Assembly: GCA_027317865.1 (NCBI GenBank)
Contig: DAHVQG010000001.1
Coordinates: forward strand, 192,001 to 256,000
Reading direction: 5' to 3'
DNA length: 64,000 bases
Source: Bdellovibrionales bacterium
Lineage (GTDB): Bacteria > Bdellovibrionota > Bdellovibrionia > Bdellovibrionales > UBA1609
In this document: positions 1 to 64,000 of the stretch, one piece after another
Numbering within the stretch: the first letter of the stretch is position 1
Layout of the letters: the number at the start of each line of letters is the position of its first letter
Made by a program: the position numbers and the translations under genes
The notes under the pieces: model-generated
Databases searched by the model: none
Seen by the model: the letters and a program-made list of their open reading frames with translations, nothing else
What the model was told of the DNA's origin: nothing

Positions 1-311
1 GCGGCAACATTCGTCGCGGATTTGAAGGCGGCCAAATGCCGGTGCATCGCCGGTCCCCTAAATTTGGATTTAAAAATACTTTATTCACAACCCGTTATGA
101 AGTGGTGAATCTTGGCCAACTTGAAAAAATGAGCGGCGAAGTAACACCTGAGTCACTTAAAGCGGCGGGTTTGATCAAGTACGGGCCGGTTAAAATTCTT
201 GGTCAAGGAACACTAACAAAAAATTTAACGGTAAAAGTTCATAAATTCAGCGAATCCGCCAAAAACGCGATTGAAAAGGCAGGCGGAAAGGTTGAGGTCA
301 TCCAGTTGTGA
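1..311 (+). CDS. rplO: 50S ribosomal protein L15 (5' part outside window)
   Basis: GFEGGQMP..RRxPKFGF and VKILGx[16 protein letters not shown] motifs; directly upstream of secY. Confidence 0.95.
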
Positions 312-1630
312 AGCAGCCGCAATTGACGATTCCACCTGAGCTTAGAAAACGAATTTTATTTACTATTTTTATGCTCATAATTTATCGCCTAGGGGTCGCA
401 GTGCCGACTCCCGGGGTGAACAGTACTGCGGTATTCGATTTTTTTAAGCAAAACAGCGGCAGTCTTTTCGGCTTATTCAACACGTTTACTGGTGGAGCGC
501 TATCGAGATTTAGTATTTTCGCACTCGGCATCATGCCCTACATCTCGGCGGCTATTATATTTGAACTTTTGCAAACAGCGGTGCCGCAACTTGAACAGCT
601 AAGAAAAGAAGGCGAACAGGGGCGAAAAAAGATTACGCAGTACACGCGTTACGCAACTGTTTTATTGGCGATCGTGCAAGGTTACGCGATGGCATCATGG
701 CTTTTGCGAAGCCCCACCTCTGGGCAGCCTATTATTTCGATGCCCTATTTTGGAGTCCATTTTCTATCGTTTCACGTGATGACCATTATCACGCTTACCG
801 CCGGTACAACATTTCTCATGTGGGTTGGCGAACAGATCGATGATCGTGGAGTGGGTAACGGCGCGAGCCTCATCATTTTTGCGGGTATTGCCGCCGGTAT
901 TCCTGGTGGAACGATGCGCTTTTGGAAGATGGTCTCGTCCGGCGAGATGAGTTTATTGATCGCTCTCTTGCTACTAGTGGGCATGGTCGCCGTCATTGCC
1001 GTGATTGTTTTTCTAGAAGTTGGCCAGAGACGGCTGCCGATTCAATACTCCCAGCGCGGACCGGGGCGAATGGCAATGCAAACTCCGTCGAGTTTTTTGC
1101 CACTTAAAATTAACTTTGCAAACGTGATCCCGCCGATTTTTGCGTCATCATTACTTTTGTTCCCAGCAACAATGGCGCAGTTTATTCACGCATCTTGGAT
1201 GCAAAATTTAAAAAATTCGATAACGCCGACCGGTGGCATTTACAATATTATTTACGTCATTTTGATCGTGTTCTTTTGCTATTTTTATACGGAAATCGCA
1301 TTTAACCCAACTGAAGTTTCTGACAATTTAAAAAAATGGGGTGGTTTTATTCCGGGTATCCGTGCGGGCCGTAGTACGACCGAATATATCGTTACGGTTT
1401 TGAATCGCTTGACCACGGCCGGGGCGATTTATTTAAGCGCAGTTTGCGTTTTGCCGATTATGCTTTTTCAATATGTACACGTACCGTTCTACTTTGGCGG
1501 CACAACACTACTCATTCTTGTCGGCGTGGCCCTTGATACCAGTCAGCAAATTCAATCGCATATGATTACGGCACGGTACGAAAACGTAATGAAGGGTGTT
1601 AAATTTCGTAGCAGGAGGATTCAATATTGA
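308..1630 (+). CDS. secY: preprotein translocase subunit SecY
   Basis: [47 protein letters not shown] motifs; multi-TM protein. Confidence 0.98.
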
Positions 1631-2271
1631 ACATCCTGTTATTTGGACCTCCCGGAGCTGGTAAGGGAACTCAGTCAAGTTTGCTTGTTGAACGTAAAAA
1701 AATGAGTCACATCAGCACCGGAGATTTATTTCGCTCGGCCATTAAAAATGCCACTCCATTAGGTAAAGAGGCCAAGGGTTATTTAGATGCAGGTAAACTT
1801 GTTCCTGACGCTGTTACTATCGGAATGGTGCAAGAGGCGTTGAAGAATCTAAAGGGACAATCTTTCATACTTGATGGATTTCCACGTAATTTGTCGCAGG
1901 CAGATGCTTTAGAAACCTTACTTCGCGAACACCATTTACGTTTGGATAGAGCTGTATTTCTTGAGGTCGCCACCGACGAACTTGTGGCTCGGCTCTCTGG
2001 TCGGCGCACATGTCGCTCCTGTGGGGCAACGTACCACGTGACGGGCAAACCGTTAAAGGACGGGGTTCATTGTGATGTTTGTGGTAGCCAGGAGATTTAT
2101 CAGCGGCCGGATGACCAACCAGGCGCAATTCGCACGCGTTTGGAGGTGTATGAAGCATCGACGAAACCGCTCAAAGATTATTATGAAAAAACTGGCCAGC
2201 TGCGATTGGTAAATGGATCAGGAGATTTGGAAGCAATATATAAGCGAATTGAAAAAGCGTTGGAGGCGTAG
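1627..2271 (+). CDS. adk: adenylate kinase (Zn-lid type)
   Basis: GPPGAGKGTQ P-loop, HISTGDLFR, LDGFPR, CxxC..CxxC lid. Confidence 0.98.
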   Translation: MNILLFGPPGAGKGTQSSLLVERKKMSHISTGDLFRSAIKNATPLGKEAKGYLDAGKLVPDAVTIGMVQEALKNLKGQSFILDGFPRNLSQADALETLLREHHLRLDRAVFLEVATDELVARLSGRRTCRSCGATYHVTGKPLKDGVHCDVCGSQEIYQRPDDQPGAIRTRLEVYEASTKPLKDYYEKTGQLRLVNGSGDLEAIYKRIEKALEA

Positions 2272-2409
2272 AGCTGATTTCCGTATTCAGCCTAAAAAAG
2301 CTGGACGACTAATTGGCCGAGGTGTTAATGTCGGCGGTCCCGATTTTGCATTGTATTGAGTTAGAGCGCGCGGATTAAAACGACTGTTGGTTTTCGCGCG
2401 GAGGTAAAC

Positions 2410-2523
2410 ATGAAAGTCAGAGCATCAGTTAAACGGATTTGCGTTAAATGCAAAGTTATCAAAAGGCGCGGTGTCGTGCGTGTGATTTGTGAAAATCCCA
2501 AGCATAAGCAGCGTCAAGGTTAA
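2410..2523 (+). CDS. rpmJ: 50S ribosomal protein L36 (not in ORF track)
   Basis: Manual translation [44 protein letters not shown] upstream. Confidence 0.97.
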
Positions 2524-2540
2524 TTAATTCGAGGAGTAAA

Positions 2541-2921
2541 ATGGCACGTATAGCAGGCGTCGATTTGCCACGAAATAAACGAATGGAAGTTGCATTGACC
2601 TATATCTATGGCATCGGCCGTCCGCGCGCTCGCAAAGTTTGTGAAGCGGCCGGCATTGATACTGATTTGCGCAGCGACAACCTAACTGATGAGCAGATCG
2701 TAAAAATTCGAGCCGCCATCGATGCCGGCGGTAAAATCGAAGGCGATCTCAAACGTGAAGTCTCTATGAACATCAAGCGTCTCATCGATCTTGGTTGTTA
2801 CCGAGGATTGCGCCATAAAAAGGGACTTCCGGTACGCGGTCAAAGAACCCGGTCAAATGCGAGAACGCGCAAAGGTCCGAGAAAAACAGTGGCTAACAAA
2901 AAAATGGCAGTTAGCGGTTAA
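2541..2921 (+). CDS. rpsM: 30S ribosomal protein S13
   Basis: [27 protein letters not shown] motifs. Confidence 0.98.
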
Positions 2922-2967
2922 TTGAAAATTTATATTGTAACAAAAGGTATCAAAATAAGGTGTGAGA

Positions 2968-3408
2968 ATGGCAGAGACTGAAAAGAAAGCCGAAAAAACC
3001 GAGAAAACTGAAAAGCCAAATTCGACAGCCGGTTCTGCGCCAAAGAAAAAGACGAAGCGCAATGTCCCGGTCGGGCGCTGTTACGTTCAAGCGAGTTTTG
3101 GTAATACGATCGTCACTTTTACTGATGGTACGGGCAATGCGATATGCTGGTCGTCCGCAGGACTTCAAGGATTTAAAGGGAGCCGAAAAGGGACGCCGTT
3201 TGCGGCGCAAGTGGCAGCTGAGGATGCTGGCCGCAAAGCTCTAGAAAGCGGAGTAAAATCGGTTGATCTTTTTGTTAACGGACCAGGTGCCGGCCGTGAA
3301 CCCGCTGTTCGCGCAATTGCTGGACTTGGGATTCGCATTTCATCGTTACGTGATGTGACGCCAGTCCCGCATAACGGTTGCCGTCCCCCTAAGCGTCGTC
3401 GAATTTAA
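2968..3408 (+). CDS. rpsK: 30S ribosomal protein S11
   Basis: [34 protein letters not shown] 2968 preferred over GTG 2962. Confidence 0.97.
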
Positions 3409-3427
3409 AAGTTAGGAGAATTAAAGC

Positions 3428-4495
3428 ATGCAGCAGCATTATTATAAATTTTGGAGAGATTTGATCCGGCCAAAAGGTTTTGAAGTAGACAAAGACAGCC
3501 TTTCTGAAAGTTACGGCCGATTTATTGTTCGCCCGCTTGAGCGTGGATACGGGGTTACACTAGGTAATTCTTTACGTAGAATCCTGTTAAGCTCCATGAT
3601 GGGTTCGGCGGTGAGCGCGGTTAAAATCGAAGGCGTGCTGCATGAGTTCAGCACGGTCCCGGACGTTCTTGAAGACGTCACCGATATTGTTTTGAACCTT
3701 AAACAAGTTCGGTTTAAACAATTTAATTCTGAGCCTCAGACGCTTAGAATTTCAAAACAGGGCCCTGGCGTTGTGACGGCGGCTGATATTCAGATTAGCG
3801 ATCAAATCGTTATTTTAAATCCTGAACAGCACATTGCAACTCTTGGTAAAGAAGCCAAGTTTGAAGCTGAAGTCATTGTTATGTTGGGTCGAGGTTATGT
3901 CGAGGCAGAGTCGCTTAAAAAAGAATTGCCCATCGGCTATATCGCGGTTGACTCTTTACACAGCCCAATTCGTCGCGTGAACTATTCCGTGTCGAACGCT
4001 CGTGTTGGTCAACGAACCGACTATGATGCTCTTGAACTTGAAGTTTGGACCGACGGATCGCTCAAACCCGAAGAAGCAGTATCTCTGGGTTCAAAGATTT
4101 TAAAAGAGCAACTTCAGATTTTTCTAACGTTTGATGAAAATCTCGAGCCGCACGAAGAAGAAGTGAAAACGTCTTCGCCGAAACTCAACGATAATTTATT
4201 TCGATCGGTTGATGACCTTGAACTTTCAGTTCGCAGTGCGAATTGTTTGAAAAATGCGAACATTCGGTACATCGGCGAGCTTGTGACAAAAACTGAAGCC
4301 GAAATGCTTAAAACGAAAAATTTTGGCCGCAAGTCACTCAACGAGATCAAAGAAATTTTGGTTGGTATGGGGCTCTCCTTAGGGATGAAAATCGAAGGTT
4401 GGCCACCGCCAGGTTGGGATCCGAACACGCCGCCAAAGCCTGCGGTTGGTGCGACCCCTGCGGTCACACCCACGCCGAACGGACAACAGCAGTAG
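3428..4495 (+). CDS. rpoA: RNA polymerase subunit alpha
   Basis: [45 protein letters not shown]. Confidence 0.98.
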
Positions 4496-4517
4496 AATTA
4501 TTTGAGGAGTAGTTAAG

Positions 4518-5021
4518 ATGCGACACAAAGTTCACAGTCACTCTTTTAGCCGGAAATTGACAGCCCGTAAGTCGCTTATGCGGGGGCTGATCGCATCGAT
4601 GGTGTTAAATGAGCGAGTTCGCACGACGCTTGCGAAAGCCAAAGAACTTCGTCGTCATGTCGATCGTGCGGTTACATTGAGTAAAAAAGGTGACTTATCT
4701 GCGCGGCGCTTATTGATTTCGAAAATTGGCCATCCGGAAGCGGTTGAAAAGTTGATTAAAGAAGTTGGTGTGCGCTTTAAGTCACGTCCGGGCGGTTATA
4801 CACGCATATTGAAACTCAATGCCCGCCCTGGCGATATGGCTCCGATGGCCTATATTGAATTTGTTGACTACAAGTTGCCAGAAGCGGCTAAAGACGGCGA
4901 AACAACTGTGCGTGGTGACAAAGATTCAGTGAAAAAGGCAAAGGTTCGTGCGAAGGCAGCTGCAAAACAAAAGAAATCGATACGGCAGTTGCAAGCGCGA
5001 TCACGTCGAATGGCTCGGTAA
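4518..5021 (+). CDS. rplQ: 50S ribosomal protein L17 with basic C-terminal extension
   Basis: MRH.., TTLAKAKELR, RPGGYTRILK..R.GD.APMAYIEFV. Confidence 0.96.
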   Translation: MRHKVHSHSFSRKLTARKSLMRGLIASMVLNERVRTTLAKAKELRRHVDRAVTLSKKGDLSARRLLISKIGHPEAVEKLIKEVGVRFKSRPGGYTRILKLNARPGDMAPMAYIEFVDYKLPEAAKDGETTVRGDKDSVKKAKVRAKAAAKQKKSIRQLQARSRRMAR

Positions 5022-5024
5022 AAA

Positions 5025-5621
5025 ATGAAGATATCTCCCCAAGTAAAAGCGCTCCTCGTTGTCATTCTGTTGGCAGGGGTGTTGTGGCTCTTGTGGATAA
5101 GATATCGCGGTGTTTTAACTCGCGGACGAATGCCCCCGCGTTCAACACAAATTCTGATGCGGCTTGAAAAACATGGGATACCCGATTTTTCATTTCGTGA
5201 TTTAAGCGGTCAAAAAATAAGTCTAGCGAAGTTTCACGGTAAAGTTGTACTGCTCAATTTCTTTGCGTCATGGTGCGACCCCTGCGTGGCCGAGTTCCCT
5301 TCATTACTTAAACTTGTTGATCATTTTAAAGGCAAGGTTGTGCTAATTGCCGTATCAGCTGATTATACACTGTCGGATCTAAAGTCGTTTTTGGGAACAT
5401 TTCATATCAACAGTAATTATGTACATGTGATCTGGGATAAAAATCAAAAGCTGGCCCAAGAATATGGGACATTTCAATTGCCGGAATCTTATATAATCGA
5501 CCGAAAAGGGCGGTTAGTTCGAAAAATTGCAGGTTCTGAGAACTGGGCTTCGTCCGACGCTTACGAATTTTTTAAAGACGTTTGGGCTGGGCGTATTTCT
5601 AATACAGCAATAAAACAATAA
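5025..5621 (+). CDS. TlpA/ResA-family membrane-anchored thiol:disulfide oxidoreductase
   Basis: N-terminal TM, VLLNFFASWCDPC, LPESYIIDRKG. Confidence 0.9.
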   Translation: MKISPQVKALLVVILLAGVLWLLWIRYRGVLTRGRMPPRSTQILMRLEKHGIPDFSFRDLSGQKISLAKFHGKVVLLNFFASWCDPCVAEFPSLLKLVDHFKGKVVLIAVSADYTLSDLKSFLGTFHINSNYVHVIWDKNQKLAQEYGTFQLPESYIIDRKGRLVRKIAGSENWASSDAYEFFKDVWAGRISNTAIKQ

Positions 5622-5639
5622 TAATTTATTTTGAATGCG

Positions 5640-6062
5640 CTAATTCTGCTGACCAGAGAGTGTAGGCAGTTGCTTTGATAACTCCCGAAGTTTTTCTCTT
5701 TGTTCGGGAGTCCAAGTTGCGGCAAACGCGGCTGGATTTCTGCTGAATTTTTCTAATTCCTTTTGCATTTTGGCGGGATCGCCGTGCGAGCCTTTTACGA
5801 CATTAGCAAAGACGTCGGACGCGAGACTATAAATTTCTTGGGATGTTTTGGTGTTACCACCAGTAATTTTGTTTACATACGCCTCGGCGGCTTTTGCTTT
5901 GGCGCTATTTTTACTAAATTCTTCACGTTTCGAAGGATTTTGTAACAGTGACTGAGTTTGTTTTAATGCCTGGCCGGAAGCGGCGTCGAGGCTTTGGGCA
6001 TGGCCATGTACCGAAATGAGAAAAAACAAGGCTGAAATCAAAGCAAACGAATTCCCTGACAT
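5640..6062 (-). CDS. secreted hypothetical protein
   Basis: Signal peptide ending HGHA; helical 140-aa ORF. Confidence 0.7.
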   Translation of the reverse strand: MSGNSFALISALFFLISVHGHAQSLDAASGQALKQTQSLLQNPSKREEFSKNSAKAKAAEAYVNKITGGNTKTSQEIYSLASDVFANVVKGSHGDPAKMQKELEKFSRNPAAFAATWTPEQREKLRELSKQLPTLSGQQN

Positions 6063-6068
6063 AGTAGG

Positions 6069-6096
6069 TTATCGGTTAAACAGTACCTAAACTTTA
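6069..6096 (-). promoter_or_regulatory. putative sigma28 (FliA) promoter
   Basis: Minus strand TAAAGTTT-N12-ACCGATAA ending 6 nt before the ATG at 6062. Confidence 0.5.
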
Positions 6097-6246
6097 GGTT
6101 AGTAGAGCGCGTGTTGTTAGTAGAGCGCGAATAGGTTGGCGCAACGTTTGGGGGGCGCAAGTCCGATGAGTCGGACAATTTGGCAAGAGAAGACGGATTT
6201 AGTCGTGTTTGTCGGATTTTTATAAACAAAATAACTCCGTCGGCAA

Positions 6247-6579
6247 ATGATAAATGAAATGAATTTAAAGGCGCAGCTGCGTAGTTTATTACGAGCCAAC
6301 GGCATGACAGCGGCGGATTTGTCGCGTGCAACGGGGATTCCAAAACAGTCAATATCGGATTGGCTTGCGGGAGTGGCTCCACGAGACCTAAGGCGGTTGA
6401 AAAAAGTCGCCGGAGTTTTTGGCGTCACTGTTGATGAATTGGTGTTTGGCGAGTTTGACGGTTCGTCTAATCAAAAAATGTTTGATTTCGCAACCACAGT
6501 TGACGATGATGGTTGGATTACGGGTCTTTATGAGATTCGGTTTCGACGTGTTCAGCACGATAGGGGTGGTAACAGTTGA
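6247..6579 (+). CDS. XRE/Cro-family HTH transcriptional regulator
   Basis: MTAADLSRATGIPKQSISDWLAG..LKKVAGVFGVTVDEL. Confidence 0.88.
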   Translation: MINEMNLKAQLRSLLRANGMTAADLSRATGIPKQSISDWLAGVAPRDLRRLKKVAGVFGVTVDELVFGEFDGSSNQKMFDFATTVDDDGWITGLYEIRFRRVQHDRGGNS

Positions 6580-6803
6580 CACAAGGTGGCCCAATACAGT
6601 CGGTATCAACTGAAGATTTAACCAAAGAAGAGCCGCGGCGGCATACTATTCTAATTCGAAAAGTTCGGTGCAATACAAAAGAGTGTAAATGCGGTCGTGT
6701 TCATGAATCGTTGCCCAAAAGGGCACTGCCGCTTCGCTGGGGTAGCAAAATTGCGTGGCGTTTTACCTGCGAGTGCGGAGCAACGCTCACTTGGAGTGTC
6801 TAA
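6576..6803 (+). CDS. small Cys-rich hypothetical protein (possible Zn ribbon)
   Basis: CNTKECKCG..CECG; TTG start overlaps the XRE stop; GGGGTGG SD-like sequence upstream. Confidence 0.45.
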   Translation: MTQGGPIQSVSTEDLTKEEPRRHTILIRKVRCNTKECKCGRVHESLPKRALPLRWGSKIAWRFTCECGATLTWSV

Positions 6804-6850
6804 ATTTTTGACAACCTAATGAAAAATGGTGGCGTCGATGGCGATTGACG

Positions 6851-6890
6851 CCGAGAAATGTCGATAGATACCGAGAAATGCCGAGAAGTG
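6851..6890 (+). repeat. three in-phase 10-bp repeats CCGAGAA(A/G)TG
   Basis: Copies at 6851, 6871 and 6881. Confidence 0.8.
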
Positions 6891-6931
6891 TCGCTATCGA
6901 ATATTTAACGGTTCGGGTATAATCCTGTGCA

Positions 6932-7474
6932 GTGAAAATCCTTTCTTTTTTAATTTTAATCACTTTAACTTCAGGGATGGCACTGGGCCAGCCGACAACC
7001 ATAGTTCGCGTCAAAGCTTTAAAGGAGCGCCGAAATTCGTGTCCTGTGGAATTGGCCGCGAATGATATTATACGTGAAGCGATTGCTCAAGCGCAGGCCG
7101 TAAAAGAAAGCGCGCTCGCCAAAAGTGAATGGCAGTGTTTGAGCCGCACCGGATATCAAATGAAGATTCGTTTTGATGAGGTTGCCGTGGCTATCCCGAG
7201 TGATGGCAGGCAAAATCTCAGTGGCACACTGGATTTCGAGTTAACGGGTTCTGAATTTAAAGAACCAATTGTGCAGTCGGCTCGTTATTATTCAGCTGGC
7301 AATCGCAAAATTTCATTCGGTATCGCGGGCCGAGATTCTTACAATCACGGTTTTCGCGAAGTTATTTTGGCGTTTGGTCCTGAAAATCAGGTGACCAGGG
7401 CAGAGTTGGTTCACATCAATTTTACTGGGCGTAACCTTTTTGAGCTTTCATGCCATGCAATTTCCGCAATTTAA
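6932..7474 (+). CDS. secreted hypothetical protein
   Basis: Signal peptide MKILSFLILITLTSGMALG; TATAAT at 6918-6923. Confidence 0.65.
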   Translation: MKILSFLILITLTSGMALGQPTTIVRVKALKERRNSCPVELAANDIIREAIAQAQAVKESALAKSEWQCLSRTGYQMKIRFDEVAVAIPSDGRQNLSGTLDFELTGSEFKEPIVQSARYYSAGNRKISFGIAGRDSYNHGFREVILAFGPENQVTRAELVHINFTGRNLFELSCHAISAI

Positions 7475-8228
7475 AGGCAAATCCGAATTAGAAACTCTGA
7501 CGTCGCCAGGCGCCTATCTTGAATATTTGAAAACGCGAGGGGCTTACCCGTCGAACCCAGCACCGAGTGGAATCGTCATGTGCTACAGTCGCCGATTATT
7601 CGATTATATTCGCGAAAATCACAAAACCACCCCAGGCGACGGTTTTGCAAAGTTTGTTCATTTTCTCGACGAGTCTTATGGCAATATTGCGGTCACGAAA
7701 TGTTTCGGCATCGGCGCCCCGACAGCAGTGACGGTCGTCGAAGAGCTTATCGCATGGGGAGTAAAATCGTTTATCTCAATTGGTACGGCCGGCACGCTGC
7801 AACCCTCCATCAACATTGGTGACATCGTTTTATGTGAGCGGGCGATTCGCGATGAGGGGACGTCATTTCATTATATTGCCCCGGCAAAGTACGCCGAAGC
7901 ATCGAAAATCCTCACTGATAAATTAGAAATCCAATTGCAAATGCAAAATTTAAGATTCTTTAGGGGGACCAGCTGGACAACGGACGCGCCATACAGAGAG
8001 ACAATCGAAGAAGCGCGTGCCTATCAGGCGGAAGGGATTTCGACGGTTGATATGGAGGCCGCCGCTCTATTTTCAGTCGGTGCTTTTCGCAATGTTGAAA
8101 TGTCGGCCATGTTTTCTGTTTCGGATTCACTTGCAAAATTGAAATGGGAGCCGCATTTTCACAATGATAAAACGATGCAAAGTTTAGATAAAATATTTCA
8201 AGCGGCCAAGTGCGCGCTGTCATCTTAA
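7455..8228 (+). CDS. nucleoside phosphorylase (PNP/UDP family)
   Basis: GIGAP, IGTAG, AIRDEGTS.HY, WTTDAPYRET, VDMEAAA, VSD; ATG 7455 preferred. Confidence 0.92.
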   Translation: MQFPQFKGKSELETLTSPGAYLEYLKTRGAYPSNPAPSGIVMCYSRRLFDYIRENHKTTPGDGFAKFVHFLDESYGNIAVTKCFGIGAPTAVTVVEELIAWGVKSFISIGTAGTLQPSINIGDIVLCERAIRDEGTSFHYIAPAKYAEASKILTDKLEIQLQMQNLRFFRGTSWTTDAPYRETIEEARAYQAEGISTVDMEAAALFSVGAFRNVEMSAMFSVSDSLAKLKWEPHFHNDKTMQSLDKIFQAAKCALSS

Positions 8229-8249
8229 GCAGTAAGAGGGGGATTTCAT

Positions 8250-9656
8250 ATGCAAAGCATGGAAAACGAATTTATCTCGCAGTTTTGGGATCAGCAAATT
8301 GTCCCCACTTTAAAAACTTATATCGAGATACCGGCGAAATCGCCGGGTTTTGATCCGGACTGGAAGAAGTCCGGCCATATAGATCGTGCGCTTGAGCTTG
8401 TAAAAGAATGGATTGTAGAACAGGACGTTGAAGGGTTGAGTACTAAAGTATTTGAAGAACCCAATCGCACGCCGCTCATTTTGTTGGATTTGCCAGGCAC
8501 TCACGATCGACAAGTGCTGATGTACGGCCATCTTGATAAACAGCCTGAGATGACTGGCTGGAGTGAAGGCCTTGGCCCATGGCAAGCTGTTCAACGCGGC
8601 GAAAAACTTTATGGACGGGGCGGCGCGGACGACGGCTATGCCGTGTTCGCCTGCGTATGCGCACTCAAAGAATTACAGCGTACAAATGCCCCGCGGCCGC
8701 ACATACGGGTGGCTATTGAATTCAGCGAAGAAAGTGGGTCAACCGATTTACCCTATTATTTTGATCGGTATGCTGCCGAATTTGGTACGCCTGATCTTGT
8801 AATTTGTCTTGATTCGGGCGCCGGCAATTATGAACAGTTTTGGATGACGACCTCTTTGCGCGGTCTCATTAACGGAATATTGCGTGTGCAAGTTTTAGAT
8901 GAAGGAGTGCACTCAGGAGACGCCAGTGGCGTCGTGCCGTCATCGTTTCGAATCGCGCGAATGCTCCTCGATCGAATTGAAAATGTAAAAACGGGAGAAG
9001 TGAAATTGCCGGGATTTAAAATGAATGTTCCAAAAGAACGAATGATGCAGATAAGGCGAGCCGGTAAAGCGTTGGGGCGTGAGGTATACGCGAAATTTCC
9101 GTTTAACGGCCGCATGCTCCCTGCGGCACGTGACATTCAAACTTTGATTTTAAATCGCACGTGGCGTTCAGCTTTGTCGGTGACCGGTGCGGGTGGTCTG
9201 CCTGAGCCGGTCAAAGCGGGCAACGTTCTAAGGCCGTATACGGAGCTCAAGTTGTCGCTGCGTCTACCGCCAACGCTCAACGCTGATCGTGCCGCAAAAA
9301 TATTAAAAAAAACGCTCGAAAAAAATCCACCGTATCGGGCTCGAGTGACATTTGAAATTGAAGACAAGGCGGATGGATGGGATGCGCCGACCATGAAACC
9401 GGGGCTTATGCGACTTGTTCAAGAGGCATCGAGAAAATCATTTGGTCACGAAGCGCTGGCGATGGGTGAAGGCGGTTCGATCCCGTTTATGGGGATGTTG
9501 GGTAAGAAATTTCCGAAAGCGCAATTTGTGATCACGGGGGTGTTGGGCCCAGGATCTAATGCTCATGGCCCCAATGAATTCATTCACATTGGCTATGCCA
9601 AAAAAGTAAACGCATGCATCGCGCACATTCTCGCGAACTCACGAGATATTGGTTAA
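8250..9656 (+). CDS. M20-family metallopeptidase (ArgE/DapE-like)
   Basis: YGHLDKQP, GRGGADDG, EESGS, NAHGPNE. Confidence 0.93.
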   Translation: MQSMENEFISQFWDQQIVPTLKTYIEIPAKSPGFDPDWKKSGHIDRALELVKEWIVEQDVEGLSTKVFEEPNRTPLILLDLPGTHDRQVLMYGHLDKQPEMTGWSEGLGPWQAVQRGEKLYGRGGADDGYAVFACVCALKELQRTNAPRPHIRVAIEFSEESGSTDLPYYFDRYAAEFGTPDLVICLDSGAGNYEQFWMTTSLRGLINGILRVQVLDEGVHSGDASGVVPSSFRIARMLLDRIENVKTGEVKLPGFKMNVPKERMMQIRRAGKALGREVYAKFPFNGRMLPAARDIQTLILNRTWRSALSVTGAGGLPEPVKAGNVLRPYTELKLSLRLPPTLNADRAAKILKKTLEKNPPYRARVTFEIEDKADGWDAPTMKPGLMRLVQEASRKSFGHEALAMGEGGSIPFMGMLGKKFPKAQFVITGVLGPGSNAHGPNEFIHIGYAKKVNACIAHILANSRDIG

Positions 9657-9849
9657 CCTTATTTGGCACCACAAATGGCGTTGTAATAGGCGTGTGTCGC
9701 CGTTTTTGCTTGCGAAGTCGGTGCCGCCAATACGCGCGCACTCAACCCGAAAATTTAAAATTTTGCGCAAAAGAGAAAAGTCATTTTAAATTGGATTCTC
9801 GAAATCATTCGGCATCCTTAGAATTCAATGGAGTATTTATAGCCACGCA

Positions 9850-11421
9850 TTAAAATTGCGTGTCGTCGTCTGAAAAGACGAGGTGTTTTTTTCTTGTTAA
9901 GAAATAAGCCGATGCCGCAGCTATTGTGAAAGCCACAATGCAAATCTCCGTCAAAACTTGGGTCTGGCGTCTGCGAAATACTCTTAACTGCGCTTCGCTG
10001 TAGCCTTGAAGCTCCGTGATGCAACTTTTCGACATGATAAATCCACGCGAACAGGCGTAACTAGAAATTGTTTGAAATATTCCCGCGTTGTCGTTGCCGG
10101 GCATTGAGGCCGGGCCGCGCCCCTCGATTACATCATTAAATGATTCGTCACCAATGGGTAAATATTTGTTTTGATTCATAGCCGGATCTGGCCCGAATTG
10201 TTCGCCGGGCTGTGTGCCAGGTGAATCGTTTGACCCCCAGTTCTTATTTGCGTTTGTTGTTTGACCGGTAACCCCTCCGCGCGATGGCGAGTATCCGCCG
10301 CCCGAGGCAAGTCCTCGCATGATGTGCGTATTCCAATCTTTTTGAGTTTGTAGAGATCGCCCGAAGTCTGCATTTGCAGATCTATTCGCGTTTTTCAAAC
10401 CGTTGCCAAGTGGACTGGCACCGCCGCCGGTTCGAGTCTGCGAAAGTCTTGCGTGCGCCGGGTAAATGTTTCGTATTTGCGGAAGTTGCTGGTTGTCGAC
10501 ATTGATCGTGAGTGAATTATTGAAGGGATTATTTGAGGCTCCACTTGAATTTCCATTGTAGGCCATCGCAATTCCGCCGCTTGTACCGTTGGTTCCTGGA
10601 CCGTTCGCGTGTATGGTAGACGCTTGAGCCGTTTGCGTCTTTGTCTGACAATTACTTGCAATTTTAACGTTAAGTTGCGCTTCGTCTGCCTGAGTTAACA
10701 TTGTGGATTCAACTGTTGTAAGGCGGCTACACGCGGTGGAACCCGCAATTCCGCTACACACTGAAGCACACTGGGCGATTGCCAAGTGACATTGATTGGC
10801 TAGATATGTGTCAAGTGCTGTTGCCACACGGGAGGCGTGTTTCATTTGATCGCACAGCACTGAAATACCTCCCGATGATTGCGCTGTTGCGCCAAGCGCC
10901 TGTTCAAGCACCTGCGCGACCGACTTTTGGCTGCCACCTCCGACATTTACGCTTGGGTTCACGCAATTTTGATAAGCAATCGATTGAGCGCGTGAGCATT
11001 CGTACTGCTGCTGTTGTTCTTGTTCGTATTGCTGCGCTTGCCGCTGTTCTTGTTCGGCTGAATTACCGTCGTTTGAGGTTTGCTGTTGGTATTGTGAGGT
11101 TTGGCTACTTCCCCCGCCGCCGGCAGCTCCATTGGTTGTCGAGCCAGGTGGGTTTTGCGCATAGGGGTTGGCTCGATGCCAAAGACGCCCTTGATTGGAT
11201 CCCTGCTGGTTACCCAGAAATTTCACACATGCGCTTCGAATGCCTTCAGGAATCGAGGGGTTTTCAATAATCCTCGGGCAATATTGCGTTGTTGGTATAA
11301 ATTTCGCTGTTACATCGACTTCAGGCAGGGTCGCTGACGGCGGTCCGCTTTGCGCAAATGCGAAACAAGTAAAAAATAGTGAGCCAAATAATATGATAAA
11401 ACATGATCTATTTAACAGCAT
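9850..11421 (-). CDS. secreted Cys-rich/low-complexity protein with C-terminal TM
   Basis: Signal peptide; Q/G/N-rich tracts; Cys-spaced helices; C-terminal hydrophobic segment followed by RKK. Confidence 0.75.
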   Translation of the reverse strand: MLLNRSCFIILFGSLFFTCFAFAQSGPPSATLPEVDVTAKFIPTTQYCPRIIENPSIPEGIRSACVKFLGNQQGSNQGRLWHRANPYAQNPPGSTTNGAAGGGGSSQTSQYQQQTSNDGNSAEQEQRQAQQYEQEQQQQYECSRAQSIAYQNCVNPSVNVGGGSQKSVAQVLEQALGATAQSSGGISVLCDQMKHASRVATALDTYLANQCHLAIAQCASVCSGIAGSTACSRLTTVESTMLTQADEAQLNVKIASNCQTKTQTAQASTIHANGPGTNGTSGGIAMAYNGNSSGASNNPFNNSLTINVDNQQLPQIRNIYPAHARLSQTRTGGGASPLGNGLKNANRSANADFGRSLQTQKDWNTHIMRGLASGGGYSPSRGGVTGQTTNANKNWGSNDSPGTQPGEQFGPDPAMNQNKYLPIGDESFNDVIEGRGPASMPGNDNAGIFQTISSYACSRGFIMSKSCITELQGYSEAQLRVFRRRQTQVLTEICIVAFTIAAASAYFLTRKKHLVFSDDDTQF

Positions 11422-11510
11422 GATCCCGCCTCAGTATAATTTAAGAATAGCAAAGTTTTAAATTTTTGTCTTATAAGTTTCTAATGGTCGGTTTCAAATT
11501 GAAATAAAAT

Positions 11511-12389
11511 CTATTTCTTTGAAAAGTATGAGAAGCGCGAGAAGACGTGCTGAACACCTGAAATGTCGTCTGCTGTTAGATAGAAGAAATCGTCTGAAGC
11601 CATAACGCTCGGCGGTTGACTGTACCAATTTGAGACATGATTTGGGTCGCAGCCCTCTTTTTTCATAAACTTCACGTCATCCGTATCACAAAGTCCAAAC
11701 GAGTGCCCAAATTCGTGAAGTAAAAAGGGATAAGATGAATTATACACCATGGCGTCGCTTTGATCGCCCCATTGTGGTCTAACCCAAGTCGCAATTGTTT
11801 TGAAAGTTGTCTGATGTTTCGTAATTCGTTTTATTAATTTTTGAAGCGTGATGTGCTTAGTTTTGAGTAAGTCGCGAACAACGTAAGCAAAGTCGTCATC
11901 GAATAATATCGCATTGTCGTGGTAATAGCTGTATGTTGTGGACAACACGACGTGATCAAATAGCTGTGCATTTTTCGTGTTCATATCAATATATTCAAAG
12001 CTCTGGTGCGTGTCATGACTGTGCGGTGGTGGCGGCGACCCGACGTCAACCATCAAATTAAGTCCAGGAGTTGAGCAGCTTACCCTTTTTATTTTAACAG
12101 GCCCGGTCCAGTTTTTTACGGCATTTAGCCACTGCTGCAAAGCTAACGGTACTTCAATCTCCATTGATGAATAACTAAATTTACCAGGAGCGGGGTCGCG
12201 AAGATTTAAGCAATAATCGATTCTGTGATTTTGATAAGCCGGATAAATGAGAAGCGCATACCGCTCGTAACCGTCAAGCACCTTGAGTTCTCCCCATGCC
12301 CAAGCACGCGAACCAAATGCCGAACAGATTACAAGAACAACAACAAAGACTGTTTGTGGTAAAACTCTTTTTATTGACATGCGCGCCAC
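11511..12389 (-). CDS. secreted metzincin-like zinc metalloprotease
   Basis: Signal peptide; HEFGHSFGLCD zinc motif; SVM Met-turn; LTADDISGV. Confidence 0.85.
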   Translation of the reverse strand: MARMSIKRVLPQTVFVVVLVICSAFGSRAWAWGELKVLDGYERYALLIYPAYQNHRIDYCLNLRDPAPGKFSYSSMEIEVPLALQQWLNAVKNWTGPVKIKRVSCSTPGLNLMVDVGSPPPPHSHDTHQSFEYIDMNTKNAQLFDHVVLSTTYSYYHDNAILFDDDFAYVVRDLLKTKHITLQKLIKRITKHQTTFKTIATWVRPQWGDQSDAMVYNSSYPFLLHEFGHSFGLCDTDDVKFMKKEGCDPNHVSNWYSQPPSVMASDDFFYLTADDISGVQHVFSRFSYFSKK

Positions 12390-12466
12390 TATAACCGAGG
12401 GGTTCTTGCATCGCTACTATTGTGCGGGTGGTTTGTAAATCTTGACCGATTTGAATAAAAATCTGA

Positions 12467-12490
12467 CAAAAGAACCACCGGGTGGTGGTT
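12467..12490 (-). terminator. intrinsic terminator following the displaced tRNA 3' fragment
   Basis: Minus strand AACCACC-ACCC-GGTGGTT followed by CTTTT. Confidence 0.65.
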
Positions 12491-12817
12491 TTTTTTGTTG
12501 GTGATCCATGCTTGTCGATATCCGAACTTTTATATGCTGTTGATTTCTGGGCGCATTCTTTTGAGTGCCGGAATCGAATTTCGTTTGAAGACGCCGATTT
12601 GATCGTTGAAAAGTATAAAAATGGCTGTTCGCTTCGAGATATCGCAAAACTCGTCGGTCGTTCAAAAACAAAAATTCGGCGTGAGTTGAACCGTCGGGGA
12701 ATCAAGCCGCGAGACAAGATCACTCAAGCGACTCACTTGCGTTCACCCAAGTCAGGAAAGCAAGGCGCTCGACCGTATTACGGTTTTTGTTATTTCAAGG
12801 GGCAATTTGGCAAATAA
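12482..12817 (+). pseudogene. truncated HTH/recombinase-family protein
   Basis: HTH SLRDIAKLVGRSKTKIRREL followed by ARPYYGF, resembling the start of a recombinase domain, then an immediate stop. Confidence 0.5.
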
Positions 12818-13139
12818 AGCAAATTTTAGTTTAGACACGCACCACCTCAATTTATAATTTAATTTCTATATTTTATTTCTTCGCTCCGTTTCTTGGAATC
12901 AGCTTTACAATTTGCACTTTTGTGCAGCTCTCAAAAATTGCATTGGCTTCATCAAACGCGTCGCCAATTGATGGGGAATCGTTTGTCCAGTCGTGTTCGT
13001 TCGTCAAAAGCTAGAAACGAAACATTGAATGAATTTCTGAAGTGGATAAAAGACAACGAGGGTGGCGATAAAAAGAAAGCAGCTTGAATTCATTGCCACC
13101 GCTTGCTCGCTCTGTCGAGGGCTAAACTTCTCGTGATAT

Positions 13140-13490
13140 TCAACTGGCTTCTCTGTCGTGGCTCTTCTTTGACGATGCCGCTTTTAGTAAGGCGTCGGGA
13201 TTGGTCGCTGCCACTTGTAAAAGTCGACGGGCAGCTCCCGATGGCTTTTTCTGGCCTTGCTCCCACGATTGAATAACAGTGGGGCTAACACCCAAATAAG
13301 CCGCGAAAGCCCCCTGGCTCATATTTAGAACTTTAGTTCGGATGCGTTTGATTTCAGATTTTGACATCTGTGGTGGCAGATCTGGAATTTTAACAGTTGT
13401 CGTTTTCAAAGTGATTTTACCTTCAAGGTGATCAATGACATCTGACAAACCTTGAATCAGTTCGTCGCCTATATTTCGACTCTTTTTCAT
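13140..13490 (-). CDS. higA: HigA-type XRE antitoxin
   Basis: IKRIR..MSQGAFAAYLGVS..IQSWEQG.KKPSG; downstream of the toxin gene. Confidence 0.88.
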   Translation of the reverse strand: MKKSRNIGDELIQGLSDVIDHLEGKITLKTTTVKIPDLPPQMSKSEIKRIRTKVLNMSQGAFAAYLGVSPTVIQSWEQGQKKPSGAARRLLQVAATNPDALLKAASSKKSHDREAS

Positions 13491-13493
13491 GAT

Positions 13494-13823
13494 CTATTCT
13501 CCCTTTAGCTTTTGAGCTAAGATTCGAATTGTTCGTTTCTGTTCTTCGGTGATGTTATCCTTCACGCGTTTATCATAGATGGTCAGCAGCACAATTGTTC
13601 GCCACTCGACAAGGTCCAGATAAAGTACGCGATAGCCACCGCGTTTGCCGGAGCCGTCTTTTCCGACCCGTATCTTTCTGACTCCGCCGGCTCCAGGTAT
13701 CGCATCACCTTTTGTCGGATCTTTGAGGATTTCATCTTGAATTTTCTTAAGCAGTGAGCGGTCATCGATTTCTTCAATCAGCCGCGTAAATACGAGGGTT
13801 TCGATGAAAGCCTTAATCTCCAC
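13494..13823 (-). CDS. higB: HigB/RelE-family toxin
   Basis: FIETxVF, GDAIPGAGGVRKIR, GKRGGYRVLY, LLTIYDK; toxin-first order. Confidence 0.9.
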   Translation of the reverse strand: MEIKAFIETLVFTRLIEEIDDRSLLKKIQDEILKDPTKGDAIPGAGGVRKIRVGKDGSGKRGGYRVLYLDLVEWRTIVLLTIYDKRVKDNITEEQKRTIRILAQKLKGE

Positions 13824-13901
13824 ACCTAGTAATATATCACACTAAGTATTATAGTCAAGAGTGATTGATTAGCGGTGAATATTTACGCTTTGACGTAAGC
13901 T

Positions 13902-13978
<77 letters not shown>

Positions 13979-13995
13979 TGAATTGTCTGGCACAC

Positions 13996-14033
13996 GCAAA
14001 ATAGCCCAAGGCTCACTCATTGTGCCTTGGGCT
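13996..14033 (-). terminator. hairpin terminator after the PKD/LruC gene
   Basis: AGCCCAAGGC/GCCTTGGGCT 10-bp stem followed by ATTTT on the minus strand. Confidence 0.6.
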
Positions 14034-14069
14034 TGGTTTCGCTACTCGTGCGTCAGCATAAATCAGGTT

Positions 14070-16148
<2,079 letters not shown>

Positions 16149-16222
16149 ACGTGCCCCCTTTTTTGGCGCGCCGACATTTGCGAAATGTCGCCTCGCGCTT
16201 AATAAGTGCAAATAAATCGACT

Positions 16223-17512
16223 TTAGTGATTCCCGTCGTCACCGTGTAGATTATAGTCCGCGCAGTCTTGATCCCAGTTGTGATGCCCGTGGTCTTCGCA
16301 ACGGACGTGGTCACGACTTGTGTCACTGTCGTTTTCACGGCCGTCCTTAAACCAAGTGCCATACTCTTCAAACCAACCTAGGTGATCGTCGAACCAATCT
16401 CGGCAGTCGTGACCCCAGTCGTGGTGGTAGTCGCCGTTTGAGTCCGAATTATTGTGTTCAAGTGCCATTTCACTTGTTGCACCTTCTGAGAAATCGTTAT
16501 CCCAGTGGTAGTGATGTACGCATTCGCAGTAGGTACCGTTTGGGGGCGGAGTTGAACCGCTGCCGCTGCCTGAACCCGATGTTGAACCGGTGCCTGAACC
16601 TGAGGTTGAGCCAGTGCCGCTTCCCGAAGTTGAGCCGGTGCCTGAACCTGAAGTTGAACCGGTGCCTGAACCTGAAGTTGAACCGGTGCCTGAACCCGAT
16701 GTTGAACCGGTGCCTGAACCTGATGTTGAACCCGTGCCAGAGCCAGAGGTTGAACCGCTGCCAGAGCCAGAGGTTGAACCGCTGCCTGACGTCGAGGAGC
16801 TGCCTGTGATGCTTATTGTAGCTGTCACAGTGAATGACGGAGTGGTGCCATCAAATATATAGATAGCGGTGTTAACAGTGTACACGCCGGCGGTCGTAAA
16901 TGTGTGAGTGACCGAAGTGCCGCTGCCCGTTGAGTTGTCGCCAAAATTCCAATCGGTCGTCGTGATTTCGCCAGTCATACATGACGGTACATTCAACGTC
17001 ATGGTTACAGCCTGACCAACGGTTCCGACGCTGGGGACACTTGTGGAGAGGTCGGCAATGCAATTATAAGCTTCATTAAACGCAACGACGGTCACAGCCT
17101 GATTAAACGACATTTGGTTGCCGTTTGAATCTGTGGCCGTCACAGTGACGGTGTAGGTGCCGGTTGCGGAATAGGTGTGAGTGGCAATCGCTGTGTTAGC
17201 GGTTGTACCGTCGCCAAAGTTCCAGGTGGCGTTTGAGACAGTAACGGAACCTGAAGCGTTTAATGCAAACGTCGCAGGGACGGTCACCATCATATATTGT
17301 GGTATCGAAGGAGCAATCCCGTCGACGGACTGAAATCGTAGGTTTTGATCAATCGTCGTGAGGTTCGAGTTTGTGCTACCACTACTATTTTGGCATGCCA
17401 TCAGGGCCATAGACAGAAATCCAGCTATTACCAATGTCGCATATTTTGCAGCTGTTCTTCGAAAACCCCTTGATCCCATAAAATACCTCGCCTTTGGACT
17501 CACTTGTTCCAT
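16223..17512 (-). CDS. lipoprotein: 2x PKD, (STSGSGTG)n linker, His/Asp-rich C-terminal domain
   Basis: Lipobox LMAC; WNFGDG motifs; clear paralog of the N-terminal half of 14070-16148. Confidence 0.85.
16551..16790 (-). repeat. coding 24-bp tandem repeat (about 9 degenerate units, STSGSG(T/S)G)
   Basis: GTTGAACCGGTGCCTGAACC(T/C)GA(A/G/T) units with synonymous variation. Confidence 0.9.
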
Positions 17513-17662
17513 GGTCTAATTGTGCAAGGTTTTTTTTAAATAATAAAAAAAATGTGAGTTTTGAATCATAGTGAAATGCCTCACTGGCAAGGCATTTGAC
17601 AGAAAATGTGACATTCAAAAAATGTTTAATTTTTTGACCAAATTTTAGTCAGTTGAGTGACA

Positions 17663-18667
17663 TTATCGAAAATGATTTAGGATATGCTCAAACGCCTGGC
17701 TTGAAGGTGCTAATTGTTCGCGGTTTAAATCACGTAGCGGTGTTTTTGGCAGCTTCAGGATCTCCGTCAGCGGCTCGCTACGAGGTGAGCAGTAAAGAAG
17801 ACCTGTTAATATTTGCCCTTGCTCGCGAGCGTCGGCGAGCGCATTGAGTGCCGATCTTCTGCTTTGAATATCGAGCTCATTAGGGAGCGGCTTCCTTAGC
17901 CGAATACGGGCGCCGTCGCTGAGTGAAATTTCGATTGATTCGCCCTCTTCGTAGTCGGCCGTTATTGGTGAGTGTTCTAAAATGAGACCAAATTCTTGAA
18001 GGCGGACGTTGTGCTCTTTCACGTAATCGTAACTCTTCGTCGAACCGTCGTGATTCGCGTAAGTAATGCACGGGGAGACAACATCAATGACGGCAGTGCC
18101 GGGATGAAAAATTGCCGCTTTAATGAGTGGCACCAGTTGCTTGCCATCACCCGAAAACGAACGTGCGACGAATTCGCAACCGGTATCAATGGCGAGCTGG
18201 CAGACATCTAAGTTTTGAAATTGATTTTGTTTATTTGCTCTTTTAAACAGCACGTCTTTATCAGCCGTCGCCGAAAATTGCCCTTTGGTCAAACCGTACA
18301 CGCCGTTGTTTTCGACAATATAAATCATCGGTAGGTTGCGGCGGATGAGATGAATAAATCCACTCAGGCCGATACTGGCCGTATCGCCGTCGCCCGAGAT
18401 TCCAATCATCAGCAAATTACGATTCGCCAATTTCGCGCCCGTCGCGATAGATGCCATTCGCCCGTGAATAGAATTAAACCCGTGCGCGGTATTCATAAAA
18501 TAGGCCGTGGTTTTCGACGAGCAACCGATCCCCGAGATTTTGGCAACCGTGGAGGGATCAACTCCTGCTTCAAAGAACGCTTTGGTTATATGTTGAGTAA
18601 CGCTGTCGTGACCGCATCCGGTGCACAAAGTCGACGGCCCGCCTTTGTAATCATTTATCGACTTCAT
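17663..18667 (-). CDS. 2-oxoacid:ferredoxin oxidoreductase beta subunit
   Basis: LCTGCGH, SGIGCS, HGR, GDGD..IG, NNGVYGLTKGQFS (TPP-binding). Confidence 0.95.
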   Translation of the reverse strand: MKSINDYKGGPSTLCTGCGHDSVTQHITKAFFEAGVDPSTVAKISGIGCSSKTTAYFMNTAHGFNSIHGRMASIATGAKLANRNLLMIGISGDGDTASIGLSGFIHLIRRNLPMIYIVENNGVYGLTKGQFSATADKDVLFKRANKQNQFQNLDVCQLAIDTGCEFVARSFSGDGKQLVPLIKAAIFHPGTAVIDVVSPCITYANHDGSTKSYDYVKEHNVRLQEFGLILEHSPITADYEEGESIEISLSDGARIRLRKPLPNELDIQSRRSALNALADAREQGQILTGLLYCSPRSEPLTEILKLPKTPLRDLNREQLAPSSQAFEHILNHFR

Positions 18668-20556
18668 CTTGAAACCTCTGTGCGATCAGGCGGGGTCAAA
18701 TCTATAATTTGCGAAAGAAAAATTTCGGCGGCTGCGGGCAGCCCGTCATATTGACGGGCGCTGAACATTTTCTGCGCGTACTGTGGGAACTTTTGGCGCA
18801 AAAGGTGAAACATCTGGCCGTCGCGATTTTGTTCGAGAACGACAACTTTTTTGCATTGATCTAAAAAAGCGCCAATTTCGGGATGTAGCGGTAGAGCACG
18901 GATCCGCAACCAACACGTTTTTGTTTCGTGTCGAGAAAGTTCGTCTTGAAGTTCCGAAATAATTTGTGTTGTGCTACCAAAAAACACAAGACCGATATCC
19001 GCTGAATGTGCCGTGCCGTGGAGTTCCGGTTCTGGCAAAAGTTTTTGATTTTGTTCAATTTTCTTTTTCAATCGATCAAGAAGGCGCGCGTAAACTTCGC
19101 CATTTTCTGAATATGAGGCGTTATCAGTGTGACCTGAGCCACGCGTAAAGTAAGCCGCCCGAGGATGTTGTGTTCCGGGTAACGTCCGGTAAGTGATCCC
19201 ATCGTTATCAACGTCTCGATAACGCGCAAACTCTTCGACTTTTTCAAGATCAGTCACAGAAAGAACTTTGCCCCGGCGGTATTCGCGTGTTGGCAATTGA
19301 AATTCATTTTCGGTGTAATAATTCATAGCCAAATCAAGATCGCTGAGAACAATAACAATTGTTTGAAGTTCTTCAGCCAAATCAAACGCGAGTTCGGCAA
19401 ACTCAAAACACTCGCCCGGTGTCGCGGGAACTAAAACCACCGGCTGTGTGTCGCCGTGCGAGAGCGTAAAGGCGGATTGGATGTCGCCTTGCGAAGTTCG
19501 AGTTGGTAAACCGGTTGACGGCCCGGCTCTTTGCACATCCCAAATGACGGCGGGAATTTCAGCAAAATAACTCAAGCCAGCAGCTTCAGACATAAGTGAA
19601 AGTCCGGGGCCGCTTGTCGCCGTCATCGCGCGCGAACCCGCCCAACCGGCGCCTATGACTGTGGTAATGGCACTCAGCTCATCTTCTGACTGTAGTACTG
19701 CGGCTTTATTTTGTTCGCCATGCACCTGCTCAGAAAATTCCGAAAAAGATTCGGCAAGTGAAGTGGCGGGGGTAATCGGGTACCAGGCGAAAACCGTACA
19801 TCCGCCAACGAGCGCACCCAATGCCGCAGCACTGTTGCCGTCTATAAATATTGGCTTCTGATTGCGTTTCACCGCCTCGCCAAGCTTAATTGCCTTGAGA
19901 TTATAAGGCGCGTGTTCGTAGTTGAAATTTTCAGCTTCTTTTAATGTGGCGACCTCGCGACCAATCGTGATCACGCGGTTATTGATGTCGATAACTGATT
20001 CTTTGCCGTAAAACTGATCTGCGACTACGGATTGAACTGTTGTGTCGTCAATGTTGAGAAGTTCCGATAAAAAACCGACGTAAACCATGTTACTCAGAAC
20101 TTTTCGCATAGAAATAGCGGGCGCCGCTTTATCGACGATCTCACGAAAAGACACAGGCCATGCGGGCACAAGGTTTTGATTGCGCCTTTTGAGATTCCAT
20201 TCGTCGAGCGCTTGCGAGGCCTCGATTGAAAGCTTCATTTCGCGGTCGAAGATGAAAATTCCTGTTGGCGCGACGGAGCGTAAATCATCGGCAACGGTTT
20301 GCGGATTTTTGGCGATGACGATGTCATTGTGGAGGCGCCGGCCGAGGAACCCATTCGAGTTGACACGAATTGAAAACCACGTCGGCAGTCCGGCGATGTT
20401 CGACGGGAAAACATTTTTAGTCGCTACAGGCAGACCCATACGAAACAAACTTTTGGCCAAAATCATATTGGCCGATTGGCTGCCACTGCCGTTAACTGTG
20501 GCAATCAGTATTGAAATATCAGTTGGCTTCATTTTCGCCGGTGAGCTCATCGTCAT
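18664..20556 (-). CDS. 2-oxoacid:acceptor oxidoreductase alpha subunit (gamma-alpha fusion)
   Basis: NGSGSQSA, YPITP, QSEDE, TATSGPG, QRAGPSTGLPTR. Confidence 0.95.
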   Translation of the reverse strand: MTMSSPAKMKPTDISILIATVNGSGSQSANMILAKSLFRMGLPVATKNVFPSNIAGLPTWFSIRVNSNGFLGRRLHNDIVIAKNPQTVADDLRSVAPTGIFIFDREMKLSIEASQALDEWNLKRRNQNLVPAWPVSFREIVDKAAPAISMRKVLSNMVYVGFLSELLNIDDTTVQSVVADQFYGKESVIDINNRVITIGREVATLKEAENFNYEHAPYNLKAIKLGEAVKRNQKPIFIDGNSAAALGALVGGCTVFAWYPITPATSLAESFSEFSEQVHGEQNKAAVLQSEDELSAITTVIGAGWAGSRAMTATSGPGLSLMSEAAGLSYFAEIPAVIWDVQRAGPSTGLPTRTSQGDIQSAFTLSHGDTQPVVLVPATPGECFEFAELAFDLAEELQTIVIVLSDLDLAMNYYTENEFQLPTREYRRGKVLSVTDLEKVEEFARYRDVDNDGITYRTLPGTQHPRAAYFTRGSGHTDNASYSENGEVYARLLDRLKKKIEQNQKLLPEPELHGTAHSADIGLVFFGSTTQIISELQDELSRHETKTCWLRIRALPLHPEIGAFLDQCKKVVVLEQNRDGQMFHLLRQKFPQYAQKMFSARQYDGLPAAAEIFLSQIIDLTPPDRTEVSR

Positions 20557-21316
20557 TCTCTATGTTTGAATCCGCCGAGACATCACAAGTTTCGGTCTCT
20601 GGCGGGTACGCATTGGGGTTAATCGTTGTTACCCATTCTCGATAACGTTCGTTAATCTTGCGGGCTTCGCTTGGCATCAAGACCGGTCCTAAATGAATAG
20701 TCAAAAATCCGGGTTTTGGCAACATCGCCCCTTTCGGGAAAAGTTCGCGGTTACCTTCGATGTAGACAAACAAAATAGGCGTGTTCGTTCGTTCAGAAAA
20801 AATTGTAACTCCACGTTTAAATTCGCGCACATAACCGTCGGGCGAACGCGTGCCTTCAGGGAATATGATGAGCCAAATCCGCTCAAGCCGCGTCAGTAAC
20901 GTCGTGCAGAGCTTGATGGCTTCGCCTCTTTTATCTTTGCGATCAATCGGGATCGCTCCGAGACAGTGTTTCGAAAAAAAGGTGAAAAGCGGATTCTTAA
21001 ACCAATAATCCTTCGCTGCCGAAATGTACAAGTCGTTCCAATACCAAAACGGTACTGAAGCGGTAATCGATACGGCATCGAGGTGACTTGCGTGATTCGA
21101 AATAATCAAAAGACGCGGATACTTTTTATAAATCTCAGAGTAGTCGCCACGAACGCGTAAGAATATATAAAAGCGAAAAGCGATCTTTAAAAAAACACCC
21201 CATAACGCGCGAAAAAACCAACTCATTAGATCGATTTGCCGCGTGAATAGGGGCAAATGTTTCAGATGTCCGGGGAGTTGGGTCCATTGTTCGTTTTCAT
21301 AACTCCAATTTTTCAA
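20519..21316 (-). CDS. lysophospholipid acyltransferase (PlsC family)
   Basis: NHASHLD, FPEGTRS. Confidence 0.92.
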   Translation of the reverse strand: MKNWSYENEQWTQLPGHLKHLPLFTRQIDLMSWFFRALWGVFLKIAFRFYIFLRVRGDYSEIYKKYPRLLIISNHASHLDAVSITASVPFWYWNDLYISAAKDYWFKNPLFTFFSKHCLGAIPIDRKDKRGEAIKLCTTLLTRLERIWLIIFPEGTRSPDGYVREFKRGVTIFSERTNTPILFVYIEGNRELFPKGAMLPKPGFLTIHLGPVLMPSEARKINERYREWVTTINPNAYPPETETCDVSADSNIENDDELTGENEAN

Positions 21317-21342
21317 TTCGTTTGCTCCTGAAAATAGCTCAT

Positions 21343-22287
21343 CTATTTCACGGCTAAAACGGCGTTCAAGAGCAAATAGCCGAAGTAAAATACGGGAGCG
21401 GCAAAAATCACTTTATCGAGTTGGGAGAGAATATCGTCGCGGCCGATAATAAAAATTCCGGATTCTTTAATTCCCAAGTCACGGCGTATAGTGCTTAACA
21501 ATAAGCCGCCGATGCGGCCGACGATCGCCACGCTTAAACCGCTCAATAGCCAGTACGGTTGGCTGTGATCGGGCAGCATAAAGCGCAGTACCCAGGCCAG
21601 CAAAACCGTAAGCACCATCGAGATGAAAAAGCCCTCCAAAGAAAATCGCGTTGAAATCGAATGAAGCGGCCGGTGTTTGCCAAACGCGCGCGTAATTGTG
21701 TAGTTACAGCTCTCGCAAAACTCAAATAGTATCGCCAAATGTAATACAATGAGCGGGCCGCCAGGCCACAATACGATACGAGCCAGATGCATAAAACCCC
21801 ACCCCATAAAAATAAAATTCATAAGAGCCAGGGCCAAATATTGAATCATGTGCGCCGATGTATTTGAAAAAATCGGGATAAGCGCAATGCAAACAAAAAA
21901 CGCCATCGGCATCAAATTGTAAAATTGAACGTGACCGCGATAGATGAGATAGGCTTGCAATGCAATGAAAAAATAAGTGAGCCAGACAAACGAATTTCTA
22001 TGGTACATGCCGGTCATTTGATAAAAGGTTTTGGAGCCTGAAATCGCGGCAAAAACGATGAATACTAGCGGCCACGGTGCCGGCAGTGCCGCAAAGAAGA
22101 AAATAACGGGGGCGGTGATAACCCAGCTTTTAATGGCCGCCCAAACGCCGATCCATTTGGGGTTTTTCGATTGCATGTAATAGACGATCGCGCCGGCGAC
22201 CACAAAAAACGCCACGACGATTGTGACTGTACTGACGTACGTTCGATTGTGCCATAACCCCAAACTATTCACGTGTTCGACCGCCAA
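21343..22287 (-). CDS. phosphatidate cytidylyltransferase-family membrane protein (divergent CdsA/YnbB-like)
   Basis: Multi-TM; FGKH..IS..SLEG and S.IRRDLGIKESG..DILSQLD resemble the CTP_transf_1 C-terminus; adjacent to plsC-like gene. Confidence 0.75.
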   Translation of the reverse strand: MAVEHVNSLGLWHNRTYVSTVTIVVAFFVVAGAIVYYMQSKNPKWIGVWAAIKSWVITAPVIFFFAALPAPWPLVFIVFAAISGSKTFYQMTGMYHRNSFVWLTYFFIALQAYLIYRGHVQFYNLMPMAFFVCIALIPIFSNTSAHMIQYLALALMNFIFMGWGFMHLARIVLWPGGPLIVLHLAILFEFCESCNYTITRAFGKHRPLHSISTRFSLEGFFISMVLTVLLAWVLRFMLPDHSQPYWLLSGLSVAIVGRIGGLLLSTIRRDLGIKESGIFIIGRDDILSQLDKVIFAAPVFYFGYLLLNAVLAVK

Positions 22288-23609
22288 TCAATTTTAAAGT
22301 CTTTAATCTTTTTATAGAGGCTTGAGCGCGAAATTCGTAGATTTCGCGAGACCTCGTCTACGTCATTATATTTTTTCAGTGCCTGAAAGATCACGTTTGT
22401 TTCAAAATCGACAAGCATTTTTTCGAGACCCATAGAAAAATCAAATTCAGGTTTGGCATCGCTCACAAATTTTGGTTGTACGATTTTGACGACATCTTCG
22501 CTGCGAATAACCGGCAAAGGCGAAGTCAGTGCCAGCTGTTCACACACCCGCTTAAGTTCCCGAACGTTGCCCGGCCAAGCGTAATTAATCATCGCGCGAA
22601 GCGCATCATCGGATAATTCTTTCTTGTGAAAACGTTCAAGCGACAAAAACCACTTTGTGAGGTCGGCGACATCATCTTTTCTTTCTCTCAATGGTGGCAA
22701 CAATATTTTTTTACTGCTTAAGCGCCAGAGCAAGTCCTCGCGGAATAATTTTTCTTGCGCCATTTTCTCAAGATTTCGGTTGGTGGCGACAATCACGCGT
22801 GTCGACGTGCGAATGACTTCTTTGCCGCCGATGCGGCGAACCTCACCGGACTCCAGAAATCGTAAGAGTTTCACTTGCAACGGGAGCGACAGGGATTCAA
22901 TTTCATCCAAAAACAGATCACCATTGTGGGCGGCTTCAGCTAATCCAATTTTATTTTGATCGGCGCCGGTAAAAGCTCCGCGCACGTGGCCGAATAGCTC
23001 GGATTCGAATAAATTTTCAGGGATCGCCGACACGTTCACCGCGATAAAAGGCCGCCCCGGTTCGTTGTTGTGAATCAACTGAGCCGCGACCTCTTTGCCT
23101 GTCCCCGATTCGCCCTCAAGTAAAATGGGCCCTGGTTCACCGCGCAATAGCGCAATTTGGCGTTTCACGTCTTGAGAAGCTTGAGAATTGCCGACCCAAA
23201 CCGGTCTTTTATCGGGATGGTTAAAAGTGGCGGCTTGCATAAGCAGAAGGGCTTCAATTTTATCAAGGATGAGTAAGACCTCTTCAATGTTGAGAGGTTT
23301 GGCGATGTAACGTGAAGCGCCGGCGCGGATGCAATCCTCCATCAGGTCACGGTCAAGGTCACCGGACATCGCGATAATTTCTAAATACGGCATTCGCTCT
23401 TTGAGCATTCGAATAGCGTCCAAACCTTCGGCTCGGGATGTGTTGCCGGTCAAATGCATGTCCACCATCGCCGCGGAAAACGCGCCATTTTGCGGGACAG
23501 ACGCCGCGTTATTAAACGCGGCTAAGCGCCAGTGGGTTGGCAATCCAATCCGAAGTGTTTGCAAAATCAAATCGTCGTCATCGATCGCTAACAATGTGAA
23601 AGAATTCAT
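22269..23609 (-). CDS. sigma54-dependent response regulator (REC-AAA+-HTH)
   Basis: IDDD receiver, GESGTGKE, GAFTGA, LFLDEI, WPGNVREL; ATG 23609. Confidence 0.95.
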   Translation of the reverse strand: MNSFTLLAIDDDDLILQTLRIGLPTHWRLAAFNNAASVPQNGAFSAAMVDMHLTGNTSRAEGLDAIRMLKERMPYLEIIAMSGDLDRDLMEDCIRAGASRYIAKPLNIEEVLLILDKIEALLLMQAATFNHPDKRPVWVGNSQASQDVKRQIALLRGEPGPILLEGESGTGKEVAAQLIHNNEPGRPFIAVNVSAIPENLFESELFGHVRGAFTGADQNKIGLAEAAHNGDLFLDEIESLSLPLQVKLLRFLESGEVRRIGGKEVIRTSTRVIVATNRNLEKMAQEKLFREDLLWRLSSKKILLPPLRERKDDVADLTKWFLSLERFHKKELSDDALRAMINYAWPGNVRELKRVCEQLALTSPLPVIRSEDVVKIVQPKFVSDAKPEFDFSMGLEKMLVDFETNVIFQALKKYNDVDEVSRNLRISRSSLYKKIKDFKIDWRSNT

Positions 23610-23679
23610 GTTAGATTGTTTAAACCATGCCCAATACAAACGCAAACCGAAGCTTTCGCGTGAAGGGAATAAACAGAAC

Positions 23680-24900
23680 ATGCGCAAACGAATTTTACTG
23701 TTAGAGGGGATTCACCCTGGGGCCAAAACCCGCCTAGAAGCCGCTGGATTTTCAGTTGAAACTGAAAAAGGTGGTTTTGAGGGCGAGAAATTGATCGCTC
23801 GCGCAAATGGCTTTCAGGCCATCGGGATTCGATCGAAAACGAAGCTTACAGTTGAAGTGCTAAATAAACTCCCTGAACTTGAAGTAATCGGCTGTTTTTG
23901 TATCGGTACGGACCAGGTCGCGCTTGATCACGCCAACGAAATTGGTCTACCGGTTTTCAATGCGCCTTACAGTAATACGCGCAGCGTGGCCGAACTCATG
24001 ATGTCCGAGATGGTCGCTTTGTCTCGTCAACTCGCCGATCGCACAATGCAAATGCATAAGGGAGTGTGGCGTAAATCCGCCGTTGGTTCGAACGAAATTC
24101 GCGGTAAAACTGTCGGGATAGTAGGCTATGGTCATATCGGTACGCAGGTGAGTGTGTTGGCTGAAGCCTTCGGTCTTCATGTCCTTTATTATGATATCGT
24201 TAAAAAATTACCAATGGGCAATGCGCGCCCATGTGAATCGCTCCACGAACTTCTCGGCCGATCCGACTTTGTAACATTGCATGTGCCGGATACACCGTTG
24301 ACACGCGGGATGATGGGCGAAGCGGAATTGCGCGCGATGAAAAAAGGTGCCTATTTGTTAAATGCCAGTCGAGGTAAAGTCGTCGATATTCCAAAACTTG
24401 CCGAATTGTTAAAATCGCATCACATTGCGGGGGCGGCGCTTGATGTATTTCCGGCTGAACCGGCATCAAACGATCAGCCATTTGTCTCAGAGGTACAAGA
24501 GTTAGAAAATGTGATACTCACGCCTCACGTCGGTGGGAGCACCGAAGAAGCGCAAGAAGCGATCGGGCAAGAAGTGTCAGAAAGTTTCGTACGTTTTTTC
24601 AATTCAGGCGCAACGACTGGTGTTGTGAATTTTCCGCGTTTGGATGTTGCCGACCCGCGCGAGTTCCCTCGAATAGTGAACATTCATAAAAACGTTCCTG
24701 GAGTTTTAAGTGCTGTAAACAGTATTGTCTCTGAAGTTGGGGCAAATATTGTGGCACAAAATTTGGCAACCGATTCGAGGTTAGGCTATCTGATTATGGA
24801 TCTCGGAGTGGCCGATAAAGCGGCTCTCAATGCGGTCGCCGATAAAATCGGTAAACTAAAAACGTCAATTCGCACGTGGGTGCTCAACCAGTCTGTCTAA
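23680..24900 (+). CDS. serA: D-3-phosphoglycerate dehydrogenase with C-terminal ACT domain
   Basis: GCFCIGT, NAPYSNTRSVAE, GYGHIG, TPHVGGST, HKNVPGVL; true start ATG 23680. Confidence 0.95.
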   Translation: MRKRILLLEGIHPGAKTRLEAAGFSVETEKGGFEGEKLIARANGFQAIGIRSKTKLTVEVLNKLPELEVIGCFCIGTDQVALDHANEIGLPVFNAPYSNTRSVAELMMSEMVALSRQLADRTMQMHKGVWRKSAVGSNEIRGKTVGIVGYGHIGTQVSVLAEAFGLHVLYYDIVKKLPMGNARPCESLHELLGRSDFVTLHVPDTPLTRGMMGEAELRAMKKGAYLLNASRGKVVDIPKLAELLKSHHIAGAALDVFPAEPASNDQPFVSEVQELENVILTPHVGGSTEEAQEAIGQEVSESFVRFFNSGATTGVVNFPRLDVADPREFPRIVNIHKNVPGVLSAVNSIVSEVGANIVAQNLATDSRLGYLIMDLGVADKAALNAVADKIGKLKTSIRTWVLNQSV

Positions 24901-24993
24901 ACTATAAACACTGAAAACGACAAATTTTGTCGCGGGTGCACCGGATACGATGCCCCAGGTGCGGTTAATTCGGTTAAGAGGCGCATATTGCAC

Positions 24994-25009
24994 TGGCCTG
25001 TGGCTTGCA
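24994..25009 (+). promoter_or_regulatory. putative sigma54 (-24/-12) promoter
   Basis: TGGCCTGTGGCTTGCA = GG-N10-GC upstream of ORF 25095. Confidence 0.55.
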
Positions 25010-25094
25010 CCGTTCGCGCATGAGTGAAGTGAGTCGCCAAGCGGGAGCGGTCCTGTTGGGACTTGCCAGAATTAACGGTTAAAGGGAGTTATAT

Positions 25095-25769
25095 ATGAGC
25101 CAAAAATCTATAATCGTTTTGATTGCCAGCTTAATCACGGCTTTTGCTTCAGCAAGCTTTGCAAGCACAGCGGCCGCTAAAAATAATGCCGCTGAAAATT
25201 GTCGGCCGGCGCTCGTTTTGAATCCCGCGCAAATTTCGACGGAACTAACTGAAATGGCAAAAGACAAAAATGCGAATGTGCAGCTTAAAGATGAACTTGT
25301 TAAAGTCAAAGATGAGATGAGTCTACCTATTATTAAGGATATTCGCATTGCGAACTGGGTGGCCTCGGACAAAACAGATCTTCCGCTTTTTAACCAGTCG
25401 TGCGAAATGACCACGACTAAGCTCGGCGATAATACTGAAACACATTCGGTAAACATTCATTTTAAAATTCCAACTAAGGTTTCGGTTGAGATCATTCGGC
25501 ATTTAAAAGACGGAAAAATTAAAGTCGTCAAAGACTTGATCAATGTTGACCCTGCAGAAGCCGTGGCTGCGTTTAAACAAATGCGGGCTTACAACAAATC
25601 GATAAAAAGTTCGAGTCTAAAAGAGAAATTGGCGAATGAGCCTGTGTTCTCGACATTCAAAGACGCCACGGTTCGAATTGATGAAAGCAAAGACAAAGAC
25701 TTGCAAAGCGTAACGAATGACGTTCTCAAGGCGATTGGCAACGCGATTTCAACGCAACAGAATTCATAG
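25095..25769 (+). CDS. secreted hypothetical protein
   Basis: Signal peptide ending ASFA; AAGGGAG SD. Confidence 0.75.
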   Translation: MSQKSIIVLIASLITAFASASFASTAAAKNNAAENCRPALVLNPAQISTELTEMAKDKNANVQLKDELVKVKDEMSLPIIKDIRIANWVASDKTDLPLFNQSCEMTTTKLGDNTETHSVNIHFKIPTKVSVEIIRHLKDGKIKVVKDLINVDPAEAVAAFKQMRAYNKSIKSSSLKEKLANEPVFSTFKDATVRIDESKDKDLQSVTNDVLKAIGNAISTQQNS

Positions 25770-25812
25770 TGAGTTAAGCTCTCTCGGCCATATTTTTTAT
25801 GGCCGCCGGTAC

Positions 25813-27231
25813 TCAATCGAACATTTTGCCCGGATTAAGAATATGATCCGGGTCAAAAACCCGCTTTATTTCTTTCATGAGTTGAATTTCTTCCGCGCTT
25901 CGCGAGTAATGCAGAAACGGCTTTTTGACGAGCCCTACGCCGTGTTCGGCAGAAACGCTGCCTTCGAATTTTTCAATCATGCGAAACATTTTTTCATCGA
26001 CATGATGGCATCGCTCAACAAATTCGTTGCTCGACAAATTGTCTGGTTTGAGAATATTCACGTGCAAATTGCCGTCACCGATATGGCCAAACCACACCAC
26101 CTCAAACTCGGGATGTTCGCCCGCCAGAACCGCGGTCATTTCGTTTAAAAATTCCGGCACACGTGACACGCGAACCGAAATGTCGTTTTTGTACGGTTGT
26201 TTGTGACTTGTAGCCTCGGTTATGTCTTCGCGAAGTGCCCACAGTTCCGCCGCTTGTTTCGGGCTTTGGCTGATTACGCCGTCGACGACCAAACCTTCTT
26301 CGAGTAATTGGCCAAACAATTCCGTCGCTTGTTCGATGTATTCGTCCGATTCGCGTTCGAGCTCAATCAAAACAAAATATTTAGCCGCAGTTGAAAACGG
26401 CGGGCGCGCACCGTGAGCGGTCGTGTATTTTAGAGCGACGTCGGTAAACATTTCATAAGCAAAAATTGTAAATTGTGATTTGAACTGCGCGTAGATTTCC
26501 ATCACCGCTTCAAGGTCGTTGAGCCCCATTACAAAAACTACGAATTCTTTTGGAGGTTTAGCGAGTGCAACTGTGACTTCGGTGACAACCCCAAGCGTAC
26601 CCTCGCTGCCGATAAATAGTTGTCGCAAATCGTAACCGGTAGCGTTTTTTACAAGTGATTTGTTGAGTTCCAAGATATCGCCTCTACCGGTCACGACTTT
26701 GAGCCCCGCGACCCATTGCCGGGTCAAGCCATAGCGAATCACCTTAATGCCGCCCGCATTGGTAGCGACATTGCCGCCAATTTGACTTGAACCGCGAGAA
26801 GCGAAGTCGACAGGATAGTAAAACCCGTGTTCACGCGCGTACTTTTGTACCTGTTCGGTGACGACCCCCGCATCGCAACGGAGGGTTTGATCGAACGCGT
26901 CCAGTTCAAGAATTCGATTCATTTTTTGCAGACTTACGACCACTTCTTGTTGGGTGGCATAGGCGCCGGCGCTCAATCCTGTTCGACCGCCCGAAGGCAC
27001 CAGCGCGGTGCGAGTGCGACGTGCCCAATTGACGATGGTTTTCACCTCTTCGGTCGATTTCGGTAACAGTACAGCTGAAGCGTTTGCGGTGAAGTGTTTG
27101 GTCCAGTCCTTACCGTATTCAGCAAGGCTTTCAGGGTCGGTGCGGATTTCAATACCTTTGAGTGCGGGGAGTTCGGCCAACCGGTTTTTCTCCGAAGATG
27201 TTTTTGGGGAATTATTTTTGTCCATTCGCAA
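25813..27231 (-). CDS. FAD-linked oxidase, D-2-hydroxyglutarate/D-lactate dehydrogenase family
   Basis: PSGGRTGL, IGGNVATNAGG, GSEGTLG, HIGDGNLH, SAEHGVG, LNPGK. Confidence 0.92.
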   Translation of the reverse strand: MRMDKNNSPKTSSEKNRLAELPALKGIEIRTDPESLAEYGKDWTKHFTANASAVLLPKSTEEVKTIVNWARRTRTALVPSGGRTGLSAGAYATQQEVVVSLQKMNRILELDAFDQTLRCDAGVVTEQVQKYAREHGFYYPVDFASRGSSQIGGNVATNAGGIKVIRYGLTRQWVAGLKVVTGRGDILELNKSLVKNATGYDLRQLFIGSEGTLGVVTEVTVALAKPPKEFVVFVMGLNDLEAVMEIYAQFKSQFTIFAYEMFTDVALKYTTAHGARPPFSTAAKYFVLIELERESDEYIEQATELFGQLLEEGLVVDGVISQSPKQAAELWALREDITEATSHKQPYKNDISVRVSRVPEFLNEMTAVLAGEHPEFEVVWFGHIGDGNLHVNILKPDNLSSNEFVERCHHVDEKMFRMIEKFEGSVSAEHGVGLVKKPFLHYSRSAEEIQLMKEIKRVFDPDHILNPGKMFD

Positions 27232-27292
27232 TATCCTTGCTGATTGAGCTGTCAGGGCCTAATGTAGACAACGTCTAACCAACCATAAAATT

Positions 27293-28738
27293 ATGAAAAT
27301 CCTTGAGCGATTGCAACTTAACAATGTCCACTTTGAGGGCGCCAGTGAAATCGGAAAAACTACATTTTCTTCGGTCCCGTTTATAGCGGCTGGGTTGCTT
27401 TCGGCAGCGGTATGTTCGCTCTATTTAAAGCTCTTTTTATATTCTGAAAATGTGGCCATGCGCGTGTTCCATCAACATGAATGGCAATTGCTTATCATTT
27501 GTCCGGTCGTTTTTGTACTGGCGACTTGGATTGTCCGCCGGTTTGCCCCTGGTAACGGTGGTAGCGGTATCCCGCAAGTCATGGCGACGATGATGGCCGA
27601 CGATATGGTGGCTGCAAACCCATCTGAAACACAAGTTAATCCCGAAATGGTTTCGCACCGATTTCTCAATTGGCGCGTTTTACCAGTCAAAATTCTCAGT
27701 TGTTGTATTGGCTCGCTTGGGGGCGGAGGTATTGGTCCTGAAGGGCCGTGCGTTCAACTCTCGGCCGTTGTGTTTCGGATGACCCGCGATTTTTGGAAGC
27801 GTGTATTTGGCACGGAGCTTTCTTTTTATAACATGCTGGTGGCTGGCGGCGCAGGTGGTATAGCGGCCGCTTTTAATACGCCTCTCGGCGGTATTATGTT
27901 TGGCCTTGAACATATGGCCAAATCGCACGTTGCAACGATTCGTTTAGGGACAATCGAAGCCGTCATCGCTTGCGGTTTTCTTTCGCAATTATTAAACGGC
28001 CCGTACTTGTACCTCGGCTTTCCGGTACTGAGCACGGTGGGCTGGCGCGACCTGCTTTTGGTTTTGGGGATAAGTTTTTTTGGCGGTATTGCTGGCGCAT
28101 TATTTGGCGTGTTTCTGCGAAAAATTATTTGTTGGCGCCGTAATTTAAGCACAAAAGGTTTGTACACGTGGTCGGTTATTGCCGGTTTGGCGACAGCCGT
28201 TTTAATCATAATAGTCGGCGAAAGCGCGTTGGGCTCCGGCCACGAGTTGATGAAAGAAATTTTGTTTAAGAACGAGCCGACCACCGTATTTCATTCGGCG
28301 TTAACCTGCATCGCCCGTTTTGTTTCGCCGCTTTTTGTGGCATGTAGCGAAGTGGCGGCCGGTATTTTTGCGCCGTCTTTGGCGGCCGGCGCGGCGATTG
28401 GTCAGTTTTTCAGTCAAGTTTTTAACCCTTCGATCGCCCATTTATCCGCTATTTGCGGCATGATCGCCTTTTTAACGGGAATGACCCGCACTCCGCTTAC
28501 TGCTTTTGTGATTATGATGGAAATGACCGATCGCCACACTGCCATTTTCGCAATGATGTTGGCCGCAATCGTCGCGTTTATTTCGGCACGGGCCGTTGAG
28601 AAAGAGCCGTTTTACGACCAAATGGCCGAGATTTATTTAGGCCGTAAAACGGTAACGGCGGGAGTTGCACCCCCATCGGCGGCGCCAGTGTCCAAACCGG
28701 CAGAAGCGGTGACTGAGACTGATACCGATGTGGATTAG
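27293..28738 (+). CDS. CLC-family chloride channel/antiporter
   Basis: GSGIP, GPEGP, AAAFNTPLGG, GIFAPSL. Confidence 0.93.
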   Translation: MKILERLQLNNVHFEGASEIGKTTFSSVPFIAAGLLSAAVCSLYLKLFLYSENVAMRVFHQHEWQLLIICPVVFVLATWIVRRFAPGNGGSGIPQVMATMMADDMVAANPSETQVNPEMVSHRFLNWRVLPVKILSCCIGSLGGGGIGPEGPCVQLSAVVFRMTRDFWKRVFGTELSFYNMLVAGGAGGIAAAFNTPLGGIMFGLEHMAKSHVATIRLGTIEAVIACGFLSQLLNGPYLYLGFPVLSTVGWRDLLLVLGISFFGGIAGALFGVFLRKIICWRRNLSTKGLYTWSVIAGLATAVLIIIVGESALGSGHELMKEILFKNEPTTVFHSALTCIARFVSPLFVACSEVAAGIFAPSLAAGAAIGQFFSQVFNPSIAHLSAICGMIAFLTGMTRTPLTAFVIMMEMTDRHTAIFAMMLAAIVAFISARAVEKEPFYDQMAEIYLGRKTVTAGVAPPSAAPVSKPAEAVTETDTDVD

Positions 28739-28744
28739 TGTCGA

Positions 28745-29125
28745 TTAGTTCGCCGCACTCTTAACTTGATTGAATTCTTGTACTTCAGCTAGGTTCAACT
28801 GTTGGCCGGTTTTTCGACTATCAACTATACGATGCAATACGGTAAGTGCGACGCGAACGGTTTCGGCAGCGTGGGCTAAATCGGTTTGTTTGTCGGGTGT
28901 CGCTCCAGCGGCATTGAGACAAATTTTTTCGACCACGGCGCACAACTCGCTGATTTCAGGAATTCCGTAAGTTTTGCCTGTGCCTTTGAGTTTATGAAAA
29001 TCTTCGCGCAACCGTACAAATTCGCGCGCTTTGAGATGCGATTCAATTTCAGAAAACTTTTGCGGAAAGCTCGCCAGGTATTCCGTACGCAGTTCCGCCA
29101 TCATTTGTTCAAATGAAGAGTCCAT
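28745..29125 (-). CDS. Hpt phosphotransfer protein
   Basis: HKLKGTGKTYG motif. Confidence 0.88.
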   Translation of the reverse strand: MDSSFEQMMAELRTEYLASFPQKFSEIESHLKAREFVRLREDFHKLKGTGKTYGIPEISELCAVVEKICLNAAGATPDKQTDLAHAAETVRVALTVLHRIVDSRKTGQQLNLAEVQEFNQVKSAAN

Positions 29126-29134
29126 CGCGCTACC

Positions 29135-30481
29135 TCAAACTACAGCCCGCAACTGGGCGTTTGCTGTGCGCCGCCATTTGGGGACGGTAAAATAAAACGT
29201 CGACCCGTCACCTGGACGTGAGCGCACGCCAATTGTTCCACCATGCTGTTCAACAAGAGTTTTGGCAATGGCGAGACCAAGTCCGGTACCTTTGACCAGC
29301 GGATTTTGCGGACTCGACGCTTGCCGAAATTTTTCAAATATGAGCGCTTGATCTTCGGGAGCAATGCCGCGGCCTTTATCATGCACTTCAACTGTCAATT
29401 CACCCGGTTCGGCGTCGCAAACGATCTTAACGGTTACGGCTTGGCCCTTAGGACTATATTTAACAGCATTCGAGAGTAAATTCGTTAACACCTGTTGAAT
29501 TCGATCGCTATCAACGTACAGTTCGTATCCGTCGGTGTCGGCGTGTTCGAGACGAACTTGAGCCGTTTGACAAAAGCCCGACAGCCGCTGAAACGTGTTC
29601 GATATAAGATCGTGAGATGAAATCCAAGCCGGGTGTAACGGAAATTGTCGCGCTTCAATTTTGGCTAAATCTAACAGTTCGTTGATGAGGCGAATCAACC
29701 GGTCGGTTTCGTCGAGGGCTATTGTCATGAGATTTTGCGCGCTTTCAGTGATCTTGCCCATGATCCCCGAATTGAGAAGCGCGAGCGACCCTTTAATCGA
29801 GGTGAGCGGAGTACGCAGTTCGTGACTGGCGATACTTAAAAAATCCGATTTTGCTTTATCAAGTGATTTGAGCTCCTCGATTTGACCGAGCACTTGCTGC
29901 GCCATTCGGTCAAAAGCGCTTTGCAATTCACCGATTTCATTCGGTTCGGGCACCGCGAACTCATACGAGTAGCGGTTGTGTACAAATTCTTCCATCCGTT
30001 TTGATAAATCGCGAAGCGGGGCAAATAAATAAAGAAGCACGTAAAATAAAAGGCCAAACGAAAAAAACAGGGTGGAGGCGACGGTCAGTGAACCAAAGAA
30101 TTTTGCCCGTCTCGAAAAATAATCGATGAGCGGATGCAAATAACTGCGATATTCATTTTCACTTCGCGATAGAAAACGCAGATTTTTTGTAGAAGGATTT
30201 TTCAATACGGCTTTGACCGCGTCAGCGCGAAATTCGGGTTGCAATTTTTTTGCCCGCACTCGCCAATTTTGAATCCATTTGTCGGTTTTTTGGCTGGTGT
30301 TGCCCGAAAGCGACTTGTATTTATACGCGATCATCGCGTCGACAAGATCGTAACTCTGCGCCAAATCGGAATTCAACTGCGAGAATTGTTCAAACGAGGC
30401 AAAGGTTAGAAAACCCGACGCCACCACGATTGAGAGGCAGATAGCCGATATCACTAACAAACGCGCGCGAATCGACTTCAC
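29135..30481 (-). CDS. HAMP-domain sensor histidine kinase
   Basis: 2 TM, HAMP, SHELRTPL, NLLSNAVKY, DKGRG, GTGLGL. Confidence 0.95.
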   Translation of the reverse strand: MKSIRARLLVISAICLSIVVASGFLTFASFEQFSQLNSDLAQSYDLVDAMIAYKYKSLSGNTSQKTDKWIQNWRVRAKKLQPEFRADAVKAVLKNPSTKNLRFLSRSENEYRSYLHPLIDYFSRRAKFFGSLTVASTLFFSFGLLFYVLLYLFAPLRDLSKRMEEFVHNRYSYEFAVPEPNEIGELQSAFDRMAQQVLGQIEELKSLDKAKSDFLSIASHELRTPLTSIKGSLALLNSGIMGKITESAQNLMTIALDETDRLIRLINELLDLAKIEARQFPLHPAWISSHDLISNTFQRLSGFCQTAQVRLEHADTDGYELYVDSDRIQQVLTNLLSNAVKYSPKGQAVTVKIVCDAEPGELTVEVHDKGRGIAPEDQALIFEKFRQASSPQNPLVKGTGLGLAIAKTLVEQHGGTIGVRSRPGDGSTFYFTVPKWRRTANAQLRAVV

Positions 30482-30487
30482 TGACCG

Positions 30488-30868
30488 TCACCCCGCTTTG
30501 TTATTAACTGCTGAGCTTAAGATATTTTCAATTTGTGAGCACAATTGAAGCGGATCAAAAGGTTTAGCAATATACCCGACGGTCATAGGGCGAAATTCTT
30601 CAACACGCGCCGTTTGCGGATTGGCACTTAAGAAAATTATGGGGGCTGTCGGTTGGCCCAACTGGCGGATTTCGTTGCATACGTCGGCGCCGCTTTTGTG
30701 CGGCATCATTTCGTCAAGTAAGATCACGTCAAACTGACCGGTCATCGCGTTTGACTTAGCCGCATTGCCGTCCGCGACCCATGTCACCTGGTGATGGCCG
30801 ACATGTTCAAGAGCCAAGCGCGCGATAGTCGCAATGTTCGGATCGTCTTCACATAAAAGAATATTCAT
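30488..30868 (-). CDS. single-domain response regulator
   Basis: LCEDD, LLDEMMP, KPF; ATG 30868 overlaps the upstream stop. Confidence 0.92.
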   Translation of the reverse strand: MNILLCEDDPNIATIARLALEHVGHHQVTWVADGNAAKSNAMTGQFDVILLDEMMPHKSGADVCNEIRQLGQPTAPIIFLSANPQTARVEEFRPMTVGYIAKPFDPLQLCSQIENILSSAVNNKAG

Positions 30869-31566
30869 GCGGCTCCCTTCAGCTGGCGTGTTGCTTGACC
30901 AATCCACACCCGAACTCGCTTGTAAAAGGCATCATTTGTTGTGACGAAGGCGACATTAATCTCGTACCCATTTTCAGTTTTTCGACACGAAACCACCTTT
31001 AATGGCGGTGGATTTTTTATTTCAAGTTTGCGAAAAAAATCCGTCGTCACTTGAACTGTTGTACCTTCGGCAATTTCAACATTGGAGTGCAGAATAAGGC
31101 CGAGCTCATTGAGCTGGATCAGCCTCGCTTCGGTTGCGATTTGGGCGACGGCGTATGTTGATCCGGCGGGTAAATCGTAGTGAAGACGGTCAGTCGGCGG
31201 TTTTTTTCGAAATAGGCCGTCTACTTTTTCAAGAAGCAACATGGGGTCAATTGGTTTAATGATGTAATCGTCCACTCCTGCGCGGATGGCCTTTTCAATA
31301 TCCTTCTTTTCGCGAAGTCCGGTAAGCATTGCAATCGACATTCGTTCAAAACGTTTATTGTTTTTGATCGTGCGAACCAATTCGAATCCAGAAAATTGCG
31401 GCATGTTGGCGTCAGTGATCAAAAGATCGTATCTCGAAGCATTGAGCAGATCCATTGCGCGAATCGCGTCGTTCGCCGTGAACACTTCGTGTTTGCTCAC
31501 ACTCAATACTTTTTCGACGACGCGGAGAACGTCCGGATCGTCATCCACTACTAAAATTCGCGCCAT
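30865..31566 (-). CDS. response regulator with beta-rich (PilZ-like?) C-terminal domain
   Basis: VVDDD, ITDANMP, DYIIKP receiver motifs; C-terminal assignment uncertain. Confidence 0.85.
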   Translation of the reverse strand: MARILVVDDDPDVLRVVEKVLSVSKHEVFTANDAIRAMDLLNASRYDLLITDANMPQFSGFELVRTIKNNKRFERMSIAMLTGLREKKDIEKAIRAGVDDYIIKPIDPMLLLEKVDGLFRKKPPTDRLHYDLPAGSTYAVAQIATEARLIQLNELGLILHSNVEIAEGTTVQVTTDFFRKLEIKNPPPLKVVSCRKTENGYEINVAFVTTNDAFYKRVRVWIGQATRQLKGAA

Positions 31567-31572
31567 ATAAAG

Positions 31573-31797
31573 TTATGTCGGCGAGTTGATGCGAAAAATC
31601 CAGTAGATAAAGCAACTACCGAAACTAGCGGTTGCGATAAAATAAATACCGACAAACGCCCAATGCGGGCCCCCGGCGATGGCCCAGGTGAGAAGTAAAA
31701 TGCCGATGATGTAACGTAGGATTCGCTCCCACAGGCGGACATTTCGTTGCACGATAATCAGTGTAGCGCGCATCGAAGATTTTTGCCATACTCTCAC
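31573..31797 (-). CDS. YgaP/DUF2892-like small membrane protein
   Basis: RNV..WERILR, 2 TM, GSCFIY..F.INS; start uncertain. Confidence 0.7.
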   Translation of the reverse strand: MRVWQKSSMRATLIIVQRNVRLWERILRYIIGILLLTWAIAGGPHWAFVGIYFIATASFGSCFIYWIFRINSPT

Positions 31798-31800
31798 TGC

Positions 31801-32394
31801 ATGAGTCGCAAGTTATTTGCCGGAATTGCAATACCCAAATCGAAAGTTGAGACGCTCGAACAGTCGTTGGCTCGCCTTAAACGAACGGCCCACGAGCGCG
31901 AATTTCAAATGCAGTGGGTACCAAAGGCTAACTGGCACATTACGCTATGGTACTTTGGTCCGTCGACGGTTGAAGAAGAAAAGACTATTCGTGAGCGGTT
32001 ACTAAGTTTAGCGCAAGAACAACGCGCGGCGATCGATCTCGACGTCCGGGGCTTTGGAGCATTCCCTGAACCGACGCATGCCCGTGTTTTTTGGGCTGGT
32101 GTGAGTCGAACACGTGAACTGGTCGAACTTTACGACCGGGGAGTGGCAAAATTTAGTTCGTCAGTGAATGACATGACACCGGCAAACCGCGATGAAGATT
32201 CAGGTTTATTTGCGCCTCATCTCACGTTGGCGCGGTTTCGAAATTTGCAGTCGGCCTCGCCCTTGATTGAACCGTTCGCGCGTAAGCGGTTATTCTCATT
32301 TCGAATAGATGAAATCATACTCTTTGAATCCGTGCTTGAAGGACATTATCCAAAGTACACGCCACTTACCAGGTTTGCTTTTGCACCAAAGTGA
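31801..32394 (+). CDS. thpR: RNA 2',3'-cyclic phosphodiesterase (2H family)
   Basis: Two HxT motifs (HITL, PHLTLAR), GAFP..ARVFWAG. Confidence 0.9.
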   Translation: MSRKLFAGIAIPKSKVETLEQSLARLKRTAHEREFQMQWVPKANWHITLWYFGPSTVEEEKTIRERLLSLAQEQRAAIDLDVRGFGAFPEPTHARVFWAGVSRTRELVELYDRGVAKFSSSVNDMTPANRDEDSGLFAPHLTLARFRNLQSASPLIEPFARKRLFSFRIDEIILFESVLEGHYPKYTPLTRFAFAPK

Positions 32395-32465
32395 CAATTT
32401 GAGGCGTAGTAGTGAAAATTCTTACCGTCGCGCTGGGACGTCTTGTGTGGTAAGTTAGCGCCACG

Positions 32466-33206
32466 ATGAGAAGAATCGTAACCTCCTTATTTTTGTGGTT
32501 GGGCGCCGTTTTCTTGCTGAATTCTTTAACTTCAACTGCATTTGCTCGCGGCCAATACGCGGGCCGAAGGGGCATAACGTCGTCCAATAGAATTTGGCTG
32601 GATGGCGGGTTAGACTTCGGAGTTTGGATGAAAAACCCGGGCGTGGTTCATACGCTCGAAAATATCCCGGGTCTTGTGCATCACCATCGAGTGCGACTCA
32701 TCGAGGGGTGGAAAATGGGTATGGAGCTGGCGAAGCTACACCCCAATCTTGAGGCGATGTATGCTAAAAGATTTGGTACTGTCGAAAAAAAACTCGAGGA
32801 CGATACAGCAACGGCCTACGATCATTTATTACCGAAAAATGAAGTTGCCAAAGGGCTTGAGAAAAATCATGTGCAGGTGAATGAAAATTATGTCGGCTAT
32901 TTGCCTCGCACCACTTACCTTTTAAAGGACCCGTACATTTATGACGGCGTTTTGACGTTCACGGTTTCGAGCGTTTGCGTGAAAGGTTCGCAATTTGTGC
33001 CGACTAACCCTTATCTCGCGCCAAACGTTCTCGGCATCCCACCATGCCAGGGCGGCAAAGTTTACTCAGTATATAAAATTGCGCACGTTCATTACGACCC
33101 GTATTGCGTTGATGCTTACGGTTATCGAACTTATTGTACATCACCGGATGAACTAAAAAAGCCAATCTGGATCGATACTATTTATACAGGCGCCGAATCC
33201 GACTGA
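32466..33206 (+). CDS. secreted hypothetical protein
   Basis: Signal peptide ending AFA; 4 Cys in the C-terminal half. Confidence 0.7.
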   Translation: MRRIVTSLFLWLGAVFLLNSLTSTAFARGQYAGRRGITSSNRIWLDGGLDFGVWMKNPGVVHTLENIPGLVHHHRVRLIEGWKMGMELAKLHPNLEAMYAKRFGTVEKKLEDDTATAYDHLLPKNEVAKGLEKNHVQVNENYVGYLPRTTYLLKDPYIYDGVLTFTVSSVCVKGSQFVPTNPYLAPNVLGIPPCQGGKVYSVYKIAHVHYDPYCVDAYGYRTYCTSPDELKKPIWIDTIYTGAESD

Positions 33207-33239
33207 ATTCGACCCACCACAACTGACCGCCAACTTGCG

Positions 33240-33548
33240 CTACTTTACCATCTCTTTAAGTTCGCCGGACTGGTACATCTCCATCATGATATCGCTGCCG
33301 CCTACCAATTCTTTATTTACGTACAGTTGCGGAATGGTCGGCCAGTTACCGAATTCTTTTATCCCCTGACGAATTTCTTCGTCGTCGAGCACGTTAACGC
33401 TTTGAAATTGTGCGCCGAGTTCTTGCAGTATGGCGACCGCTCGAGCTGAAAATCCGCACTGCGGAAAGGCCGGCGTACCTTTCATAAATAATACAATGTG
33501 GTTTGCGGATAAGATCGACTCAATTTTTGATTTTGTGCTGACTTCCAT
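33240..33548 (-). CDS. grxD: monothiol glutaredoxin (Grx4)
   Basis: MKGTP..PQCGFS, WPTIPQLY, GGSDI. Confidence 0.96.
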   Translation of the reverse strand: MEVSTKSKIESILSANHIVLFMKGTPAFPQCGFSARAVAILQELGAQFQSVNVLDDEEIRQGIKEFGNWPTIPQLYVNKELVGGSDIMMEMYQSGELKEMVK

Positions 33549-33571
33549 TTTTAAATTCTCCCATGTAAAGT

Positions 33572-33590
33572 CTTGAGTTTTCGACTCAAG
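33572..33590. repeat. 7-bp hairpin near the IS end
   Basis: Minus strand CTTGAGT-CGAAA-ACTCAAG. Confidence 0.7.
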
Positions 33591-33604
33591 GTAAATTGTT
33601 AAAA

Positions 33605-33760
33605 AATAACAGATGACTATTAACCTCCCATTCGAGGTCTTCGTCTTTCGACTGAAGCCCCACCATTCCGGTTCAATAACAAGCGGCCCAATCTCCTTAA
33701 GCGGTCATAGTGACCAGATTTTAATTGCGGGCTTACCTGCTAAACTTGACCATCTGTGTG
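33605..33760 (-). ncRNA. putative IS110 bridge/seek guide RNA
   Basis: Closing stem ACAGATG/CATCTGT; two internal-loop hairpins whose loops match the target and donor sites; GAAA tetraloop. Confidence 0.78.
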
Positions 33761-33800
33761 AACTTCAATCTTTTTCTGTTCTTCATTCCTTTCAAAAAAA

Positions 33801-34829
33801 CTATGCTGCTTTTAATAGCGAGGGCTTATATACGCTCTCGCTCTTCCAAACAGCATAAACTACAGTCAGAAGTTTACGGCTAAGCGCGATTAACGCTCGC
33901 TTTTTGCCGCGTCTTCGTTCAATTCGATTAAAAAATTCTTGCAGCGGCCGCGCCGACGCTGTCTTCATTCGCACCACAGCATGGGCGCATTGTATGAGTG
34001 CTCGCCGCATCTCTTTGCGGCCGGCCCTGGTTACTGAGCCCATTCGACATTCGTCGCCACTTTGGTAAATCGTTGGCGTCAATGCACCGTAATTTGCAAC
34101 GGCTTTGCTATTTTCAAAACGATCCGCGTCAGCAATGGCACCAAAAAGTATTCGTGACGTCAGCTTGCCAATTCCTGGGATGGTCTCTATCCGCTCAATC
34201 ACCACGTCTTCAATCGTCATGATTTCGTTGGCAATTGATTTTTCGCTCTCAACCAGACATTCAATTGCGTGCATAAAGCCGGCAACAATGGCTTCAGTTG
34301 AAGACGATAATTTCATTTCGCAAAGTTGTACCTGCCAATCGTTGGCTTTAAAAAATGCCAACGGCAATTTTTGACCTTCTTGGCGCAAAAATCCACGAAG
34401 CGAGTTCATAAGCGATACACGCTTTCGAAGTAACGTCTCTCGCGCATTTGTAAGTTCGCGTAAAGTTCTCGTTTTACCTTCAGCCATGTGAACTTTGCGC
34501 GGCAACATATCGGCACGCGCGAGCTCTGCCAGTTTCTTGGCGTCAACTTGATCCGTCTTTTTACCACCGCTTTCGGCAATCCATTTCACTTCGTTAGGGT
34601 GAACGATATGAATGTCTTCACCAAGCTTTTTGAAATAATCGGCAATCCACTTCATTTGATTCCCAGCCTCGAATACAAAAAGCTTCGATTCGATGCCAAA
34701 AATGGCGATTAGGTCGCGAATGCCCTTCTTCGTCGGACTAACTGAACCTTTAAATAAAACTTTTTTCTTGTCGTTAAGCGCGTGAACGACAAAATCCTTG
34801 CCTGAGATATCCATTCCTACGTAAATCAT
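33801..34829 (-). CDS. IS110-family DEDD recombinase/transposase
   Basis: YVGMD, FEAG, KTDQVDA (DEDD RuvC-like); TIPGIG, ALTP..YQSG (Tnp Ser), ALSRKL; ATG 34829. Confidence 0.96.
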   Translation of the reverse strand: MIYVGMDISGKDFVVHALNDKKKVLFKGSVSPTKKGIRDLIAIFGIESKLFVFEAGNQMKWIADYFKKLGEDIHIVHPNEVKWIAESGGKKTDQVDAKKLAELARADMLPRKVHMAEGKTRTLRELTNARETLLRKRVSLMNSLRGFLRQEGQKLPLAFFKANDWQVQLCEMKLSSSTEAIVAGFMHAIECLVESEKSIANEIMTIEDVVIERIETIPGIGKLTSRILFGAIADADRFENSKAVANYGALTPTIYQSGDECRMGSVTRAGRKEMRRALIQCAHAVVRMKTASARPLQEFFNRIERRRGKKRALIALSRKLLTVVYAVWKSESVYKPSLLKAA

Positions 34830-35032
34830 TTTTGACCCCTTTGGTTTGTTGTTGGTAAACAACCAAGAGTCGAAAACGCGACTTAACGTCAACTTTAGAC
34901 TCACGGGGTCTTTTCTTTTTTCAGAGCTGGCCGATCGAAAATCGGCAGCAAAAAGACTTTGCGTCACTTTGCACCACCTTTCTTCGTCTCATAGCTCATG
35001 GAATCTCCTTTAGAATCGTTAATTCGATTTAT

Positions 35033-35263
35033 TTATTTTTTCAACAGGGTTTTAATTTGTAGCGCATGAACTTCGCCGGATTTGAATTCTGAAGAAAATA
35101 AATCCATTATCATCTTGTGCTGTTCGATTCGCGTTTTGTTTAGAAATGAACGCGATGAAACACGCACGTCAAAATGATCATTCGTCCCGGTTGTGTCGAT
35201 CACGGCCACGTCGCAATCGGCCAATGCGGTTTTGATTCGTTTTTCAATTTGTTCAGCCGTCAT
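35033..35263 (-). CDS. BolA/IbaG-family protein
   Basis: DHFDV.VSS..F..KTRIEQHKMI..VHALQIKT; usual partner of grxD. Confidence 0.93.
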   Translation of the reverse strand: MTAEQIEKRIKTALADCDVAVIDTTGTNDHFDVRVSSRSFLNKTRIEQHKMIMDLFSSEFKSGEVHALQIKTLLKK

Positions 35264-35331
35264 GACTGACCCATATAGCATGCGGGTGAGGTCTATACAG
35301 TTTTGACAAATTGTGTTATGTTGATAAATCC

Positions 35332-35664
35332 ATGCACGAACCGTTAACTGATCCCCAAATTTTGTACTTTTCACCCGCTGACGAAACGCACGTCAGGCGA
35401 GAAAAGGCGCGCGCGCGTGAACTGCGGCAGTCGCAGTGGTGGCGTAACCAAATCGGCCGGGGAGTTTGCCACTACTGTGGAAATAAGTTCGAAAAGGCGC
35501 AATTGACGATGGATCACGTCGTGCCGATTGTTCGCGGCGGCCGTTCGACAAAAGCAAATGTCGTGGTGGCTTGCAAAGAATGTAATTCGCATAAAAAATA
35601 TTGGACTCCAGTGGAACTGGAGCTCATGTCGCGGAACTCCGTCTTGGAGACGGAGAAAAATTAA
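35332..35664 (+). CDS. stand-alone HNH endonuclease
   Basis: CHYC..LTMDHVVP..RGG..N.V.ACKECN..K. Confidence 0.92.
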   Translation: MHEPLTDPQILYFSPADETHVRREKARARELRQSQWWRNQIGRGVCHYCGNKFEKAQLTMDHVVPIVRGGRSTKANVVVACKECNSHKKYWTPVELELMSRNSVLETEKN

Positions 35665-35720
35665 TTGCGTTTTCAGCCACCATAGTCGTACCGTAATGAT
35701 CACAGTCTCAAGGAACAGCA

Positions 35721-37430
35721 ATGACAACAAAGCTAACTCAACATAGTACGGCGGAGTATTTCGCAAAAAATCTTCAACAGGTGGGTTTTTCGTCACCGGT
35801 CAAGGCGGTTTTAACGACGCTGAAAGAAGCCGTCGATAATTCGCTTGATGCTTGCGAAGACGCGGCTATCTTGCCCGAGCTTGAAGTAATTATTCGCAAA
35901 ATCGGTCAAGGCTCGGCTCGGAATACCGAGCTTGTTGAAGTCATTGTTGATGATAACGGTCCCGGCATTGATGCGGACGATCTGCCTAGCGTATTCGGCG
36001 AATATTTGTCGTCTTCAAAATTCGGCCGAGGGCGTTGTTCGCGCGGTCAGCAAGGTATTGGGATTTCAGCCGCTACAACCTGGGCCCAGCTCACTAATGC
36101 CGCAGGCGTTCGCGTGATCAGCAAAACAAAAAACATGCGAAAGGCGATAAAAGAGCAAATCGACGTCGATATTAAAGCCAACAAAGGGCTTGTGAAAAAT
36201 AAAGAGACCATTGATTGGGATCGTCCGCATGGGACACGTGTAGAGTTTCGAATCGATGGTCGCGTACAACTTAACGGCGATGGCGGGCTTTTGACTTATC
36301 TCGAAGGCACAACCCTTGTGAACCCGCATATGACGTTAAAATATAAACTTCTTGATAATGATCCTGTTGAAGTGATTCGTGTGAGTAATGCGGTGCCTGA
36401 AGTTCCGCCGCCCACGCTCCCGCATCCGCACACGATGAAACTCGGTGAGTTTATGACTCACGCCCACCTTTACGGTAAAGTGACGCTCGATAATTTTTTA
36501 CGCAAGGGCTTTTCGCGAGTTGCCGATGAAGCGATCAAGGGTTTCGTCAAAAACGGTTTGCCGAAATCATTTTTAAGTAAACCTGTAACGGGTTTGTCAG
36601 AAGCCGATTATAAAACCGCGTTTCAGGCTATTCAGGCAAGCGAGTTGCAGAATCCGTCGACTCGATCGGTAATGATTGTCGGTGAAGAAGCGCTGTCTAA
36701 GAGTATTCAACGTTTGGGCGAAATTGATTTCTTTTCAGTGGTGACCCGCAAACCGCGAATTTGTGACTACAAGCCCGTCGCAGTCGAAGTGGCGATTGCG
36801 CGATTTGTAAAGAAAGTAAATTTGGGGGACGAAACCGATCCTATTCAGCTTTTGCGATTTGCCAATCGTGTGCCTTTGCAGTTCGACAAAGCCGCCTGCG
36901 CCATAACCCAAGCAGTTGAATCGGTGAATTGGCGCGCTTACGGTCTTCAACAGTCAAAGAGTAATTTGCCTTTGGGGCCATACGTTTTTGCGATCAGCGT
37001 TGTCTCACCCTTTATAAAATTCAAAAACGCTTCAAAAGAAACCATCGACGCAAGCGATGAGTTGGTTGAAGAAATTCGCCGCGCGCTCATGCAGGCGGGG
37101 CAAAAATTATCGCGTCACATTAAACGCGAGGTGCGCGCCGCCGACCTGGAACGCAAGCTTCAGCACATTGAAAAATTCGGTCCCATTTTGGTGGAGGCAC
37201 TCGGTAAAATCGTGAACGCACCCAAAGCGAGAATCAAGCGGGCCGAAGAGGGCCTTGCGAAGCTCTTGGGACGCGACGGACGTGAAGCCGAAAAAGAATT
37301 GGCCGAAGCCGAAACCCAATTAGAAAAAGTGAAAGCCAAGCAAGAAGCAGTCGTCAGAGAAGGGGCCAGCGGATCTACTGACGAGACCAAAGAACCACTT
37401 AAAGCGAATCAATCCGAAACGAAAGAGTGA
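35721..37430 (+). CDS. top6B: DNA topoisomerase VI subunit B
   Basis: GHKL motifs EAVDNSLDA, DDNGPG, SRGQQGIG; RFANRVPL transducer. Confidence 0.95.
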   Translation: MTTKLTQHSTAEYFAKNLQQVGFSSPVKAVLTTLKEAVDNSLDACEDAAILPELEVIIRKIGQGSARNTELVEVIVDDNGPGIDADDLPSVFGEYLSSSKFGRGRCSRGQQGIGISAATTWAQLTNAAGVRVISKTKNMRKAIKEQIDVDIKANKGLVKNKETIDWDRPHGTRVEFRIDGRVQLNGDGGLLTYLEGTTLVNPHMTLKYKLLDNDPVEVIRVSNAVPEVPPPTLPHPHTMKLGEFMTHAHLYGKVTLDNFLRKGFSRVADEAIKGFVKNGLPKSFLSKPVTGLSEADYKTAFQAIQASELQNPSTRSVMIVGEEALSKSIQRLGEIDFFSVVTRKPRICDYKPVAVEVAIARFVKKVNLGDETDPIQLLRFANRVPLQFDKAACAITQAVESVNWRAYGLQQSKSNLPLGPYVFAISVVSPFIKFKNASKETIDASDELVEEIRRALMQAGQKLSRHIKREVRAADLERKLQHIEKFGPILVEALGKIVNAPKARIKRAEEGLAKLLGRDGREAEKELAEAETQLEKVKAKQEAVVREGASGSTDETKEPLKANQSETKE

Positions 37431-38599
37431 TATTTATGGCGGCACCAGAAACTCTGCGAAAATCCAGTAAAGATATTCCGAAGATCGCAAACAAAATTTG
37501 CGACGATATGCTGAAGGATCTTGAGCATGCCAAACGCCCGCTGCTCGAAGCCGTCAAGTGCTCGCTGGATAACAGCTTTTACGATCCCAAAGTTGGCTAT
37601 CTCACGCCAGGTAAAAAGAAAGTTGCGACTGAACTCAACGTTTCGTCCGTACAAAAAATGGCTCGCACCGTATTTTTTCTCGATATTTTACTCAACAATA
37701 TCAGAACCGGGGGCGTGAACACCAAGCGCGAACTTTATTATATGGCAAAGGGCTTAATTAAATCCGACTCGCACCTCAAGCCGCTTGATTTCGACGATCA
37801 ACCCGAAAGTGACGCGATAATCGAATTCATTTGCGATATGCTCATGGTCTATCGCGAAGAGATGAACTGTTTTGCTAACGATCGCGGCGGTCAAACTTAC
37901 TCGAAACAACTTGTCGTGACGGAACACTTGCCAGACGGCACACGGGCTGAAGTTGATTTGGGTTCTTTGGGTACAACGCCCTTTCAGCCTAAAAACAAAC
38001 CGCAAGTGTTTAAGCTTAAAACTAAAGGCAAAATTGATTTTTGTTTGATTATTGAATCTGAAGGTACGGCGAATACGCTTGTATCGAACGGATTTACAAA
38101 ACGATATAAATCAATTTTAGTTGGTGCCCAGGGCGTGCCCAGTAACGGCGTGCGCGGTTGGGTGAGGACGATTCAAGATCAGCTTAAAATCCCGTGCTTT
38201 TTTTACGGCGATCTCGACGCGTATACGCTGCAAAATATTTTTAGAACACTCAAGGCGGGCTCGGCCGCGTCACTAATTCGTAACAGTGAGTTCAGTGCGC
38301 CTGACGTGCGGTTTTTAGGTGTGCTCCCAGAGGATGTCAAAAAATACGACCTTCACTGTTACCCTGTTTCTGAGAAAAATCCGGCTGAAGCACGTTCGCT
38401 TAAAAAAGCGCGCGACGTTTTGCAAAATGATCCGTTTTTTCAAGATAGGCGTAATAAAAAATTGGCCGACATTTTGAACTGGCTCCTTAAAAATAAAGTG
38501 CGTTGCGAGCAACAGGCGATTTTTTCGGTTAACCCGAAAGATCCCACGATGCCCGAGAAAATCATCGTAGAAAAAATTAAACGCGGCTCGTTTGTCTAA
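37427..38599 (+). CDS. top6A: DNA topoisomerase VI subunit A (Spo11-like)
   Basis: KRELYY catalytic Tyr, QPESD, TOPRIM IIE..GVP..GDLD; overlaps top6B stop. Confidence 0.93.
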   Translation: MIFMAAPETLRKSSKDIPKIANKICDDMLKDLEHAKRPLLEAVKCSLDNSFYDPKVGYLTPGKKKVATELNVSSVQKMARTVFFLDILLNNIRTGGVNTKRELYYMAKGLIKSDSHLKPLDFDDQPESDAIIEFICDMLMVYREEMNCFANDRGGQTYSKQLVVTEHLPDGTRAEVDLGSLGTTPFQPKNKPQVFKLKTKGKIDFCLIIESEGTANTLVSNGFTKRYKSILVGAQGVPSNGVRGWVRTIQDQLKIPCFFYGDLDAYTLQNIFRTLKAGSAASLIRNSEFSAPDVRFLGVLPEDVKKYDLHCYPVSEKNPAEARSLKKARDVLQNDPFFQDRRNKKLADILNWLLKNKVRCEQQAIFSVNPKDPTMPEKIIVEKIKRGSFV

Positions 38600-38626
38600 C
38601 GGTTATTTTTGTTTGCTGTTTGAATT

Positions 38627-39139
38627 TTAATTCCAAGGCGAAAAAACAGCTCTTAAACCAGACGGCGTATTAAGTGTAATAGAACCGCCGGCATCGGGCG
38701 GGGTGTAGAGCATCTCCGGCTGAAAAGTGAAATATTTATTGAGCTGGCCGCTACACTCGGTCGGCTGTATACCGATGTTCGTGATCGATACGGCGTTGTC
38801 CGTACCCCATTGGACTTGGGCTCCGTAATTGGCGGTCAAAATGCTGCCGTTGTAAGTGCATATGAAAGTTCCCGAAATTTCTGATTCACTCGTAAGCGTC
38901 AAGGTCTGATCACCCGCAGTAACCGAGCCGTCCCATTGAGGTGCATTATTAACATAAGTGAGTGTATAGGTTCGACCGATGTATAACTTCATAAGTGAGG
39001 ATTGGCCCTTAACAATGAGTTGCCCGGCGGTGTTTTTACCGCAGCTCGTAAGCGAAATGGCGAGCGTAACTAAAAAAAACGGCAAAAATAGTTTGAGTGC
39101 TGTGGATTTTTTTGTGAGCGTGGTGGCAGGGACTTTCAT
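38627..39139 (-). CDS. hypothetical lipoprotein
   Basis: Lipobox LTSC; GGAGG upstream. Confidence 0.7.
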   Translation of the reverse strand: MKVPATTLTKKSTALKLFLPFFLVTLAISLTSCGKNTAGQLIVKGQSSLMKLYIGRTYTLTYVNNAPQWDGSVTAGDQTLTLTSESEISGTFICTYNGSILTANYGAQVQWGTDNAVSITNIGIQPTECSGQLNKYFTFQPEMLYTPPDAGGSITLNTPSGLRAVFSPWN

Positions 39140-39248
39140 AAATTTGAACCTCCGTGTTCAATTTAACTGTAAAGATGAGTCTGACCGGTCGTCAACAGGG
39201 TAAATCTTGACGTCAATTTACTTGCTAAGCTTTGCGTAAATTGATTAT

Positions 39249-40196
39249 TTGCCTTCAATTATGTCAACTGTGTCAGGCCAAAAATGCGCCGTTGTGAATT
39301 TAATCGTTATAGGCGCGGCCATTTACGTGTCGATATTTTTCAGTTTTTCCGCTACGGCAATACCCATCACGAACCCCGTCACGACCAGTTTGAGCAATCA
39401 AGGTGAACAAGTCTTGTTGGCGCGCATTCAGCTACAAGCCTATCGAAATGAGTTAGAGAAAAATGGCATCAGTCAAAAAATGGGATTGGGTCGCGTTCTC
39501 GGGTCCGAAGAGCTAAGCCATTACAACGGCTATATTACTTATTTTGAACTGTCGTTACGAGAAATGGCGGTGAACACTTTAAATTTTGGCCGACTTCTTT
39601 TCACCAACAAAGAGACTAGACTTCTGCGTGAGTGGCGAGAGCAAATTGCGGAACTCGATCATACCCTTGCCGCATTGAATGTTGTTTATCGCCTCATGGC
39701 CGATCGTGGAGTCTCCGTTCAGGGCGCATTCGCAATTGTGAATTCCGAACCGCGTTTTCAACCTATCCGCTCGTGGTGCGATCAACTTGCACAGAGCGCA
39801 TGGGCGCTGGCGGTTATGAATCGTGAAAAGCTGCCAATGCGCCCTCTGCAACCCGGTGATTTTGGGTTAAATTTTACTACAAATTTTGTAAATGAAGATT
39901 GGCGAGCCCTATTGGCCGGGCAAGTCAGCATTGCCAACGTTTATATCTTTTGGCGTGGGGCTGAAATGGTCTCAATTTTTGGAAAATCTGGTTTAGGAAT
40001 TAAAATCGCGGAACACTTACGGCTCAGCAAGCTCATTGAGGGCATAAATTTGCTCCCCCCGGTTATGCAAAAACCAGCCCTTTGGATTCTTTACGAAACC
40101 GCTGACGGTTGTACAATCCGGTACTTTCAAACGGCTTATATTGGATTTCATGAAGCCAATTGGCAGAGCCTGAAACGGGTAACGACCCAATCGTAA
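39249..40196 (+). CDS. hypothetical protein with N-terminal signal/TM segment
   Basis: 315-aa ORF filling the gap; start uncertain. Confidence 0.6.
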   Translation: MPSIMSTVSGQKCAVVNLIVIGAAIYVSIFFSFSATAIPITNPVTTSLSNQGEQVLLARIQLQAYRNELEKNGISQKMGLGRVLGSEELSHYNGYITYFELSLREMAVNTLNFGRLLFTNKETRLLREWREQIAELDHTLAALNVVYRLMADRGVSVQGAFAIVNSEPRFQPIRSWCDQLAQSAWALAVMNREKLPMRPLQPGDFGLNFTTNFVNEDWRALLAGQVSIANVYIFWRGAEMVSIFGKSGLGIKIAEHLRLSKLIEGINLLPPVMQKPALWILYETADGCTIRYFQTAYIGFHEANWQSLKRVTTQS

Positions 40197-40302
40197 AAAA
40201 ATTATAAAAAATCGAAACGTACTGCGAAGCGATTGACCGCCGCTTTGGTAACTGGTGAGTTGTGCGTCAAGCGGGACATCCACATCCGTTCAGGGAGCTA
40301 CC

Positions 40303-41217
40303 ATGCGACGACCGACACACTCAATCGCTATTGGCGCAATCTTTTTTGAGACGATCTTTTGCGGGTTTTTAATTACCGGTCGAAACGGGTATGCGGCGAA
40401 TTCCGTGGTTGCACCCAGGGCCGCGAAACCAATTGCTGTTTTTACCGAGAAAATAGCGGACAAGCCGGTTTTTGACACGCTCACATATCCGGCGCAGATA
40501 GAATCGCGAGTGAACGCGATGATTCTCGCCGAATCGGACGGGGTCATAACAAAGATCCCGCATCCTTTGGGGGCAAAAATTCGTCGCGGTGAAATCGTCG
40601 CGATAATTCGTCACACGGATCCAATTTATCAGTATCAGCCGTTTATTGTGCGCGCGCCCGTTACCGGTGTTATTAACGAAGTTTATTTAACTAGAGGCGC
40701 GCTAGTGAAAAAAGGCGATAAACTTCTTTCAATCACAGCTCCCAACAAACTTCGTATTATGATCGACGTCGCGGCACAAGATGTTCCATTCATTCACTCC
40801 GGTCTTGTCGGTCAGTTGACAGTTTCCGATCAAAGTCAGTCACTTCCAGTAACGGTTGAAGGGATTAGCCCGTCGATAAATCCCATGCTGGGCACAGCCT
40901 CTTGCGAGCTTACTGCAAGCAAAGCGGTCGAGAAAAATTTGGAACCCGGGTTAGTTGGAGTCGTAACGTTCAAAGTGAATAAACGGAATGCATTTGTTGT
41001 TCCTCAAGACGCGGTGGTTTATGAAGGTAATCGTCCGTATATTCAACTAGTTTTAGCGAATGATATTGCGAAACGGATACCGGTGAAGCTCGGCGAGCTC
41101 AACGATGGTAAAATTGAAATTTTAAGCGGTCTCAAATCGGGTGAGCAAATTATCGATCGGTCGGCAGGTTTTGTGGCCGATGGCGCCCGCGTCAAAATCA
41201 TGAAGTCGACGGAGTAA
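40303..41217 (+). CDS. RND efflux periplasmic adaptor
   Basis: Lipoyl-like APVTGVI, VPQDAV, EILSGLKSGEQII; precedes an AcrB-like gene. Confidence 0.9.
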   Translation: MRRPTHSIAIGAIFFETIFCGFLITGRNGYAANSVVAPRAAKPIAVFTEKIADKPVFDTLTYPAQIESRVNAMILAESDGVITKIPHPLGAKIRRGEIVAIIRHTDPIYQYQPFIVRAPVTGVINEVYLTRGALVKKGDKLLSITAPNKLRIMIDVAAQDVPFIHSGLVGQLTVSDQSQSLPVTVEGISPSINPMLGTASCELTASKAVEKNLEPGLVGVVTFKVNKRNAFVVPQDAVVYEGNRPYIQLVLANDIAKRIPVKLGELNDGKIEILSGLKSGEQIIDRSAGFVADGARVKIMKSTE

Positions 41218-41220
41218 CCG

Positions 41221-44200
41221 GTGCCGCCACGCGAAGACGGAAATTCTTTTATGTCGAAGCTGTATGCATCTCCGCTTCGGGTCTATCTGGCACTCGCGGC
41301 ACTTGCGGTTTGGGGCATTATCGCCGGTTTCACACTGCCGATTTCGCTTTTTCCCAATAGTTCGAAACCAAATATTGGCGTCGAGATCCCCTACGGGAGC
41401 ATGACTCCGAGCGAGTTCATGAATACCTACGGTGATAATCTAGAAAACTATCTGCGCCGAATTACGGTGGATGGACATAGGGTTCAAAAGCTTAAGGCGA
41501 CCTATGCCGGCAGCCGCGCTGAGTACCGGTTACTTTTTGACTGGGGTACGAACACTCAGAAGGCGCTTCGCGAGACTCGAACGACGGTCAATAGTCTGGC
41601 GAGCCGATATCCGCGTGAAGTGCGCGATGGGCTATGGGTTTGGAACGAAAACGGGCAAAAAACCGGATTTTTGGGAGTCACGTTTTATAGCCAAACCCGT
41701 TCTCTCAACGAGCTTTACAAATATCTGAAACCGCAACTTTTGCCGGTTGTACATTCCGTTCCCGGTGTCGCAAATTCGTTTCTGTGGAATCCCGATCAGC
41801 GCGAAATTATGATTGATATTAACCCTGAGCGCGCGGCCTCATTGCAAGTGCTCCCGAGTGACATTGCACAGGCGCTTATCCCGCAAATGGAATCTTCGAG
41901 CGGCGGGAGTATGACGGTTGGAACTCAGCAAATGCACATTTCGCTCAAAGCGCCTGTTCATAGCGCAGCGGGATTGGCGCAGGCGATTATCCCGACGCGA
42001 TCAGGCCAAATAATTCACTTAGGCGATATTGCGCACATTCATTTTGGTGTACCTGAAAACAGCCAACAATCGGTTACGACTAGCGGCGCGCCGAGTTTGA
42101 TTCTTATTGCGCGGCCAAAGCCGGGCGGCAATGTTGCACAAATGTCTGAGACCATTCTTGCCGCGATAAAAAATATGTCGCAACATTGGCCGAAAGACAT
42201 TCAGTACAAGGTGCTTGTCGACCCATCGCAGTTCATTCGTTCGGCGGTTGGTAACGTTTTGCGCGAAGTGATTCTTGCCGCCGCGCTTGCGGTGCTGGTG
42301 TTATTTTTATTTATCGGCAATCTTCGTAACGTCGTGACGGCCGCAATTGAAATTCCGATTAGCATCGTGATGGCTTTTATTTTAATGAAAATCGCGCATA
42401 TTGATCTCAATCTGATTTCGCTTGGCGGTCTGGCACTTTCGGCAGGGATGAACGTCGACGGCTCCGTCGTCGTGATGGAAAATATTTTTCGCCATTTCGA
42501 TGAAGAGCGGCGCAAGGGCAATACCTCGTTTCAGTTTGCAGACCGTTTGCGTATCGTTACTCGCGCTGTGAATGAGGTGCGTTTTCCGATTATTGCGTCG
42601 ACTATTGCGGCACTCGTTGTGTTTTTGCCGCTTGCCTTTACCAGTGCACTGACTAACGCGCTTCTCGGGGATTTGGCTTTGGCCGTCGTTTTTTCTCATG
42701 GGTTTTCGGCTCTTGTGGCGCTGGTGCTTGTGCCGACAGTCCGATTGCAACTCATGGACAAATTTTCTGACGAAATGTCACCGTCGCCGATTGAAGGTTT
42801 TTTTCGTAAAACAGAAAATATTTACGCTTGGGCTTTGCGCGGATTCTTAAATCGCCGGCGGCTAAAGCTTGCGGTTTACGGTGCGCTCTGTGCGGTTCTT
42901 GCGGCGCTATTAATTTGGGTCGTGCCCCGGCTGCCGCGAAAACTAATCGGTGAACCGGATTCGAATTGGGTGACGATCGATATTTCGGCCCGCGGCAATT
43001 CGCTCGCGCGCCAAATGCAGTCGCAGAGCAATTCGGTTGAAGCCAAAGTCATGAAAAGGTATGCAAGCAAAATTCTTTATAGCTTTACGCAAACCTGGGG
43101 AACAAATAACTCATTTATTATGCTTCGGTTGAAAAACAAGAGCGACATGCAGGCAATTAAGAAGGAGATTCAGCATGAATTTCCAAACACTCCCGACGAA
43201 AATTTCTTCGTTGGCAACTGGAATCCTTCGCAATTGCCGATTCCGCACCCGCCAGACTTTAAAGTTGCAATTACCGGCTCGAATAACAAGGATCGCTTTG
43301 AAGTTGGGCGCGACATTTGGCATTTGTTGCAGGCTCACTCGGGGTTTGTAAATATTGTGACAAAACCCGGGCTTAACCGGCGCGACCAAATAGAGCTTAA
43401 AATTAACCCAGAACAGTGGGCATTACTCAGTCACGCGCAGGTGCCCCTTACACCGGGCGATTTATCGGATTTGGTCCGAGTGGCAACGGTGGGCCGTCCG
43501 ATTTGGCAAATTCCGATTGACGGTGAATTGACGCCGGTAAATTTAGGTTTCTCGCAGGACCGCGTGGCAACGATGCAAGATCTAGAATCTTTACCAGTCG
43601 GTATCGAGGGTCATCTCGTTCCGCTGAAAGCATTGGCACAGGTTGCCGAAGTGCCGGTTGCACCTCCACGCTTTCGTGAAAACGGTATCAGTAAAATTCT
43701 GATTAAAGGTTACGGATTGAGGAGTAAGACCGGGCAGGCCGCGGTTATAGCGCAAAAAGCGCGACGCCTCGTAGAGAATTGGGTGAAGACGTCAGGCGCC
43801 ATGCACAGTTCAATTGTCACAATTGAAGATCCTCATAAGGATTTAACTCAGGCTCTCCACGAGCTGACGTATGCCGTGATTTTGTCGATCTTTCTTATCT
43901 TTTTGACCATGGTGTTTCAGTTCGGTGATATCGCGAACTCGTTACTCGTGCTTGTCGCCGTCCCGCTCGGCATTATTGGTGTCTTGGCCGCGCTTTATAT
44001 TTTTAATAGTTCGCTTTCACTCAATTCAGTCTTGGGGATGATATTGCTCAATGGCATTGCCGTGGCCAACAGTATTTTGCTTGTTGATTTTCTCAAGCGA
44101 CGGGTCGATGCGGGGATGCCTCCGAAATTCGCGGCAGTTGAAGCGTCGTGCACGCGATTGCGTCCGATTTTAATGACATCGACAACGACCGCTCTTGGAA

Positions 44201-44442
44201 TGTTGCCGATCGCCCTTGGCCTCGGGGAGGGGGGACGGATTTTGCAACCGCTCGGTATTGCCGTCCTCGGCGGGTTGAGTTTCTCTATGCTTACAACTCT
44301 CTTTATTGTTCCCGCTCTTCAAGTCAGTTATCTCGAATGGCGAGGCGGGCGACGCACGAAAATTAGGCCGCGAATACCGACGTTCGGCGCGCGTGAGGTT
44401 GAATTTGAAAATCCACGGTTTGATTGGAGTCCCGAGCTTTGA
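41221..44442 (+). CDS. RND efflux permease (AcrB family)
   Basis: LNLISLGGL..VD.SVVVMENI, RLRPILMTS.TTALGMLP; start may be ATG 41251. Confidence 0.94.
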   Translation: MPPREDGNSFMSKLYASPLRVYLALAALAVWGIIAGFTLPISLFPNSSKPNIGVEIPYGSMTPSEFMNTYGDNLENYLRRITVDGHRVQKLKATYAGSRAEYRLLFDWGTNTQKALRETRTTVNSLASRYPREVRDGLWVWNENGQKTGFLGVTFYSQTRSLNELYKYLKPQLLPVVHSVPGVANSFLWNPDQREIMIDINPERAASLQVLPSDIAQALIPQMESSSGGSMTVGTQQMHISLKAPVHSAAGLAQAIIPTRSGQIIHLGDIAHIHFGVPENSQQSVTTSGAPSLILIARPKPGGNVAQMSETILAAIKNMSQHWPKDIQYKVLVDPSQFIRSAVGNVLREVILAAALAVLVLFLFIGNLRNVVTAAIEIPISIVMAFILMKIAHIDLNLISLGGLALSAGMNVDGSVVVMENIFRHFDEERRKGNTSFQFADRLRIVTRAVNEVRFPIIASTIAALVVFLPLAFTSALTNALLGDLALAVVFSHGFSALVALVLVPTVRLQLMDKFSDEMSPSPIEGFFRKTENIYAWALRGFLNRRRLKLAVYGALCAVLAALLIWVVPRLPRKLIGEPDSNWVTIDISARGNSLARQMQSQSNSVEAKVMKRYASKILYSFTQTWGTNNSFIMLRLKNKSDMQAIKKEIQHEFPNTPDENFFVGNWNPSQLPIPHPPDFKVAITGSNNKDRFEVGRDIWHLLQAHSGFVNIVTKPGLNRRDQIELKINPEQWALLSHAQVPLTPGDLSDLVRVATVGRPIWQIPIDGELTPVNLGFSQDRVATMQDLESLPVGIEGHLVPLKALAQVAEVPVAPPRFRENGISKILIKGYGLRSKTGQAAVIAQKARRLVENWVKTSGAMHSSIVTIEDPHKDLTQALHELTYAVILSIFLIFLTMVFQFGDIANSLLVLVAVPLGIIGVLAALYIFNSSLSLNSVLGMILLNGIAVANSILLVDFLKRRVDAGMPPKFAAVEASCTRLRPILMTSTTTALGMLPIALGLGEGGRILQPLGIAVLGGLSFSMLTTLFIVPALQVSYLEWRGGRRTKIRPRIPTFGAREVEFENPRFDWSPEL

Positions 44443-45722
44443 AAAGGCTGGCATTTGAATTATTTAAATACATGCTGCTTTTAACGGGCACTACTGCATT
44501 GCTTACGAGTGCTTTTGTACGAGCTGCGCCCTTGCGCGCGTCGGTGACGTTTCAACAAGCGTTGCGGTTGATGGTAAAAAATGATCTCGCAGTGAAAATA
44601 CAGAAGACGAAACTCAACATTGCGCATGAAAAATTGGTCGGTAGTGTCGGCGCGTTTTTGCCCATGGTTTCGACCAGCTATTCGAAGCAAAATTGGCTCG
44701 GCACCCCTGAAGATTCATATTCGATAGGGGCAAATATTAACGTTTTTCATTGGGGGGCCGACGTCGCCAAATACAGGTCAGCGCGTTTTGACCTCAGAGC
44801 GCGTAAAGCGACTTTTACAGATTCGAAATTGAATGCGGAAGCTGCCGCGTGCAAAGCGCTATTTCAATGGATGCAAGAATCACAAATTTTGGCGGCCTAC
44901 GACCGAAGCGAAAAGAGCGCGCAATTGAATCACAGCATTGCAATTGAGCGCTACAAAAGAGGTTATTTATCGGCAGAAGAACTTGATAAAGTGACACTGG
45001 ATCTCGCAAACGTTCGAGCCCTTCGTGCGCAAACACAATCGAATTTAGCGCAAGCCCGAGAAACTGTGAGATCGCTTTTGGGTTCTGATCGAATTACCGA
45101 CAAGTGGCCATGGCGGCGGCAGATTCTTAGTTTAAATTTAAATCAATTCGATCGCCTTCGCGGAATCAGAGCTTTAAAAGTCAGGCCCGATTATTTGGCG
45201 GCCAAGGCTCAGTTGAATGAAGAAAATTGGCTCGTGCGAAGTTCGCGGCGAAAAGTTTTGCCAAGCATCGACTTAAATTATTCCCAAAGTAAATATAATT
45301 ATAACAATCAGGGGTTCGGCGGTTGGTCAACGGGCGTTACCGTTAGCATTCCGCTTTTTAATGGATTGCAAGATGAAACATCTTATAAAAGTGCGGTGCA
45401 ATCAAGGGCGGCCGCTGAATTTCAACTTCAACAATTAGAACGTGATATTCGAAGCGAACAATCCGAGGCAAAAACCAATTTTAAAATTGCAGTTGATCAG
45501 TACAAAAACAGTTTGATCGATCTTGGGCTAGCCAAGCGGCTTCTCGCCGCCGACACATCCCGTTTTCGTTTGGGCCGCGCCACTGCTGATGATCTGAATC
45601 TTGATCTAACTCGCGTGACCGATTCGAAGCGACTGGCGATTCAAAGCATCGAGCGGGCCCATATGGCCTATGTAGACCTTCTTCACGCATTTGGTGAGAG
45701 CGTTTTTAATAGAATTCGATGA
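44424..45722 (+). CDS. TolC-family outer membrane factor
   Basis: Two OEP-like repeats, RY.RG.LS, VSIPLFNG, RF.LG. Confidence 0.88.
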   Translation: MESRALKRLAFELFKYMLLLTGTTALLTSAFVRAAPLRASVTFQQALRLMVKNDLAVKIQKTKLNIAHEKLVGSVGAFLPMVSTSYSKQNWLGTPEDSYSIGANINVFHWGADVAKYRSARFDLRARKATFTDSKLNAEAAACKALFQWMQESQILAAYDRSEKSAQLNHSIAIERYKRGYLSAEELDKVTLDLANVRALRAQTQSNLAQARETVRSLLGSDRITDKWPWRRQILSLNLNQFDRLRGIRALKVRPDYLAAKAQLNEENWLVRSSRRKVLPSIDLNYSQSKYNYNNQGFGGWSTGVTVSIPLFNGLQDETSYKSAVQSRAAAEFQLQQLERDIRSEQSEAKTNFKIAVDQYKNSLIDLGLAKRLLAADTSRFRLGRATADDLNLDLTRVTDSKRLAIQSIERAHMAYVDLLHAFGESVFNRIR

Positions 45723-45812
45723 GAATTGATTCTGATTGTTGAATTTGTGTAAGCTATGGTTGCAACTTTCATTTATCGCTTGAATTTGGCGCATCTTAAG
45801 ATTGGGGGCATC

Positions 45813-47177
45813 ATGAAACGCGCGCGCTTTTGTTCTTTGTCAGTTCATTTATCTATTGCGGCAGTGCTCACGCTATTTACGACTGGTAGTTTTGCAAAAG
45901 GCTTCAATTATAACGGCGTTAACGTGCAACTTGGCGGGTTTCTCGCATCCGAAACTGTATATCGCGATAATAACATGGCATCTGATGTCGCAACAAATTT
46001 CAGCAAAATTCCATTCAAAAATAGCGCGCAATACGGCGAGCCCGAATTTCGCGGCAGCGAACGTCAGTCACGATTCTCGCTGTTGGCGCAGGGGCTTTAC
46101 AATCATCGCGTTCGGGTCACCGGCTACTACGAACTTGATTTTTTGGGTGCGGCCACGACGGCTAACTCAAACGAGAGCAATTCGTACAACCCGCGTACGC
46201 GCGTAGTTTATCTTGACATCGATTGGTTGAACTCGGGTTGGCACTTACTCGCTGGCCAAGATTGGTCGCTTGTGACATTGAATTCTGACGGGATCACTCC
46301 ACGTCACGAAGTGTTACCGCCGACGATCGACGCCCAGTACGCCGTCGGATTTAATTGGGCTCGGCAATGGCAAACCCGCATCGTGAAAAATTGGGGTAAA
46401 AAATATTGGGCTGCTCTTTCTCTTGAGAACCCGCAAACAACAGCCGGTGGGAGCGCTCCAACGGGATATGGCGCCGTATATCAGTTCGGTCCTGGCTCGC
46501 TTTTTTCGAACAAAACGTCGATCAATAGCATGCCTGACATCATCGTGAAATTTGCGTGGCAGCCCTCGTTTGCACATTTTGAGGTTTACAATCTGACACG
46601 GAATTTTGAAAGCGAATACGGTTTGATAGGCTCCGAGACTCGCAAGCAAAGCACGTGGACCGACGCGGCCGGTGCCGGTGTGATCGTGCCATTTCTGCAC
46701 AAAAAGGTAAAAATAAAGCTAAGCGGTTTAGTCGGGGACGGAATCGGCCGCTATGGCACGGCTCAATTGCCCGATGTGACATACGCAAGCGACGGAAGAC
46801 TTGAGCCATTGTCCGGTGAGCAGTATCTCGCACAACTTTCGTGGCATGCGCGAGCTGATTTAACCTCCTATATCACGTATGGGTTAGAAAGCGTTAACAG
46901 TTCGGCCGGCAGCGGTTACGGTTACGGCAATTCCGCAGTGACGACAAATGCGGGTTGTTCAAATTTGGGTGGTACATGCAGCGCTGAGGCAAAAAGTGTG
47001 AATCAAATCAACCTTGGGTTTTGGTGGCAGATTTATAAAATGCAAAAGTTTGGAGTGCTGAATTTCGGCGCACAATACTCGCATACATCACTTGATACTT
47101 TCGCCGATGCGACGGGAATCTCCCCAAGCACCTCTGAGAACATGGTATTTACGAGTTTGCGATATTACCCGTTTTGA
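45813..47177 (+). CDS. outer membrane porin-like beta-barrel
   Basis: Signal peptide; RQSR, YYELDF, LLAGQDWSL; C-terminal RYYPF. Confidence 0.8.
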   Translation: MKRARFCSLSVHLSIAAVLTLFTTGSFAKGFNYNGVNVQLGGFLASETVYRDNNMASDVATNFSKIPFKNSAQYGEPEFRGSERQSRFSLLAQGLYNHRVRVTGYYELDFLGAATTANSNESNSYNPRTRVVYLDIDWLNSGWHLLAGQDWSLVTLNSDGITPRHEVLPPTIDAQYAVGFNWARQWQTRIVKNWGKKYWAALSLENPQTTAGGSAPTGYGAVYQFGPGSLFSNKTSINSMPDIIVKFAWQPSFAHFEVYNLTRNFESEYGLIGSETRKQSTWTDAAGAGVIVPFLHKKVKIKLSGLVGDGIGRYGTAQLPDVTYASDGRLEPLSGEQYLAQLSWHARADLTSYITYGLESVNSSAGSGYGYGNSAVTTNAGCSNLGGTCSAEAKSVNQINLGFWWQIYKMQKFGVLNFGAQYSHTSLDTFADATGISPSTSENMVFTSLRYYPF

Positions 47178-47602
47178 AGCGTGCAGTAGCTATAGGTAGC
47201 CGCCGCCGCAGTTTTACTGTTGTCGGCGTTAGTAACAGTCGACGTCACAATGATTTTAGTGAGTTCGCCGTTTTTGTCGAAAGTGGCTGTGGCGCTTGTA
47301 AAGTTCATCGTTGTGTCGTCTTGTGCGCCGTACGGACTAAGTTCATATGATTTTATGATTTTCGTCAAATTAGAGGGCGGAACAGCCGAGCTGACGGATT
47401 GGTCACCGTTTGAAAATGCAAGAATCAGCGATTCGGTCGGATAAACGGTTACATTCACATTTTCGGGCAATAACGACTGACTGCTTGTGCTGACGCAATC
47501 GAACGTTCCCGTGACAAGCGCACTCGCGTTGAATCCAATTAATGATGACGCGATTAGTGCCAAACTGAAAATAGTCGCCGCAGACCCGAATAGTCGATTC
47601 AT
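47165..47602 (-). CDS. secreted hypothetical protein
   Basis: Signal peptide; terminal Cys pair; AAGGAG SD. Confidence 0.7.
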   Translation of the reverse strand: MNRLFGSAATIFSLALIASSLIGFNASALVTGTFDCVSTSSQSLLPENVNVTVYPTESLILAFSNGDQSVSSAVPPSNLTKIIKSYELSPYGAQDDTTMNFTSATATFDKNGELTKIIVTSTVTNADNSKTAAAATYSYCTLQNG

Positions 47603-47707
47603 AAACTTAGCTCCTTGCCTCGTGACTTGCGCCCGTTCTTATAGCACACGTCTTGCATTGGACCTAGCAACATTCGAGGTCCCGCCCGAAAACCAACATA
47701 GAAAGGT

Positions 47708-48868
47708 TTGAGCTTGAAAATTTCACCATCGTTCAAGCGCTCCCTGTCGATCTTTTTGACAGTGGCGACACTTTTAGGCTCTGGCCCTCTTGCGGGCGCG
47801 GCAGGGTTATTTTCTGCTTCATTTTCGACTCGACCATATAAATTTGTATCGTGCGAAGCGATGCTCGAAATGAAGTCGTATTCGACCGATCAAAATATTT
47901 TACCGGCGGTACAGAGGGCGATCCAACAAATTCGCATGTCCGTAAAAGACACCGGAGACAGCGGGAGTTCACTGTGGCCAGTATCTTACGCAGGCAACAT
48001 CAAAAGAATGTCGAAGAGTGATGCACAAAAAATTATAGAACGGCTCAACGGCATCGTCGATAATCTTAAAAGAACAAATCTTGACGAACAGTATCTCGCG
48101 TTTGAAGTTCGCGGCGATGACATCGCAAAAGCATTGTCACTCGTTGAAACAAGACAAAGAGAACTCACTCGGATTTATAATAAAATGTATCCGCCGCTTA
48201 AAGCTACTATCGGTAGTCGGCTCCCGAATCTTGCGGCATCCGGTTTAAGCTTTCTATCGGTAACGTCGCTCGTCTTTGGAATTATGGCCCATGTGCCGGC
48301 CCACAAGCTTGTTTCGCTTTCAGTACTAGCTCTACTTTCAATTGTAACGGCGAAATTTTTCTCATTTTTGAATAAATACCGGCGCGATCAAAATTACGGC
48401 GGTTTGGCTCGATTTTTAAATCGCGCAGTATCTCAGCCGGACCCGGATCAATTTTATATCGATAGTTCAAACATGGATATCATACCCGTACCCGCTGAAT
48501 TTCACAAAATGCTCATGGGTAATTCAGCTGAAAAGGATGCCGTTCAATATGCACGTCATTTGATACTAAAGGCTTGGGCTATTGACGGTTATAATGCTCC
48601 CGCCGAAATGAAGCGGCTCGATGCATTACTCAATCGTGCTGTGCAAAATGCCGGGGATCTCAATCGCTACGCGTATGTTGATCAAATCGTTTACTTTAAT
48701 AAATCACTCAGCAAGCCCGGTGAACCTCCCGTACCGGTGTGGCTGTTCGTTTATCGTGCGTTTCGCTCAAGAAAAGGCGGCAAAAGGCCGTCGAAAAAAG
48801 AACACAATGCCGCGCGAGATAAGCAATGGGATCCAGGCCTGAAGCCGGTCCCCGTTGAAACGAGATGA
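47708..48868 (+). CDS. hypothetical protein (signal peptide, internal TM pair)
   Basis: 386-aa ORF; shares motifs with the next ORF. Confidence 0.7.
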   Translation: MSLKISPSFKRSLSIFLTVATLLGSGPLAGAAGLFSASFSTRPYKFVSCEAMLEMKSYSTDQNILPAVQRAIQQIRMSVKDTGDSGSSLWPVSYAGNIKRMSKSDAQKIIERLNGIVDNLKRTNLDEQYLAFEVRGDDIAKALSLVETRQRELTRIYNKMYPPLKATIGSRLPNLAASGLSFLSVTSLVFGIMAHVPAHKLVSLSVLALLSIVTAKFFSFLNKYRRDQNYGGLARFLNRAVSQPDPDQFYIDSSNMDIIPVPAEFHKMLMGNSAEKDAVQYARHLILKAWAIDGYNAPAEMKRLDALLNRAVQNAGDLNRYAYVDQIVYFNKSLSKPGEPPVPVWLFVYRAFRSRKGGKRPSKKEHNAARDKQWDPGLKPVPVETR

Positions 48869-48891
48869 AAAAAATGAAGGAGCTGTGATCG

Positions 48892-49596
48892 ATGAAAATG
48901 TCAGAGCGTGCAAGAAATTGCGTAGCAGCAATATTGTTTGTACCGGGCCTGGCGTTCGTCAGGCACAAAATTGAGACTTGTGATCAAATTGTTAAAAATA
49001 TAAAAGTTCAATCCGCGGCCAATGAGGACAACATACAAATAGCATTAGCGACTCTGAAACGCGCCCAAAAGCGAATTCAATTTGCAATTGGTAACGTCGA
49101 CGCGAACGGCAAAATCATAGACCGCGTTTCACCGTCATTTTCTGATGTCTATTATTCTGGATATGCCCGAAAGATGTCCCCCAAATTGGCTGACGTGGTA
49201 ATTGGGCGGCTCAATGGTCTCGCTGAAAACCTTCAATCCAAGAACAATGAAATGAACCAAGTTGACCCGGTTGAAGCGCGGGGTATAGGCGCAATCGACG
49301 AAGCCCTCGATAGCATCGAGAATGCGGGGCAAATACCTCGCCGTTTGGTTTTGAGTTTAAGAAAATTTTTGCGTAAAACAGTGGCTACAAAAGACACAAG
49401 TCGAATCTTTATTGCCGGACTAAAGACAAAACTCAAATTACAAAATGACGCCGCAAATACAAAGCAGAAGGTCTACATCGACGTTGTCACATTTTTTGAC
49501 AAAACCGCGGCGGCGGATAAGTCGGTGGAACCTAGCGGTAAGCTATTAGCGGGCTATGAACCGGTCTTGCTGATCGTGTACCGCGCGCTACAATAG
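48892..49596 (+). CDS. hypothetical protein, paralog of 47708-48868
   Basis: AAGGAG SD; shared MS..A...I.RLNG...NL and PV.L.VYRA motifs. Confidence 0.7.
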   Translation: MKMSERARNCVAAILFVPGLAFVRHKIETCDQIVKNIKVQSAANEDNIQIALATLKRAQKRIQFAIGNVDANGKIIDRVSPSFSDVYYSGYARKMSPKLADVVIGRLNGLAENLQSKNNEMNQVDPVEARGIGAIDEALDSIENAGQIPRRLVLSLRKFLRKTVATKDTSRIFIAGLKTKLKLQNDAANTKQKVYIDVVTFFDKTAAADKSVEPSGKLLAGYEPVLLIVYRALQ

Positions 49597-49668
49597 CTAA
49601 ACGGGTATTTGCTATATAATATAAAAGTGCAGCCCAGGTAATATTATACATCGTCGAGGTTTATCATC

Positions 49669-51249
49669 GTGAATTCAAAAAATGTATTATGGGCTCTTTG
49701 CGGGCTAATTATCGCATGCTCTTTGCTTCAAGGCGCGAGAGTTTACGCGAGCAACCACGCCTTTTCGAACCAAAGCGCTGAGTTTGGTTCGGCACTTCAG
49801 CTTTTCACGAGCAAAAACTACGAGCAAAGCCGACGCGCCTTTTTTGAGCTCGTGAAGAGACATCCAAAGAACAATGTCTATTGGTTTAATCTAGCAAACT
49901 CATATTTTATGCTCGGCCAGTACCGGAATGCCGTCGTCTGTTATAACCATGTGATCAGATCTAAAGATGGATTAAAAATCGCGTCGCAATGGTATCGTGC
50001 GCGGGCTTTCTATAAGCTCGGAGATCGAAAAAAGGCTCTTTCAGAATTGCGATATATTTTGCGGCACGAAGCGCCCCCGCCGGCAGTACGATTGGGTGTC
50101 GAAGAAGATTTGCGAACGCAGTTCGGTGGAGGGGTGATTGAGCGCGCTCATAGCGCGGGCGAAACGCGGTTAGAATTCGAGGCTCTTAAGCTTTATCAGC
50201 GGCATGAATTTCGTCAGGCTCTGGCGGCAGTTGATCGAATTAAATATCCGTCAAAGCACGACTTGATTTTAAAAAGTTTGATTTTGAAGAAAATGAATCG
50301 CCTTAGCGAGAGTCGGCGAATATTGAAATCCATCAATTCGCAAGAAGCTAAAAATCTGCTCGACGAAGTGGAAATGGCGCAAACATCAAGGCGAAAATTT
50401 TGGGGCTATATCAATGCTTCTCTCGGTCAAGAGTCAAACGTTTATCAGGTGCCGGCGTTTCAATCGCCGACAAGCCGGACAATTTCTGATGATTTTTGGG
50501 GATTGGGTGGCGAACTTAAAAGTTGGGGTAAAAGATATCTGCTGCTCAATTATTACGGTAATCTTTACGATGTTTTTTCGATTTCAGCGTTGCAAATCAT
50601 TTCGCATCGATTGTGGTTAAGTTACGGTTTTAAGAAATCCGGTTGGAACATGCAAATCGGTCCCTATTATGAGTTGGATGATTGGGGCGGTCAAAGCGCC
50701 TACGACGTATTCGGTATTAAATATAAAACGTTTAGATATAAAAATCATTTTCAATGGGGGGCAACTGCTGATTTTGGCAGTCAATCGGCGAGTCAAGCCC
50801 GGTATTCGTATATGTCGGGCGCGGTGACGTCCTTGCGGTTCTACGCGGGGTACATTAAAAATTCGATTTTTGCCCAAGTTTATTTGTTGGGCGAGCACGA
50901 CGGCATTGGCGATATTAAATTTACGAATGGCGACGTTTTACCTGAAGGGCAGAACAATTACGGGATCGGTGGATGGGGCATAATCAGGATCAATAATAAA
51001 TGGATGGCAATTGGGCGCATACAAGTCATCAACCGCAATTTTATAGACCATGCGGTACCGAATAAAGTTCGAGCCGATAGCGAAGCAAAGTACGAGGTGC
51101 GGGCAATTCGGACGTTTACCAACCGGTTTTCCGGCTATCTTTCGCTGTCTGAAACGGATAACAGTTCAACGTTGGGGAGCAACGACGTCGTGGATCTTAA
51201 TTATACCGACCAAATTTTTCTGCTCGGTGTATCATGGAGCAACCTGTAA
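49669..51249 (+). CDS. TPR protein with C-terminal outer membrane beta-barrel
   Basis: Signal peptide; TPR (WFNLANSYFMLGQYRNAV); amphipathic aromatic strands ending LGVSWSNL. Confidence 0.8.
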   Translation: MNSKNVLWALCGLIIACSLLQGARVYASNHAFSNQSAEFGSALQLFTSKNYEQSRRAFFELVKRHPKNNVYWFNLANSYFMLGQYRNAVVCYNHVIRSKDGLKIASQWYRARAFYKLGDRKKALSELRYILRHEAPPPAVRLGVEEDLRTQFGGGVIERAHSAGETRLEFEALKLYQRHEFRQALAAVDRIKYPSKHDLILKSLILKKMNRLSESRRILKSINSQEAKNLLDEVEMAQTSRRKFWGYINASLGQESNVYQVPAFQSPTSRTISDDFWGLGGELKSWGKRYLLLNYYGNLYDVFSISALQIISHRLWLSYGFKKSGWNMQIGPYYELDDWGGQSAYDVFGIKYKTFRYKNHFQWGATADFGSQSASQARYSYMSGAVTSLRFYAGYIKNSIFAQVYLLGEHDGIGDIKFTNGDVLPEGQNNYGIGGWGIIRINNKWMAIGRIQVINRNFIDHAVPNKVRADSEAKYEVRAIRTFTNRFSGYLSLSETDNSSTLGSNDVVDLNYTDQIFLLGVSWSNL

Positions 51250-51788
51250 TGGCTGCCAATATTGATGATTCGGCCGCTTTGGCAAATTGGATCGCCCTTG
51301 CGCAAAACGGCGATCGATCGGCGTTTGAGTTTCTTATCGAGAATACCCAGTCTAAATTATTTAAATTTTGTTTTGTTTTGTCAGCAAACCGCGCGCAAGC
51401 CGACGACTTGTTGCAAGAAACCTATCTTCGCGCTTTGGTGAAAATTCATAAGCTCCGCGAACCGAACCAGTTTATGGCCTGGCTTTTTAGGATCGCAAAG
51501 AACGTGTATCTTGATCAATGGCGATCGCGAAAACTTCAAGGCCAGGCGATGAATAAAATTGCGGATTTGGCAGATAGTTCGCGTGACGAAGAGGCGACCC
51601 ATACAGTTGCGGTTCGCCAAGCGCTGTCTCAATTTGATCCAAAAGACCGCTATTTGCTGTCTCTAATTGATCTGGCGGAGTTCACCTATGCCGAGGCCGC
51701 CGACATTTTTGGCGAGTCCGAAGCGGCTGTAAAATCTAGGGTTTTTCGGCTTCGCAAAAGTTTTTTAAAAAAGTTAACGGGCGAATGA
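51249..51788 (+). CDS. ECF sigma factor
   Basis: GDRSAF, ADDLLQET, F.AWLFRIAKN, TYAEAA..VKSRVFR; TAATG overlap with upstream gene. Confidence 0.93.
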   Translation: MAANIDDSAALANWIALAQNGDRSAFEFLIENTQSKLFKFCFVLSANRAQADDLLQETYLRALVKIHKLREPNQFMAWLFRIAKNVYLDQWRSRKLQGQAMNKIADLADSSRDEEATHTVAVRQALSQFDPKDRYLLSLIDLAEFTYAEAADIFGESEAAVKSRVFRLRKSFLKKLTGE

Positions 51789-51844
51789 AACGATTCACAG
51801 CCCTCGCACGTCTTTAAAATAAACCGCACTTAACGGGAAAGTAT

Positions 51845-52426
51845 ATGAGCCAGGATAATCGAAATCAAATTGAGCAAATGCCCCAGCAAGAAATCGAAAG
51901 CTTGTCGAAAGCGGCTTTCGGGGCGGCGGCACAAAGGATTGAGCCGTCGTCATTTTTAAAGAGTCGAATTGTTCATCGTCTCGTTTTGAAGCAAAAGAGA
52001 AAGAATTTTTGGCAGGTTTTTGCCCCCGTAGCGTTTGGCGCTTTGGCGGTAGCATTTATTTTTAAATTCAACATGGGTGTGAGGCAAAAACCAATGGCGA
52101 TAGCGGCGGCGCTTGTAAATCGTAACTATGCTATTAATTTTATGTTTACGGCGCGGCAATTAGCGTCGGTAGGTTCTGTGGAGCTGCAATTGCCAAAGGG
52201 CGTGCAATTTAGGTCTAACAATCCGTTGGTGAATCGGTCGCATTTTTTACGTTTGGCGATTCATGCGCTCCATAAGAAAACCACGCTGCCGTTTGTGATT
52301 CGCGCATTAAGAAATGAGCAGGCCGTTTTAAAACTGAAAATGTTCGATCGCTCGGGCCGCGAAGTTGGCGATCGTGAAATGGCAGTCAATTTTGTTTCGA
52401 ACAATAAAAGTAATTCGGCTCTTTAG
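51845..52426 (+). CDS. putative membrane anti-sigma factor
   Basis: Follows the ECF gene; short cytoplasmic helix, single TM, beta-rich periplasmic part. Confidence 0.7.
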   Translation: MSQDNRNQIEQMPQQEIESLSKAAFGAAAQRIEPSSFLKSRIVHRLVLKQKRKNFWQVFAPVAFGALAVAFIFKFNMGVRQKPMAIAAALVNRNYAINFMFTARQLASVGSVELQLPKGVQFRSNNPLVNRSHFLRLAIHALHKKTTLPFVIRALRNEQAVLKLKMFDRSGREVGDREMAVNFVSNNKSNSAL

Positions 52427-52446
52427 AGCTGACAAGGAGGCAGGTT

Positions 52447-52851
52447 ATGAAAAAACTCGTTTTTGCAGCGGCAGTATGCTTCTGCTTTTCGCCCTTTGCA
52501 TACGGACAAATGTCGCTGGTTCCGGCGACCAGCTCAGACAGCCAAGCGTTTAATGATGCGGTTCAAGAGTCGCACGAAGCGGCACAGGCCGAAACACATG
52601 AGCAAGATGACAACGAGTTTAACCATGCCGTCGGCTTAGAAGTGGAAAAAGCGGCGTCGGTCGAGGGCCAAAAAGAGCGCGACGAACACTCCGATCGGTG
52701 GTCGGGTGAACTTAAAGAAAATGAAGAGCACGGCGAGCAAGAAAGTTCAACAATAGATGATTCGAACGTCCATGACGGTGCCGGCGTAGTTGGAACGGTA
52801 CGCGGCGGCGACGATGGTGGCGGCGACGGCTCTGCTCACCACGATAATTAA
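52447..52851 (+). CDS. secreted acidic His/Glu/Asp-rich protein
   Basis: AAGGAGG SD, signal peptide, very acidic low-complexity body. Confidence 0.8.
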   Translation: MKKLVFAAAVCFCFSPFAYGQMSLVPATSSDSQAFNDAVQESHEAAQAETHEQDDNEFNHAVGLEVEKAASVEGQKERDEHSDRWSGELKENEEHGEQESSTIDDSNVHDGAGVVGTVRGGDDGGGDGSAHHDN

Positions 52852-52880
52852 TTTCTAATTTCTGAAGCTTTTGAAGGCGT

Positions 52881-52923
52881 CTCGCTCGTCGGTCACCCCA
52901 CAGATCGGCGGGCGAGTTTTTTT
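52881..52923 (+). terminator. intrinsic terminator
   Basis: CTCGCTCGTCGGTC/GATCGGCGGGCGAG stem (with G-U pairs) followed by T7. Confidence 0.85.
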
Positions 52924-52967
52924 GTTATCGTGACTTCTTCAGCCGCGCAGTTTAGTATTGTTGAGCT

Positions 52968-54308
52968 ATGATTTTACAAAATTGGTGGTTTACAAGCCTA
53001 CTCCCACAAAATTTTCCGCCTATTCAGCCCCTAAGACACGACATCAAAGTCGACGTGCTCATTGTTGGCGGGGGCATGACCGGAATGAGCGCGGCGGCCG
53101 CGTTTTTAGAAAAGGGCTTCAAAGTGGCCGTGATCGAGCGCAACGTTTTCGGCGGCAGTAGCACCGGTCGAAGCGCAGGTTTTTTGACTCCCGATAGCGA
53201 ATTGGAACTCAGCCAGCTCGAACGGCGTTTTGGTAATGAAGGGGCGAAAAAAATTTGGCAAGTTCCCGTGTCGGGAATCAATTTGATCGTTGAGCGTGTT
53301 AAAAAATACGATTTGCAGTGCGACTTAATTAAACAAGACAGTCTGTTTGTCGGTATTGGCAAAGACGGGGTCTCCGCGATCAAAGAAGAAAAAGAAGCGC
53401 GCTCGCGCGTCGGGTTTGATTCGATAGTTTACGATAAGTCGCAACTCGAAAATGTGTTGGGCAGCAAGAACTATGAGGCCGCCGTTCGTTACGGTAATAC
53501 GTACGGAATTTCAGCCCTCCAATATGTGCAAAACATGAAGCGCATTTTAATCGACGGTGGGATACAAGTTTATGAAGCGACAGAAGCGCAGCGAATAAAA
53601 GACCATACGGTTTATACGCACGCCGGTAGCGTTACCGCAGACAAAATCATTGTTGCCATCGATAAAATAAAACCGTCATTAACTCGATACAGCCGCGAAG
53701 TGTTTCACGCGCAAACGTTTCTTTCGATTAGCGAACCTTTGAGCGATGAAGATTATAAAAATCTGTTCCCGTCGGGCGAACAGTTTCAATGCTGGGATAG
53801 CACGCTTGTTTACTCGTATTGGCGGCTGACCGGGACAAGGCGGCTATTGTTAGGCGGCGGCAGCGCCATGACGACATTCATGGCTCAATGGGACAACAAA
53901 GAGAAAGTGATCGATGCTGTTATAAAAGGGTTTAAGGCGCGCTTTCCAGCTCTGAAGAAACTCGAATTTATTCAATACTGGCCGGGGCAAATCGATACAA
54001 CGCGCGACCTGCTGCCCACGGTTGTTCGTGATGCAGAGGCTCCGCATATTCACTATGCGTTTGGAATTGTCGGATTGCCATGGGCGAGTTTTTGCGGCGA
54101 CTTTTTAGCGCGGGTTATTTTGGGCACGGCTGAAAAAGATGAAATGGAATACTTTTCGTATTTTTCGGACCGGCGCTATTTTGCGCTACCGACTTCGGTG
54201 CAACGGCTCGTCGGCAAGCCCTTTTTATTTTCAATGAATAATTTCTGGGCGAAATACTATCAAGTCGATGTTAAGCGCCAGCTTAAATTCAATCCAAACG
54301 ATTTTTAA
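52968..54308 (+). CDS. FAD-dependent oxidoreductase (DAO/PuuB-like)
   Basis: DVLIVGGGMTG, GGSSTGRSAG, YWR..RLLLGG. Confidence 0.9.
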   Translation: MILQNWWFTSLLPQNFPPIQPLRHDIKVDVLIVGGGMTGMSAAAAFLEKGFKVAVIERNVFGGSSTGRSAGFLTPDSELELSQLERRFGNEGAKKIWQVPVSGINLIVERVKKYDLQCDLIKQDSLFVGIGKDGVSAIKEEKEARSRVGFDSIVYDKSQLENVLGSKNYEAAVRYGNTYGISALQYVQNMKRILIDGGIQVYEATEAQRIKDHTVYTHAGSVTADKIIVAIDKIKPSLTRYSREVFHAQTFLSISEPLSDEDYKNLFPSGEQFQCWDSTLVYSYWRLTGTRRLLLGGGSAMTTFMAQWDNKEKVIDAVIKGFKARFPALKKLEFIQYWPGQIDTTRDLLPTVVRDAEAPHIHYAFGIVGLPWASFCGDFLARVILGTAEKDEMEYFSYFSDRRYFALPTSVQRLVGKPFLFSMNNFWAKYYQVDVKRQLKFNPNDF

Positions 54309-54320
54309 AGTCTTTGCGAA

Positions 54321-54824
54321 TTAATAGCGCGAGCACGTCAAAACTGCATCCGGCGCTGTGGTCGGATGGGGATTGGGTTCGGCAAGCCACATTTGCAATT
54401 GAAGGCCTGCCGTGGTCGGGCTCATGATCGTGTTTTCGTAAAATGTCTGCCCCTGTTGAACCGTTGTAACGTTCGTTACAAGTTGACCTTTTTCACAAAG
54501 TGTTTGCGAAGTAGTTATGATTTTGCCGACTTGCGGGTCATTGTACGTTTCTGAAACTGGAGGTGCGCCAGGGATAACTTGCGAATTCGACCCCGTACCG
54601 TCACTAAAAGTTTCGGCGACCTGATAATCGTTGCCGTTTTGCCCGATTTGTATTGTTGACGGAAATATTGCGGCCATTGCGGTCGCATGACAGTTCACAT
54701 ATGTTCCGGCGAGATTAGGACAAACGTTCGAAACTGCAACCGTAATGGCGTTTGCTTGAATGCCAAGTGCGGCCAAAGCAAAAGCCGAAAAAACAACCAA
54801 AATGGCAAGTCGCAAGGATTTCAT
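54321..54824 (-). CDS. secreted hypothetical protein
   Basis: Signal peptide; CPNLAGTY..C; 4 Cys. Confidence 0.75.
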   Translation of the reverse strand: MKSLRLAILVVFSAFALAALGIQANAITVAVSNVCPNLAGTYVNCHATAMAAIFPSTIQIGQNGNDYQVAETFSDGTGSNSQVIPGAPPVSETYNDPQVGKIITTSQTLCEKGQLVTNVTTVQQGQTFYENTIMSPTTAGLQLQMWLAEPNPHPTTAPDAVLTCSRY

Positions 54825-54915
54825 AATGATTTACCCCCTAAGATTGCCGCGACCTATAGCATGGGTTGGTAAACGAGTCTACTCGTGCATTGCCGAGCGT
54901 CTACTGATGCCCGCT

Positions 54916-55815
54916 TTATTTAGAGGCGATTAGCGTGGCTCGTGCTGATTGAGCACGTTTTTTGAGCTCTTTGTCTACTGTTGGGTACCCGAGCTTCAGC
55001 GCGGCAATTGAGTGCGTCACGACTTCGGCAACTAGAGTTCGCGCGGCCCATTTATAATCGGCGGGAATGACAAACCACGGTGCCCAAGCCGTGTTTGTTT
55101 CTGAAATTGCTTCTTCGTAAGCCCCTTTATAATCGTCCCAATAACCGCGTTCGCTAAGATCCGATGGCGAAAACTTCCAAAGTTTTTCTTTGTCGTCGAG
55201 GCGGGCAAGAAGTCTACGCTTCTGTTCGTCTTTCGAAATATGTAAGAAAAATTTTAAAATCACCGTACCGTTTCGTGAGAGGTGGCGTTCGAAGGCATTG
55301 ATGTCGTCGTAGCGCGACCTCCAAAAATCGTTGCGATTTTTCAATCGAAGATGCTCTTTTGTCAACCACTCCGGGTGCACTTTGACTGCAACGACGTCTT
55401 CGTAATAAGAGCGATTAAAAATCGCGATACGTCCGCGCTCCGGAACGACTAACCCATGTCGCCAAAGAAAGGAGTGCTCCAGTTCATGGGACGTGGGTTG
55501 TTTGAAACTGTGCACGGAGCAGCCCTGAGGGTTGACTCCCGACATGACGTGTTTAATGGTTCCGTCTTTTCCGGCTGTATCCATGCCTTGCAAAATGATT
55601 AAAATGGCATGAGCGTCGCTCGCATAAAGTAGCTCTTGCGCCTCAGCGAGTTCTTGCACATTTTTCTTAAGAATCTTTTTTGCTTCGTCTTTCAGTTTTG
55701 TCAGATCTTGGGTTTTAAGTTCTTTAGCGTGTACCCAGTCGGTCGCGATATGCTTGAGGCGCACATTCGTGCCCACTTTAACTTTGAGTCTTTTGATGTC
55801 TTGATTATCTAGCAT
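54916..55815 (-). CDS. ppk2: polyphosphate kinase 2 family
   Basis: QGMDTAGKDG, FKQP, FNRSYYE, KFFLHISK, APW. Confidence 0.94.
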   Translation of the reverse strand: MLDNQDIKRLKVKVGTNVRLKHIATDWVHAKELKTQDLTKLKDEAKKILKKNVQELAEAQELLYASDAHAILIILQGMDTAGKDGTIKHVMSGVNPQGCSVHSFKQPTSHELEHSFLWRHGLVVPERGRIAIFNRSYYEDVVAVKVHPEWLTKEHLRLKNRNDFWRSRYDDINAFERHLSRNGTVILKFFLHISKDEQKRRLLARLDDKEKLWKFSPSDLSERGYWDDYKGAYEEAISETNTAWAPWFVIPADYKWAARTLVAEVVTHSIAALKLGYPTVDKELKKRAQSARATLIASK

Positions 55816-55829
55816 TTGAAATAACCCAG

Positions 55830-56534
55830 TTATGAACCGGCCGGAACGTCAAGACCGCGTTGTACTGCCGGGCGAGCTAAAAATTTCTCCATCGCTTTTT
55901 GCACATTTGAATATTCATTTATTCCGATCAGGTCACCGGCACCGTAAAAAGCGGTTATTGTGCGCACCCACGGGAAAATGGCCATATCAGCAATTGTGTA
56001 TTCGTCACCGGCCATCCACTGATGTGTACCCAAATGACCGTCGAGTACGCCCAGTATCCGCTTGGATTCGGCCAAATAGCGATCGCGCGGACGTTTATCT
56101 TCTATTTCTTTGCCTGCAAATTTCACGAAAAAACCGAGTTGCCCAAACATCGGGCCGACACTACCCATTTGAAACATCAACCATTGAATCGTTTGATAGC
56201 GTTTGTGAGGGTCTTTAGGTAAAAATTTACCGGTCTTTTCGGCTAAATAAATCAGAATCGCACCCGACTCAAAAAGCGGCAGTGGTTTACCGGCAGGACC
56301 ATTCGGATCTAAAATCGCGGGAATTTTATTGTTTGGATTAAGCGACAAAAACTCAGGCGAAAATTGATCGCGCTGATCAAATCTCACCATATGGGCTTCG
56401 TACGGTACGCCGGCTTCTTCAAGCATGACCGAAACTTTGATCCCGTTCGGAGTCGGTAATGAATACAGTTGCAGGCGATCGGGATATTTCGGCGGCCATT
56501 TTTTAGTTATCTGAAAAGCGGAAAGGTCTGGCAT
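55830..56534 (-). CDS. glutathione S-transferase (YfcG/Nu-like)
   Basis: TPNG, NPNNKIPAI, FESGAIL, WLMFQM. Confidence 0.94.
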   Translation of the reverse strand: MPDLSAFQITKKWPPKYPDRLQLYSLPTPNGIKVSVMLEEAGVPYEAHMVRFDQRDQFSPEFLSLNPNNKIPAILDPNGPAGKPLPLFESGAILIYLAEKTGKFLPKDPHKRYQTIQWLMFQMGSVGPMFGQLGFFVKFAGKEIEDKRPRDRYLAESKRILGVLDGHLGTHQWMAGDEYTIADMAIFPWVRTITAFYGAGDLIGINEYSNVQKAMEKFLARPAVQRGLDVPAGS

Positions 56535-56597
56535 TTCAAAATCTCCTTTATTTAACTTTATACTACTGCTCTGGGCTCACATATTGTACTTATTTAA

Positions 56598-57074
56598 GTG
56601 GCGTTAGATTTTCAGACAGGCGCGGCGTTAAAGATGGATTCAAAACTCGTACGGGTTATAATTATTTTTCTGGCCATTTCGGTGGTTGCATTTGTTTCCA
56701 CAAGGTTTCTAGGAATCCATTTCGGCACAAACGATTTTTGGGATTATCACGGTGTTCTTTTTTTAATAGCCATCACCTTTTTTCCGCGGCTCACGCTTCT
56801 GTTTTCAAGTGTTCCTTTTGGAGGGATATTTTGGTGGTTAGGATGGCTTTTTGCCCCGCGTATTCTTGTGGCGATATTGGCAACGATTACCTATTGGAAT
56901 AGTAATCCTATTCTTGTTACTCTTTCATGGCTGATCGCAATTGGCCTTGAAAGTTCCGAAAAGAGATTCGTCATCTATCGAACGCGCCGGGTGCGAACGG
57001 ATGGGGCCGATCGGCAACGTGATGTTGGGCCGAGCAGCGAGATTATCGATGTTACGCCCACGCATAAGGAGTAA
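56598..57074 (+). CDS. hypothetical membrane protein
   Basis: Several TM segments, FPR/APR repeats; start may be ATG 56634. Confidence 0.7.
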   Translation: MALDFQTGAALKMDSKLVRVIIIFLAISVVAFVSTRFLGIHFGTNDFWDYHGVLFLIAITFFPRLTLLFSSVPFGGIFWWLGWLFAPRILVAILATITYWNSNPILVTLSWLIAIGLESSEKRFVIYRTRRVRTDGADRQRDVGPSSEIIDVTPTHKE

Positions 57075-57075
57075 T

Positions 57076-58908
57076 ATGTTTACGTCTCTTGAACTTGGAA
57101 CGGAACCGCCAAATCTACCCCGTCAACCGTTTCGGTTTGTTCTTTATTTTTTGAAATTCTATTGGGTTGCGCTACTGGTGATGCTTCTTATGGAAATCGG
57201 CCAGGCGACGTGTCAGATTTTGATCCCGTACGCCGTAAAAGAAATCATCGATCTCGGCTCGCAACTTCACGGAACATTCGCCGAAGCGCTTGCGCAACTT
57301 AAACCGGCTATTGTTTTGTTTATTGCATTGAGTATTGGGATTCTCGTATTCAGTCGCATTAGCGGCGGATTACTCGTCATGACGGGCCCTTCATTGCGTC
57401 GCCGCGTGCGATACTCGATTTATCATTATCTACAATATCACTCCCAAAAGTTTTTTATCAGCCATTTTGCCGGTTCTCTGGCAAATCGGGTTTCAGAAGT
57501 TTCTATGGGAGTGAACCACGTTCTTTGGACGATTCTTTTTGATTTCGTACCGGTCACGGTGACTTTTAGTGTGTCGTTATTTTTATTGTATAAGGCAAAC
57601 GCGGAGTTGGCGTGGCTGCTCGGCGCATGGGTATTGTTCTACATCGTGACCTCGTTTGTGCTGGCGATTCGTTGCAAAGGCTATGCGAAAAAATGGGCGG
57701 CAACACGCAGCACAGTGACCGGAAAAATCGTCGATAGCGTGACAAACGTACTCAACACGAAATTATTCGCGCGGTTGAATTATGAGCGCAAATATTTGGC
57801 CGACTATTTAAATCTCGAGGTTAAAACGGCGCGTAAGACCTTATGGTACATGGAGGGCATGCGGTGGTTTCAGTTTATCGCCACGATGGCTCTTCAGGTG
57901 GCTATGATCATCATGGCGATGCGCTTTTGGATAACGGGCAAAATGAGCGTGGGTTCATTTGCGATGGTTACGAGTTTAGCGCTTCTCATCATCAACGAAG
58001 CTCGCGGTTTGAGCCGACGTTTTCTCGATTTCTTTGAATACGTCGGCAATGTTGCGGATGGCGTTAGTATTATCGTAAGACCGCACGAAGTCGTCGATTT
58101 GTCTGCGGCCAAACCGATTGTCGTGAAAGAAGGTAAAGTTGAGTACGATCACGTCACATTTAAATATGACGACAAAGCCAAGCCGGTGTTTTCGAATTTG
58201 TCGGTAACGATCGAACCTGGGCAACGGATAGGATTGGTTGGCTTTTCAGGCTCCGGCAAGACGTCTTTTGTGAACCTAATTTTACGAATGTACGATCTTC
58301 AGTCGGGAATGATTCGCATTGACGGTCAGGATATTTCTCAGTGTACGCAAGATAGTTTGCGCGAACAAATCAGTATGATCCCACAAGAACCGATGTTGTT
58401 TCACCGGTCGCTCATGGATAATATCCGTTACGGCTCAATTGGCGCTACTGACGACGACGTAATAGCGGCGGCCAAAGCGGCGCGTGCTCATGAGTTTATC
58501 ATGGACCTCCCAGAAAAATACGAGTCGTTGGTTGGTGAGCGTGGCGTGAAATTATCCGGCGGCCAGCGCCAACGAATTGCCATCGCACGCGCGATACTCA
58601 AAAACGCACCGATACTGATGTTGGATGAAGCCACATCCAGCCTCGATTCCGTGACTGAAAAAGCCATACAGAGTTCGCTTGAAACATTAATGAAAAATCG
58701 CACGGTCATTGTTGTTGCGCATAGACTTTCGACAATTTCTTATCTTGATCGCATTTTAGTTTTTCATCAGGGTGAAGTCATTGAAGATGGAAATCATGAT
58801 GAACTTTTACGTCGAAATGGTCATTACGCGCGACTGTGGCGAATGCAAGTAGGAGGATTCTTGCCCGAAAGGGAAACTCCGTCGGTCGTTACCGAGCGAG
58901 AAGCGTGA
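57076..58908 (+). CDS. ABC exporter, fused permease/ATPase
   Basis: TMD plus GFSGSGKT, LSGGQRQR, LDEATS; AAGGAG SD before ATG 57076. Confidence 0.95.
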   Translation: MFTSLELGTEPPNLPRQPFRFVLYFLKFYWVALLVMLLMEIGQATCQILIPYAVKEIIDLGSQLHGTFAEALAQLKPAIVLFIALSIGILVFSRISGGLLVMTGPSLRRRVRYSIYHYLQYHSQKFFISHFAGSLANRVSEVSMGVNHVLWTILFDFVPVTVTFSVSLFLLYKANAELAWLLGAWVLFYIVTSFVLAIRCKGYAKKWAATRSTVTGKIVDSVTNVLNTKLFARLNYERKYLADYLNLEVKTARKTLWYMEGMRWFQFIATMALQVAMIIMAMRFWITGKMSVGSFAMVTSLALLIINEARGLSRRFLDFFEYVGNVADGVSIIVRPHEVVDLSAAKPIVVKEGKVEYDHVTFKYDDKAKPVFSNLSVTIEPGQRIGLVGFSGSGKTSFVNLILRMYDLQSGMIRIDGQDISQCTQDSLREQISMIPQEPMLFHRSLMDNIRYGSIGATDDDVIAAAKAARAHEFIMDLPEKYESLVGERGVKLSGGQRQRIAIARAILKNAPILMLDEATSSLDSVTEKAIQSSLETLMKNRTVIVVAHRLSTISYLDRILVFHQGEVIEDGNHDELLRRNGHYARLWRMQVGGFLPERETPSVVTEREA

Positions 58909-58928
58909 CCATTTTATATCGGCGCGGC

Positions 58929-59504
58929 TTATTTATAGCCGATTAGTAAAGCGTTGCATTCTTTTTGTAACAAACCACCGTGAATTTCGATGGTCGAAAA
59001 TGTCGCTCGGGCCGCTATGTCAGCTGCTCGAATATCGATTTGCGAAAAGCCTTGTTGTTGAAGAAATAACATCGAACTGCCAAAATACACTCGCGGGATG
59101 CCGGCCCAGATGATCGCCGATAGGCACATCGGGCACGGTTCGACTGTGGAGTACAAAACCAAATCTTTCCAATAAACGTTTTGTTTTCGTGCGACTTTTT
59201 GAATCGCCACAATTTCAGCATGCAGTGTCGGGTCGAGATGTGCGTCGTTCGCGGCGCCGGTTAAAATTTTGCCAGTCAACGAGTCAACAATTACCGCTCC
59301 CATCGGGTAGTTTCGGGAGAGGCGAGCTTCACGAATCGCGTGCCGCATAAGTTGTTCGTGATCAAGGGTTGAACTGTTCGATGGAGATTGGGCAGGCATT
59401 ACCGTTGGTAACATTGCCATAGTTCGAATCGGAGCCGCAGCGGCATTGTTCAACAGGACAATGAATAGTAAAATCGCGGCAAATATTAAGGTTAAAATGC
59501 CCAT
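58929..59504 (-). CDS. nucleoside/nucleobase deaminase with signal peptide
   Basis: PMGAVIV, HAE, EPCPMC; N-terminal hydrophobic stretch ending AAAA. Confidence 0.88.
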   Translation of the reverse strand: MGILTLIFAAILLFIVLLNNAAAAPIRTMAMLPTVMPAQSPSNSSTLDHEQLMRHAIREARLSRNYPMGAVIVDSLTGKILTGAANDAHLDPTLHAEIVAIQKVARKQNVYWKDLVLYSTVEPCPMCLSAIIWAGIPRVYFGSSMLFLQQQGFSQIDIRAADIAARATFSTIEIHGGLLQKECNALLIGYK

Positions 59505-59556
59505 ATTAAAGGACCAATTGCCTGCGCGCCACCGTACTGTCATGCCATAGTTCTAC

Positions 59557-59572
59557 TGCAAGAACGCGGCCA
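59557..59572 (-). promoter_or_regulatory. putative sigma54 promoter
   Basis: Minus strand TGGCCGCGTTCTTGCA (GG-N10-GC). Confidence 0.6.
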
Positions 59573-59666
59573 CAGGTTTACGTGGAGATAGTCATCGTTT
59601 TGATATGCTGATGTGGTATCGAAAACAGAGCTTACTAAAGGCCGTATAATTTAGTAAAAGTCTCTC

Positions 59667-60920
59667 GTGAAAAAAGGTTTAGTGAATTCGAAAGGCTTTC
59701 AAAAGTGGCAAAGCGGCCACCCCTGGCTCTATGCAACCGATATTCTGCATAAAAAGAACTTGCCGCAACGGCCATCCCTAGTTTTTTTTGGCGAGAACTG
59801 GTGGTTTTGTTCGCCTAAGAGTTTTTTGCGGCTGCGGCGTTTTGGTCCTTTGCAACCACAGTGGATGAAGAATTCTCGTCTTGAGGTCATAACGAATGCG
59901 GACCAGTTTCGATCTTATTTTGGAGAATGGCTCGCGCGTCATTTAACCGAGACGCTTGAAAGTAAAATGAGCGCAGTATTAAAGCCCGGTGATGATATCG
60001 TGCTTCGATGGATATTTTCTGAAGCCGATTTGTTACCTGGGCTGACCGTGGATATTTTTGATGACACCGTGATTTGCCAAATTACAACGGCTCCCATTGA
60101 ATTGTTTTGGTTGGCGCTTCGCGAACTTATTTCGGCCGCATTTGCTGCACGTTTTGGTTATGAGCCGAAAATTTTTGAACTCCGAAATTCGCCTGCGCGG
60201 CTGAAGGAGGGTCTTGAAGTGATCGCGCCGGCAGAAAGGCAACACGGCACACCGTTTGATACTTCGAGTAGACCGTTGAGATGGAACGGATACAAGTGGC
60301 AATTTCAACTTGACCGGCCAACGCAGAAAACTGGGGCGTATCTTGATCAACGCGACAATCACTTGCGCGCGGCGGAAATCGCAAAGTCGTTTGGGTTTAA
60401 AACAGCTTGGGACGGCTTTTGTTATCAAGGAGGATTTACCATTCATCTGCTCGGCAAAGGTTTAACGGTTACGGCCGTGGACCAGTCGCAAGAGGCACTT
60501 GAAGTTCTCAAAAAAAATTTAATTTTAAATAACTTGCCACCGAGCCACTGTGACATTGTAAGGGCCGATGCCTTCGAATGGCTACGTGAGCAACAAGCAA
60601 ACGGTCGTACGGCGGATCTTATAATTCTTGATCCACCAAGTTTTGTAAAATCAAGAGAGGTCCTTACCGCTGCACGTAAGGGTTATCTTGAGCTCAACCG
60701 GTTGGCGTTTGAGTGTTTGTCGGCCCATGGTGTATTGGTCTCGTGTGTCTGTTCACATCACATGCGGCCCGACGACTATAAAAAGGTTTTGGAAGCTGCG
60801 GCTGCGCCGAACAAAATTGAAATTTTACAGGTGCACGGTCCAAGCGCGGATCATCCGGTGTTACGGGAATTCCCAGAGGGCGACTATCTGCATGCGTGGT
60901 TTGTGCGTATTGTAACCTAG
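59667..60920 (+). CDS. RlmI-like SAM-dependent rRNA methyltransferase
   Basis: GHPW, SEAD.LPGL.VD, QKTG.YLDQRDN, FCYQGGF, ILDPPSF. Confidence 0.88.
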   Translation: MKKGLVNSKGFQKWQSGHPWLYATDILHKKNLPQRPSLVFFGENWWFCSPKSFLRLRRFGPLQPQWMKNSRLEVITNADQFRSYFGEWLARHLTETLESKMSAVLKPGDDIVLRWIFSEADLLPGLTVDIFDDTVICQITTAPIELFWLALRELISAAFAARFGYEPKIFELRNSPARLKEGLEVIAPAERQHGTPFDTSSRPLRWNGYKWQFQLDRPTQKTGAYLDQRDNHLRAAEIAKSFGFKTAWDGFCYQGGFTIHLLGKGLTVTAVDQSQEALEVLKKNLILNNLPPSHCDIVRADAFEWLREQQANGRTADLIILDPPSFVKSREVLTAARKGYLELNRLAFECLSAHGVLVSCVCSHHMRPDDYKKVLEAAAAPNKIEILQVHGPSADHPVLREFPEGDYLHAWFVRIVT

Positions 60921-60926
60921 TCGCGA

Positions 60927-61592
60927 TTATGAATAAGACGTTGAGACAACAACGTTGTTTGTAACTTTGTGCACGCCCGACGTGCCGAGCGCGGCCCATT
61001 CCGCTTCGTTTTTTTCGCTCCACGAGTCAACTTTTCCGCTGAGAACGACTTCGCCGCCATTTTTGACTTCGATACGAATGCGACTCGCGTCTTTTTCAGC
61101 ATGACGATGTAGCGCCCGCTTGATTTGTGATTGAATGTCTTTGACGGCCGCCGCCGGTTCAATCGTAATATCATTTGTTACGCCCCTGACACCCGTCAAT
61201 CCTTTTACGGCGCTTTCAGCGGCCTGCCTTTGATAATCGCCTTTAACCTTGCCGGTTAAAGTGATCCAGCCGTTTTCAACACCGATTTTGATCGATTCTT
61301 CGGGAACCCAAACATTCCACTTGATGGCGTTAATTGCCGCTTCAGCAATGTCCCGATCGTCTTTTACAAATCCATCCGTCAACTTCACATCAATTTTATT
61401 TACGACAGCCGACACGCCCTTAACCTTTCTGGCGGCTTCTTCGGCCGCCCACTTTTCTGCGTACGATGGTACTGTACCGCCGAGAGTAATGATGCCATTA
61501 CTTGCGCTCACTCCGATATCACCTTCGTTAATACGCGGATCCCATCGCAGTTCTTCGTAAACGTCTCGCTGTAGATCAGTATTCGACTTCAT
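60927..61592 (-). CDS. BON-domain protein (3 BON repeats)
   Basis: Repeated G.ITL.G.V....K..AE..A..V.GV..V.N. Confidence 0.93.
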   Translation of the reverse strand: MKSNTDLQRDVYEELRWDPRINEGDIGVSASNGIITLGGTVPSYAEKWAAEEAARKVKGVSAVVNKIDVKLTDGFVKDDRDIAEAAINAIKWNVWVPEESIKIGVENGWITLTGKVKGDYQRQAAESAVKGLTGVRGVTNDITIEPAAAVKDIQSQIKRALHRHAEKDASRIRIEVKNGGEVVLSGKVDSWSEKNEAEWAALGTSGVHKVTNNVVVSTSYS

Positions 61593-61613
61593 TAGTATAA
61601 AAACCCAAAATAA

Positions 61614-62060
61614 TTAATGAATTGCAATTTGTTTAGCTTTAGAAACCTCTGTTTTCGGCATTGTTAGTGTCAAGACGCCGCTTTCATACTTAGCGTCCAC
61701 CTTCTTTTCATCGATTGACGACGGCAGCGTAAAGCTTCTTTGATACGAACCGTAGCTGATTTCCGAATACCGGCTTTTGCCTTCAGCGCTTTTTTTCTCC
61801 TCGTGCCGCTCCGCTGAGACTGTTAAAACATTGCCATCGACATCTACTTTTATGTCGTCCTTTTTGACTCCCGGCAGATCAAACTTCATTATATAGTTCG
61901 ATTTGTCCTCATTTAATTCGCACGATGGGGAAAAGCCCGACGTTGCCCATTGTGGCTGAGCGATGTCCAAATCTTCGAAAAAGCGGTCCAGGTCGCCTTG
62001 TAATCTCGACAACATTCTTACCGGCTCATTTCTACTCTGCCATAGTGACGGTAATCGCAT
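61614..62060 (-). CDS. Hsp20/alpha-crystallin small heat shock protein
   Basis: DLPGVKKDDI, YGSYQRSFTLP, AKYESGVL.L.MPK. Confidence 0.96.
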   Translation of the reverse strand: MRLPSLWQSRNEPVRMLSRLQGDLDRFFEDLDIAQPQWATSGFSPSCELNEDKSNYIMKFDLPGVKKDDIKVDVDGNVLTVSAERHEEKKSAEGKSRYSEISYGSYQRSFTLPSSIDEKKVDAKYESGVLTLTMPKTEVSKAKQIAIH

Positions 62061-62098
62061 AATTTACCTCCTTGCATAGATTGTTCATATTTATAGAA

Positions 62099-62114
62099 AG
62101 CAAATCTGATACCA
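62099..62114 (-). promoter_or_regulatory. putative sigma54 promoter of the hsp20-BON operon
   Basis: Minus strand TGGTATCAGATTTGCT (GG-N10-GC), 38 nt upstream of the ATG. Confidence 0.62.
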
Positions 62115-62320
62115 ACGCCATGCATATGAAGATGCGTTTTACGGTTATGAAAAGTCTGCCGCGATTTTAAATGTTCCGCCAAGTGTGATTAAATTATTGA
62201 TACAGCTCGTGTTTGCGTTCTAGACAAATTGACGCAATTTTCGAATGTCATCTAAATAATCTAAATAATTTATACGGAACAGTTGTTACACACGACAGTG
62301 GAACAAAGAAGGTAAGTACC

Positions 62321-63091
62321 ATGGCGCAAAAAATAAAAATTAAAGAAAAAACAGCTTTCGTTACGGGTGCTGCATCTGGAATCGGCCGGGCAACGGCATT
62401 GGCATTTGCTCAACGTGGTGAAAATGTTGCGGTCATTGACACTCAAATAAATGAAGGCGAGAAAACGGTCGAGCTTATAAAAAAAGCAGAAGGTTCGGCG
62501 ATTTTTATTAAATGCGATGTTTCAAAACCGGATCAAATTCGAAGCGCTGTCAGTGATACCGTTAAACAGTTCGGTAGAATCGACTACGCGTTCAATAATG
62601 CGGGAGTCGAAGGGGTTGAGGCCAGAACGGCCGAGTGTTCTCTCGAAAATTGGGATTACACTCTTAACATAAATCTGCGCGGCGTGTGGCTTTGTATGAA
62701 ATATGAAATACCGCAAATGTTGAAACAAGAAAGCGGCGGGCTTATTGTTAATTGCTCCTCGATTGCCGGGTTAGTTGGCTTTGAAAAACTTCCGGCTTAT
62801 GTCGCAAGCAAGCACGGCGTAATCGGGTTAACCAAAACGGCGGCATTGGAGTATGCGAAATCGAAATTGCGCATCAACGCTGTTTGCCCGGGTGTCATCG
62901 ACACGCCTATGGTTGAACGTCTTACCCGCGGCGAAGCGCAAGAGGCCTATTCGCTAACTAAAAGTGAGCCGATTGGGAGAATGGGCAAGCCAGAAGAAAT
63001 CGCTTCGGCGGTTTTGTGGTTGTGTTCGGAGAACGCTTCTTTTGTGACCGGTCACTCGCTTATTGTCGATGGCGGCTGGACGGCGCAGTAA
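62321..63091 (+). CDS. short-chain dehydrogenase/reductase
   Basis: TGAASGIG, NNAG, YVASK, DGG; ATG 62321. Confidence 0.95.
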   Translation: MAQKIKIKEKTAFVTGAASGIGRATALAFAQRGENVAVIDTQINEGEKTVELIKKAEGSAIFIKCDVSKPDQIRSAVSDTVKQFGRIDYAFNNAGVEGVEARTAECSLENWDYTLNINLRGVWLCMKYEIPQMLKQESGGLIVNCSSIAGLVGFEKLPAYVASKHGVIGLTKTAALEYAKSKLRINAVCPGVIDTPMVERLTRGEAQEAYSLTKSEPIGRMGKPEEIASAVLWLCSENASFVTGHSLIVDGGWTAQ

Positions 63092-63998
63092 TTATGTTCG
63101 AATCTGCAAGTTCTTGTTGAAGCTCATGAACTTCGCCGGTCAATTTTGAATCTTTTGCCGCTTCTTGCAGCAGACTGTAGGCTGTCCATGGGTCGCGCCA
63201 TACAATTCGGAGATAAGCGAGAGCTAATGCTTTTTGATGAGGATTGGGCAATTGATCGGCCCAATATTCTGCAGTACCCCACGCTCCGATTTTGGCAAAG
63301 GCCTCAGTTCGTTTCAATACATTAAGTGACTGCGCGGAACTTAATTGCGTATTTATTTCAGGCGGCAATCGGCGATCAATTTGTTGAATTTGGCGAGTCG
63401 TAACCGCGCTGATGGAGGGGCAGATCTTGTGAAAACACGTCGTGACGGAATAGTCGAGCGGCTCATAGGCCGCGATTTCTTTAGTTTTGTTTTTACACGT
63501 GCGAACCTCTCTGGCCTCGACCGTCTCTAGCTGATTCACTTTTTCTTGAAGACGGGTTGCAAATCCGTTCCATTCCGCAATTTTCAGAGGATGCAATTTT
63601 AACGTCGAGAGTTGAACAATTGCCCGTTTAGTAATTGCCGGAGCCTTACAGAGCCCCGCTACTGTAATTTGCGGCGAATCTTTGATAAACAATGCAGTCA
63701 GTTGCGTTTTAGCCTGGGCCATAGATTTTAAAATTTCTGCGACTTTTTTTAACCGATCGGTCAGCTCGGCGAGTGGCTTTACGGCTTCTTTAGTTTTGTT
63801 TTTTTGGGATACATTTTGCGGTGTTCGTTGAATCGAAGTTGTGGTGACGGCTGCGACAAGGTCATTGAGTTTTTGCCACTTTAACCGTGACCAGATCCCT
63901 TCAAGCGATGGTTTTGTTTTGATCCGGTCGAGGTGGCTTTGAATCCACCCAAATACCGGAGCGGATTTTAAATTATTCTCGCGCGCCGCAGTTACATA
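63060..63998 (-). CDS. hypothetical protein, 5' end outside window
   Basis: The frame of ORF 63060-63722 stays open to the window end (checked by hand). Confidence 0.65.
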   Translation of the reverse strand, partial: YVTAARENNLKSAPVFGWIQSHLDRIKTKPSLEGIWSRLKWQKLNDLVAAVTTTSIQRTPQNVSQKNKTKEAVKPLAELTDRLKKVAEILKSMAQAKTQLTALFIKDSPQITVAGLCKAPAITKRAIVQLSTLKLHPLKIAEWNGFATRLQEKVNQLETVEAREVRTCKNKTKEIAAYEPLDYSVTTCFHKICPSISAVTTRQIQQIDRRLPPEINTQLSSAQSLNVLKRTEAFAKIGAWGTAEYWADQLPNPHQKALALAYLRIVWRDPWTAYSLLQEAAKDSKLTGEVHELQQELADSNIITAPSSRHRQ

Positions 63999-64000
63999 AA

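Follow-up and report, generated by a model that had tools for sequence, protein, structure and literature searches.

The insertion sequence between bolA and grxD

The window analysed here is a 64,000-nucleotide stretch of a Bdellovibrionales genome (G000), in which bolA (35033..35374, minus strand; PF01722, 2.1e-13) and grxD, encoding a monothiol glutaredoxin (33240..33548, minus strand; PF00462, 7e-22), are both intact and separated by an insertion sequence (IS). The IS (33558..35004, minus strand) measures 1447 bp if the GGAG of its right end is counted as its own, is co-oriented with both genes and is inserted immediately downstream of the GGAG in the Shine-Dalgarno (SD) sequence of grxD. 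This original GGAG (35005..35008, minus strand), located 24 nt after the bolA stop codon, now marks the left junction and precedes by 5 nt an ATG at the IS terminus, and the GGAG of the right end (33558..33561, minus strand) constitutes a rebuilt SD, 9 nt before the grxD ATG. Read along the coding (minus) strand, the flank on the bolA side ends with ...CTAAAGGAG and the IS starts with ATTCCATG, then terminates with ...TTTACATGGGAG, after which the grxD-side flank starts with AATTTAAAAATG. The boundaries were placed at the flanking GGAG copies, homologs covering 1345-1493 bp between the same motifs, and a contig from a sister sample (run X4) aligns with the window over 33558-35011 before continuing into different DNA.

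The original prediction had reported TCTCC on both sides of the element, and this motif is indeed found on the plus strand at 33557-33561 and 35004-35008. Four of its bases (GGAG on the coding strand) belong to the ends, but the fifth (A) is a coincidence of the grxD site: because the run X4 copy carries a T after GGAG at its right junction, the stretch truly common to IS end and target is at most GGAG. The same GGAG was found at both junctions of the window element and of 13 other two-ended loci, and was reduced to GAG in L062. As is usual in the IS110 family, the element has neither terminal inverted repeats nor a true target duplication, and a short core is common to its ends and its target. 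A subterminal inverted repeat is limited to CCATG/CATGG (5 bp) in the window clade and extends to about 11-12 bp, (C/T)ATGAAAAAGC, in the ~52% clade. The non-coding ends are long, 239 nt on the right and 175 nt on the left. A conserved hairpin (33572..33590, minus strand) lies 10 nt before the right end; its stem is kept despite differing sequences in L034, L060 and L058, and a TTTTT comes after it in the ~52% clade. One full copy of the IS is present in its own genome, a 71-nt weak match on contig C42 having turned out to be the start of another IS110-type gene. Among 401 genomes sampled from the phylum, the IS was found in two, G000 and, as a decayed copy, G014, and no further copies were found in the genomes behind L048, L049, L050, L053 and L057.

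The transposase (33801..34829, minus strand, stop codon included; 342 aa) is preceded by its own AAAGGGG SD. It matches PF01548 (3.3e-20), PF02371 (3.1e-21), the NF033542 model "IS110 family RNA-guided transposase" (223.2 bits for a cut-off of 140) and the IS621 transposase 8wt6 (E 1e-16); the gene names proposed at the outset, bolA, grxD and transposase, all agree with their Pfam domains. In an alignment of 23 sequences, no variation occurs at D7, E54, D93, D96 or S257-G258 (numbered along the 342-aa form), and IS621 can be aligned with the second D pair and the SG motif. Upstream of the transposase, a leader ORF of 11 codons (34964..34999, minus strand; MSYETKKGGAK, then stop) begins with base 6 of the IS. 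Its stop codon TGA shares bases with a GTG (GTGA), an arrangement also seen as GTGA/TTGA in L034 and L042, and from this GTG at 34967 an open frame of 46 codons (34830..34967, minus strand) runs continuously into the transposase, which would give a 388-aa long form. The 46-codon extension has no Pfam match.

The ATG at position +6, 5 nt after the host SD, was found in 21/21 left ends, where it opens either a leader ORF (7-16 codons) or an N-terminally extended transposase. An extension of at least 20 aa is present in 29 of the 120 best among 2121 protein hits, and 17 of these 29 begin with M[S/R]Y, i.e., at the terminal ATG, and are continuous into the transposase (389-416 aa). Among the matches listed at 70% identity or more, 23/25 carry an extension of at least 43 aa despite in-frame indels. 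A scan for sigma-70-like promoters returned none on either strand of 33200-35450, where shuffled sequences average 3.1; TTTACA-N17-TATGAG, noticed by eye across the joined ends, was rejected since its second hexamer fails the scan rule.

Predicted guide RNA and its fit to the targets

Downstream of the transposase stop at 33801, the 3' non-coding end of the IS contains a predicted bridge/seekRNA (33609..33757, minus strand), folded as an outer stem around two stem/internal-loop modules. In an alignment of 13 sequences (A1), 19 base pairs were found with 99.2% of the cells paired and compensatory changes in 6 of the pairs, against 52.5% paired at most in slid controls, and a folding energy of -52.6 kcal/mol (z -3.21) was computed for the window RNA. 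The outer stem, recognised by eye as ACAGATG/CATCTGT in the window and as a 12-bp equivalent in the ~52% clade, is absent from these counts because its position in the alignment differs by one column between clades. No Rfam family was detected in 33000-35700 at E up to 1.

Each module exposes two loop strands. In the target loop, the 5' strand CAATTAAAATCT (33716..33727, minus strand) is the complement of AG followed by ATTTTAA(TTG), i.e., of the top-strand bases that follow the insertion point on its right, and the 3' strand GCTTAAGGAGAT (33691..33702, minus strand) reads AAGGAG in the same sense as the SD and then AT, with which the left end of the IS also begins. The loop strand complementary to the top strand thus precedes the same-sense one, and the ideal target that had been read from the guide, an SD followed by its spacer, holds. 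By analogy with known guides of the family, the target loop would pair with both target strands around the core. In the donor loop, the GGAAT of the 5' strand GGAATGG (33663..33669, minus strand) complements ATTCC at the start of the left end, and becomes AGAAT in L042, where the left end is ATTCT. The 3' strand GAATGGGA (33626..33633, minus strand) has the same sense as the right end ATGGGAG, and L059 and L049 show ATAGGAG in the donor loop and at the IS end alike. Hence the donor loop covaries with the IS ends on both strands (ATGGGAG/ATAGGAG and GGAAT/AGAAT), its 5' strand fitting ATTCC/ATTCT, not the shared core AG, and its 3' strand fitting ATGGGAG. Several guides of the ~52% clade open their 5' target-loop strand with CAT, which would extend the target as far as the ATG; this extension was not adopted, as the real targets lie 1-3 nt out of register and the CAT bases may be structural.

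The guide was then compared with the sites actually occupied. At the three sites of the window IS, 1, 1 and 2 mismatches were counted in the 9 guided positions outside GGAG. Over 16 guide-target pairs, position 1 matched in 15, the base after GGAG being A (T in the run X4 copy) where the loop ends with TCT and G where it ends with CCT. At positions 2-7, 49/96 cells matched; shuffling across all pairs gave 30.7 +/- 4.2 matches and reached 49 in 0/20000 trials, and shuffling within clades gave 37.5 +/- 3.4 matches and reached 49 in 10/20000. Most pairs agree at only 3-6 of the 7 positions. On the left-hand side, the guide beyond GGAG is short, amounting to AA alone in the window clade and to nothing in the ~52% clade; therefore much of the apparent AAGGAG specificity could reflect what SD sequences look like. 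Among the 11912 GGAG sites of G000, 5 have one mismatch to the guide and 36 have two. Because 25 of these 36 two-mismatch sites are not SD-like, targeting alone leaves the SD bias unexplained.

Insertion sites in the window and in related elements

The bolA-grxD order is common among relatives, bolA lying directly upstream of grxD in 24/29 loci. In G006, the nearest relative with both genes (grxD 82% identical in aa), the uninterrupted site reads ...AGAAGGAGATCTAAAAA-ATG and has one AAGGAGA only, spaced as in the site restored in silico from the window, in line with the proposal that excision would give back a canonical AAGGAG SD. In the filled site, the right end of the IS, CATGGGAG, places GGAG back at its original distance of 9 nt from the grxD ATG. 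It was also predicted that grxD keeps a TGGGAG supplied in part by the IS; from the letters of the bolA and grxD flanks and of the IS end, it follows that TGGGAGA stands 8 nt before the ATG, with TGG coming from the IS. grxD may be translatable from this rebuilt motif. An empty bolA-grxD allele of the same strain was not found in the Logan contigs of runs X4-X7, none of which bridges the site, the contigs breaking at the IS ends.

Two further junctions of the window IS were recovered from the sister-sample contigs of run X4, and the corresponding empty sites are both present in G000, at 50863-50866 of contig C22 (1 mismatch) and 336369-336372 of contig C11 (2 mismatches). Both are SD sequences with an ATG 6 and 5 nt downstream, respectively, and in both the insertion occurred right after GGAG, as anticipated for other copies of the element. 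The same expectation extended to homologs, which were sampled over transposases of 46-74% aa identity: at the left junction, 21/22 end with (A/T-rich)GGAG, the remaining one, L062, having TGAG, and at the right junction a start codon follows GGAG by 4-9 nt in 14/15, opening an ORF on the transposase strand. The exception, L053, has no convincing start codon nearby. With the same crude test, 13-17% of the GGAGA/GGAGG sites and 38-45% of the AAGGAGA/AAGGAGG sites of G000 pass. In 14/14 ORF-adjacent insertions, the downstream ORF runs in the same direction as the transposase. The target of these elements is AAGGAG followed by a short spacer and ATG, as found in IS900-like elements.

Proposed mechanism, rival readings and known systems

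These observations make it probable that the element is an RNA-guided member of the IS110 family with an IS1111-like layout, which targets an SD and its spacer, recombines at GGAG and produces a two-sided outcome. The DEDD/serine recombinase would be steered by the RNA encoded downstream of its gene. The target loop would pair with both strands of (A)AGGAG and of a short A/T-rich stretch, i.e., the SD and the start of the spacer, and the donor loop with the joined IS ends ...CATGGGAG|ATTCC..., recombination taking place inside the GGAG common to donor and target. On the left side, the ATG that begins at base 6 of the IS would end up 5 nt downstream of the host SD. As for the right side, the IS end would provide CATGG ahead of the shared AG, so that the host gene regains GGAG at the old distance from its start codon. 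By analogy with IS621 and ISEc11, we infer that the RNA is produced and pairs as drawn, that the strands are cut at the corresponding positions and that ribosomes use the rebuilt starts.

Another reading would take TCTCC as a target-site duplication left by staggered cuts, the SD position being due to chance, or would have the protein alone recognise GGAG. The five identical bases flanking the element are what such cuts would leave. However, every homolog has GGAG at its right end regardless of the target, only GGAG remains of the repeat in the run X4 copy and only GAG in L062, bases of the spacer vary together with the RNA loop, and the family is described as recombining at a shared core without duplication, so that this reading appears very unlikely indeed. 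The SD pattern could also be explained by survivorship alone, the guide leading to GGAG plus a few A/T bases anywhere and only harmless copies in SD sequences remaining. The short left-hand guide and the non-SD-like majority of the two-mismatch sites agree with this, as does the fact that assemblies reveal fixed insertions only. Nevertheless, elements of 46-100% aa identity retain the terminal ATG at 5 nt and a right end that supplies GG, a constancy that speaks for adaptation to an SD site, and both additional junctions of the sister sample, presumably recent, are also in SD sequences. Besides, avoidance of harm does not by itself require the co-orientation seen in all the ORF-adjacent insertions, and the 14/15 right junctions have a probability of about 1e-4 even if all targets were AAGGAGG (45% SD-like), an estimate that is rough as the background rate of one genome (G000) is applied to others. 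Survivorship alone is thus held to be improbable.

Within RNA guidance itself, the purpose of SD targeting may be debated. It had been proposed that ribosome-binding sites are chosen as intergenic, transcribed safe sites; the targeting of the SD and the fit of the guide stood up, but safety is only one option for the motive, and the capture of a host translation start is at least as well supported. In this variant, which we consider a genuine possibility although short of probable, the element would go to an SD in order to use it. The terminal ATG has no SD of its own before it, so only an outside SD could start translation there, the candidates being the host SD when the element is integrated and the GGGAG of the IS right end when it is circular. 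The presence of this ATG in all left ends, the extended proteins that begin at it, the extensions retained despite in-frame indels and the leader stop that overlaps a start codon in the window, L034 and L042 all favour capture, for which the "host expression dependent" hed ORF of IS900, as described, is a precedent. Against it, the terminal ATG falls within the subterminal inverted repeat (CCATG/CATGG), which may by itself account for its conservation. Every element also has a normal SD (AAAGGGG) before the 342-aa start, and the window GTG has its own SD-like AAGGTGG upstream. Moreover, the leader is just 7-10 codons long in most clades and unlinked to the transposase frame, and gene callers favour long ORFs, the extension lacking a Pfam match. 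Capture can be pushed further into an exchange of SD sequences, a tentative and rather doubtful extension in which an outside SD would switch on the leader and the long transposase, and the right end would repay the host gene with an SD. The SD would be taken from the host gene after integration and from the element's own right end after circularisation. If so, the guide would be fixed on GGAG clade-wide with its spacer part alone varying, and each genome would offer, in its ribosome-binding sites, landing pads by the thousand that are both transcribed and addressable.

Within the IS110 family, IS900 is assigned to the 5'-NCR type, and the IS1111-type elements ISEc11, ISPa11 and ISKpn4 go to attC sites, REP-like sequences or transposon ends and are not known to target an SD. 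Targeting of the SD is itself already known in the IS110 family, in the opposite orientation: IS900 and IS901 of Mycobacterium avium are reported to insert between SD and start codon (PMC2942039, citing Doran 1997 and Inglis 2003), and the target motif of 58 IS900 copies, CATGNNNNNNTCTCCTT, is the reverse complement of AAGGAGA-N6-CATG (PMC8141618). According to the same description, IS900 is 1451 bp long and its hed ORF, without RBS or start codon of its own, is said to rely on those of the host. As far as this published description allows a comparison, both IS900/IS901 and the window IS target the SD. From the motif as written, IS900 has its transposase antisense to the gene it targets, with the borrowing ORF on the opposite strand. 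In the window IS, by contrast, the transposase is co-oriented, the host start would be borrowed by the leader or by the transposase, and the predicted guide RNA is 3' of the gene. The arrangement of an antisense transposase with a hed ORF on the opposite strand was not found among the ORF-adjacent insertions.

A similar layout is that of the IS1111-type seekRNA elements ISEc11, ISPa11 and ISKpn4 (Siddiquee et al., 2024; PMC11187229). Going by this description, these share with the window IS a non-coding region downstream of tnp, transposases of similar size (330-350 aa vs 342 aa) and a seekRNA, predicted in the case of the window IS, in which the top-strand match is 5' of the bottom-strand match, the two overlapping in the target. 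Unlike theirs, the 5' non-coding end of the window IS is also long (175 nt), and its subterminal inverted repeat spans 5 bp, against 7-17 bp in the IS1111 group. With IS621, whose bridge RNA was described by Durrant et al. (2024; PMC11208160) and Hiraizumi et al. (2024; PMC11208158), the element shares a homologous recombinase (8wt6, E 1e-16) that keeps the DEDD and SG residues and, as predicted here, an RNA with a target loop and a donor loop, each of which is described in IS621 as reading both strands around a shared core; the AT after AAGGAG, identical to the left end, is like the handshake guides of IS621. By the same descriptions, the differences are that the RNA is 3' and not 5' of the gene, that the guide order is reversed, that the shared stretch is up to GGAG and not CT, and that the 5' strand of the donor loop has no core pairing. 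The targets of IS621 are REP-like, according to a title cited in PMC11208160. In a plasmid collection, all 3303 matching records were below 60% identity, and the 25 of them listed, at up to 30.6% identity, are labelled "IS110 family transposase", group labels not separating IS1111 from IS110.

In the literature on bridge RNA and IS110, no paper was found that ties a guide RNA to SD targeting: "ribosome" is absent from the main text of Durrant et al. (2024; PMC11208160), as are "Shine", "RBS" and "IS900" from that of Siddiquee et al. (2024; PMC11187229). SD-like logos may already stand in the target-motif tables of both studies or of the preprint 10.64898/2026.10.21.760802. Searching for IS900, IS901 and IS902 targets together with RBS returned typing and diagnostic papers only, PMC4607514 and PMC13216065 contained nothing on the subject, and no bridge-RNA reading of the IS900 target was found in print. 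The window IS would join two separate strands of work, the insertions of IS110-family elements between SD and start codon and the RNA-guided target choice described in 2024, in a case where the guide is directly readable and spells an SD and its spacer. Because the element brings a replacement, an insertion within a translation signal need not silence the gene, and the element may take the original host signal for itself. For annotation, this means that an IS between two genes of an operon is not necessarily a knock-out. For the engineering of bridge recombinases, the element would be a source of natural guides in which the shared core measures 4 nt, the order of the loops is reversed and the 5' strand of the donor loop skips the core.

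An IS110-family element in the grxD ribosome-binding site

The minus strand of the window carries, in this order, bolA (35033-35374), 1.45 kb of foreign DNA and grxD (33240-33548). The foreign DNA encodes a 342-aa transposase (33801-34829, minus strand) with both IS110-family domains, which scored 223 bits on the NCBIfam "IS110 family RNA-guided transposase" model (cut-off 140) and matched the solved structures of IS621 (E 1e-16) and ISCro4 (E 2.3e-15). In addition, an alignment of 23 relatives showed no variation at the DEDD positions or at the serine of the SG motif. In coding-strand orientation, ...CTAAAGGAG closes the flank on the bolA side and ATTCCATG opens the element; at the right junction, ...TTTACATGGGAG closes the element and AATTTAAAAATG opens the flank on the grxD side. 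Because of these junction sequences, the TCTCC repeats reported on both sides of the element are real, at 33557-33561 and 35004-35008. Counting one GGAG as its own, the element spans 1447 bp (33558-35004, minus strand).

A grxD homolog was present in all 41 genomes searched, that of the window (G000) included, and among 29 loci of relatives, 24 had bolA directly 5' of grxD, usually separated from it by a short stretch that contains a Shine-Dalgarno sequence (SD). In G006, the closest relative with both genes at the locus (grxD 82% identical in amino acids), a single AAGGAGA precedes the ATG by 8 nt. Joining the window flanks gave exactly this AAGGAGA and this spacing, in agreement with the original prediction that excision restores the grxD SD. 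The empty bolA-grxD allele of the same strain was not found; the contigs of four sequencing runs end at the IS ends.

The predicted guide RNA

Downstream of the transposase gene, a region conserved among relatives is predicted, from conservation and folding, to form a guide RNA of two stem/internal-loop modules within an outer stem (33609-33757, minus strand). In an alignment of 13 sequences, the 19 predicted pairs were 99.2% paired, six of them with compensatory changes, and the covariation score of 0.265 (0.119 in shuffles) was reached by none of 500 shuffles. Sliding one side by one column reduced pairing to at most 52.5%. Folded alone, the window RNA reached -52.6 kcal/mol (z -3.21).

The 5' strand of the first, putative target loop, CAATTAAAATCT, is the complement of AG followed by ATTTTAATTG, and its 3' strand, GCTTAAGGAGAT, has the same sense as the SD; the guide-encoded ideal target described earlier is indeed what these two strands spell. 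In the second, putative donor loop, the element's right end is matched in sense by AATGGGA, and its left-end ATTCC is complementary to GGAAT. This loop covaries with both ends, as illustrated by ATAGGAG, found in the loop and at the right end in the homologous loci L059/L049, and by AGAAT, paired with ATTCT at the left end in L042. The strand order, top-strand match first, is that of IS1111-type seekRNAs as far as these are described in the part of PMC11187229 considered. Relative to IS621, the loop strand order is reversed, and pairing between the 5' strand of the donor loop and the shared AG is missing.

Insertion sites across the clade and in related samples

Searching genome and metagenome contigs, as well as relatives, with the transposase yielded 24 further loci (46-76% amino-acid identity). 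One genome holds three full copies, whose comparison fixes the element ends independently, and a fragment (L055 and L087, which are the same place) consisting of a solo left end and ~150 nt from the start of the transposase gene, preceded by AAAGGAG. GGAG precedes 21 of 22 left ends, mostly as AAGGAG or AAAGGAG, and a co-oriented ORF starts 4-9 nt past GGAG at 14 of 15 right ends, L053 being the sole exception; three of these 14 ORFs reach the edge of a short contig after only 30-47 codons. Under the same crude start-codon test, 13% of GGAGA, 17% of GGAGG, 38% of AAGGAGA and 45% of AAGGAGG sites pass in G000. Hence the expectation that other copies would sit in co-oriented SDs was borne out. 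The remaining locus, the metagenome contig L062, has TGAG at its left junction and GGAG at its right junction, which suggests that the stretch shared by donor and target need be no longer than GAG or AG. A decayed copy in the relative G014 (L035) has an internal TGA and no recognisable ends.

In the window's clade (65-74% identity), A follows GGAG (T in the copy from run X4, described below) and the loop strand ends with TCT; in the more distant ~52% clade, G follows GGAG and the strand ends with CCT. Guide and target agree at position 1 in 15 of 16 pairs and at positions 2-7 in 49 of 96 cells, a value reached in none of 20000 all-pair shuffles (30.7 +/- 4.2) and in 10 of 20000 within-clade shuffles (37.5 +/- 3.4). 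To the left of GGAG, guide and target agree only at AA in the window's clade and nowhere in the ~52% clade.

Sequencing run X4, a sister sample of the same study, contains a copy of the IS with four base changes, all within the transposase gene, and two of its contigs' junctions join the IS to other DNA. Both flanks were found uninterrupted in G000, with 30 of 30 loose letters matching in each: ...CTGAATAAAAGGAG then ATTTTTATG on contig C22, opening a 228-codon ORF, and ...CACCAAAAGGAG then TTTTTATG at 336369-336372 of contig C11, opening an ORF of 141 codons whose start resembles a signal peptide. The element is therefore mobile in this community. Insertion is immediately 3' of GGAG, in an SD in both cases. 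Scored against the guide-implied target AA-GGAG-ATTTTAA, they show one (C22) and two (C11) mismatches, and the bolA-grxD site one. Only 5 and 36 of the 11912 GGAG sites of G000 score that well for one and two mismatches (SD-like, 4 of 5 and 11 of 36). By our own arithmetic, the chance of both sites falling in this class is ~1e-5 for two random GGAG sites and ~1e-4 for two random SD-like sites. A third left flank, from wastewater run X5, likewise ends with AAAAGGAG and is absent from G000. Another X4 contig (record 5) starts within the IS right end and diverges from the window five bases past GGAG (AATTT); it is probably a fourth insertion site. Separately, contig C42 of G000 (L002, ~5315-5386) has 71 nt that share 78% identity with the transposase-gene start and probably belong to a different IS110-family gene, unrelated to this one.

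Among IS110-family elements, SD targeting (by IS900 and IS901) has been known for about 30 years. In the part of a 2021 genome study considered (PMC8141618), the target motif of IS900 is CATGNNNNNNTCTCCTT over 58 copies; there, IS900 is oriented oppositely relative to its target gene, whereas the window element is co-oriented. Neither of the two papers that founded the guide-RNA field names ribosome-binding sites as targets: the main text of Durrant (PMC11208160) contains "ribosome" 0 times, and that of Siddiquee (PMC11187229) contains "Shine", "RBS" and "IS900" 0 times each. No paper joining guide RNA and SD targeting was found, and supplementary target tables could carry such logos. From its sequence features, we place the element as IS1111-like and probably RNA-guided, with a guide fixed on GGAG, co-oriented with its target gene and apparently swapping ribosome-binding sites with it. 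The SD bias may be due to targeting alone or in part to the persistence of insertions that do no harm, and the motive may be safety, gain of expression or both. The testable parts of the original interpretation are supported.

Putative expression signals at the element ends, and neighbouring genes

On the right side, CATGG from the element precedes the shared AG, and the host gene retains GGAG at its former spacing in 15 of 15 right junctions because of the recombination geometry; the SD is rebuilt by the IS end, as had been proposed. On the left side, an ATG begins at the element's sixth base, 5 nt past the host GGAG, in 21 of 21 left ends, and opens a leader ORF 7-16 codons long. The leader stop in the window, L034 and L042 overlaps a start codon (GTGA/TTGA) whose frame stays open into the transposase, over 22 to 61 codons. 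N-terminal extensions of at least 20 aa occur in 29 of the 120 best protein matches; 17 of these 29 begin with M-S/R-Y, corresponding to the terminal ATG, and are continuous with the transposase. The open extension is kept through in-frame indels in 23 of 25 matches at >=70% identity. In a circle, the joined ends would place the element's own GGGAG ahead of the terminal ATG. Such features suggest that borrowing a start signal may be part of the element's design, as has been suggested for IS900's hed ORF, which, in the part of PMC8141618 considered, lacks its own RBS and start codon. However, the terminal ATG also belongs to the short inverted repeat CCATG/CATGG, and an ordinary SD precedes the 342-aa start in every element. 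In the window's subclade, the 5' non-coding end (34830-34967, minus strand) forms an open reading frame continuous with the transposase, giving forms of 385-416 aa (proteins P0002-P0056). Conserved patches in it include LFAAD, SASS, KDP and FDSWLF, and it has no Pfam match.

No sigma-70-like promoter was predicted within the integrated element on either strand, and according to a crude ORF test 13 of 21 left flanks have a same-strand upstream ORF that ends at most 130 nt away. Host read-through is a reasonable candidate source of element transcripts. A hairpin lies ~10 nt before the right end (33572-33590, minus strand), with equivalents in L034, L058, L060 and the ~52% clade, its stem persisting although the sequence differs between relatives. 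TTTTT follows it in the ~52% clade, and the whole, just ahead of the rebuilt SD, looks like an intrinsic terminator, which would speak against unhindered transcription from the element into the host gene. Alternatively, the hairpin may mark where the element's transcript ends (3'), or contribute to a promoter that arises when the two ends join in a circle.

Upstream, an HNH endonuclease ORF (35311-35664, plus strand) and bolA are divergent, with the ORF overlapping the 5' end of bolA. Next after the ORF comes a topoisomerase VI B-subunit-like gene (35721-37430, plus strand; Topo-VIb_trans 4.4e-45), a subunit more typical of archaea.

Follow-up and report, generated by a model that had tools for sequence, protein, structure and literature searches.

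The window, as we call the 64,000-nucleotide stretch of DNA analyzed here, carries an IS110-family element on the minus strand at positions 33557-35003 (1447 bp), between bolA and a gene for monothiol glutaredoxin (grx). This element is very probably intact and has the layout of the IS1111 type, in which a short left end is followed by a recombinase with DEDD and Ser catalytic residues and then by a guide RNA gene of ~150 nt in the right end; it would move by the published RNA-guided pathway. Two-loop guide RNAs have been known in IS110 elements since 2024, and the window element is an ordinary example of the bridge recombinases that have been described. What the locus adds, as read from the junctions of its relatives, is clade-wide homing to Shine-Dalgarno (SD) sites.

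The boundaries of the element are fixed because an empty-site allele occurs in the same samples. Metagenome contigs from two runs, X1 and X2, join position 33556 to position 35004, with 1447 bases absent, five letters (GGAGA) in common and no added bases. One empty-site contig extends for 692 and 50 bases on its two sides. Because GGAGA is present at both 35008-35004 and 33561-33557, the boundary is uncertain by five letters, and a model with an AG core places the limits of the element at 33558-35004. A junction comparison with the homolog L003 and empty bolA-grx sites in relatives were also used to delimit the element. Given the joint in the contigs, the empty site reads CTAAAGG-AG-AATTTAAAAATG in the sense of the transposase and its host genes, or TTAAATT-CT-CCTT on the plus strand, which is the target that had been reconstructed in an earlier note made from the letters of this locus. 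Insertion was precise, with a shared core and without target duplication, as is characteristic of the IS110 family.

The two host genes lie on the same strand, with bolA at 35263-35033 and grx at 33548-33240. In three genomes of the same genus, the element is absent, and bolA is followed by an SD sequence (AAGGAG or AGAGG), a few bases and the ATG of grx, at 13-45 bases from bolA; two other loci in this comparison have no bolA within reach. According to the sites of relatives and the empty-site contigs, the left half of the target with its core, CTAAAGG-AG (35005-35013, minus strand), is the SD sequence of grx, now found upstream of the element. The right half, AATTTAAAA, lies together with the grx start codon at 33545-33557 of the minus strand, an assignment based on the sequence, gene calls, relatives and the empty-site contigs. 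With the element in place, GGGAG from its right end stands as far from the grx start codon as the SD sequence originally did.

Both ends of the element are structured. The left end (34830-35004, minus strand; ~175 bp) begins with ATTCCATG and was delimited by sequence, homolog junctions and fold, and the right end measures 244 bp. The right terminus (33557-33590, minus strand) consists of the hairpin CTTGAGT-CGAAA-ACTCAAG (33590-33572), which is also predicted by folding, followed by ACTTTACATGGGAGA. A 16-nt inverted repeat, 88% complementary, relates the right-end hairpin (33577-33592) to a left-end hairpin (34862-34877).

The recombinase (transposase) gene occupies 33801-34829 of the minus strand and encodes a protein of 342 aa, to which homologs are alignable from residue 1. 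Both IS110 domains are present (PF01548, E 2.3e-20, residues 4-150; PF02371, E 2.5e-21, residues 212-292), and the protein scores 223.2 bits against NCBIfam model NF033542, "IS110 family RNA-guided transposase," which has a cut-off of 140. Among transposases with solved structures, IS621 (8wt6) is matched with an E value of 1e-16 and ISCro4 with 2e-15. The phmmer alignment with IS621 covers two stretches only, residues 3-127 and 213-331. The catalytic motifs D7, E54, D93, D96 and S257-G258 are present, and the segments GMD, FEAG, KTDQVDA and YQSG align with these stretches of IS621; roles for the DEDD and Ser residues are given in Hiraizumi 2024. The assignment of the protein to the IS110 family, made in the earlier note, is supported. 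Plasmid-borne relatives are at most 31% identical to it and are annotated generically as "IS110 family transposase." The recombinases of relatives in its own clade are 50-74% identical, while a 17-letter stretch in loop 2 of their RNAs is unchanged.

Several observations suggest that the system is apparently intact, as had been proposed. The recombinase frame is open, the catalytic motifs are aligned, and both the empty-site allele and other flanks of the element occur in the same samples. In X2, the occupied and empty alleles have similar depths (6.44 versus 6.86), and in X1 the contig of the element has a depth of 39.9 versus 16.5-19 for the flanks. Loose ends of contigs reveal at least three other left flanks for the same element in the same samples, all ending in AAGGAG. 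Three other right flanks, of at least three, match the guide at 7-8 of 9 letters in contig consensus sequences of 30 letters or fewer that were reverse-complemented by hand; two begin with AATTT, like the flank in the window, and one with TTTTTAT.

The assembled genome contains a single full-length copy together with a 72-nt relic on another contig, the guide and its site differ by one mismatch, and the subterminal inverted repeat has a length of just 5 bp. These features would also suit a copy that was recently immobilized, with its sequence intact but its mobility lost. We consider such a relic unlikely, given that the 342-aa frame is open with every catalytic motif in place, that X2 contains both the occupied and the empty allele at comparable depth and that the same element is found with other flanks in the same samples. 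Relics of ~70 nt, at G000:C42:5315-5386 (L002) and also in L004 and L035, match the beginning (~20 codons) of the gene for a related recombinase, with the rest of the element absent.

The predicted bridge/seek RNA domain of the apparently intact element lies at 33607-33759 of the minus strand, downstream of the recombinase gene, and its position 3' of that gene is the one that had been claimed by comparison with the IS1111 group. The domain is closed by the helix ACAGATG(G)/(C)CATCTGT, whose halves are ACAGATG at 33757-33751 and CATCTGT at 33615-33609 of the minus strand, and a T run (33601-33608) follows. Arm 1 consists of GCCC (33732-33729), GCAATTAAAATCT (33728-33716), the apical hairpin GGTCA-CTA-TGACC (33715-33703), GCTTAAGGAGATT (33702-33690) and GGGC (33689-33686). 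All strings and positions that the earlier note had quoted for the closing helix, the first arm and the loop strands are correct on this strand. When 33560-33800 (241 nt) of the minus strand is folded, the predicted energy is -69.2 kcal/mol versus -53.6 +/- 4.3 for shuffled sequences (z -3.59; 0/200), and the minimum free energy structure includes arm 1 exactly, in agreement with the arm read earlier from the letters. For the shorter segment of 156 nt (33605-33760), the minus strand folds at -47.7 kcal/mol (z -2.62) versus -36.4 kcal/mol (z -1.86) for the plus strand, a difference of 11 kcal/mol.

Relatives were collected by scanning metagenome contigs with the 17-letter pattern of loop 2, which gave at least 120 stretches, 80 of which were retrieved. 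There were 91 pattern matches; 17 that lacked the loop-2 context were excluded as chance or incomplete, leaving 74, and 13 of these 74, situated at contig ends or carrying variant stems (for example, L068 and L112), were unparsed for loop 1. The borders of loop 1 were set by a rule anchored on the conserved stem, which shifted the loop ends of L027 and L056 by one letter.

Fifty distinct RNAs among the matches listed were aligned, and their RNAalifold consensus has two arms, each of which is an internal loop between two helices. In a test that used this structure on the alignment from which it was derived, 98.0% of 1100 cells are paired versus 89.9% in shuffles, double-sided changes affect 82 cells versus 19, and the covariation score is 0.272 versus 0.116 when shuffled (0/500) and at most 0.054 with the partners slid. 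For the outer closing helix in the 50 relatives, pairing with its own partner averages -14.0 kcal/mol versus -11.4 kcal/mol with swapped partners, which was equaled in 0 of 300 permutations. The arm-1 apical hairpin (33703-33715, minus strand) shows compensatory changes in 10-13 of the 50. At three conserved G-U pairs, the opposite strand would have A-C; the fold thus belongs to the transposase strand. A structured RNA with target and donor internal loops, as is characteristic of IS110 elements, is accordingly predicted by computation. A search of 33400-35200 with the covariance models of Rfam 15, at E values up to 10, detected no family and gave three chance-level matches (E 4.6-8.9) that fall far under the gathering scores.

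Loop 1 is predicted to recognize the target. In its 5' strand (33716-33728, minus strand), the RNA alignment is hypervariable, and the last nine letters of this strand, TTAAAATCT (33724-33716), are complementary at 8 of 9 positions to the transposase-sense AG+AATTTAA, which is the core plus the right half of the target. The 3' strand (33690-33702, minus strand) contains AAGGAG (33698-33693), the left target half together with the core; when the three preceding letters are included, the match is 8/9. On the plus strand, the earlier note had described the 5' strand as matching the left target and core at 8/9, and AAGGAG(A) (33698-33692, minus strand) as the exact reverse complement of core plus right target. 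Both statements hold, and in the transposase sense they refer to the right half and to the left half plus core, respectively. The ATT that follows AAGGAG (33692-33690) repeats the letters with which the left end of the element begins and resembles a handshake guide as defined in Hiraizumi 2024.

The 13-letter ideal site implied by the strands of loop 1 occurs nowhere exactly in the 2.65-Mb genome (both strands), and seven copies are found with one mismatch. The element occupies a further one-mismatch site beyond these seven. With up to two mismatches, 135 copies are present versus 115 for a reversed control.

Across the clade, the 5' strand of loop 1 covaries with the right flank. Among the matches listed, there are 51 unique right flanks, and at positions +2 to +4 after AG|G, 79 of 153 letters match the loop strand versus a permutation mean of 51.9 (sd 5.5; 0/10000). 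The contiguous match to the loop strand averages 3.9 letters in these same 51 flanks. In L101, the 5' strand differs even at an otherwise constant CAT, and its own flank is matched at 9/9. For the 3' strand, GGAG is found both in the loop and in the left flank of 45 of 45 elements among the matches listed. In this set, no covariation with the left flank is seen for the 3'-strand letters that precede GGAG (24/123 versus a permutation mean of 24.7; 9/41 at position -1, among the matches listed). The covariation between loop and flank that the earlier note had proposed as a check in homologs is found for the right flank, for the right end of the element and for GCAG variants, but not for left-flank letters beyond GGAG. 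Within the subclade of the window (the window element, L003 and L098), discrimination is weak; in a hand comparison, L003 fits its own flank at 6/9 but the flank of L098 at 8/9.

The GCAG variants are L100 and L101, both from metagenome contigs. Each has GCAG in the loop-1 3' strand and at the end of its left flank, and their right flanks match the 5' strand at six and nine contiguous letters. As read from these loops and flanks, the two elements are naturally retargeted away from SD sites.

The loop-1 5' strand of the clade nearly always has the form G-CAT-NNN-CCT (alignment A1, columns 61-74). Contiguous pairing of this CAT with the start codon was considered and rejected, as it needs an ATG at a distance of 4, and the observed distances among the matches listed are 5-9, with one case of 2. 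A structural role for CAT and start-codon pairing across a bulge are both conceivable.

Loop 2 is predicted to recognize the ends of the element itself. Its 5' strand, GGAATGG (33663-33669, minus strand), includes GGAAT, which reverse-complements ATTCC, the start of the left end. Its 3' strand, AATGGGAGG (33624-33632, minus strand), includes ATGGGAG, which is the right-end terminus plus core, and then a G. The 3' strand and the right end are concordant in 54 of 55 cases among the matches listed, and all four A-variants, drawn from at least three lineages, have ATAGGAG in both loop 2 and the right end. The right end of L003 has one G fewer than its loop 2. Between the 5' strand (CGGAAT or CAGAAT) and the left-end start (ATTCT, ATACT or ATTCC), no clean covariation was seen in clade elements among the matches listed.

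The loop matches might be by-products, with GGAGATT and ATGGGAGG being internal copies of the two junctions, the A/T-rich match at 8/9 arising by chance and the protein picking its site through GGAG. Such an origin would suit the facts that the invariant target letters are GGAG(G) only, that the left flank lacks covariation beyond GGAG and that A/T-rich guides cross-match within the subclade by hand comparison. We nevertheless judge it very improbable. It is contradicted by the right-flank covariation, by the complete match of L101 despite its replaced loop strand, by the occurrence of GCAG in both loop and flank of L100 and L101, and by the G-to-A change shared by loop 2 and the right end in 4/4 variants. 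The counts for the implied site in the genome (no exact and seven one-mismatch copies) also argue against by-products, as do the flanks of the element itself, since all four left flanks observed for it end in AAGGAG and four right flanks fit the guide at 7-8/9.

A guide RNA that specifies both the target and the element ends remains the preferred reading of the locus. Because the window RNA has a reversed strand order, a CT core in its own frame and handshake-like letters in both loops, we infer that it acts in the published pathway. By analogy with IS621 and IS1111 elements, the element would excise as a circle, in which the right and left ends abut around one AG/CT core, and the resulting junction would be ...CATGGGAG-ATTCC.... 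Recombinase dimers would bind the RNA, both strands of the circle junction would pair with loop 2, and both strands of the target would pair with loop 1. The serine would cut beside the core, and strand exchange would follow. The extra letters 3' of each 3' strand (ATT in loop 1 and G in loop 2) would pair with the incoming partner strand, functioning as handshake guides, and the element would then be inserted without duplication.

In the predicted circle junction (33557-33571 joined to 34981-35004), inspection by eye reveals TTTACA and TATGAG separated by 17 nt, a weak promoter-like pair oriented toward the recombinase gene. The circle junction of typical clade members would read TTGACT, 17 nt and GATACT. 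Promoters at such junctions have been described for ISEc11 and ISEc21 (PMC11187229).

In another reading, which we regard as most improbable, the structured right end would act as DNA through DNA-DNA complementarities, either guiding as a single-stranded hairpin in the manner of IS200/IS605 or serving as a protein-binding scaffold. In its favor, a simple sigma-70 scan of 33450-35150 found no promoter-like site, 0 of the 10 runs containing the region are recorded as RNA, and a strand-specific fold suits a single DNA strand equally well. Against it, the protein matches the "IS110 family RNA-guided transposase" model over its full length and also matches IS621. Published work on both the IS110 and IS1111 types describes co-purification of RNA and dependence on it (Durrant et al. 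2024, PMC11208160, and Siddiquee et al. 2024, PMC11187229), and the four guide segments and the handshake letters mirror every point of that system.

As judged from the junctions of its members, the whole clade of RNA-guided elements to which the window copy belongs homes to SD sites. The first letter of the right flank is G in 47 of the 51 unique flanks among the matches listed, and GGGAG|G is thereby rebuilt. An ATG follows the junction in 49 of these 51 (at 5-9 nt in 48 and at 2 nt in one), and in 35 of the 49, again among the matches listed, the frame is open for at least 40 codons or throughout an available sequence of at least 20 codons. At left junctions of the clade, the host GGAG lies 6-7 nt before an ATG that is within the left end of the element.

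A short frame begins behind the captured SD sequence (window 34964-34999, with its ATG at 34999-34997). It has 11 codons in the window and in L003 and 8-10 codons in other members, being in the same place in L005, L027 and L028. The frame may be coding, but its ATG doubles as a piece of the subterminal inverted repeat.

The left end (34815-35012, minus strand) folds at -56.1 kcal/mol (z -2.62). Within it, GACCCC (34910-34905) pairs with GGGGTC (34839-34834), an SD-like run just before the ATG of the recombinase, and read-through transcripts would therefore hide the ribosome-binding site (RBS) of the recombinase gene. That translation of the host gene is coupled to the element through its left end is speculation.

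A broader proposal can be put forward tentatively, its chances being a little under even. The window element would belong to a large IS1111-type clade, of at least 120 stretches, whose RNA is hard-wired to the SD sequence (GGAG/G) and whose members are always co-oriented with the downstream gene. The right end would rebuild the host SD sequence, and a start codon in the left end, 6-7 nt past the captured SD sequence, would precede the fold that hides the recombinase RBS, so that host translation could gate the element. Most members, with ~3 free guide letters per strand, would be generalist homers to gene starts, and the subclade of the window, with a guide of 9-12 letters, would be site-specific.

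A search for further members of this long-guide subclade used a 20-letter pattern with up to two mismatches in 401 genomes of the phylum. Ten matched, and all nine matches other than the element's own were chance occurrences in unrelated, mostly coding DNA. Full-text literature searches, with a scope that lies outside ISfinder, target-logo supplements and the supplementary tables of Durrant, returned no description of this clade or of IS1111-type elements that target SD sites. A target consensus with GGAG is likewise absent from three supplementary files of PMC11187229, a set that is separate from its target-logo PDFs.

What the locus contributes is a naturally occurring and apparently active system of the IS1111 type, from an uncultured lineage whose family-level relatives bear the label Bdellovibrionales; the letters of this system for target, donor and handshake pairing are directly legible. 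The clade represents many natural retargeting events on one conserved scaffold, and homing to ribosome-binding sites spares the SD sequence of the downstream gene. These elements therefore provide comparative material on the minimal length of bridge guides, on mismatch tolerance and on how elements limit harm to their hosts.

The system shares its central features with IS621. Durrant et al. 2024 (PMC11208160) and Hiraizumi 2024 show that each loop of the IS621 RNA pairs with both strands around a CT core, and they also describe handshake guides, two letters 3' of each right guide that pair with the other partner after strand exchange. The DEDD and Ser-Gly motifs of IS621 align with the window recombinase. 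The window RNA likewise has two internal loops, for target and donor; both strands are read by each loop, with an overlap at a CT core (AG in the transposase sense), and the two or three letters that follow each 3' loop strand fit the other partner in the way of handshake guides. In contrast to IS621 (structures 8wt6-8wt9), in which the RNA is 5' of the gene, the window RNA is 3' of it, and the strand order is reversed because the RNA frame in its entirety is inverted with respect to the gene. Moreover, only two stretches of the proteins are alignable by phmmer, and no Rfam family matches the window RNA.

Resemblance to IS1111-type elements such as ISEc11, ISPa11, ISKpn4 and ISPst6 (PMC11187229 and PMC11208160) extends to layout. 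According to Durrant 2024 (PMC11208160) and Siddiquee 2024 (PMC11187229), the RNA of these elements is 3' of the gene, and in their seekRNAs, as described in the latter, the segment complementary to the top strand is 5' of the bottom-strand one. The window RNA, at 33607-33759, is downstream of the recombinase stop at 33801; of its loop strands, the 5' one is complementary to the transposase sense and the 3' one to the opposite strand, so that the top-strand match comes first, as in PMC11187229. The two loop matches overlap at the crossover, the recombinase of 342 aa is within the 330-350 stated for IS1111 transposases, and insertion is precise, with no duplication.

Differences from the IS1111 type are also apparent. 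The window protein is no more than 31% identical to any plasmid-borne relative, its target is an SD site rather than a REP sequence, attC or a transposon end, and guide variability is ~3 letters per strand in most of its clade versus 9-12 in its own subclade. Clade relatives share the subterminal inverted repeats of the type, such as ATGAAAAAGC (10-11 bp) in L028, whereas the window copy has only CCATG, which is offset and, at 5 bp, shorter than the 7-17 bp characteristic of IS1111. Because of this 5-bp repeat, we describe the element as IS1111-type in layout and not as a proven member of the IS1111 group.

A further parallel is offered by IS900 of Mycobacterium avium subsp. paratuberculosis, another member of the IS110 family. 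In IS900, the insertion falls between the RBS and the start codon, and the transposase runs antisense to the host gene. Doran and colleagues reportedly found, in 1997, that it targets translation initiation signals, and it is the precedent known in the wider family for such targeting. Our literature search found no analysis of a guide RNA for IS900. Like IS900, the window element resides in the region of the ribosome-binding site and start codon of a host gene and does so in one orientation; unlike IS900, it is co-oriented with that gene and cuts inside the SD sequence, which its right end rebuilds.

What the first reader, a model, noticed from the sequence alone, without database searches (positions are those of the whole stretch)
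33615..33680. Second loop of the same RNA matches the donor (circle) junction
Seen: the second arm reads TATTGAACC-[GGAATGGT]-GGGG CTTC A GTC GAAA GAC GAAG A CCTC-[GAATGGGA]-GGTTAATA, with a GNRA tetraloop on the minus strand. Joining the element ends gives the donor (+ strand) ATGGAAT-CT-CCCAT. ATGGGAG (33625-33631) is the exact 7-nt reverse complement of core plus right donor. GGAAT (33665-33669) equals the 5 nt left of the core. Inference: this is the donor-binding loop. Its left guide looks shorter than its target-loop counterpart, and in both loops the 5' guide follows the strand opposite the transposase, which may be a subfamily-specific architecture.
Basis: partly seen in the sequence, partly recalled or inferred. 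Interest (0 to 1): 0.8.

Follow-up and report, generated by a model that had tools for sequence, protein, structure and literature searches.

The report
Donor loop of IS1111-type bridge RNA
This is the second loop of the guide RNA of a small jumping gene of the IS110/IS1111 family; it carries a 7-base copy of the element's own right end, so it is most likely the loop that recognises the element itself, a kind of RNA described in 2024.

Summary
An IS110-family element (1447 bp, minus strand, about 33560-35006) sits between bolA and grxD. Contigs from three runs of one study skip exactly 1447 bp here, which fixes its ends. A two-armed RNA lies 3' of the transposase gene. A covariance model finds it in 80 of 86 related sources.

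In arm 2 (33612-33682, minus) the 3' side of the internal loop reads AUGGGAG, which is the right end plus the core dinucleotide. This holds in 73 of 75 relatives. The one variable base (G/A) changes together with the right end in three separate lineages and never alone.

The 5' side (GGAAU) complements the first five bases of the left end in the window. In relatives it is not kept by compensating changes: 32 of 69 carry an uncompensated mismatch.

So this is the donor-binding loop, with one strong guide and one weak one. Verdict: a new member of a known kind.

Seen in passing: the whole lineage inserts at Shine-Dalgarno sites just upstream of start codons (63 of 68 distinct right flanks).

The parts
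33560..35006 (-). Whole insertion sequence, 1447 bp counted with one copy of the core dinucleotide. The boundary is ambiguous within the 5 shared letters TCTCC (+) = GGAGA (-).
   Evidence: Contigs in X1, X2 and X3 skip 33556->35004 = 1447 bases with 5 shared letters. A relative has the empty site. Ends read.
33801..34829 (-). Transposase/recombinase gene (342 aa, start MIYVGMD)
   Evidence: Pfam DEDD_Tnp_IS110 2.3e-20 and Transposase_20 2.5e-21. NCBIfam NF033542 'IS110 family RNA-guided transposase', 223 bits against a cut-off of 140. Start set by alignment with relatives.
33602..33765 (-). Bridge/seek RNA: closing stem plus two arms
   Evidence: Only match of covariance model R1 in the window, 112.7 bits, E 1.2e-27. 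The structure is kept in 96.7% of cells, and 0 of 500 shuffles reach the covariation score.
33751..33757 (-). 5' strand of closing stem P1 (ACAGAUG)
   Evidence: Pairs with 33609-33615. The core GAUGG/CCAUC changes to GAAGG/CCUUC and other forms in relatives. Support is moderate: mean longest helix 7.0 against 5.3 in shuffles.
33609..33615 (-). 3' strand of closing stem P1 (CAUCUGU)
   Evidence: read.
33683..33741 (-). Arm 1, the target-binding loop. The 5' side UUAAAAUCU (33716-33724) complements the right flank plus core in 8 of 9 positions. The 3' side UUAAGGAG (33693-33700) equals the left flank plus core in 7 of 8.
   Evidence: Read against the flanks. Helices covary. Own flanks match better than foreign ones, but only by 5.8 against 5.2 of 11 (0 of 2000 permutations).
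33612..33682 (-). Arm 2, the finding: outer stem, 7+7 nt internal loop, inner hairpin with GAAA
   Evidence: Folds. Consensus fold. Inner stem has 2 of 5 pairs with changes on both sides; outer ACC/GGU is invariant.
33625..33631 (-). 3' donor guide AUGGGAG, identical to the right end plus core on the transposase-sense strand, so able to pair with + strand CTCCCAT
   Evidence: At least 7 contiguous bases identical in 73 of 75 relatives. The G at 33629 covaries with right-end base 33562.
33665..33669 (-). 5' donor guide GGAAU, complementary to the first 5 nt of the left end (ATTCC on the transposase-sense strand); weak
   Evidence: In relatives: 6 of 69 with five Watson-Crick pairs, 31 with four plus G.T, 32 with an uncompensated mismatch.
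33558..33564 (+). Core CT plus right-end terminus CCCAT, the DNA partner of the 3' donor guide
35000..35006 (+). Left-end terminus GGAAT plus core CT, the DNA partner of the 5' donor guide
33571..33589 (-). Subterminal hairpin CUUGAGU-CGAAA-ACUCAAG in the right end; role unknown
   Evidence: Fold (-10.3 kcal/mol for 33560-33612, z -2.45). Relatives have a hairpin at the same place.
33240..33548 (-). Glutaredoxin gene whose Shine-Dalgarno site was the target. It now uses GGGAG from the right end, 9 nt before its ATG.
   Evidence: Pfam Glutaredoxin 7e-22.
35033..35374 (-). bolA-like gene upstream, same orientation
   Evidence: Pfam BolA 2.1e-13.

Best explanation
Arm 2 of the RNA encoded 3' of the transposase gene is the donor-binding loop of an IS1111-type bridge (seek) RNA.

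Proposed mechanism. The RNA is probably cut out of the transposase transcript and bound by the DEDD/Tnp recombinase. The 3' side of the internal loop (AUGGGAG, whose last G already lies in the ACC/GGU stem) pairs with the strand complementary to the right end plus core, which is + strand CTCCCAT at 33558-33564. The 5' side (GGAAU) can pair with the first five bases of the left end on the transposase-sense strand. Together they would hold the joined ends (circle junction ...CATGGAAT-CT-CCCATG... on the + strand). Arm 1 holds the target (...AAGGAG | N5-9 ATG), and strands are exchanged at the shared core (CT on +, AG on -).

Shown here: the element and its ends, the conserved two-armed RNA, the identity of the 3' side with the right end, and their co-change.

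Inferred: RNA expression and processing, protein binding, circle formation, and any role for the 5' side.
For: Family. The gene is an IS110-family RNA-guided transposase. D8, E55, D94/D97 and S258 are invariant in the 4-sequence alignment.

Ends. They are fixed by contigs that skip exactly 1447 bp and by an empty site in a relative.

RNA. It is found in 80 of 86 related sources and once in the window. Helices are kept in 96.7% of cells, with 171 cells changed on both sides against 48 in shuffles. That alignment was fitted to the model.

3' side against the right end. 73 of 75 loci have at least 7 contiguous identical bases ending in the core. Eight loci have A in both RNA and right end, 65 have G in both, and none is mixed at that position. 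The A state arose 3 times on the transposase tree in both characters, and all 3 independent pairs go the same way. Among 48 end and flank positions, the best partner of that RNA column is RE-3, with mutual information 0.42 equal to its entropy 0.42.

5' side. RNA position 1 is A only where left-end base 5 is T.

Agreement with the literature. The loop order (first target, second donor) matches IS621 (PMC11208160, passages read). The strand order of the guides matches IS1111 seekRNAs (PMC11187229, sections 9 and 12).
Against: Little variation. The donor ends are almost invariant, so only one base pair covaries. Three independent pairs give a sign-test p of 0.25.

The 5' guide is poorly supported. 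In 27 of 69 loci left-end base 3 is A opposite an unchanged RNA A. That change arose 3 times with no compensation. Four loci have GGAAG and one has GGACU, also uncompensated. The 5' side does not pair with the core (GG where CU is needed), whereas in IS621 all four guides include the core (PMC11208160).

Exceptions on the 3' side. L003's right end lacks one G (4 contiguous matches). L069's RNA reads AUGAGAG (3 contiguous matches).

Method caveat. The right end was located with a pattern that fixes AT..GGAG. An independent location by the subterminal inverted repeat gave an end followed by GGGAG or AGGAG in 48 loci and failed or misplaced the end in the rest.

Precedent against need. For ISEc11 (IS1111 group) the short 82-nt seekRNA, which holds the target matches, sufficed for transposition, and the role of the longer RNA was left open (PMC11187229, sections 10 and 14). 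A donor loop may therefore not be required in this group.

No direct evidence. No RNA run and no circle junction were available. The 251-nt single-sequence fold does not draw arm 2.
Confidence: 0.8

Rival explanations
1. Arm 2 is only a scaffold or protein-binding module. The ends are recognised by the recombinase through the subterminal inverted repeats. The likeness of the loop to the right end is a leftover of common origin, for example duplication of the target arm or of the end, and is not a working RNA-DNA pairing.
For: The short seekRNA of ISEc11, without the longer part, supports transposition (PMC11187229, sections 10 and 14). Most relatives have an 11-bp subterminal inverted repeat that a protein could read. 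The loop letters are nearly invariant, as expected for a protein contact. The 5' side shows uncompensated mismatches.
Against: The same G-to-A change appears in the loop and in the right end in three separate lineages and never in one alone. A leftover would drift independently. The window's own clade has only a 4-5 bp inverted repeat (CCATG/CATGG), so there is little for a protein to read.
Confidence: 0.12
2. Arm 2 is a second target-type loop that reads Shine-Dalgarno-like sequence (GGGAGG) in the host, or the right junction only during excision, rather than the joined ends.
For: Donor and target look alike: right end ATGGGAG | left end ATTCTATG, against target AAGGAG | GTTCTATG in several relatives. 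In IS621 excision both loops read the two junctions (PMC13626964, passages read).
Against: The three bases before GGAG differ consistently between loop 1 (UAAGGAG) and loop 2 (AUGGGAG or AUAGGAG), and each tracks its own partner. Reading the right junction in excision is part of the bridge-RNA model, not a rival to it.
Confidence: 0.05
3. Chance match of short words in an AT-rich non-coding tail.
For: CTCCCAT occurs 6 times in the window against 4.2 expected. A 5-mer match is weak evidence.
Against: The RNA and the match are conserved in 73 of 75 relatives that share only 51-74% transposase identity.
Confidence: 0.02

Closest known systems
IS621 bridge RNA (IS110 group; Durrant et al. 2024, PMC11208160; Hiraizumi et al. 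2024, seen in the search listing only)
   Same: A DEDD/Tnp recombinase with one RNA carrying two internal loops, first for the target and second for the donor. Each loop has one guide for each DNA strand around a core dinucleotide (CT on one strand). There is no target duplication.
   Different: Here the RNA lies 3' of the gene, in the right end rather than the left end. Measured on the transposase-sense strand, the 5' side pairs with the top strand and the 3' side with the bottom strand, the reverse of IS621. The two arms are closed by a common stem. The 5' donor guide has 5 nt and does not cover the core. Transposase identity to anything in the plasmid collection is below 60%, about 31% at best.
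seekRNAs of IS1111-group elements ISEc11, ISPa11, ISKpn4 and ISPst6 (Siddiquee et al. 2024, PMC11187229)
   Same: The non-coding region lies downstream of the transposase gene. The top-strand match lies 5' of the bottom-strand match. The two matches overlap at the insertion point. The RNA is presumed to be co-transcribed with the transposase gene.
   Different: That paper defines only target matches and shows that the short target part is sufficient. A donor loop is not described there. Here a second loop matches the element's own ends with covariation. The targets differ: repeats, attC and transposon ends there, Shine-Dalgarno sites here.
Predicted IS1111-group bridge RNAs (ISCARN28, ISAzs32, ISPa11; Durrant et al. 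2024, text on Fig. 6d and legend of Extended Data Fig. 10c; figures not seen)
   Same: Bridge RNA predicted in the right end, with loops complementary to donor and target.
   Different: The text says that in many IS1111 orthologues the donor-binding bases sit in a multi-loop. Here they sit in a simple internal loop of a separate arm.

Membership tests
IS110 family (RNA-guided DEDD transposase elements) | Transposase with an N-terminal DEDD (RuvC-like) domain and a C-terminal Tnp domain | tested here: met
   PF01548 2.3e-20 and PF02371 2.5e-21. NF033542, 223 bits against a cut-off of 140. D8, E55, D94/D97 and S258 are invariant in A1. Their mapping to catalytic residues is recalled, not tested.
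IS110 family (RNA-guided DEDD transposase elements) | Site-specific insertion without terminal inverted repeats and without a target-site duplication beyond the shared core | tested here: met
   The empty-site contigs skip 1447 bp with only 5 shared letters. Ends read.
IS1111 group | Long non-coding right end holding the RNA, downstream of the transposase gene | tested here: met
   Right end 241 nt (33560-33800) with the RNA at 33602-33765. Left end 175 nt.
IS1111 group | Subterminal inverted repeats of 7-17 bp with short terminal extensions (PMC11208160) | tested here: inconclusive
   The window's element and its 6 nearest relatives share only CCATG/CATGG (4-5 bp). Most other relatives have about 11 bp (for example ATGAATAGGCC / GGCCTATTCAT), set 5 nt in from the left end and 3 nt in from the right end.
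IS1111 group | Placement of the transposase with named IS1111 members on a tree | not tested
   No named reference sequences were available from a tool. The assignment rests on layout.
Bridge / seek RNA | Conserved structured RNA next to the transposase gene with two internal loops | tested here: met
Bridge / seek RNA | Target loop with guides to both strands of the insertion site, overlapping at the core | tested here: met
   Window: 8 of 9 and 7 of 8 matches. Across relatives the match to the own flank is only slightly better than to foreign flanks.
Bridge / seek RNA | Donor loop with guides to both ends of the element, each including the core | tested here: inconclusive
   3' guide: met, with covariation. 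5' guide: 5 nt, no core pairing, and an uncompensated mismatch in 32 of 69 loci.
Bridge / seek RNA | RNA is expressed, bound by the recombinase and required for recombination; circular intermediate with joined ends | not testable with these tools
   No RNA run is listed. Only contigs could be laid, and no back-joining contig was seen.
Rfam families | Match to a curated covariance model | tested here: not met
   No match at E up to 1 in 33000-35500.

The most novel reading that the evidence does not exclude
The element may belong to an undescribed IS1111-like lineage whose bridge RNA homes to translation start regions. The crossover core lies inside the Shine-Dalgarno GGAG. The element enters co-oriented with the gene, 5-9 nt upstream of its ATG. 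Its right end (..AUGGGAG) gives the gene a replacement Shine-Dalgarno site, and the old one now precedes an ATG in the left end. The donor loop and both ends would then be nearly frozen, because the same bases must serve as guide partner and as ribosome-binding site. That would explain why only one base pair covaries and why the 5' donor guide tolerates mismatches. The dinucleotides after the core in both 3' guides (AU in loop 1 = first bases of the left end; GU in loop 2 = first bases of most right flanks) could be handshake guides like those of IS621.
Probability: 0.5. Interest if true: 0.6.

Novelty: new member of a known kind. Interest (0 to 1): 0.35.

Why it matters
Bridge and seek RNAs are being developed as programmable recombination tools. 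Donor recognition has been worked out for the IS110 group (IS621). For the IS1111 group it is predicted but not shown, and one study found the target part of the RNA sufficient. This locus and its 79 relatives give a clean natural case in which a separate, simple internal loop of an IS1111-type RNA tracks the element's own right end. They also supply a ready-made natural pair of variants (G/G and A/A) for a compensatory test. The lineage's habit of inserting at ribosome-binding sites while replacing them is a separate point. If confirmed, it bears on how such elements limit harm to the host, and it offers a natural scaffold aimed at gene starts.

Tried and rejected
- Rfam: no family matches 33000-35500 at E up to 1.
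- Own genome: one full copy only, plus a 71-base piece at 78% identity on contig 42, which I did not follow.
- Phylum search with model R1: 1 of 151 genomes searched, the window's own.
- Viral contigs: 81 pattern matches, none a relative.
- Plain mutual information between RNA columns and end or flank positions: dominated by clade signal. The left-end +3 and +11 positions correlate with many unrelated columns. I used it only for the single column 153.
- Sequencing runs: no RNA holder is listed. All four runs laid were contigs, and no contig joins 35004 back to 33560, so the circle was neither seen nor excluded.
- Promoter scan of the integrated element: 0 sigma-70-like sites against 2.0 in shuffles.
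- Alternative registers for the 5' side of loop 2 (AUGG with CCAU of the left or right end; identity instead of complementarity): none holds in relatives (by eye).
- The idea that CAU at the start of the 5' side of loop 1 pairs with the start codon: rejected. The spacing does not fit the observed ATG offsets of 5-9.
- Earlier notes of this scan: nothing found.
- Rows dropped: L019 (wrong reading frame picked, long branch) and L003 (right end one base short) from the tree test. L083 (left flank cut at the contig start).

Full report
**What is there.**
The finding lies in the 3' non-coding part of an insertion sequence on the minus strand. The transposase gene (34829-33801) has the two Pfam domains of the IS110 family. 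It also passes NCBIfam's model 'IS110 family RNA-guided transposase' (223 bits, cut-off 140). The element sits between a bolA-like gene and a glutaredoxin gene, all three in one orientation.

The ends are no longer a guess. When contigs of four public runs were laid on 33200-35300, one contig in each of X1, X2 and X3 (one study) joined 33556 to 35004. That skips 1447 bases, with five letters (TCTCC) common to both sides. In a same-genus relative, bolA is followed directly by ...AAGGAG ATCTAAAAA ATG of the glutaredoxin gene.

The genome holds one full copy.

**The observation.**
Every letter and coordinate in the finding checks out:
- CTCCCAT = 33625-33631.
- ATTCC = 33665-33669.
- Internal loop GGAAUGGU / GAAUGGGA.
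- Inner hairpin with a GAAA loop.

Arm 2 folds as drawn when taken alone or with arm 1. It does not in a 251-nt single-sequence fold.

**The RNA in relatives.**
Searches with the transposase gave 5 loci in genome contigs and 80 in metagenome contigs, the best 80 of 140. Identity to the window's protein is 51-74%.

I built a covariance model from 27 RNA regions. It found the RNA downstream of the gene in 80 of 86 sources. The six without a match are loci cut before the region. It matched once in the window, at 33602-33765 on the minus strand.

The structure has a closing stem (moderate support) and two arms:
- Arm 1 has an internal loop.
- Arm 2 has an invariant ACC/GGU stem, a 7+7 nt internal loop and an inner hairpin of variable length.

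The helices are kept in 96.7% of cells. 171 cells are changed on both sides, against 48 in shuffles. That alignment was fitted to the model. RNAalifold on the MAFFT alignment gave the same helices.

**The 3' side of loop 2.**
In 75 loci I could read both the loop and the right end. I located the right end with a pattern that left the variable base free. In 73 of them the RNA is identical to the right end plus core over at least 7 contiguous bases. A search that used the subterminal inverted repeat instead found an end followed by GGGAG or AGGAG in 48 loci.

The loop has one variable base (AU[G/A]GGAG):
- 8 loci have A in both RNA and right end.
- 65 have G in both.
- None is mixed at that position.

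On a transposase tree the A state arose three times: in L008, in the L035/L024/L039/L031 clade, and in L004/L057. The right end changed on the same three branches. Three pairs cannot give a significant sign test (p 0.25). Even so, of 48 end and flank positions the best partner of that RNA column is exactly this right-end base, with mutual information equal to the column's entropy.

There are two exceptions. L003's right end is one G short. L069's RNA has AUGAGAG.

**The 5' side of loop 2.**
GGAAU complements ATTCC in the window and its 5 nearest relatives with a readable left end. Elsewhere the picture is weaker:

| Left end | RNA 5' side | Loci (of 69) | Pairing |
|---|---|---|---|
| ATTCC | GGAAU | 6 | five Watson-Crick pairs |
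| ATTCT | GGAAU | 31 | four pairs plus G.T |
| ATACT | GGAAU or AGAAU | 27 | central A.A mismatch |
| ATTCT | GGAAG or GGACU | 5 | one other mismatch |

The T-to-A change in the left end arose three times and was never compensated. The only supporting pattern is that RNA position 1 is A only where left-end base 5 is T. The 5' side also lacks the two bases that would pair with the core. I therefore regard it as a possible short guide, not a demonstrated one.

**How it most likely works.**
By analogy with IS621 (PMC11208160, passages read) and with IS1111 seekRNAs (PMC11187229, abstract and sections 9, 10, 12, 13 and 14 read):
- The RNA is made with the transposase transcript and bound by the recombinase.
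- Arm 1 holds the target. In the window, UUAAAAUCU matches right flank plus core in 8 of 9 positions, and UUAAGGAG matches left flank plus core in 7 of 8.
- Arm 2 holds the joined ends.
- Strands are exchanged at the core.

Read on the + strand, with core CT, the layout is that of IS621: 5' sides identical to the left halves, 3' sides complementary to core plus right halves. Read on the transposase-sense strand the order is reversed. That reversal is what Siddiquee et al. report for the IS1111 type.

What those papers leave open is the donor loop in this group. Durrant et al. predict it, often in a multi-loop. Siddiquee et al. found the short target part sufficient for ISEc11. That result is also the main reason for keeping the scaffold-only rival alive.

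**Comparison and novelty.**
The element meets the tested features of the IS110 family and the IS1111 layout. Its own clade, however, has only a 4-5 bp subterminal repeat, while most relatives have about 11 bp. No Rfam model matches.

Large surveys of bridge RNAs with donor and target covariation exist (PMC11208160; bioRxiv 10.64898/2026.10.21.760802, passages read). I file it as a new member of a known kind.

**Seen on the way.**
All relatives sit at the same kind of site.
- 62 of 65 distinct left flanks end in GGAG.
- 63 of 68 distinct right flanks have an ATG 5-9 nt after the core.
- 40 of the 46 that could be tested are open for at least 40 codons.

Loose ends of contigs in the four runs show further junctions of this element, again AAGGAG | element | N5 ATG. 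In X1 the element's contig has about twice the depth of its flanks. Depths of contigs are rough.

Three literature searches returned no paper whose listed title or abstract concerns such targeting; of their hits I opened only two (passages). Figures and supplements were not visible.

The match of loop 1 to its own flank is only slightly better than to foreign flanks: 5.8 against 5.2 of 11. The specificity therefore seems to lie mostly in the generic Shine-Dalgarno part.

Noticed in passing
window 33549-33564 and 35000-35014; relatives L003-L087: The whole lineage inserts at Shine-Dalgarno sites, co-oriented with the downstream gene. 62 of 65 distinct left flanks end in GGAG. 63 of 68 distinct right flanks have an ATG 5-9 nt after the core. 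40 of 46 testable flanks are open for at least 40 codons. The right end (..GGGAG) replaces the Shine-Dalgarno site of the downstream gene, here grxD. Three paper searches returned no listing about such targeting; only two of their hits were opened.
   Followed up: partly
window 33556-35012: The site is polymorphic in the holder metagenomes: empty-site contigs occur in X1, X2 and X3. Loose ends at 33549-33558 and 35010-35012 show the same element next to other sequences, each again ..AAGGAG | element | N5 ATG. The element's contig in X1 has depth 39.9, against 16.5-19 for the flanks.
   Followed up: partly
window 33564-33569 (-) and 34988-34993 (-): By reading, the joined ends would place TTTACA (right end) 17 nt upstream of TATGAG (left end), a junction-promoter-like arrangement. 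Relatives of the window's clade have TATGAA, TATAAC or TATAGC. None has T at position 6, and the integrated element has no sigma-70-like site. Not scored by any tool.
   Followed up: no
window 34962-35004 (-): The left end starts ATTCC-ATG, so the old Shine-Dalgarno site (AAGGAG) now precedes an ATG opening an 11-codon frame (MSYETKKGGAK). In relatives the left end ATTCTATG resembles typical right flanks (GTTCTATG), so the donor mimics the target.
   Followed up: no
window 33691-33692 and 33623-33624 (-): The two bases after the core in the 3' guides look like handshake guides. AU in loop 1 equals the first two bases of the left end, which are invariant AT. GU in loop 2 equals the first bases of many right flanks (G.., often GT). 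GU lies in the ACC/GGU stem of the free RNA. The comparison with IS621 handshake guides rests on passages of PMC13626964 and is inference only.
   Followed up: no
G000 contig 42, 5315-5386 (L002): A 71-base stretch 78% identical to positions 1240-1310 of the query, which fall inside the transposase gene. It may be a remnant of a related element.
   Followed up: no
window 35311-35661 (+) and 35721-37427 (+): Neighbouring genes: a small HNH endonuclease (PF01844, 1.8e-14) and a topoisomerase VI B-like protein (Topo-VIb_trans, 4.4e-45, plus HATPase_c). Also a LigT-like 2'-5' RNA ligase (31747-32391) and a response regulator (30868-31566). The 246-aa ORF at 32466-33203 has no Pfam match.
   Followed up: partly
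phylum of G000: Model R1 finds the RNA in only 1 of 151 genomes sampled from the phylum, the window's own. Yet relatives occur in contigs titled Bdellovibrionales, Nitrospira and Woesearchaeota. This suggests horizontal spread.
   Followed up: no
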